Shown: positions 1 to 64,000 of the stretch, in pieces
Position numbering within the stretch: the stretch's first letter is position 1
Layout: each line of letters opens with the position of its first letter
NCBI RefSeq assembly: GCF_039654945.1
Contig: NW_027361918.1
Span: 6,138,001-6,202,000, forward strand
Reading direction: 5' to 3'
Source: Dendrobates tinctorius
Taxonomy: Eukaryota
DNA: 64,000 bases
Translations under genes and position numbers: made by a program
Notes under the pieces: generated by a model
Databases searched by the model: none
Seen by the model: the letters and a program-made list of their open reading frames with translations, nothing else
What the model was told of the DNA's origin: nothing

Positions 1-165
1 GGAGGACAGAGAAGCCTGGAGGAGGACAGAGGTACCTGGAGGACAGAGGAAACTGGAGAAGGGGACAGGTTCTGGGAGAGGACAGAGGAGTCTTAGAGGA
101 ACAGAAAAGTAAAGGCAGAGATTGAAAGTCTATAGAAGATTGAGTTTTAAATGGTATTAGAGGCG

Positions 166-519
166 TTTGAACGGAATCTGAAAGCAGGATTTCATCCCCA
201 AACTATTTATATGATCATGTAAATCTTTCAAAGACTAGTGTAGCAATACCTTTACATGGACATACGGTCCTCCGTGTGTGTAAATTGATATGCAAACGAG
301 GCTGAAGAACTATATGTAGGACAGAAAATGAAATGTAGCTGGAGTGACAGAGGCTTCAGATCTACCAAAGCACTTCAGCCTCATTTGAATATCAATTCAG
401 ATGCTTATTTCTCAGTAACAGGAACAGACCGGCCATGTACAGGCACTGCTGGAGTCTTCTTTGAAAGAGATATATCTAAATAGGTTGAGGGGGAAGTCCT
501 GCTGGCAGAGTCTCTTTAA
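166..519. mobile_element. Degenerate T2/Kolobok-type MITE
   Basis: Left end (gaacggaatctgaaagcaggatttcatccccaaaactattta) imperfectly matches the reverse complement of the right end (ttaaagagactctgccagcaggacttccccctcaacctattta). The right end finishes in TTAA. No ORF. Confidence 0.5.
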
Positions 520-828
520 TATAGACAGAGGCATCTGGTAGGAACATGTCATTATGGTCTGGATACATACAGCATGATCGACTGATTAACACCACTCAGT
601 CGCCTGTCACTGTATAGTAAGAATGAACAGACATACCATTAAAAGACTTAAAGAAGTGGAAAGATTCTACTAACTATGTCCGCGACATGGACAAGATCTG
701 TCAATAGCCACAAATCTGTACATTATCCTTTTCCATTTTGTTGTTCTTGGAGGATGGAAAAAAAAAAAAAAGTAAGAGAACCGCCATGGGGTCCAACATC
801 ACCTCTTTCTGGTATGTTATGACTATAA

Positions 829-1024
829 GGCCGGGATCACACTTGCGATTTAAACGGCCGAGTCTCGCATATTAATACACGGCGCTGCCGCCGGGACTCA
901 GGAGCGGGGCGTGCAGCTCCATGTATTGCTATGCGGCCGCACACCCCGCTCCTGAGACCCGGCGGCAGCGCCGTGTATTGCCATGCGAGACTCGGCCATT
1001 TAAATCGCAAGTGTGATCCCGGCC
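829..1024. mobile_element. Palindromic PIF/Harbinger-type MITE (196 bp)
   Basis: Near end-to-end inverted repeat ggccgggatcacacttgcgatttaaa...tttaaatcgcaagtgtgatcccggcc, flanked by TAA at 826-828 and 1025-1027 (3-bp TWA TSD). Confidence 0.85.
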
Positions 1025-1063
1025 TAAGGATTTTTACATTGAATTGTCTGATCACATTATATG

Positions 1064-2274
1064 CACTGCTCAAAAAAATAAAGAGAACACTAAAATCCCA
1101 CATCCTAGACATCTCTGAATGAAATATTCCAGTTGCAAATTTTTATTCATTGCATAGTGGAATGTGTCCAGAATAATAAAACTAACAATTATCAATGTAA
1201 ATCAAAATGAATATCCCATGGAGGTCTGGATTTGGAATGATACTCAAAATCAAAGAGGAAAATCAAATTACAGGCTGATCCAACTTCAGTGGAAATGCCT
1301 CATGACAAGGAAAAGATGCTCAGTATTGTGTGTGGCCTCCACGTGCCTGTATGACCTCCCTACCATGCCTGGGCATGCTCCTGACAATGCCAGAAGCGTC
1401 TTACCTGGGCCAAGGAGAAAAAGAACTGGACTGTTGTCAGTGGTCCAAGGTGTTGATTTCAGATGAAAGTAAATTTTGCTCTTCATTTGGAAATCACGGT
1501 CCCAGAGTCTGGAGGAAGAGTGGAGAGGCCACAATCCAAGCTGCTGGAGGTCTAGTGTGAAGTTTCCACAATCCGTGATGGTTTGGGGAGCCATGTCATC
1601 TGCTGGTGTATGTCCACTGTGTTTTATCAAGACCAAAGTCAGCGCAGCCGTCTACCAGGACATGTTAGAGCTCTTCATGCTTCCCTCTGCCGACAAGCTT
1701 TTTGGAGATGGAAATGTCATTTTCCAGCAGGACTTGGCCCCTGTCCACACTGCCAACAGTACCAATACCTGGTGTACACACAACAGTATCACTGGGCTTG
1801 ATTGGCAGCAAACTCGCCTGATCTTAACCCTATAGAGAATCTATGGAGTATTGTCAGGAGGAAGATGAGAGACACCAGACCCAACAATGCAGACGAGCTG
1901 AAGGCTGCGATCAAAGCGACCTGGGCTTCCATAACCCCTCAGCAGTGCCACAGGCTGATCACCTCCATGCCACGCCGCATTGATCCAGTAATTGATGCAG
2001 AAGGAGCCCGACCAAGTACTGAGGGCATTTACTGATCATACATTTCAGGAGGCCAACATTCTGGATTTTACAATCATTTTCCAAGTTGGTGCTATAAAGT
2101 ATTCTAATTTACTGAGATAATGACTTTTGGGTTCTCATTGGCTGTAAGCCATAATCATCAACATCACCAGAAATAAACCCGTGACATAGATCACTCTGTG
2201 TGTAATGGCTCTAGAGAATAGAGGAGAGTCACTGTCTGTATTGGAAGATATTCTCATTTTGGGAGAAGCCCCTG
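1064..2274 (+). mobile_element. Decayed Tc1/mariner transposon (apparently two families fused)
   Basis: Frameshifted DD34E motifs: [42 protein letters not shown]. Left terminus cactgctcaaaaaaataaag; right terminus ...cccctg|TA. Confidence 0.85.
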
Positions 2275-2749
2275 TAGATCCCCCTTGGTTAGTGAATGCC
2301 ATTGTCTATGCTATTTCTATTGATGCTGACTTCCCAAATAGTTGTGGAAACATATCATCTATCTATATATCTGTGTTTGTCTATTTTGTAATAGCCGGTT
2401 TGGCTTTATATCTTATCACACAGATCTGCAAGGATAAAAATGTTAGAAAAGTAAGAGGAGATTTTTTTTTTAATACTCCATGGTCTTATTCCGGCACCGT
2501 ACTGTGACTCCCGCATTACCTGATCTTTGGTGGATGATATTGGAGTCATTAGATAATGGACGCCGTGCTGCGATTGGCTACTGTGGGTGGTGTTTTACCT
2601 CAGCAGTATAAGAACTGAAAGCTGCGCCGTGATTGGTTGGTATGGGGAGCAATTTTCTTTTAGACAGAGTTGATTCGAGTGTGGCGGAGGCCCTTACTAC
2701 TATTCCTGTCAGTAGTTAGTGGTTGTGGTGGATTAAGCTTCTGATCAAA

Positions 2750-5117
2750 ATGGCTAATGGCTACCAGGGGGTGTCGTAATTCATCCGAAACCATTCTCTA
2801 CATTTGCGGGTGTTTGGTAATGAAGGAACATGACGGAATACATTAAAAAACTGTATTATGTGTAAACCTGGGTGATCAGGACGAGTCGTGGGCTCCACAT
2901 GTCGTCTGTTCTAGAAGAACCACAAGTGGTGTGAAGGGAAGAAAGAGCTTTCCTTGTGGGGTGCCGATGATCCGAAGGGAACCGCAAAATAATAGCAATG
3001 ACTGATACCGTGGAGAGCTTCAACCCTAAAAATAAGAAGGGAATTGTATACCCGGGCCTCCCGTCAGAGATTCACCCTGTGCCTCAAGGTCTAGGAATAC
3101 CTGTCCCTTCACCTCTGGAGAAACCTGAAGATCCACCTGATTCAGAAGATTCAGCTCAAGAAGAGCAGGGTTCTGACGGAGAATTTCACGCTTGTCCCAA
3201 AGAGCCACACCTTTCTTCGCAGCTTGATTTATATGATTTAGTCAGAGACTTGGATCTTCCTAAAAAAAAGAACCAGTTAACTTCTGGTACCTGCTTTTCA
3301 TGGTACAGAAGCAGAGAGAAGGAATTCCTTCCATACTTTTCTCAATACGGTGCTCTAGTGGATTCCAGTGATGTTCCTGGGTTGATGGAAACATTAAACA
3401 ATGAGCACAATATGACTGAGTGGAGACTCTTTGTTGATTCATCCCAAAAAACGTCAGAAAGCTGCTACCGCACAATGACAGCTACTGCACAATGGCAGCA
3501 AGTGTGCGTCAGTGCCTGTATGACATTCTGTGACTTGAAGGAAAGCTATGAGACTTTAGATTTTATTCTCAATAAACTTAAGTACGAGGATGAAGGATGG
3601 CCAATATGTGGTGATCTGACCTTCTCTCTTTGCTCCCTGGGCAGCAAGGAAATTACACAAAGTATCCATGCTTTTTGTGTTAATGGAGCAGCTCGGATAG
3701 GATTCATCACTGCAGCCAAAAAAAGTTGGTCAACAAGAACGTCTTTGCCACCTGGACTGAAGAACATAGTTTCAAAAAGTTTAGTTGATCCCACTAAAGT
3801 TTTCCTGACACCACTTCACATTAAGCTTGGACTGATGAAACAGTCTGTGTTTGTAAAAGCTCTATTGAAAGTAGGTGTTAGGCGGCAGGTTTCTGCATCT
3901 GCTCTGCAGGAATCCAGAGCCTCACATTCTGCGGTCTCCTGCTGTCTATCTACCGCAGAGGAAATTGCTTTGCAGCAGATCGCTCCAGAGACTAAGTCCC
4001 TCCGTTCTCCTACTGGGCATGCTCACGAGACGATCTCCCATTGGAGATTGGGAGTCATGTGCCCAGGTCCTGCTCCAGATCTCATTGGTCCATCTCGGAG
4101 ATCTGGAAGCTTCTGGAAGATCCCGGCTATAAAAAGTGCGCATAACCATTCTGCCATGCGCTAGTATAGTCTCTAGTTGCTACTGTGTGAATGATGATGG
4201 ATGTATGAACCTGCGAATGACTCATTAAGATCCCCTTCCTCTGATATTACGTATGTGTACAGGGACTTAGATTAGAGTCAGCGCCAGCGCGTGGCAAGCC
4301 TCAAGCCACTACAGCATCATCCACAGTGCTAGCGTCCGACATTGCGCCTGCTTCCTTGCTTTGTTGACTAGCGGCAGTGTTCTATGCCATGCTGCAGTTG
4401 CAGCCCTCTTTGGCGTCCGCAGTAGCGACGCCGCACGCACGGTAGGTCTAGACGGATGCAGCTCCTCTGCTTTGGGTTCAGCTCCTGTGACCATGTACCG
4501 TGCGTGCAGTTCTCCGAGACCTGTGAGTCCAACAGGCTCAGTACTTATGTTTATGTTCCAAGCGTCTCTGTGGAGATAACAGAGTACGCTCTGTGCACAC
4601 CGGGTGACGTTCAACCCCTGTGCGATATACCGCCATATTGTGCGTCTGCCATTATCTAGCAGCGGTGTAACACCTACTGCACGGTGGACCCCGGGCGACG
4701 AACGCACTTATTATTATTAGTGCGTTCCGCCGTCCCTAACAGTAGGAGAGACTTAACTACCTGTGTACCAATTTTCCGGGACTGTCGAAGCAAAACTGAA
4801 GGGTGGACATTTTTGCGTTCCAGATATTCAGAAACTCGTGAAGGACGTTGTGTTTAGAACTAAAATGAAAGATGCTGAAAAAAAGAGCTTGGGATTCTTT
4901 TAGAGAAGTCGTGAAGAAATTTCTAGGTAACAAAGAAGAACCCAAATTTAAGTCCATTGTGGAGAACATGCGGAAAGGTTTCAAAGCCATGTGGTTGTCT
5001 AATGAATTTGAAGTGACATTTTTTTATATTCCCATTTGGACTACGTTGCCGAAAACCTTGGTGCTGATAGTGAAGAGCAAATAGAAAGATTTCATCAGGA
5101 TATCAAGGAGATGGAAC
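2750..5117 (+). mobile_element. Chapaev3-like (CMC) DNA transposase pseudogene, 5' part
   Basis: Motifs YICG, GDQDESWAPHVVC, EWRLFVDSS, WPICGDL, LTPLHIKLGLMKQ, KFLGNK and ERFHQDIKEME across frameshifts. Interrupted at 3876-4741 and at 5118. Family name is from motif recall. Confidence 0.7.
3876..4741 (+). mobile_element. Solo LTR (866 bp) inside the Chapaev-like transposase
   Basis: Termini TGTTAGG...CCTAACA; 5-bp TSD GTAGG at 3871-3875 and 4742-4746; TATA-like ctataaaaag near 4127. Host coding sequence resumes after the insert. Confidence 0.9.
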
Positions 5118-7553
5118 TAGAGATGAGGGAACGTGTTCCGAAAACGTTCACCAAGCTCAAATTCGGCACGAAGGTAGCTGATTCCGATTTGTGTTTTCGC
5201 TTTCACAAGCATTTTTGTGCAAAGTCGTTAACAGTTCGATAATCACCTCGTTTCCACTAATGCTTTTGTTATTCTTTTCCTAGGATACTGGTGCTGTATG
5301 GCGAGCGGGGGGACGAGTATGATGAGGTGAGGGGGTGTGGAGAGGTTAGAGGAACGTCTGAAGAGATTACAGGACCGGCACACGCTTTTTTTTTCCCCCC
5401 CTTAACATTATGTGTGTTGATTCCGGCAGCCAATCAGGGCGCAGAAACCAAAACCATCCACAACGTAATGACACAAGGTCTTCTGTGTTTGGCTGCCGAA
5501 GTCACATGTCCCTGGCCATATAAAAATCGAACATCTTGTTTTGCTGGTGCCATTGTCTAAGTGTCCCAGTGCAGAGAGGTCGCTCCTGTGCTCCAGCTGG
5601 TGCTGAAAGTGAACTTGTCAGTTAAATTGATAGGATCCTGTCCTGTGTGAAATCGATCTTCCAGCATCGAAGTAGATTTGTCAAAAACTGTGTGGCCGTC
5701 TCCTGCAGCCCCGTTAGCTACTCCAAATCCTTTGTGATAAAACTGTGTTTCAGTGGCAAATCAGAAGGCCAGATTTCCACTTAAAAACCGCTAGGCATAA
5801 CAGTGTTGTTCAGGCGCACTAAGAAAATAAATAGTGATTGTTCATTTAGTGACAGGTGTCTGACAGCTGTGGGCCTAATGTTGTAAAGCAGCAGGTTACA
5901 AGAGGGGAAGGGTACATACAACATGAGTGGGAAAAAGCGAGGTTGTGGTGGAAGGGGGAATAGGCTTGGTGTTCGATGTGTACGTGGGTTAGCTGTTAAT
6001 GTGAATGAAAGATCAACGGAACAAACACCATCTCGTCCTATCCAAGGGCCACTGATAACATCTGTTCCTGGACGGGTTACTCCACTCCCTTTCTTTGGCA
6101 GCTGCACAGCCTTGTAGATGAGGCCACGAAACAGCATGTGCTTCAGTGGATGGCAAGCGCTGCATCAAGTGGCCTCTCTTCCTCTATCGTAACTTCAAAC
6201 ACAGTACAATCCTCAGAGGTGGAACCCCAATCACCCTTGTTTCCCCCACGTCAAAAATTTCCTAACGCCCAACTGACTGTGGGGAATCTCAGATGGTCCA
6301 TTCTGTAGAGCTGTGCACACATTGTATGCCATGGGCATCAGAGGTCTGCTCTGAAGAATCACAGGATCCGAAATCCTTCGGTCCCGCAGTTGTGGTCACG
6401 TAAAAGAATGTTTCTTCCTACACATGGCAAAGCTAAAAGCTTGAACTCCATCATCTACAGGCTGTTGGCCACGGAAATGCTGCCTGGTGGATACAGACTT
6501 TTTCAGAAAGTTGATGGCCGTCACAGTCCACCAGTACCATTTGCCCAGTCGGAATTACTGCTCTTAGAAAGCTGTACCTGCACTACACCAGCATGTCGCC
6601 TACAACATCACCCATTCCCTGAAAAAATCTGTCTGCTAGGGTGCATTTCACCACCGATACCTTGACGAGAAAACATGGGCAGGGGCATTACATCTTGCAG
6701 ACTAGGCACTAGGTGACTATGGTGGCTGTAGGAGCAGGCGGGCAAGGGGGTGCTCCACAAGTTTTGGAATCTCCAAGGCTTGTGGGACAAACCTATGTAT
6801 CTAACAGTTCCTCCACTGCTTCTGCCTCCTCCACCTCCTCTAGGGCCTCCACCTGTGCCCTCAACCTCTCCCTTAATGTGACACACGTTCCCACAGTGCA
6901 GATTGAATCTCCCCCTCCTCAGTACTGCACAGCCATGGATCACCGCAATCAGGCAGTGTTTCAATTAATATGGAGATCGCAGTCACACAGCTCAAGAGTT
7001 GTGGACAGGTATCCAGGCAGAGTTAAAGCAATGGTTGTCTCCACTAAACCTGGAGCCAGGGAAGCCTTGATCGATAACGGTGAAAACATGGTGGTGGCCC
7101 TACGCCGTGACAACCTCACACATGTGCCTTACATGGCTCAAGTCCTCAACCTAGTGGTACAGCAATTTCTCCACCACTACCCAGGCCTGAATGTGCTGCT
7201 GCAGATAGCACGGTCACTCTGTGCTCACTTCTGACGATTGCATCCCGTAGGTCATCAATTTGCATAGCTGTAGAGGTCTTTCGGCCTACCGGTTAACCGT
7301 TTGATTAGCAAAGTTCCAACACCGTGGAAATCCACTCTGCACATGTTGCAGTGGCCTTGCAACAGTGACGAGCCCTGGTGCTGTATGTCCATTTGCATAG
7401 CCTGGTCCAACGCAGTCCGAACGTGGTGGAAGTCACGCTTGCGTAGTGGGCAGAGGTGAAAGACCTCTGCACCCTTCTGCACAGCTTTGAAATGGCTACT
7501 AAGATGGTTAGCGCTGACGATGCCGTCATCAGCATCACTATTCTGGTCATCTA

Positions 7554-8692
<1,139 letters not shown>

Positions 8693-8778
8693 TATATGCT
8701 GGAGAACACTTTGAATAGTCTGCGTGAGGAGGTGATGGTCCCAGAGGAAGAGGTGGAAGCAGAGGAGGATGTGGAAGG

Positions 8779-9514
8779 TGTGGTGTAGTGACCACTGTGT
8801 CCGCTAGGGGGCACTATGTGGGTGTCCCAGGACAGGCGTATAAGCATTTCCAGTGTCCTGATAGGAGTAGGATGCTGAATGATCGTAATGTATCTCAAGG
8901 TGGGTGGCCTGAGCTGATCTTTCGTGCCAATGTGTTAGGGAGAGCTACCTACAAATCCACCCAGGGGTGTGTCTGAAAACGCTGGTAGTACAAGACTATG
9001 TGAGTGTGAAGGACCTGTGATGAGGTCATAGCCATGTGACCCGGTGGGCGTGGCTACAGACCATATAAGGTGGCCAGGGTAGGTCATATGGCGTGAATGC
9101 TGGGACCTGGTTGGTCCGTTGTGGAAGGTCCTGCCCGGAGATGGGGCTTCCTGCCTGACAGCACGTGAAGTGGCTGTGAGTAATGGCTGCAAGTGTCTGA
9201 CAGTTCCCAGGGAGAGGGAATGAACGTCTGCAGTGAGCTGAAGCAGCCATGAGGTAACCCTGATGGGAGATATCTGTGAGGCTGAAGAGCCTGAGTACTG
9301 GACATTGCGTAACCTGTGTGACCACAGGGACAACAGAGGGAAGCTCTGTCATGAACGCTATGCTGATTATTTGAACTTTATGTTGCTGCTGTGGGTTTAT
9401 GATGCCTGAATAAAACGCATGGATTGTTATTGTTTTATGGAAAACCTGTGCCGGACTTCATTATTTGGCTGCCAAGCGAGTGTCCCCAACCTTGAATGAC
9501 AGCGCTACCTTACA
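8779..9514 (+). mobile_element. Solo LTR (736 bp) nested in the hAT element
   Basis: TGT...ACA termini; 4-bp TSD AAGG at 8775-8778 and 9515-9518; TATA-like catataag near 9063 and AATAAA near 9409. Confidence 0.8.
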
Positions 9515-11181
9515 AAGGGATAACACTATCTCAAATTTCCGGACTGTCGTCGCACAGGCAGGTGGCATGGGAGATTGGCTTACAGCGATTATGGGGGGCT
9601 CATGGTACCAGACAAACTGTTAGTGAAGATGCAGGAGCCAAGGAACAAATGGAGGTGTATGAGGTGATGGACGCAACAGTCAGGAGGTGAAGTTGATAAC
9701 AATCTGCTCTCTGGTGTCCGTGGTTGTCGGTAGGGTACGACTGAAGCAACCTTGAGTGTTACCCTGCCACCAACACACTATGGACTTAGACCTCATGGAA
9801 GCGCCCGACCCAGGAGCACCTTCTTGCTGCATATCTTCACTATGCCTGTACTCTTAGGGTTAGAAATAGTGCCGACTACTGGGATCTAGGGTACAAGAGT
9901 AAATTTAGCCAGATGCTTCTCTCCCTGGAAAGGGATGCGCGCATGCTGGAGTATTAAAACACATTTGTAGACTGTCTAAGAGTGGTTTTCCCCAAGACAG
10001 CAGTGAGGCACACAGTGTGCATCCCAGTTCTAGATGTCTAATCCCGGGAACGTCACGGCATCATTGCAAAAACATTAGCAGCAGCAGTGTAAGTGGCATA
10101 AGCAATTTCTATGAGTCATTTAACACATTTTTTAGACCAGCCCGTGCACCAGCAGAACAGAGTACAAGTCTGACACGTGAAGGACTGGAGAGGATGGTGC
10201 AGGAGTATCTGGAGCTCAATATCAATGCCATCTGGGGAGTTGGACCCAAATGCATTTTGGTGTTCAAAAAGTGGAAGAGTGGCCTGTGCTTGTCCGTCAT
10301 GCCTTGGAGGTTTTGTCATGCCCGGCAGCCAGTGTTCTCACAGAATGTGCCTTCAGCGCTGCTGATGGTGTCCTGACGGATAAGCGCATCCAGCTGTCCC
10401 TTTAAAGACCGCCTCAATTTCACCAAAATTAACAAGTCGTGGATCTCTGATTACTTTTGTACCTCAGTCGCAGATTGGGCAGGCTAGGCGATGGTGTAGT
10501 TTTTAGTTTGCTGCATTGATCTTGCACCATTGCTGTCTGTGCCATCTTTGTCGTGTCTTCTGTGCCTGCTGTTGCTACTGCTACTGATGTTACAAACTAT
10601 TTTTTTGAAATGTGGAGACTTCTAGTTGGATCTCCATCTGGTAGGTTGGCTGTGTAAGAAGGTCTCCCAGACCGGCAGGCCTTGACTTACTTTCAGTCAA
10701 CTACCTTTGTTACTATTCTTATATTTTTCTATAAATAATAGTCTATAAAACTGATGTGTGTGCCATCTGAGTGTGGCTGGAATAATAAAAAAACAAAAAA
10801 TTGCAGGTGTTGCATGAGTTGTGAGATTTGCCATCTAAGAAGGCTTACACCGCTCCCTTAACCACCAGGTTCTCATTGAACGTCAGTCACAAGCGGTAAA
10901 TGCTGGGCCAGACCCTGACACCGCACGTATGGTCCATGGCTGACTGCTGCTGTGCCATTTGCAAATTTTTATTGTGGGTCAATTGATGCCAGTTTTCATG
11001 GGGTCTACCACTAATTTTAGCTGTTTGGAAAGCTTTTGGTCATCCCTTAAGGTATTGTGTAAACGTTTGGTTTGGACTCCCTGTTAATCTAATGGCTTTC
11101 GGGATTGTTTGCGAACATGTCCGGCGAACGTCGAAACGTTCGTCAGGCTGAATCGAATCTTGAAAGTTTCGCTCATCTCTA

Positions 11182-11330
11182 GATGGAACCATGACATAAA
11201 GGTAGATGGGACGTGAATATGATGGGGACTATCGCTGGCTGCTTCACGGTGACGATCGGCAGGCCTTCTATAAGAGAAGAGAGAGCAAGGGAAGCTTTGA
11301 AGAGAAAAGGAAATGGCGCAAGAATTAGTT
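11182..11330 (+). mobile_element. 3' continuation of the Chapaev3-like transposase
   Basis: Reads ME..KGRWDVNMMGDYRWLL, directly continuing ERFHQDIKEME from before the hAT insertion. Confidence 0.75.
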
Positions 11331-12203
11331 TCCAATAATGCTGCAGAATGAATGTTCTTGAGGAGCTAGTCACGGACTCTTTTCCAGCACGGAGCATCGC
11401 TACATCCATCTTATTGTTTATTAGAAATTTGCTCTCTCGTTAGTTTAAGGTGCACAAATCTCTCCTGGAAAGTGTTCAGCCTCATGAATCAATGGTTCCG
11501 TTCCGTGACAGTACGCTGAGGAAGACATGCAGTCTGCATCTCATGTATAGCATCTGGAGGTGGCATGTGTGTCTTTTTTCCTCTGTAGGGGGCATCCCTA
11601 ATGCACAACCCTACAGACAGGTTGAAGACTGGGTTTCTGGATCATTCTTCATTCTTTGAGCTAAAAGCAAATGTTTAAGGGGGTTGATCCCAGCAGAGGG
11701 AGAACATGTTTAGTGAGGCAGTTGATGGAGTGACGCCAAGAGGCGAGGATCTGTTGGGGAGGTCCTGGTGCCCCTGTATGGATGGCTGTCAGGAAAAGTA
11801 TTAAGTTACGTACCGGTAACGGTATTTTTCGGAAGCCCATGACAGCACCATGGGAGAGAGGGGATCCGCCCTTTAGGAACAGGAAACCTACAGATACAAA
11901 AGGGCGGCACCTCTCCCACGCATCAGTTGGATTACAGAGCTTGAGAGGCTACCATGGTTAGTACACAACATATAATATATACAACCTATCTACCCTATTT
12001 ACCAGAAATATTTTATACCATCTCCCACATACAGTAAACTGTGGACAATCTTCTAAAGGAGTGCACCCCTATATGTGAACAAGGGAGGGAACTAAGGGTG
12101 CTGTCATAGGCTTCCGAAAAATACCGTTACCGGTACGTAACTTAATACTTTATTCGGACTCCCATGACAGCACCACGAGAGAATTACAGAGATGTAAACT
12201 AAC

Positions 12204-12569
12204 TTAGGGAGGGACTACAGCCTGCAGCACCCTTAGCCCGAAGGTGAGGTCTGAGGAGGCACCCATGTCTAACCGGTAGTGGTTAAAAAAGGTGGAAGGA
12301 GATGACCAGGTGGCCGCCTTACATATCTGATCAATTGATACTCCAGATCTTTCTGCCCAAGATGATGCCATGGCACGAGTGGAATGCGCCCTCAGGTTCT
12401 GCGGAGCCGGACCTCCACCTGCTGTGTAGGCAAGAGAGATAGCCTCCCTAATCCACCTTGCTAATGTGTGTTTCGATACCCTACAACCTTTCCTGGGACC
12501 TTGGAAGGATAGGAATAATGCATTCTCCTTCTTCCAAGGATCCGTGGCTGCTAAATATTTAAGTAAGCA
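12204..12569 (-). pseudogene. DIRS tyrosine recombinase, C-terminal part
   Basis: LARWIREAI..AHSTRAMASSWA..ICKAATWSSPSTFFNHYRLD (HxxR motif and catalytic Tyr). Confidence 0.9.
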
Positions 12570-15500
12570 AGTCTCCATTTTCCCTGATTTTTCCCTGGAG
12601 GTGCAGCGTAAAAGGGCGCAATTTATTGAGATTAAAAAACGCCTACGTGACTTACAGGTGACATATTCCATGATGTACCCTGCTAGACTGCGGATTGATG
12701 TGAATGGAGAAATGCACTTTTTTGATACGGCGGGAATGGCGCTGTCCTGGCTGGATATTAATGAGAGGTCCATGAGGAGGAAGAATACTTGAAGTTCTCC
12801 CTTTTTTCGCCACCAGGTGTTGTTACTCCTTTTTGTCTAGGACGCTATGCTGGTATAATTACTACTGTTCATTCCATTTCGGATTCAGGGCGGGAGCTGA
12901 CCGGATTGCTGTGGACACTCGTTACAGTGACAAGCTGTGGACCCTTCTCCCTGCGTGGACTCTGGGCGAGTTTTCTAGCCCTGATTCTCTCTATTTGAGA
13001 GAAATGTGCAAGTTACACTTGTGTTTGGGGGTAGGGGCGCTGTGCACTGGTGTGCAGTGCTCCCTCTCCCTCCTTTGTTTTTTTCGTTTGTTGTTGTATT
13101 TCCTAATTGTTCTGTGGGATGTGATGTGCGTCAGCCGTGTCACCCAATTCATTGTACCGGGGGATGGTGGGGATTGCCTCTCTCCCTCGGGAGTGGAGTA
13201 TGCTCCGATTTCTCATTTTTTGGTCTGCTCTTATGGCGATATCACTTAATATTGTAGCGTGGAATGTTAGGGGGCTCGGGGATGCAAATAAGAGATGTGC
13301 TATATTTACTAATATGCAGAAGTTTCTCCCGGCTATCCTGTGTATGTCTGAGACCCACATGGTGAAAGATAATATTCATTGGCTAAGGAAGGGATGGGTT
13401 TCACATGAATATCATTCCACGTACTCGACCCATGCGCGGGGTGTCAGTGTGCTGGTGCACAGGTCCATCCCCTTCTCATGTACTAAATCAGTGGTTGACC
13501 CTGGGGGCAGATTTGTATGTTTGCTTTGCACGTTATACGGTATACAATTTATTTTGGTTGCCATGTACATCCCCCCGCCCAATTCAGTCGAACCAGTAAA
13601 AAGAATCTTGTCTATTTTGGGTTCCTTTCCCCCTGCGCCGACTCTTCTAATAGGAGATTTTAATACATATTTGCATCCCTATTTGGATAAGTTGCATTCG
13701 GGAAACATATCAGAAGATGCAGCCTCAACCTCATTTGCTAGAACGTTAGTGGAGCTGGGTATGGTAGATCTTTGGCGTGTCCGAAACCCCACAGCCAGAC
13801 AGTTTTCCTGCTACTCTAGCTCCCACCACGCTATGTCACGGATAGACCTGGCCATTGGGAATACACTCATGACCCCATATGTACGAGGGGTGGCCTACCT
13901 GCCTAGAAGTGTATCTGATCACTCGCCGCTACATGTCACACTTTCATGGGGACACCCCCTCACCCTATCTAGACCTATCTGGAAGCTTAATCCCTTCTGG
14001 ATCCAGCTTATAGGGGGATCTTTGCATGATGCCATTCTAGAATATTTTCAACTTAATGAGTACTCTGCATCATCACACATAGTCTGGGATTCCATGAAAG
14101 CCTATGTCAGGGTCTTATATATTAGAGAAATATGCACACGGAAAAGCCAAAATAGACGCTACACCCAGAGTCTGATCCAGGAGGTGTCCGTTGCGGAGGC
14201 TGCGGTGATACTCAACCCGACAGAGGAAACTAAAAAAGCTTTGGAGAAGGCACAGGGGTCGCTCAGGGAAAACCTCATGTCGGCGGCAGCAAATAAACGT
14301 TATTTCCTCAAACAAAAAATATTTTATAGAGGGGGAGTAGGACATTTATTAGCCACGGTCATTAGAGCACAGGACGGATCTTCATATATCAATAGGCTAA
14401 AAACGGACTCGGGTGGTCTTGTGACGGACAGTGCGGACATAGTGAGTGAGATAAGGAGGTATTATATGCGACTATACACATCAGATTGCAGTCTCACGGA
14501 GACTGAGATTGAGCAGTACCTGGATGCTCTCTCTCCCTGCATTGGCTGATAGCGATAGGGATTCATTGGATCGGGACATCCTGTTGGAGGAGGCGCTTGG
14601 TCAGATGCAAAATGAAAAGGCTCCGGGAACGGACGGCCTGCCTGGCGAGTTTTACAAAACCTATGCACCCTTACTGCTACCTAAGCTACTTAAGGTATTT
14701 GAAGAGGCTGAAAGGCAGAGGGTCCTCCCGCCATCTATGAGGGAAGCTTTGATAGTTTTAATATTAAAGCCCGGAAAGGATCCAGAGGTTCCGGATTCAT
14801 ATCGCCCGATTTCCCTACTATCAACAGATGTTAAATTATTGGCCAAGGTACTCGCCAATAGGATGTCCCGAGTTATCTCATCTGTTATACAGAAGGATCA
14901 GACGGGATTTATCCCAGGCAGAGCCACATCTATGAACCTTAGGAAACTATACTTGGGGATTCAACATAGTTCTGGGGAGTTGGGGGGAAGAGCAATTTTG
15001 TCCTTAGACGCCGCTAAGGCGTTCGATAGTCTGGAGTGGGGTTTTTTGTGGGCGGTACTTCGGAAAATGGGCTTTGGACACAGATTTATAAATTGGGTGA
15101 GGCTGTTGTATGGCTCGCCGGTGGCGAAGGTTGGGGCTAATGGCAGGGTCTCTGAGTCTTTTCCTCTTGGGAGAGGTACTAGACAGGGGTGCCCGCTCTC
15201 GCCCTTGCCATTTGCTACTGCGGTGGAGCCATTGGCAGTTGCAATTCGGAAGTCCATAGAAATAATCGGATTCAGGTGTGGAACTGTGGAGTTGAAGATA
15301 TCATTGTACGCGGATGATTTACTTCTATATTTAGATAAGGTACATTCCTCGATTTTGCCGGCAATGGAGGTCATTCGAGAATTTGGGCTGAGGTCTGGTC
15401 TTCGGATTAATTGGTCCAAATCAGCTTTAATGCCTATAGACCCTCTCCCGGCGGATTTCTCAGATTTGCAGATACCGGTCCCTGTAGTTCGGAAGTTTAA

Positions 15501-17439
15501 GTATCTGGGTATAATTGTTAGTCCTGCCCCGAAGGATTTTCGGGCTCTGAATCTGGAGCCCCTGTTGCAGCGATTTTGAGCAAAAGTACATACTTGGTGT
15601 CGCCTGCCGTTGTTGAATATTGGTAGATCTAACTTAATCAAAATGGTAATGATGCCACAATTATTATATTTGATACATAATTCTCCGGTGTGGATCTGTA
15701 GGGACTTTTTTGCAAAAATAAATACATTATTCCGGGAATTAATTTGGAAGAAAAAACAGGCTAGGATTCGCTTGGAGATACTGCAGCGGGGGAAGGAGGA
15801 GGGAGGATTGGCGGTGCCAAACCCATTCATATACTTTATAGCCTCCCAGATGCAACATCTTAAGGGTTGGGGTAGAGACGGGGCGTGTGACAATGGTGGT
15901 GATATTGTGAGGGAAGGATCGGTATGGAAATATCCAGGGTGCCGGTTGGAGGTGGGAAGACGGCAGATAAATGGGGCACGATACCCCACGTTGGCTATGA
16001 TTTTCAGGGTGTGGGATAGGGGTAAGTCTCTTTTGAAGATAAATGGGCCTACGGAATTGTGGCCATTGTGGCGAAATCCGGATTTGCAAGAGATCAAAAA
16101 GCTGGTGGGGTTCGGAAGATGGGAAGATAAAGGGATTTATCTGGTGTCACAAATTTTGCAAAATAATACTCTTAAGAGTTTTGAACAATTGAGAACAGAA
16201 TTTCACCTCCCGCACGTCTTCTTTTATCAGTACTTACAGCTAAGACATGCATTGGAAAAACAGAGAAGGACAAATCCGGTGATAGTGACACATAATCAAA
16301 CACTACATATGCTGCTTACATCTGAGTCTTCTAGGGGACTTAGAATTATATAAAAGATTATTGCCTGCCCATCTGGAGACATATCCACTGACTGCTGCTA
16401 AGAATAAGTGGGAACGGGACGTTGGCCCCCTGACGGAGGACCAGTGGTCCGATATTCTAGAACAGGTCCCCAAAATGGCGGTTTCTGAGTGCCAGCGGCT
16501 TTCGCAAATATATCTCATTCACAGGGTATATAAAACACCGAGCTTATTATTTAAAATGGGACTTAGGCCCAATACACAATGTGTTAGGTGTGGGCAGGAT
16601 GATGCCCACTTGATGCATGTTATGTGGGAGTGCGGGCACATTGGGGATTTCTGGAGGCAGACCCTGGGACTCATAGCCCAGGTATACCATATCACAATAC
16701 GACCGTCATCTCGTCTATGTTTGTTGAATTTGTGGGAGGAGGGGGTTGACCCGGACTCTGCAGTGGCCCTGGGAATAGCACGTATCCTATATCAGGCAAG
16801 AAAGATACTGGCATATCATTGGTTGGATCCTATGCCGCCAACATTGTCAGAGCTTAAAAATAAACTAAATAATGTCATCAGATTGGAAAGGGGGGCTTAT
16901 TTAAAGAGAAATGCAATAAGCAAGTTTTACAAAATTTGGCAGCCATGGATGGAGTCACCGGGTCTCCCCTCGGGCGCACTGGTACAGGATGCGTTGATGG
17001 ACCAGTTGCTGTTGTGCTTGCGATGAGGGGATGCTTGGGGGGTGAAAATAAAGTCTAGTGCCCTTTGTGGCGAAGTAGATATTGAGTGGCGCGGTGGGAG
17101 GGGGCTGGGGTGGATTGGACCTGATATCCGTGGGGGGCGGGGGGGCGAAATATGATGCGGAGTGGCGCGGCTGGCGGGGATGGTTTTCCCGCTGAAATGA
17201 GGCACTGATGTATAATTTTGATTTTTGTTTATTTGTGGAGCCATGTTGTTTATAGGCTCCATTTTATGCAAATATCTGTGTTTTGAGATTTCTTCTTTTT
17301 ATTTATTCTTACACAGGAAGAGTTTTACCCTTTAAATAATATCTGCTCTCAATGTAATTTTTTACTAGCTATATAAGATGTCATATTCTTTCTGTATTGA
17401 TTCCTGAATGTTTAATAAAAAAGATCTGATTCAAAAAAA
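12570..17439 (+). mobile_element. 5'-truncated L1-clade LINE inserted antisense in the DIRS recombinase
   Basis: ORF1 C-terminus (SIFPDFS..YSMMYPARLRI, stop at 12792), ORF2, AATAAA at 17414 and a poly(A) tail. 17-bp TSD aaatatttaagtaagca at 12553-12569 and 17440-17456. Confidence 0.95.
13233..17026 (+). pseudogene. L1 ORF2 (APE endonuclease, reverse transcriptase, CCHC knuckle), disrupted
   Basis: WNVRGL, GDFN, SRID, SDH; KAPGTDG, YRPISLL, GTRQGCPLSP, YADD; CVRC..H..WEC. Frameshift near 14520, in-frame TGA at 15577-15579, frameshift near 16350. Confidence 0.93.
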
Positions 17440-17521
17440 AAATATTTAAGTAAGCATCTCCTAATATCTAATGCCTGAAGTTTTTGCTCCTTAGGGTTGG
17501 TCGGATTAGGGAGGAAGGAAG

Positions 17522-17979
17522 TGTGATAAAACGCTCCGGGATCGCCTTTGCTGGGGTCAAAGGTCACGTGCGTTCAGCATGAAACTCAGGCGCAGAGCTG
17601 GGATTCGGGTGTAACTGACCCTGGGTCAGGTTTATTAACGGTGAAAGCAATGCAAAAGGAAATAAAACATAAAACAAATCCTGGCCTGTCCGGCACTAAC
17701 TAAACAATGGACAACCTAGCTACCAACTGGCGGGCTTCTCCCGTCCAGCCAAACCACAGTTGCAGTGGGCACTGCTTCCACTCACGTGTGTCTCTCACAC
17801 AGACAGGCTCTCTGTGTTCCCAGGCTGAGACACTCACACAACCACCTGGCATCCTTTTATATCCACCTCCCATTATCCATTAGTAAGCAGGTGCGATACT
17901 GACCAGACTAGGCCACATAGGAGAGGAATCTGGGCGAGATATACCTGCCCTCATCCACTATTCCCACATGATTCTCACA
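17522..17979 (-). mobile_element. Solo LTR (458 bp) inserted in the DIRS recombinase
   Basis: TGTGA...TCACA termini; 4-bp TSD GAAG at 17518-17521 and 17980-17983. Removing it restores the YR frame IVLPSFLPNP. TATA and AATAAA motifs lie on the minus strand. Confidence 0.88.
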
Positions 17980-18982
17980 GAAGGCAGAACTATCTCTTGT
18001 GTCCTGTGAAATTGTGATGCTACCTTGGGAAGGTATGCTGGATCTGGCCTTAGGATTACTCTATCCTGTAAGAACTCTGTGTAAGGGGGCAATCTGGAAA
18101 GTGCCTGTATGTCGCTCACTCTACGTGCGGATGTTATCGCTACTAGAAATGCTGCCTTAAGAGATATAACCTTTAATGAGGCAGAATCCAAAGGTTCAAA
18201 CGGACTCTCTGTCATGGCTGTAAGGACAAGTTTAAGTCCCAAGGCACACATCTGTCTTTGTGTATGGGTCTCGATCTAGCCGCCGCTTTGATGAACCTTG
18301 CTACCCAATAGTTATTGGTAATATCATATGCAAACAAGGCTCCTAAGGCTGAAACCTGTACTTTTAATGTACTTGTGGAGAGACCCAATTCGAGACCCCT
18401 CTGGAGAAACTCCAGAATATGTTTCGTGGGAATTCCGTCTCTGACATCAAACTGAAAGGTGGACAGGAATCGCTTCCAGGTCCTAGCATAGATGTTAGTG
18501 GTAGTCAGTTTTCTGCTTTTTAGGAGGGTATCAATTAAATTCTTGGAGAACCCTCTATCCTTTAATAGTGTCCTCTCAAACACCACGCCGTCAAATGGAG
18601 TCCCGCTACTTGCGGGTGGCTGACTGGCCCCTGGTAGAGGAGATCCGGAAGGTTTGGCAGTACCCAGGGATCGCATACCGACATGGTCCTCAACCATGCG
18701 AACCAGGTCCTCCTGGGCCAAAAGGGGGCAATTAATATGACTCTTGCCCGATCTTCCCTGATCTTCCTCACTACCAGAGGTAGAAGATTTAATGGTGGGA
18801 AGGCGTATGCCAGAGAAAAGTTCCATCTTATCAGGAGGGCATCCACTGCCAGTGGATCTTCCCTGGGATTCAGAGAGCAGAACGATTTTTCTTTTCTGTT
18901 TTCTCTGGTGGCAAAGAGGTCTACCTCTGGCTGGCCCCATCTGCTGACAATCTGGTGGTAAATATCCCTGTTCAAAGCCCAT
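17980..18982 (-). pseudogene. DIRS tyrosine recombinase, N-terminal part (frameshifted)
   Basis: TTNIYARTWKRF, STLKVQVSAL, PWDLNL, KAAFLVAITSARRVSDIQAL. Confidence 0.88.
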
Positions 18983-20379
18983 TCTCCTTGCTTTAGAGCC
19001 TTGCGGCTTAGAAAGTCTGCCTTCACGTTGTCTTTTCCTTTGATGTGGAGAGCTGTTAAAGATAGAAAACTTTCCTCTGCTATCTGAAGGAGACGTTCTG
19101 TTATCCGCATCAGGGCGTCGGAGCGGGTTCCACCTTGGTGGTTGACATATGCTACCGCTACCTGGTTGTCCGAGAGTATCCTCACGTGATGGCCCTGTAG
19201 GTACATAATGAGTTTTTTGACTGCCCGCTCTATCGCCAATAGCTCTCTCTGGTTGGATGAGATCTCAGCATCAGAATCCCAATGTCCCTGTACCACTATG
19301 TTCCCCATATGGGCCCCCCAACCGAAGGGACTAGCGTCTGTGGTTATAATACGGGTTATCTGCGTTACCCAGGGCACCCCTGAGGCTAGGTTCTTGTCAT
19401 CGAGCCACCATCTAAGCGACGTAACAGCTGAGGGGCTTAGCAACACTCGACCCTGTAAGGAGCTTCCCAAGGCCCTGCTATTAACCAGGACGTCCTTCTG
19501 AAGGGCTTTAGTATGGAATTGTGCCCACCTGACTGCTGGGATGCATGAGGTTAGAGAGCCTAACAGGGACATGGCCTGTCTAAGGGTCATAGGATTATCA
19601 ATCGCCCGTAGAACCTGCTGCTGTATCTTTTGCAATTTATCCAATGGTAATAGACACTGCTGAGTTTCTGAATTTAATAGTAAGCCTAGAAACTTCTGTA
19701 TCTTTAAGGGCTGGAGTCGGGATTTTTCGTAGTTTAATATCCACCCAAGGTTTTCTAACCTTGATTTAGCTCTTTCTATCTGGGATATACAATGGCCCAC
19801 TGATTTCCCCACAATCAAAAAATCATCTAAATATGGAACAATTAAGATGTCCACTTCCCGTAAATGAGCCATAACCTCGGCCACTATTTTTGTAAATACC
19901 CGGGGCGCTGCTGAGAGACCAAAGGGAAGGGCTCTATACTGATAATGACAGACTGTGCCGTCTACTGAAACTGCCACTCTCAGGAACTGCTGGAAGTCTG
20001 CATGGATAGGTACATGATAGTACGCATCTTTCAAATCTATGACTGCCATAAAACACCCTTTAAACAATATTTTTATTGTTGTATTGATGGACTCCATCTT
20101 AAAAGTACGATTAACCAAAAACTTATTAAGGAAACGTAGATTAATAATCGTCCTAAATGTTTTATCAGGTTTTTGGATTTGGAATAAGGGAGAGTAGAAC
20201 CCTCTTCCTCTCTCAGAATCTGGAACCTCTATCAGGACGTTTTTCTGGCATAGGCTCAAGACCTCCGCTTCTAAAGCTGCTTGTTCGAGGGGTGAAGATC
20301 TTAAAGGAGTTGCTTTAAAGGTATCCCGCGGGACCTGGGTAAACTCCAATCTAAGCCCGGTGGATATTACCTTGCGCAC
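18562..20379 (-). CDS. DIRS reverse transcriptase/RNase H/methyltransferase-like ORF (605 aa open)
   Basis: GFYSPLF, DLKDAYYHVPI, LPFGLSAAPRVFTK, YLDD, TTDASPFGWGA, SDN, VDLFA, YAFPP. Confidence 0.9.
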   Translation of the reverse strand: MRKVISTGLRLEFTQVPRDTFKATPLRSSPLEQAALEAEVLSLCQKNVLIEVPDSERGRGFYSPLFQIQKPDKTFRTIINLRFLNKFLVNRTFKMESINTTIKILFKGCFMAVIDLKDAYYHVPIHADFQQFLRVAVSVDGTVCHYQYRALPFGLSAAPRVFTKIVAEVMAHLREVDILIVPYLDDFLIVGKSVGHCISQIERAKSRLENLGWILNYEKSRLQPLKIQKFLGLLLNSETQQCLLPLDKLQKIQQQVLRAIDNPMTLRQAMSLLGSLTSCIPAVRWAQFHTKALQKDVLVNSRALGSSLQGRVLLSPSAVTSLRWWLDDKNLASGVPWVTQITRIITTDASPFGWGAHMGNIVVQGHWDSDAEISSNQRELLAIERAVKKLIMYLQGHHVRILSDNQVAVAYVNHQGGTRSDALMRITERLLQIAEESFLSLTALHIKGKDNVKADFLSRKALKQGEWALNRDIYHQIVSRWGQPEVDLFATRENRKEKSFCSLNPREDPLAVDALLIRWNFSLAYAFPPLNLLPLVVRKIREDRARVILIAPFWPRRTWFAWLRTMSVCDPWVLPNLPDLLYQGPVSHPQVAGLHLTAWCLRGHY

Positions 20380-20451
20380 CCAGTCACTATTTGTAATCTG
20401 TAACCATGCCGGGAGGAAGGATGACAGTCTACCCCCCAGGGGAATTACTAG

Positions 20452-21093
20452 TCATTGATTCTGTCTCTTTTGATCTCTCGACGAGCGTCTGAACATGTAG
20501 CCCGTACCTCTTCTCCTTCTATCTTCCCATCTGGGACGGTCTCTAATAGGCGAAGAATTGCGCCTTCTCCCCTGACCGAATCTCCTTCTACCAAATGGAC
20601 GTCGGTAGGACGCGGACCAGAGATTTGGGAATTTTTTCTTGTCGTCCCCAGCTTTCTCAAGCAGTTCGTCCAGGGCTGCGCCGAACAAATATTCACCCTC
20701 ACACGGAATAGCACAGAGCTTCGCCCTGGACTGAATGTCCCCCTGCCAGCACTTCAGCCACAGGGCTCTACGAGCCGCATTAGAAAGACCTGCTGCCCTG
20801 GCGGCCATTCTTACTGCATCCGCTGAGGCATCTGCTAAGAATGCTGCTCCCTCTTGGATTGTTGGTAGGGCCCCAAGAATTGTTTGCCTCGATGTACCGT
20901 TTTAATTGTAACTCCAACTGGTCCAACCAGACCATCATAGACCTGGCCGTGCATGTTGATGCCACTGCTGGTCTTAAGGACCCGGCAGCCATTTCCCAGG
21001 TATTCTTAAGGAAGGTATCTGCCCTCCTGTCTAGGGGATCTTTAAGGGATCCCATGTCCTCAAAGGGTAGCAAGGATCTTTTCGATGCCTTCG
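20452..21093 (-). pseudogene. DIRS gag-like ORF1, 3' half only, frameshifted
   Basis: LPFEDMGSLKDPLDRRAD, AARRALWLKCW, PCEGEYLFGAALD; abuts the terminal repeat directly. Confidence 0.8.
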
Positions 21094-21699
21094 CAACTGA
21101 TGCGTGGGGAGAGGTGCCGCCCTTTTGTATCTGTAGGTTTCCTGTTCCTAAAGGGCGGATCCCCTCTCTCCCGTGGTGCTGTCATGGGAGTCCGAATAAA
21201 AGTTATTGACTAAATAACCAAAGCACCCAACCAGAGCTGCCTGTTGCATCAGCTTGGTTTGTGAATGACATGCCTCACAAACAATTCCCCTCGCAGCTTG
21301 CCCCCTCCCTCGCTCTGCGAGATACTACCGTATCCCTTCCCCCCCTTTTCTTCAACACATGGTCATTTTATGACCCTGATTAGTTAAATCCAGTTTTGTC
21401 TCCAGCCACATGGTCCTTTGTCTATTAAAACTCAAATATAATAACTTCCAATACTCCTAGAGACAGGAAACATTTTCTGAATCGGCATAATTTAAGCTAT
21501 TCACAGTAGCGTTTTGTGACTTCTGGGGTCACCAGAAACTGAGAAAAGGGTTTCTGCCTCCCAGCACCGCACAGGCTGATCTTGTTCGGTATCAAATGTA
21601 AGATAATTTCGGAAGCGGAAAGATGATACCCCTGTCGTCACTCTGCGAGAGTTATGCAAGCCCAAGTTTCTAATAACTCTTCCAAAAGGGGCATGCATT

Positions 21700-22324
21700 A
21701 TCTAATGGTGAGGTCAGCAAGAGACGAGCATAAAGCTGGGATGCCCGAGTAGGAGGCGGGACTGGCCACAGAGGGCCGAGTTTTCTGCGGGAAATAACGT
21801 GAAGTGGGAGCCATTGGTGGACCCATGGAAAGTGCTGATGCCACCCCTGCACATCAAGTTAGGTCTGATAAAACAGTTTGTCACAGCTCTTGACAAAGAA
21901 TCGGCAGCCTTCAAGTACCTACAAGATCTCTTTCCTGTCTGAGGCAAAGGTAAAAGCTGATATCTTCATCAGACCACAAATCAAGCAGATTCTAGAGAAC
22001 GAAGAATTCGTAAAGAAGCCGACTAGAAAAGAGAAAGCACTTGGAGCAGCTTTGCTGCAGTGGTGCATGGTTTCCTGGGCAATCACAAGGATGAGAGATA
22101 CGTGCAACTGGTTCAGACTCTGATAAAGAACTTTGGAAAAATAGGCTGTAGGATGCCTCTAAAAGTACATAACTTGGCTGCTCATCTTGACAAATTCAAG
22201 GAAAACATGGGGGCTTACTCAGTCTATAATTCTATAAGTCTATAATTAGTTTTTCTGACTGTTTAGGCATGAGTAACGGGAATATAGCACTTAAAAGCTT
22301 AAGACAAAAATGCGTTACATAGTG
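21700..22324 (+). mobile_element. Second, internally deleted Chapaev3-like element fragment
   Basis: EPLVDPWKVLMPPLHIKLGLIKQFVTAL, HGFLGNHK, GCRMPLKVHNLAAHLDKFKENMGAYS; possible terminus ...gttacatagtg. Confidence 0.75.
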
Positions 22325-22361
22325 ATAAATCTTCGTATAATGTCCTCTAAACCCCTATATG

Positions 22362-22461
22362 CAGTGCCTTGAGAAAGTATTCGGCCCCCTGGAACTTTTC
22401 AACCTTTTCCCACATATCAGGCTTCAAACATAAAGATACCAAATGTAAATTGTTGGTGAAG
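22362..22461 (+). mobile_element. Tc1 terminal-repeat fragment
   Basis: cagtgccttgagaaagtattcggcccc..., a typical CAGTG Tc1 end, truncated after about 100 bp. Confidence 0.7.
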
Positions 22462-22809
22462 ATCAGAAGATCTGAAGATTACTTGATAAAGATCTTCTGA
22501 TCTAAACTCGTTGCCTCTTGCCATGTCATGATATTTGACCACATGAGAACTTGCCACCATGTATGCATTTTAATGAAGATTTAATAAAGTCATTGATTTT
22601 ACGGAGCTGGAACCCTTCTCTTTCCTTTGGATTCTTCCGGTGTCTACACGGCTGTTCCGAGCACCACGTGGCGTTTTCTGGTGAGCTGGCTACATTTCTA
22701 TTTCTTTTAGAGAAATATTTTACCTCACAAAATGTATCCTCTGCGATATCGTGCTGTAATGTCAGTATTGTCTTTTGCTTCCTCCCCTGCCCAGGAGCTG
22801 TGGTATGCT

Positions 22810-23109
22810 CTATACACGGTCAGACACAGGGGTGAGAGAGACAGAGCACAAGGGGGAGACAGCTCAAACGGGACAGCACATGAGGGGAGAACACAGCACA
22901 GGAAGGAGAGAGACAGCAGACAAGGGGGATAGCACATGGGGTAGACAGGTCAAAGAAGAGAGCGCAGACGGGAGAAGTCAGCACATGGGGAAAGAGAGAG
23001 TGGATAGGTGGGTGAGCACATGGGAGCAGAGATTCTCAATGCTGCAAAGCCTGCCCCACATTGTGACATTACCGCCCTTACGATGCGATAGCATCGGGTC
23101 TCTATCTAG
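22810..23109 (+). mobile_element. Helitron-like 3' end
   Basis: Hairpin cgatgc-gata-gcatcg (23081-23096), followed 9 nt later by CTAG|T (23106-23109), preceded by a degenerate GA-rich repeat. Confidence 0.55.
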
Positions 23110-24999
23110 TAAGAAACATAAAAATCAGCCATTGAATATTAAATAGTTTTCAAAAACGCAAATTTTGCATACCTGTGTGAGGAGCCGGCCGCGGACTAAA
23201 GACTATTGACCAATGGATGTAGAGTGGAGCCCATGGCTCTAAGGGATGTGGACTTTTTCCAGCACCGGTTATGTCAGTCTTATTGTGTTTTATTACAGGT
23301 TTGCTTGCCCGTCAGTTTAAGGTGCTCAAAGCTCTCTTGGAAAGTGTTCAGCCTCAGGAATCCATGTTTCCATTCAGTGACAGTACGCAGAGGAAGACAT
23401 GTGGGCTCGTTCGTATGCATATTATAAGGAAACACACACGAGACTGATAATCAGGTAAAGAAATTATTCCATTCCTCTCATCAGTGTCTCAGGGGCCTCA
23501 ATTAAGTCATTGTGCTCCCGGTCACTAGTCCCCTTGTGTGGATGGGGACAGTAGACCCAGTGGAGCAGTCACCACAGGGGGGTCTCACATGCAGACACAG
23601 GTGATGGGGCTCTGCCTGAGGAAAATACCTCCACCAATGCAGTTAGCTTGGAGTGGGGGGGGGGTGTTTGCCAAGGGCCAGGCTCAATTCCAGGGGGTCA
23701 GCTTGGGGTGTTTAGGACACTGTCGAGGAAATATGGGTGTTGCTGGCTGAAGCTGGTTAATGTGCTACGGTCGTAGCCATCATCTGGAAGAGTATGGAGT
23801 TTAACTAGAGACTATACTGGCAGGAGATATGAAATCTGTGGGCCAACCAAAAGTTGGGAGACAGCGGGTATCGCCTGGTACGGGGGCAGTGGAGCTACCA
23901 GTCCCAGGTTGGGAACTTGTGGACTGCGGGCAATCTATTTTGACCACCTACCTGGGGTTGCTGTAAGACTATGGATGTAAGGAATAGCAAATAATTGTAT
24001 TGTTAACCTGTCCAGGTGATTATTACAGCAAACAACCTCAGGTCCAAAAACTGCACATTATAAGTAAACTTTAATGTTAATCTACCACTGCTATAGCCAA
24101 CATGACAACTTCCAGGCAGGAACTGGTTGAAGGAGTTTTTTTTTTTTGGGGGGAAGGGTGGGATATGGGGTGACGTCCTGCCCCATTGCGGTTACCTACA
24201 TGTTGACCTGGAGCACAGAAGAGGAGAAATATAGTATGAACCCTGGTTACATCAGCCAGACCCTCTGCAGTGATGCACCCCTCACTGGGTTGGTCAACTG
24301 ATTAGCAGCTAAAAAAAAAAAATCATCATTCCTTTTAGGGTCTCTAATAGACCCTAAAAAGAAAACATCCAGTACTACACAGGGATAAGTACACAGTTAC
24401 TAGTTGGGAAGCCCTGCTGTGGATTACAGTCACTAGTGGGGACCAGATTAGGTGAATGGCAATATTTAGGGTCAGTGTTTGATTGGATCACAGTTCCGGG
24501 GGTCTACAGGGGGCAGAATGACTATTGTGGAGGCAACATTGCCTTGGGTCACTGCTACAAGTAAGGCACAATCGACATGTGAGAAAATCTTAATCTAGAG
24601 ACAACTTATATAATAAATCTTTATCTGCAGATGATACAGTGTTCAGTCACTGCTGCAGAGGATAAGAGCCATGTTGTGCACAGTAGAGACCAGTGCCAGG
24701 CAGCTGCTGCCAAGGCCCAGGGTATCACAGGAGGCCTGGCTGGTCTGGAGGTCCACAATGAGGTCTGAGCTGTGCTGACAGCATGGTGCAGCCCAGAGGA
24801 TGGAGACTGAGGATGCTGCAGACTAGTGTCCCCTGACTCACTCATGATTACGGTTTATTTTGGCGGTGATGTCACCCTCTTCTCTTTCATGTTTCTCTAT
24901 GACCTGTCCTGCAGTGACTGGAGTGGCCCCTTGTCACCGGGATGACTGCCCATAAATGTCACCTCCCCCTACGTTTTCAGGTGATGAATTGATGACTGC

Positions 25000-25075
25000 G
25001 ATAAGCACGTCCTGTCACTGACCAGCGCAGCGGTATATAAGCCAGGAGGAGACGCCAGAGGACACCACTCATCCA
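25000..25075 (+). promoter_or_regulatory. TATA promoter of the small plus-strand gene
   Basis: GATAAG at 25000, TATATAA at 25034-25040, initiator-like ccactcatcc about 30 nt downstream, Kozak ATG at 25111. Confidence 0.65.
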
Positions 25076-25110
25076 GCCAGCAGCATCCGAGCCCTGACCT
25101 GCACCACAAC

Positions 25111-28100
25111 ATGGAAAGCCAGAGGACCAAGTGTAGCCGCGGAGTGTGCCTGCTCCTGGCCTGTCTCATCGCCAGCCTCCAGGGGGCAGGTGAGAATACC
25201 GGGGTCAGACGGGCAGTGCCTATCGTTCCTAACAATGGGGATTTCGTCTCAACCATTGGCAGACAATTGTGACAACAGTAGCCTGGTGATGGTGCAAGCT
25301 ACAGGAGTACAGGGTGTAGGACTACAGGTGTGTGGGGGTACAGAGATGAGGGGGTGCGAGCTGTCGGTACAGTGCTTTGTAGGTACAGGAATTAGAGGGT
25401 GCGAGCTGTCGATACAGGGCTATGTAGGTACAGGAATTAGAGGGTGCGAGCTGTCATTACAGGGCTATGTAGGTACAGGGGTGAGAGCTGTCGGTACAGG
25501 GCTTTGTAGGTACAGGAATGAGGGGGTGCGAGCTGTCGTTACAGGGCTATGTAGGTACAGGAATGAGCGGGTGCGAGCTGTCGGTACAGGGCTATGTAGG
25601 TACAGGAATTAGAGGGTGCGAGCTGTCGGTACAGGGCTTTGTAGGTACAGGAATGAGGGGGTGCGAGCTATCGGTACAGGGCTGTGTAGGTACAGGAATG
25701 AGGGGATGCGAGCTGTCGGTACAGGGCTATGTAGGCACAGGAATTAGAGGGTGCGAGCTGTCGGTACAGGGCTATGTAGGCACAGGAATTAGAGGGTGCG
25801 AGCCGTCGGTACAGGGCTATGTAGGCACAGGAATTAGAGGGTGCGAGCCGTCGTTACAGGGCTATGTAGGTACAGGGGTGCGAGCTGTCGTTACAGGGCT
25901 ATGTAGGTACAGGAATTAGAGGTTGCGAGCTGTCATTACAGGGCTATGTAGGTACAGGGGTGAGAGCTGTCGGTACAGGGCTTTGTAGGTACAGGAATTA
26001 GAGGGTGCGAGCCGTCGTTACAGGGCTATGTAGGTACAGGGGTGCGAGCTGTCGGTACAGGGCTTTGTAGGTACAGGAATTAGAGGGTGCGAGCTGTCGT
26101 TACAGGGCTATGTAGGTACAGGGGTGCGAGCTGTCGGTACAGTGCTTTGTAGGTACAGGAATTAGAGGGTGCGAGCTGTCGTTACAGGGCTATGTAGGTA
26201 CAGGAATTAGAGGGTGCGAGCTGTCATTACAGGGCTATGTAGGTACAGGGGTGAGAGCTGTCGGTACAGGGCTTTGTAGGTACAGGAATGAGGGGGTGCG
26301 AGCTGTCGTTACAGGGCTATGTAGGTACAGGAATGAGGGGGTGCGAGCTGTCGGTACAGGGCTTTGTAGGTACAGGAATGAGGGGGTGCGAGCTGTCGGT
26401 ACAGGGCTATGTAGGTACAGGAATTAGAGGGTGCGAGCCGTCGGTACAGGGCTATGTAGGTACAGGAATTAGAGGGTGCGAGCCGTCGTTACAGGGCTAT
26501 GTAGGTACAGGGGTGCGAGCTGTCGGTACAGGGCTTTGTAGGTACAGGAATTAGAGGGTGCGAGCTGTCGTTACAGGGCTATGTAGGTACAGGGCTGCGA
26601 GCTGTCGGTACAGGGCTTTGTAGGTACAGGAATAAGAGGGTGCGAGCTGTCATTACAGGGCTATGTAGGTACAGGGGTGAGAGCTGTCGGTACAGGGCTT
26701 TGTAGGTACAGGAATGAGGGGGTGCGAGCTGTCGTTACAGGGCTATGTAGGTACAGGAATGAGGGGGTGCGAGCTGTCGGTACAGGGCTGTGTAGATACA
26801 GGAATTAGAGGGTGCGAGCTGTCGTTACAGGGCTATGTAGGTACAGGGGTGAGGGGGTGCGAGCTGTCGGTACAGGGCTTTGTAGGTACAGGAATGAGAG
26901 GGTGCGAGCTGTCGGTACAGGGCTTTGTAGGTACAGGAATGAGAGGGTGCGAGCTGTCGGTACAGGGCTTTGTAGGTACAGGGGCGAGAGGGTGCGAGCT
27001 GTCGGTACAGGGCTGTGTAGGTACTGGAATGAGAGGGTGCGAGCTGTCGGTACAGGGCTGTGTAGGTACAGGAATGAGGGGGTGTGAGCTGTCGGTACAG
27101 GGCTGTGTAGGTACAGGAATGAGAGGGTCCGAGCTGTCGGTACAGGGGCGAGAGGGTGCGAGCTGTCGGTACAGGGCTGTGTAGATACAGGGGTGCGAGC
27201 TATCGTTACAGGGCTGTGTAGGTACAGGAATGAGAGGGTGCGAGCTATCGGTACAGGGCTGTGTAGGTACTGGAATGAGAGGGTGCGAGCTGTCGGTACA
27301 GGGCTGTGTAGGTACAGGAATGAGGGGGTGTGAGCCGTCGGTACAGGGCTTTGTAGGTACAGGGGCGAGAGGGTGCGAGCTTTCGGTACAGGGCTGTGTA
27401 GGTACAGGGGTGAGGGAGTGCGAGCTGTCTGTACAGGGGTAAGGGGGTGCGAGCTGTCTGTATAGGGGTGTGTAGGTACAGGAATGAGGGGGTGTGAGCT
27501 GTCGGTACAGGGCTATGTAGGTACAGGGGCGAGAGGGTGCAAGCTGTTGGTACAGGGCTGTGTAGGTACAGGGGTGAGGGAGTGCGAGCTGTCTGTACAG
27601 GGGTGAGGGGGTGCGAGCTGTCGGCACAGGGCTTTGTAGGTGCAGGGGTGAGAGCTGTCGGTACAGGGCTGTGTAGGTACAGGGGTGAGGGAGTGCGAGC
27701 TGTCGGTACAGGGCTTTGTAGGTGCAGGGGTGAAGGGGTGCGAGCTGTCGGTACAGGGCTTTGTAGGTGCAGGGGTGAGGGGGTGCGAGCTGTCGGTACA
27801 GGGCTTTGTAGGTGCAGGGGTGAGGGGGTGCGAGCTGTCGGTACAGGGCTTTGTAGGTGCAGGGGTGAGGGGGTGCGAGCTGTCGGTACAGGGCTTTGTA
27901 GGTGCAGGGGTGAGGGGGTGCGAGCTGTCGGTACAGGGCTGTGTAGGTACAGGGGTGAGGGGGGTGCGAGCTGTCGGTGCAGGGGTGAGAGCTGTCGGTA
28001 CAGGGCTTTGTAGGTATAGGGGTGAGGGGGGTGCGAGCTGTCGGTACAGGGCTGTGTAGATACAGGGGTGAGAGGGTGCAAGCTGTCGGTACAGGGCTGT

Positions 28101-30564
28101 GTAGATACAGGGGTGAGAGGGTGCGAGCTGTCGGTACAGGGCTATGTAGGTACAGGAATGAGAGGGCGCGAGCTGTCGTTACAGGGCTGTGTACGTCCAG
28201 GGGTGAGGGGGTGCGAGCTGTCGGTACAGGGCTTTGTAGGTACAGGGATGCGGGGCTGTGTACAGGGGTACGTGGTTACCCGGCTGTATAGGTGCAGGGG
28301 TACGTGGTTACCCGGCTGTATAGGTGCAGGGGTACCTGGTTACCCGGCTGTATAGGTGCAGGGGTACCTGGTTACCCGGCTGTATAGGTGCAGGGGTACC
28401 TGGTTACCCGGCTGTATAGGTGCAGGGGTACCTGGTTACCCGGCTGTATAGGTGCAGGGGTACCTGGTTACCCGGCTGTATAGGTACAGGGGTACCTGGT
28501 TACCCGGCTGTATAGGTACAGGGGTACCTGGTTACCCGGCTGTATAGGTACAGGGGTACGTGGTTACCCGGCTGTATAGGTACAGGGGTACCTGGTTACC
28601 CGGCTGTATAGGTGCAGGGGTACCTGGATACCCGGCTGTATAGGTACAGGAGTACCTGGATACCCGGCTGTATAGGTGCAGGGGTACCTGGATACCCGGC
28701 TGTATAGGTGCAGGGGTACCTGGATACCCGGCTGTATAGGTACAGGGGTACGCGGTTACCCGGCTGTATAGGTACAGGGGTACCTGGTTACCTGGCTGTA
28801 TAGGTACAGGGACGCCGGGCTGTAGAGGTTTGGGCCACGGCAGCATTTGCTTTACCAGATACAAGAGACGTGGAATCGCATGGAAGATAAATGGATTCAC
28901 CCTCCGAGGTCACGACCGGCCCACGCCACCTCCGGGGCTCTGCGGTACCACGCTGGGTGCAGATATGGCGACTCCAGCACATTGACCAATTCTTAGACTT
29001 GACTACGCACCCGGGAGGGAGAGTTTCCAGTGGAGCAGACGCCATTTCTTAGCGGTTTCCTCCGGCGGTTTTTCTAAATTTCTCCTCTTTTTCTGTTTTT
29101 TCCTCCATGTCCAATAATGTATCCACCGCTCATCACCGACGCCCTCACTGCGACCAACAATGTGTCCACCGCTCATCACCGACGCCCTCACTGTGACCAA
29201 CGTGTCCACCGCTCATCACTGACGCCCTCACTGTGACCAACCATGTGTCCACCGCTCATCACTGACGCCCTCACTGCAACCGTGTCCACCGCTCATCACC
29301 GACGCCATCACTGCGACCAACGTGTCCACCGCTCATCACCGACGCCCTCTCTGCGACCAACAATGTGTCCACCGCTCATCACCGACGCCCTCACTGCGAC
29401 CAACAATGTGTCCACCGCTCATCACGGACGCCCTCTCTGCGACCAACAATGTGTCCACCGCTCATCATTGACGCCCTCTCTGCGACCAACAATGTGTCCA
29501 CCGCTCATCACCGACGCCCTCACTGCAACCAACAATGTGTCCACCGCTCATCACTGACGCCCTCTCTGCAACCAACGCACAGCGGCGCAAAACACCACCT
29601 TCACAGGTACGTCTACATGCCGCAGCTAGTCTCCGCCACTGCAGAGCCGCAACAGGGCAACTAATCGTACATGTTCCTCGCAGGGGTCCCTGGCTGGGGT
29701 GTGGCGCTCCTGGTGATGATATCACTGATCCTCTCATTTCTGCTGCTCGTCATGATCTGCCTGGTAAGAGCCGTCCCCCGAAGACAGCAGCTCCTCCCCT
29801 CGAGCCCAGTAGTGGACCCCAGAGCGGCTCCTTCGTCCGATCCCAGTAACGACCCCCCAGGGGGGCTTCCTCTTCTCGAGCCCAGTAACATCCACTAGGG
29901 GGGCTCCTCTTCTCGAGCCCAGTAACAGCCCCCCAGGGGGGCTTCCTCTTCTCGAGCCCAGTAACATCCACTAGGGGGGCTCCTCTTCCCGAGGCCAGTA
30001 ACGGCCCCCCAGGGGGGGCTTCCTCTTCTCGAGCCCAGTAACATCCACTAGGGGGGCTCCTCTTCTCGAGGCCTGTAACATCCACTAGGGGGGCTTCCTC
30101 TTCTCGAGGCCTGTAACATCCCCTAGGGGGGCTTCCTCTTCTCGAGCCCAGTAACAGCCCCCCAGGGGGGCTTCCTCTTCTCGAGCCCAGTAACAGCCCC
30201 CCAGGGGGGCTTCCTCTTCTCGAGCCCAGTAACATCCACTAGGGGGGCTCCTCTTCTAGAGGCCAGTAACTGCCCCCAAGGGGGGCTCCTCTCCTCGAGC
30301 CCAGTAACTGCCCCCCCCCCAGGGGGGCTTCCTTTCCTTCCATGTGGCAGAAATGTCTCTCCTCTGTGATCATTTCCCCATTAGTGTAGAGATTGTGCAG
30401 TAATGCGGGGGTCGGCAGTTGTGCAGGGTCCATGTGTGTCCACTCCCTGCTGGTGTGGTTGGGGGTATGGTGAGGTCGGGGGTACGGCACCATCTAGACA
30501 GACATTCATTGGATTCTGTTTTCTAATACAGCCCCTGCTGAGGAATCAACGAAGGGGAAACTGA
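25111..30564 (+). CDS. Predicted spliced small type-I membrane glycoprotein with MUC1-like transmembrane segment (~71-76 aa)
   Basis: Exons 25111-25189, 29583-29606, 29684-29763, optional 30385-30399, and 30532-30564. All GT-AG and phase-compatible (1,1,0,0). Product MESQRTKCSRGVCLLLACLIASLQGAAAQNTTFTGVPGWGVALLVMISLILSFLLLVMICL[CRDCA]PLLRNQRRGN*. AATAAA at 30674. The 3' exon choice is uncertain. Confidence 0.65.
25345..28255. repeat. Minisatellite, ~45-bp unit with 35-bp variants (intron 1 of the small gene)
   Basis: Tandem gtgcgagctgtcggtacagggctatgtaggtacaggaattagagg. Confidence 0.95.
28256..28812. repeat. Minisatellite, 32-bp unit
   Basis: Tandem taggtgcaggggtacctggttacccggctgta. Confidence 0.95.
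29115..29575. repeat. Minisatellite, 40-43-bp unit ending at the micro-exon acceptor
   Basis: Tandem ccaacaatgtgtccaccgctcatcaccgacgccctcactgcga; the unit is not a multiple of 3. Confidence 0.92.
29795..30335. repeat. Minisatellite, 37-39-bp unit
   Basis: Tandem ctcgagcccagtaacatccactaggggggctcctctt and variants. Confidence 0.92.
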
Positions 30565-30673
30565 TCCAGCGTGGAGACCACCAATCCGCCATGGAGACCA
30601 CCGATCCGCCATGGAGACCAGCATCACGGAGTCGCTCGTTACATTGTATCACTGCTGTATATTGTTACTTGTG

Positions 30674-30679
30674 AATAAA
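30674..30679 (+). terminator. Polyadenylation signal of the small gene
   Basis: AATAAA 110 nt after the predicted stop, in an AT-rich context. Confidence 0.6.
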
Positions 30680-30945
30680 ATTGAGTTTTGACCGGATCTG
30701 TCCCGATTCTGCGTCCTGTTAATAGTGGAGAGTGTGGGGTCCGGCCAAGCACAGGGACACGCTGGGGGGCGTAGGTATCTGGGGTCTCCGCCAACACTTA
30801 GATGTAGTTCCCACCACAAGATGTATAGGTCTGGATGTGACTGTGCGGGCGAATGTTAACCCGCGAGCTGCCGCACTCTGGCCACACCCACGAGCTACCG
30901 CACTCTGGCCACACCCACGAGGAGTCAGAACTGTGCACAATTCCA

Positions 30946-30951
30946 TTTATT
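30946..30951 (-). terminator. Polyadenylation signal of CAD
   Basis: tttatt on the + strand (AATAAA on -), about 330 nt after the CAD stop. Confidence 0.7.
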
Positions 30952-31278
30952 TAGAAAAAGGAGGAATGTAAGCAAAAAAAAATCACGAGGTGCTGCTCAT
31001 CAGTCCAACCGCCCTGCTGTCCTCACCCGCACACAAAACCGGTGGGTGAGGCAGGAAGACAGAGAAACCAGTCCTGCCATAAGGGGTGCTTTACTGCCTG
31101 CTTAAAAATTCCCCGGATGGGCGTGGCCTCAGGCGGAAGTCAAGTAGGAGGAGCCTCACTGGGTAACAGTAGAAAGATATGACAGGTGGGCATCCATAGA
31201 ACAGTCTGGAACCAGCCCAGGGACCAGGACACGTGGGGGAGGGGCAGCACAGAGTCACATGGTGCTCCGAGGGAAGGA

Positions 31279-62156
<30,878 letters not shown>

Positions 62157-62700
62157 GTGGTGAGCGGCTACTGCTCGGCCAGGCCGGATACCCAGACACG
62201 TGTTCTCGGAGTGGGTGGAGCCAAGGTGAAGGGCGGGACTGGAGCAGGCAGAAGCAATGAGAATATGGAGGCTGGGGGGCGGAGACTAGCGGCTCATTAA
62301 CTCCAAGATGGGAGGAGTCACAGCTCAGTCAGCGGCAATAGCAGAAAAGGCCACGCCCCGGGGCGGGCACAAGCACGCCTATAAATAGTCTGCCGGAGGC
62401 AAGCAGAGGAGAGGGAATGCCAGTCTGGTTCTCAGGTATGCCGGCAGCTGCTGGACGCCCCGCACCGCCCCGCACCGCACCGCACTCTTCCTGCAATTTC
62501 ACGCAGTTAGCTTGTAGCAGCTCTGAGCATCGCAACCAATCAGAGCGCGTGATTCACGTGTCCCGACAGGTAGCAGGATGTCAGCCACGCTGTGATTGGC
62601 TGTAGGATCCTGTCAGCCAATACTGAGTGTTGTCAGATCAGAGGAGCGCTGTAACCACGGCAACCACCGGCCGCACAGACCCGGCCACGTGACGTGCAGT
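62157..62700 (-). promoter_or_regulatory. CAD 5'UTR/promoter (CpG-rich; E-boxes, GC boxes, CCAAT boxes)
   Basis: CACGTG at 62197, 62555 and 62686; GGGCGGG at 62231 and 62361; CCAAT/ATTGG at 62536, 62595 and 62617; CTATAAATAG at 62379. Mammalian cad is a known Myc/E-box- and Sp1-driven promoter. Confidence 0.75.
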
Positions 62701-62774
62701 AACACGCTCGCGTTAGAGGAGACCCCCCATGAGGTGGTTTGGGGGGGTGATGAGGGAACTCGGTGGAGGACAAG

Positions 62775-64000
62775 GGTGGGCTCAGCGGAGGCATCTCGTG
62801 GGGGGTGACGAGGGGGCGGGCTCAGCGGAGGCATCTCGTGGGGGGTGACGAGGGGGCGGGCTCAGCGGAGGCATCTCGTGGGGGGTGACGAGGGGGCGGG
62901 CTCTGCGGAGGCGTCTCGTGGGGGGTGACGAGGGGGCGGGCTCAGCGGAGGCGTCTCGTGGGGAGTGACGAGGGGGCGGGCTCAGCGGAGGCATCTCGTG
63001 GGGGGTGACGAGGGGGCGGGCTCAGCGGAGGCGTCTCGTGGGGGGTGACGAGGGGGCGGGCTCAGCGGAGGCATCTCGTGGGGGGTGACGAGGGGGCGGG
63101 CTCAGCGGAGGCATCTCGTGGGGGGTGACGAGGGGGCGGGCTCAGCGGAGGCATCTCGTGGGGGGTGACGAGGGGGCGGGCTCAGCGGAGGCATCTCGTG
63201 GGGGGTGACGAGGGGGCGGGCTCAGCGGAGGCATCTCGTGGGGAGTGACGAGGGGGCGGGCTCAGCGGAGGCATCTCGTGGGGAGTGACGAGGGGGCGGG
63301 CTCAGCGGAGGCATCTCGTGGGGGGTGACGAGGGGGCGGGCTCAGCGGAGGCATCTCGTGGGGGGTGACGAGGGGGCGGGCTCAGCGGAGGCATCTCGTG
63401 GGGGGTGACGAGGGGGCGGGCTCAGCGGAGGCGTCTCGTGGGGAGTGACGAGGGGGCGGGCTCAGCGGAGGCGTCTCGTGGGGGGTGACGAGGGGGCGGG
63501 CTCAGCGGAGGCATCTCGTGGGGGGTGACGAGGGGGCGGGCTCAGCGGAGGCATCTCGTGGGGGGTGACGAGGGGGCGGGCTCAGCGGAGGCATCTCGTG
63601 GGGGGTGACGAGGGGGCGGGCTCAGCGGAGGCATCTCGTGGGGGGTGACGAGGGGGCGGGCTCAGCGGAGGCATCTCGTGGGGGGTGACGAGGGGGCGGG
63701 CTCAGCGGAGGCATCTCGTGGGGAGTGACGAGGGGGCGGGCTCAGCGGAGGCATCTCGTGGGGAGTGACGAGGGGGCGGGCTCAGCGGAGGCATCTCGTG
63801 GGGGGTGACGAGGGGGCGGGCTCAGCGGAGGCATCTCGTGGGGGGTGACGAGGGGGCGGGCTCAGCGGAGGCATCTCGTGGGGGGTGACGAGGGGGCGGG
63901 CTCAGCGGAGGCGTCTCGTGGGGAGTGACGAGGGGGCGGGCTCAGCGGAGGCGTCTCGTGGGGGGTGACGAGGGGGCGGGCTCAGCGGAGGCATCTCGTG
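62775..64000. repeat. 40-bp GC-rich satellite running off the window (>=30 copies)
   Basis: Tandem ctcagcggaggcatctcgtggggggtgacgagggggcggg. Confidence 0.97.

What the first reader, a model, noticed from the sequence alone, without database searches (positions are those of the whole stretch)
25034..30679. Hidden micro-exon gene for a ~71-76 aa MUC1-TM-like micro-glycoprotein
Seen: TATATAA, a Kozak ATG, a 79-nt signal-peptide exon (G|GTGAGA), a 24-nt micro-exon (AAQNTTFT, with an N-x-T sequon), an 80-nt exon GVPGWGVALLVMISLILSFLLLVMICL|GTAAGA, an optional 15-nt exon CRDCA, a last exon PLLRNQRRGN* and AATAAA; all phases agree. Established: the human MUC1 TM region reads [27 protein letters not shown] followed by CQC, and CD52/CD24 are tiny glycan-display peptides. 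Inference: a mucin-family derivative without VNTR or SEA domain, presenting one N-glycan on a ~10-residue stalk, with possible juxtamembrane Cys for palmitoylation or dimerisation. Under 5% of the locus is coding, so ORF tracks miss it. I do not recognise it as a known CAD neighbour.
Basis: partly seen in the sequence, partly recalled or inferred. Interest (0 to 1): 0.82.

Follow-up and report, generated by a model that had tools for sequence, protein, structure and literature searches.

The report
Unannotated tiny membrane-protein gene beside CAD
Just downstream of the CAD gene, this poison-frog genome carries what looks like a real but unconfirmed small gene for a ~71-residue, single-pass membrane protein. 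Its resemblance to the human mucin MUC1 is confined to a short stretch at the membrane edge and does not show kinship.

Summary
TATATAA (25034), a Kozak ATG (25111), the exons 25111-25189, 29583-29606, 29684-29763 and 30532-30564, and AATAAA (30674) are all present, with GT/AG borders and matching phases.

They are more than chance:
- The exon-3 helix is the most hydrophobic 19-residue stretch in all six frames of the 64-kb window.
- Exon 1 is the best signal-peptide-like start in the window.
- The donors of exons 1, 2 and 3 rank 1st, 4th and 3rd of 620 GT sites in 24-31 kb.
- GC by codon position (0.57/0.45/0.75) matches the neighbouring CAD exons (0.60/0.41/0.73).

The optional 15-nt exon fails these tests: its donor ranks 310th of 620 and its GC3 is 0 of 5. 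The last exon is uncertain.

Expression is not shown, and my run search was underpowered. No relative turned up in any protein search.

The MUC1 link is weak. Similarity is 10 of 11 identities at GVPGWG-ALLV followed by generic hydrophobic residues, about 35 bits. PsbH shares VPGWG. The locus has no SEA or PTS domain, and its neighbour is CAD, which is not beside MUC1 in human.

Best reading: an unannotated, probably lineage-restricted type-I membrane microprotein gene, convergent with CAD (about 0.6).

The parts
25034..25040 (+). TATA box (TATATAA). An Inr-like CCACTCA lies about 33 nt downstream, near 25067, and there is no upstream ATG before 25111.
   Evidence: read directly from the sequence
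25111..25189 (+). Exon 1 coding part: MESQRTKCSRGVCLLLACLIASLQGA plus one base. Signal-peptide-like, with a basic n-region, a 12-residue h-region and a small-residue c-region. Ends in phase 1 at donor CAG|GTGAGA.
   Evidence: Best signal-like ATG start of the window. Donor ranks 1 of 620. GC3 21/26.
25190..29582 (+). Intron 1 (4393 nt). It is filled by minisatellites: 45-bp units at 25337-28255, 32-bp units at 28263-28811 and 43-bp units at 29111-29576. The stretch 29052-29580 has no AG before the acceptor. A CTGAC branch-point motif lies 26 nt before exon 2.
29583..29606 (+). Exon 2, a 24-nt micro-exon (phase 1 to 1) encoding (A)AQNTTFT, which contains an NTT sequon.
   Evidence: Donor ranks 4 of 620 and acceptor 52 of 619.
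29684..29763 (+). Exon 3 (80 nt, phase 1 to 0) encoding (G)VPGWGVALLVMISLILSFLLLVMICL, the transmembrane helix. The 77-nt intron before it has a CTAAT branch point 20 nt upstream.
   Evidence: The only 19-residue window with mean Kyte-Doolittle hydropathy >= 2.8 in six frames of 64 kb. Donor ranks 3 of 620 and acceptor 10 of 619. GC3 20/26. Branch point.
30385..30399 (+). The claimed optional 15-nt exon (CRDCA). Probably not an exon.
   Evidence: Donor GCA|GTAATG ranks 310 of 620. GC3 0/5.
30532..30564 (+). Proposed last coding exon, PLLRNQRRGN plus stop. This is the least certain part of the model.
   Evidence: Acceptor ranks 13 of 619. Rival acceptors lie at 30351 and in the 38-bp array. GC3 6/10.
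30674..30679 (+). AATAAA poly(A) signal, 110 nt after the stop.
   Evidence: The only + strand AATAAA/ATTAAA between 24.7 and 31.5 kb.
30946..31503 (-). 3' end of the neighbouring CAD gene. The reading-frame piece 31282-31503 holds the last coding exon (...[24 protein letters not shown]), with the stop just below 31282. The minus-strand AATAAA is at 30946-30951. The two genes converge, with their poly(A) signals about 270 nt apart.
   Evidence: CAD exons run up to about 62.2 kb. A CAD exon finds 112 aspartate carbamoyltransferase fragments.

Best explanation
This is a real but unannotated small gene lying tail-to-tail with CAD. A TATA promoter drives a transcript of about 0.4 kb, spliced from at least three well-defined exons plus a short last exon.

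The 71-residue precursor would enter the ER through a cleavable signal peptide. The likely cut is after the Ala run at the exon 1/2 junction. The transmembrane helix then stops transfer, leaving a mature protein of about 42-44 residues. It would have about 8-10 uncharged residues outside (QNTTFTGVPG), one helix, and a short basic tail inside, which agrees with the positive-inside rule.

With so little outside the membrane, it most likely acts through its helix, as a small accessory or partner subunit of another membrane protein. The helix contains a small-xxx-small motif (SLILS). The FXYD, KCNE and regulin microproteins work this way.

What is shown: the gene anatomy and its statistical support. 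What is inferred: transcription, signal-peptide cleavage, topology and function.

It is probably restricted to frogs or a narrower lineage, and it is not demonstrably a MUC1 relative.
For: - Coordinates, splice sites and phases are as claimed.
- The exon-3 helix is the single most hydrophobic stretch in six frames of 64 kb, at 3.17. The next best, at 10.5 kb, scores 2.68.
- Exon 1 is the top signal-like ATG start.
- In 100 dinucleotide shuffles there were 0.1 helix-like and 0.48 signal-like segments per window. Only 1 of 100 shuffles had both on one strand, in order, within 6 kb, before any demand on splice sites, phase, TATA or poly(A).
- The donors of exons 1, 2 and 3 rank 1st, 4th and 3rd of 620 GT sites.
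- Branch-point motifs lie 20-26 nt upstream of exons 2 and 3, and a 530-nt AG-free zone ends exactly at the exon-2 acceptor.
- GC by codon position is 0.57/0.45/0.75, against 0.60/0.41/0.73 for CAD and 0.53 for local unique non-coding DNA. P is about 1e-4.
- The only + strand poly(A) signal of the locus follows the stop by 110 nt.
Against: - There is no transcript evidence. The one holder of the stretch is a DNA run with unspliced contigs. Three possible RNA runs of the species hold nothing on it.
- There is no conservation evidence. No protein shares words with exon 1 or exon 3. Nothing reached E <= 0.001 among 1.84 billion representatives, and a degenerate DNA pattern found nothing in metagenomes.
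- One bird-like contig has no helix-like ORF within 5.7 kb downstream of CAD.
- The last exon is ambiguous.
- The scan read about 250,000 windows, so a pattern at roughly 1e-6 per window is not impossible by chance.
Confidence: 0.6

Rival explanations
1. It is a gene-like pattern that is not a functional gene. It may be a chance arrangement, or a young or dying locus that is transcribed weakly or not at all and makes no maintained protein.
For: No RNA contigs were found and no relatives anywhere. The locus sits in minisatellite-rich DNA, 36% of the window being tandem repeats. The tail exon is ambiguous, and one of the five claimed exons fails the tests. The scan covers a very large number of windows.
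Against: Independent signals coincide: helix, signal peptide, top-ranked donors, phases, codon-position GC, TATA and poly(A). My rough joint chance estimate is 1e-6 per window or less. The RNA search was underpowered, and this species is absent from the protein collection at the neighbouring CAD exon.
Confidence: 0.2
2. It is a relative or stripped-down remnant of a MUC1-type membrane mucin that kept only the signal-peptide and transmembrane exons. The repeat and SEA exons were lost or decayed into the intronic minisatellites.
For: The frog GVPGWGVALLV matches human [11 protein letters not shown] (sequence from PMC4534190) at 10 of 11 positions. The alignment scores 79, against 28.8 +/- 5.3 for 20,000 composition-preserving shuffles. 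The first intron holds a 45-bp (15-codon) array. The signal-peptide exon ends in phase 1, as in many mucin genes (own knowledge).
Against: - The match is about 35 bits. By my estimate that is expected over 100 times by chance in the library searched, and nothing was listed at E <= 0.001.
- VPGWG also begins the PsbH helix, so it is a recurrent membrane-edge motif.
- Beyond residue 11 only generic hydrophobic similarity remains.
- There is no SEA or other mucin domain.
- On the + strand the arrays encode Gly/Arg/Cys/Val-rich sequence, broken by indels, with GC3 0.42-0.49.
- The tail bears no likeness to the MUC1 cytoplasmic domain.
- The CxxC rests on the rejected exon.
- The locus is next to CAD.
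- Reviews place the origin of MUC1 in mammals (PMC12958477, PMC9564314).
Confidence: 0.1
3. The exons belong to a different or larger transcript. Exon 3 might be used with other, unseen exons, or the unspliced ORFs might be the products: 53 residues from exon 1, or 75 residues from the ATG at 29671.
For: Read-through ORFs exist: MESQ...GRQL of 53 residues and MFLAGVPGWG... of 75 residues. The minisatellites carry many cryptic AG|GT sites.
Against: The TATA box, Kozak ATG, signal peptide and poly(A) signal bracket a self-contained unit. Candidate extra cassette exons in intron 1 look non-coding, with GC3 0.42-0.49. Upstream DNA is transposon-derived, and CAD is on the other strand. No larger protein holds exon 3.
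Confidence: 0.1

Closest known systems
MUC1-C, the transmembrane subunit of human mucin 1
   Same: The helix starts with the same GVPGWG-ALLV, and both are type-I proteins. If the doubtful 15-nt exon were used, a Cys pair would follow the helix (CRDC against CQC).
   Different: There is no tandem-repeat mucin domain, no SEA domain, no 58-residue ectodomain and no 72-residue signalling tail. Similarity ends after 11 residues and is not significant database-wide. The chromosomal neighbourhood differs. MUC1 is held to have arisen in mammals (PMC12958477).
Single-pass accessory microproteins such as FXYD and KCNE (own knowledge)
   Same: Small size, one transmembrane helix, a short ectodomain that may carry an N-glycan sequon, and a short basic tail. 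The protein probably works through helix-helix contacts.
   Different: There is no FXYD motif or KCNE similarity, and no Pfam family matches. The ectodomain is even shorter. No partner is known.
CD52 and CD24, tiny glycan-display peptides
   Same: A very short mature peptide with a sequon behind a signal peptide.
   Different: Those are GPI-anchored, with the C-terminal hydrophobic stretch removed. Here the hydrophobic stretch is followed by a basic tail, which predicts a true transmembrane anchor. The sequon lies too close to the membrane for efficient glycosylation.
PsbH of photosystem II
   Same: VPGWGT at the start of its single helix. It was the best PDB match, at E about 1.2.
   Different: It is an unrelated plastid and cyanobacterial protein. 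It only shows that the motif recurs by convergence.

Membership tests
MUC1 / SEA-type membrane mucins | A Pro/Thr/Ser-rich tandem-repeat (mucin) domain encoded in a large exon | tested here: not met
   On the + strand the intronic arrays (45, 32, 43 and 38 bp) encode no PTS-rich open frame. Frames are broken by indels and stops, and GC3 is 0.42-0.49.
MUC1 / SEA-type membrane mucins | [quoted passage not shown] | tested here: not met
   A Pfam scan of all 52 + strand ORFs of 35 residues or more in 24.0-30.8 kb found no SEA. The only hits were repeat artefacts.
MUC1 / SEA-type membrane mucins | Significant sequence similarity of the transmembrane and cytoplasmic region to MUC1-C | tested here: inconclusive
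   Pairwise, the match is far above shuffles (79 against 28.8 +/- 5.3). It is only about 35 bits, with nothing at E <= 0.001 among 1.84 billion representatives. The tail is not similar, and PsbH shares the motif.
MUC1 / SEA-type membrane mucins | Conserved neighbourhood (TRIM46 and THBS3 in human, own knowledge), and the same exon border and phase at the transmembrane exon | tested here: not met
   The neighbour is CAD, convergent with this gene. The other flank is made of transposons. The exon border of human MUC1 could not be obtained with these tools, so that half is untested.
Type-I single-pass membrane microprotein (signal peptide plus one helix) | An N-terminal signal peptide with n, h and c regions | tested here: inconclusive
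   Exon 1 has a basic n-region, a 12-residue hydrophobic core and small residues (GAAA) at the junction. It is the best such start in the window. No dedicated predictor was available, and the joined product was not submitted.
Type-I single-pass membrane microprotein (signal peptide plus one helix) | One hydrophobic helix of about 20 residues with positive charges on the cytoplasmic side | tested here: met
   Mean hydropathy is 3.17 over 19 residues. The ectodomain is uncharged, and the tail PLLRNQRRGN carries three Arg.
Type-I single-pass membrane microprotein (signal peptide plus one helix) | The gene is transcribed and spliced as modelled | tested here: inconclusive
   No RNA holder was found. 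Three possible RNA runs were empty. The search was underpowered for a small mRNA.

The most novel reading that the evidence does not exclude
The frog gene is a true relative of the module that supplied MUC1-C with its transmembrane and juxtamembrane segment. That piece of MUC1, thought to be a mammalian invention, would then descend from an older free-standing micro-membrane-protein gene that survives in amphibians.
Probability: 0.07. Interest if true: 0.65.

Novelty: new member of a known kind. Interest (0 to 1): 0.4.

Why it matters
If transcribed, this would be an example of a protein-coding gene that annotation pipelines and ORF tracks miss. Under 5% of the locus is coding, it has a 24-nt micro-exon, and its introns are stuffed with minisatellites. 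It would add an orphan single-pass microprotein to the frog membrane proteome. Proteins of this class often regulate channels, pumps or receptors. The MUC1 angle would matter for the origin of MUC1-C, but it is currently weak. If the gene is not transcribed, the case is a useful calibration of how gene-like a short pattern can look.

Tried and rejected
- **Sequencing runs.** Only a DNA run holds the stretch, and three possible RNA runs of the species are empty. I gave the whole 5.6-kb stretch, of which exons supply only about 5% of the sampled words. That is right at the tool's holder threshold, so the blank is weak.
- **Word searches.** The natural ORFs around exon 3 (29671-29895) and exon 1 (25111-25269) found no candidates.
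- **Exhaustive HMMER search.** The exon-3 ORF against 1.84 billion representatives gave nothing at E <= 0.001.
- **PDB and Pfam.** The only PDB matches were PsbH, at E about 1. No Pfam family matched.
- **Metagenome scan.** A degenerate pattern for VPGWGVALLV, written so that the Ile-containing mammalian MUC1 form would not match, gave 0 hits.
- **Calibration with a CAD exon.** It found 112 fragments, the best 87% identical and none from this species. Blanks for the micro-gene therefore say little about frogs.
- **One non-mammal-like contig, L001.** It looks avian and has no helix-like ORF within 5.7 kb downstream of CAD.
- **Literature.** It supplied the human MUC1 helix sequence and the view that MUC1 arose in mammals. 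It did not supply the residue-level exon border.
- **Earlier notes.** Nothing on this place.
- **Rfam on the window.** No hits.
- **Rejected readings.** The 15-nt CRDCA exon. Extra cassette exons in intron 1. The C-rich 2449-codon ORF at 54951-62300 as a mucin; it is a 27-bp satellite open in many frames, lying inside CAD intron 1.
- **Left out by rule.** The joined spliced product was not built for or sent to any search, fold or look-up tool. The exons were searched one by one, by reference.
Full report
**Observation**

Reading the window at the given places confirms every element:
- TATATAA lies at 25034-25040.
- An ATG in a strong context (CACAACATGG) lies at 25111, with no earlier ATG after the likely start site.
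- Exon 1 coding sequence is 25111-25189 (79 nt, CAG|GTGAGA).
- A 24-nt exon lies at 29583-29606 (CAG|GTACGT).
- An 80-nt exon lies at 29684-29763 (CTG|GTAAGA).
- A 15-nt candidate lies at 30385-30399 (GCA|GTAATG).
- The last coding piece is 30532-30564, ending in TGA.
- AATAAA lies at 30674-30679.

The phases (0, 1, 1, 0, 0) agree with or without the 15-nt piece. Translated exon by exon, the peptides are as reported: MESQRTKCSRGVCLLLACLIASLQGA, AQNTTFT, VPGWGVALLVMISLILSFLLLVMICL, CRDCA and PLLRNQRRGN.

**Surroundings**

Earlier notes of this scan name the genome as the dyeing poison frog.

CAD lies in this same window on the minus strand. Its first coding exon is near 62.2 kb. Its last (...[24 protein letters not shown]) lies within 31282-31503, with the stop just below 31282. 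Its poly(A) signal is at 30946-30951. A CAD exon finds 112 aspartate carbamoyltransferase fragments.

The micro-gene is therefore the convergent 3' neighbour of CAD. Their poly(A) signals are about 270 nt apart.

The other flank (1-24 kb) is transposon debris: Tc1-like pieces, a LINE at 13-17 kb and an LTR-type reverse transcriptase at 18.5-20.4 kb.

Tandem repeats make up 36% of the window. The introns of the micro-gene are nearly all minisatellite:
- 45-bp units at 25337-28255.
- 32-bp units at 28263-28811.
- 43-bp units at 29111-29576.
- 38-bp units at 29792-30316.

**Is it more than chance?**

Several independent measures say yes.
- The exon-3 peptide holds the only 19-residue window with mean Kyte-Doolittle hydropathy of 2.8 or more in all six frames of the 64 kb. 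It scores 3.17, and the runner-up scores 2.68.
- The exon-1 start is the best signal-peptide-like ATG of the window.
- In 100 dinucleotide-preserving shuffles, helix-like segments occurred 0.1 times and signal-like starts 0.48 times per window. Only 1 shuffle in 100 had both on one strand, in the right order, within 6 kb. That is before asking for splice sites, phase, TATA or poly(A).
- I scored donors with an approximate vertebrate matrix written from memory. The donors of exons 1, 2 and 3 rank 1st, 4th and 3rd among 620 GT dinucleotides in 24-31 kb. The acceptors of exons 3 and 5 rank 10th and 13th of 619, behind repeated sites in the 38-bp array.
- Branch-point motifs sit 26 nt (CTGAC) and 20 nt (CTAAT) before exons 2 and 3. 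A 530-nt AG-free zone spans the whole 43-bp array and ends exactly at the exon-2 acceptor.
- GC by codon position in exons 1, 2, 3 and 5 is 0.57/0.45/0.75. That is almost the profile of the CAD exons next door (0.60/0.41/0.73). Unique non-coding DNA of the locus is 0.53. The GC3 excess has P of about 1e-4.

My rough joint estimate is 1e-6 per window or less. That is small, but not negligible for a scan of some 250,000 windows.

**Corrections to the model**

The 15-nt CRDCA exon fails the same tests. Its donor ranks 310th of 620, and none of its five codons ends in G or C. I reject it, and with it the juxtamembrane Cys pair.

Intron 4 is 132 nt and open in frame, so retaining it would give a 59-residue tail. 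Counted by hand from that sequence, its GC3 is 21 of 44, which looks non-coding.

A strong acceptor at 30351 would give the tail KCLSSVIISPLV. Repeated acceptors in the 38-bp array are also possible. The tail is therefore the least certain part. Exons 1-3 are the robust core.

Candidate extra cassette exons inside intron 1 exist only within the 45-bp array, and they look non-coding.

**Expression**

Expression is not shown. The only holder of the stretch is a DNA run whose contigs run unspliced across exon borders. Three runs guessed to be RNA, from one study of the same species, put no contig on it.

This blank is weak, and partly my doing. I searched with the full 5.6 kb, of which the mRNA would supply only about 5% of the sampled words. 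That is the tool's threshold.

**Relatives**

None were found.
- The natural ORFs that contain exon 3 and exon 1 share no word triplets with any protein of compatible length.
- The exhaustive search of 1.84 billion representatives lists nothing at E <= 0.001.
- Pfam finds nothing.
- A degenerate DNA pattern finds nothing in metagenomes.

A calibration shows that this species is not represented in the collection even for the adjacent CAD exon, where the best match is 87% identical. These blanks therefore do not show absence in frogs.

One bird-like contig reaching 5.7 kb beyond CAD has no helix-like ORF.

That also kept the exact-sequence look-ups out of reach.

**MUC1**

The human sequence [41 protein letters not shown] comes from PMC4534190. 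Against it, the frog G+exon 3 has 12 of 27 identities, 10 of them in the first 11 residues. The score is 79, against 28.8 +/- 5.3 for 20,000 shuffles.

That is real pairwise similarity, but only about 35 bits. Nothing reached E <= 0.001 in the large library. The best PDB matches are PsbH proteins that start their helix with VPGWGT or PGWGT, at E about 1, so the motif recurs at membrane edges.

No SEA or mucin domain is encoded. The arrays are not PTS-coding on this strand, and the tail is unlike MUC1's. The neighbour is CAD rather than TRIM46 or THBS3 (own knowledge for human). Reviews place MUC1's origin in mammals (PMC12958477, PMC9564314).

Membership is therefore not supported. A distant link cannot be excluded.

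**Likely working**

A TATA-driven transcript of about 0.4 kb would encode a 71-residue precursor. The signal peptide has a 12-residue core, too short for a membrane anchor. It is probably cut after the Ala run made at the exon 1/2 junction. The helix then stops transfer, giving a protein of about 42-44 residues with roughly 8-10 uncharged residues outside and a basic tail inside. That fits the positive-inside rule.

The Asn of NTT lies about 9-11 residues before the helix. That is under the 12-14 residues generally needed by the oligosaccharyltransferase (own knowledge), so a displayed N-glycan is doubtful.

With almost no ectodomain, action through the helix is the most plausible role. The helix contains SLILS, a small-xxx-small motif. 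The protein would then serve as a partner or regulator of another membrane protein. This is inference.

**Verdict**

The MUC1 and glycan-display interpretation is mostly unsupported. Expression and conservation remain open.

My odds:
- A real small membrane-protein gene: 0.6.
- A non-functional pattern: 0.2.
- A MUC1-type relative or relic: 0.1.
- Part of another transcript: 0.1.

Noticed in passing
window 54951-62300 (+), array 55002-62053: A 2449-codon ATG-to-stop ORF translates as [10 protein letters not shown]-type repeats and looks like a mucin. It is a 7-kb C-rich 27-bp satellite (about 250 copies, GC skew -0.9) that is open in several frames. It lies inside the first intron of CAD, between exon pieces at about 62.2 kb and 54.7-54.9 kb.
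   Followed up: partly
window 31282-62285 (-): Nearly the whole CAD gene is here, from the first coding exon to the last. Its introns are packed with minisatellites of 36-48 bp units, among them a 3-kb array of 39-bp units at 51748-54725.
   Followed up: partly
window 26836-28275 (-): On the minus strand the 45-bp intronic array reads as a 480-codon open frame of SPVPTARTPSPLYLH-like repeats, rich in Pro, Thr and Ser. This is most likely a side effect of a 15-codon period. There is no promoter or gene context for it downstream of CAD.
   Followed up: no
window 29052-29580 (+): The 43-bp array contains no AG dinucleotide for 530 nt, and the first AG after it is the predicted exon-2 acceptor. 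The last unit carries the variant CTGAC, which makes a branch-point motif. The minisatellite may itself serve as a long AG-exclusion zone.
   Followed up: partly
window 2971-4161 (+): A 397-codon open frame (388 from its ATG) has no Pfam match. It lies between Tc1-like transposase pieces at 1473-2032 (+) and 7587-8525 (-). It is probably transposon-borne.
   Followed up: no
window 25337-28255 (+): Each unit of the 45-bp array carries donor-like and acceptor-like motifs (TGTAG|GTACAG|G). Intron 1 therefore offers dozens of cryptic splice sites between exon 1 and the micro-exon.
   Followed up: no
window 30572-30620 (+): A 20-bp unit (TGGAGACCACCAATCCGCCA) is repeated 2.5 times in the predicted 3' UTR, between the stop and the poly(A) signal.
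   Followed up: no
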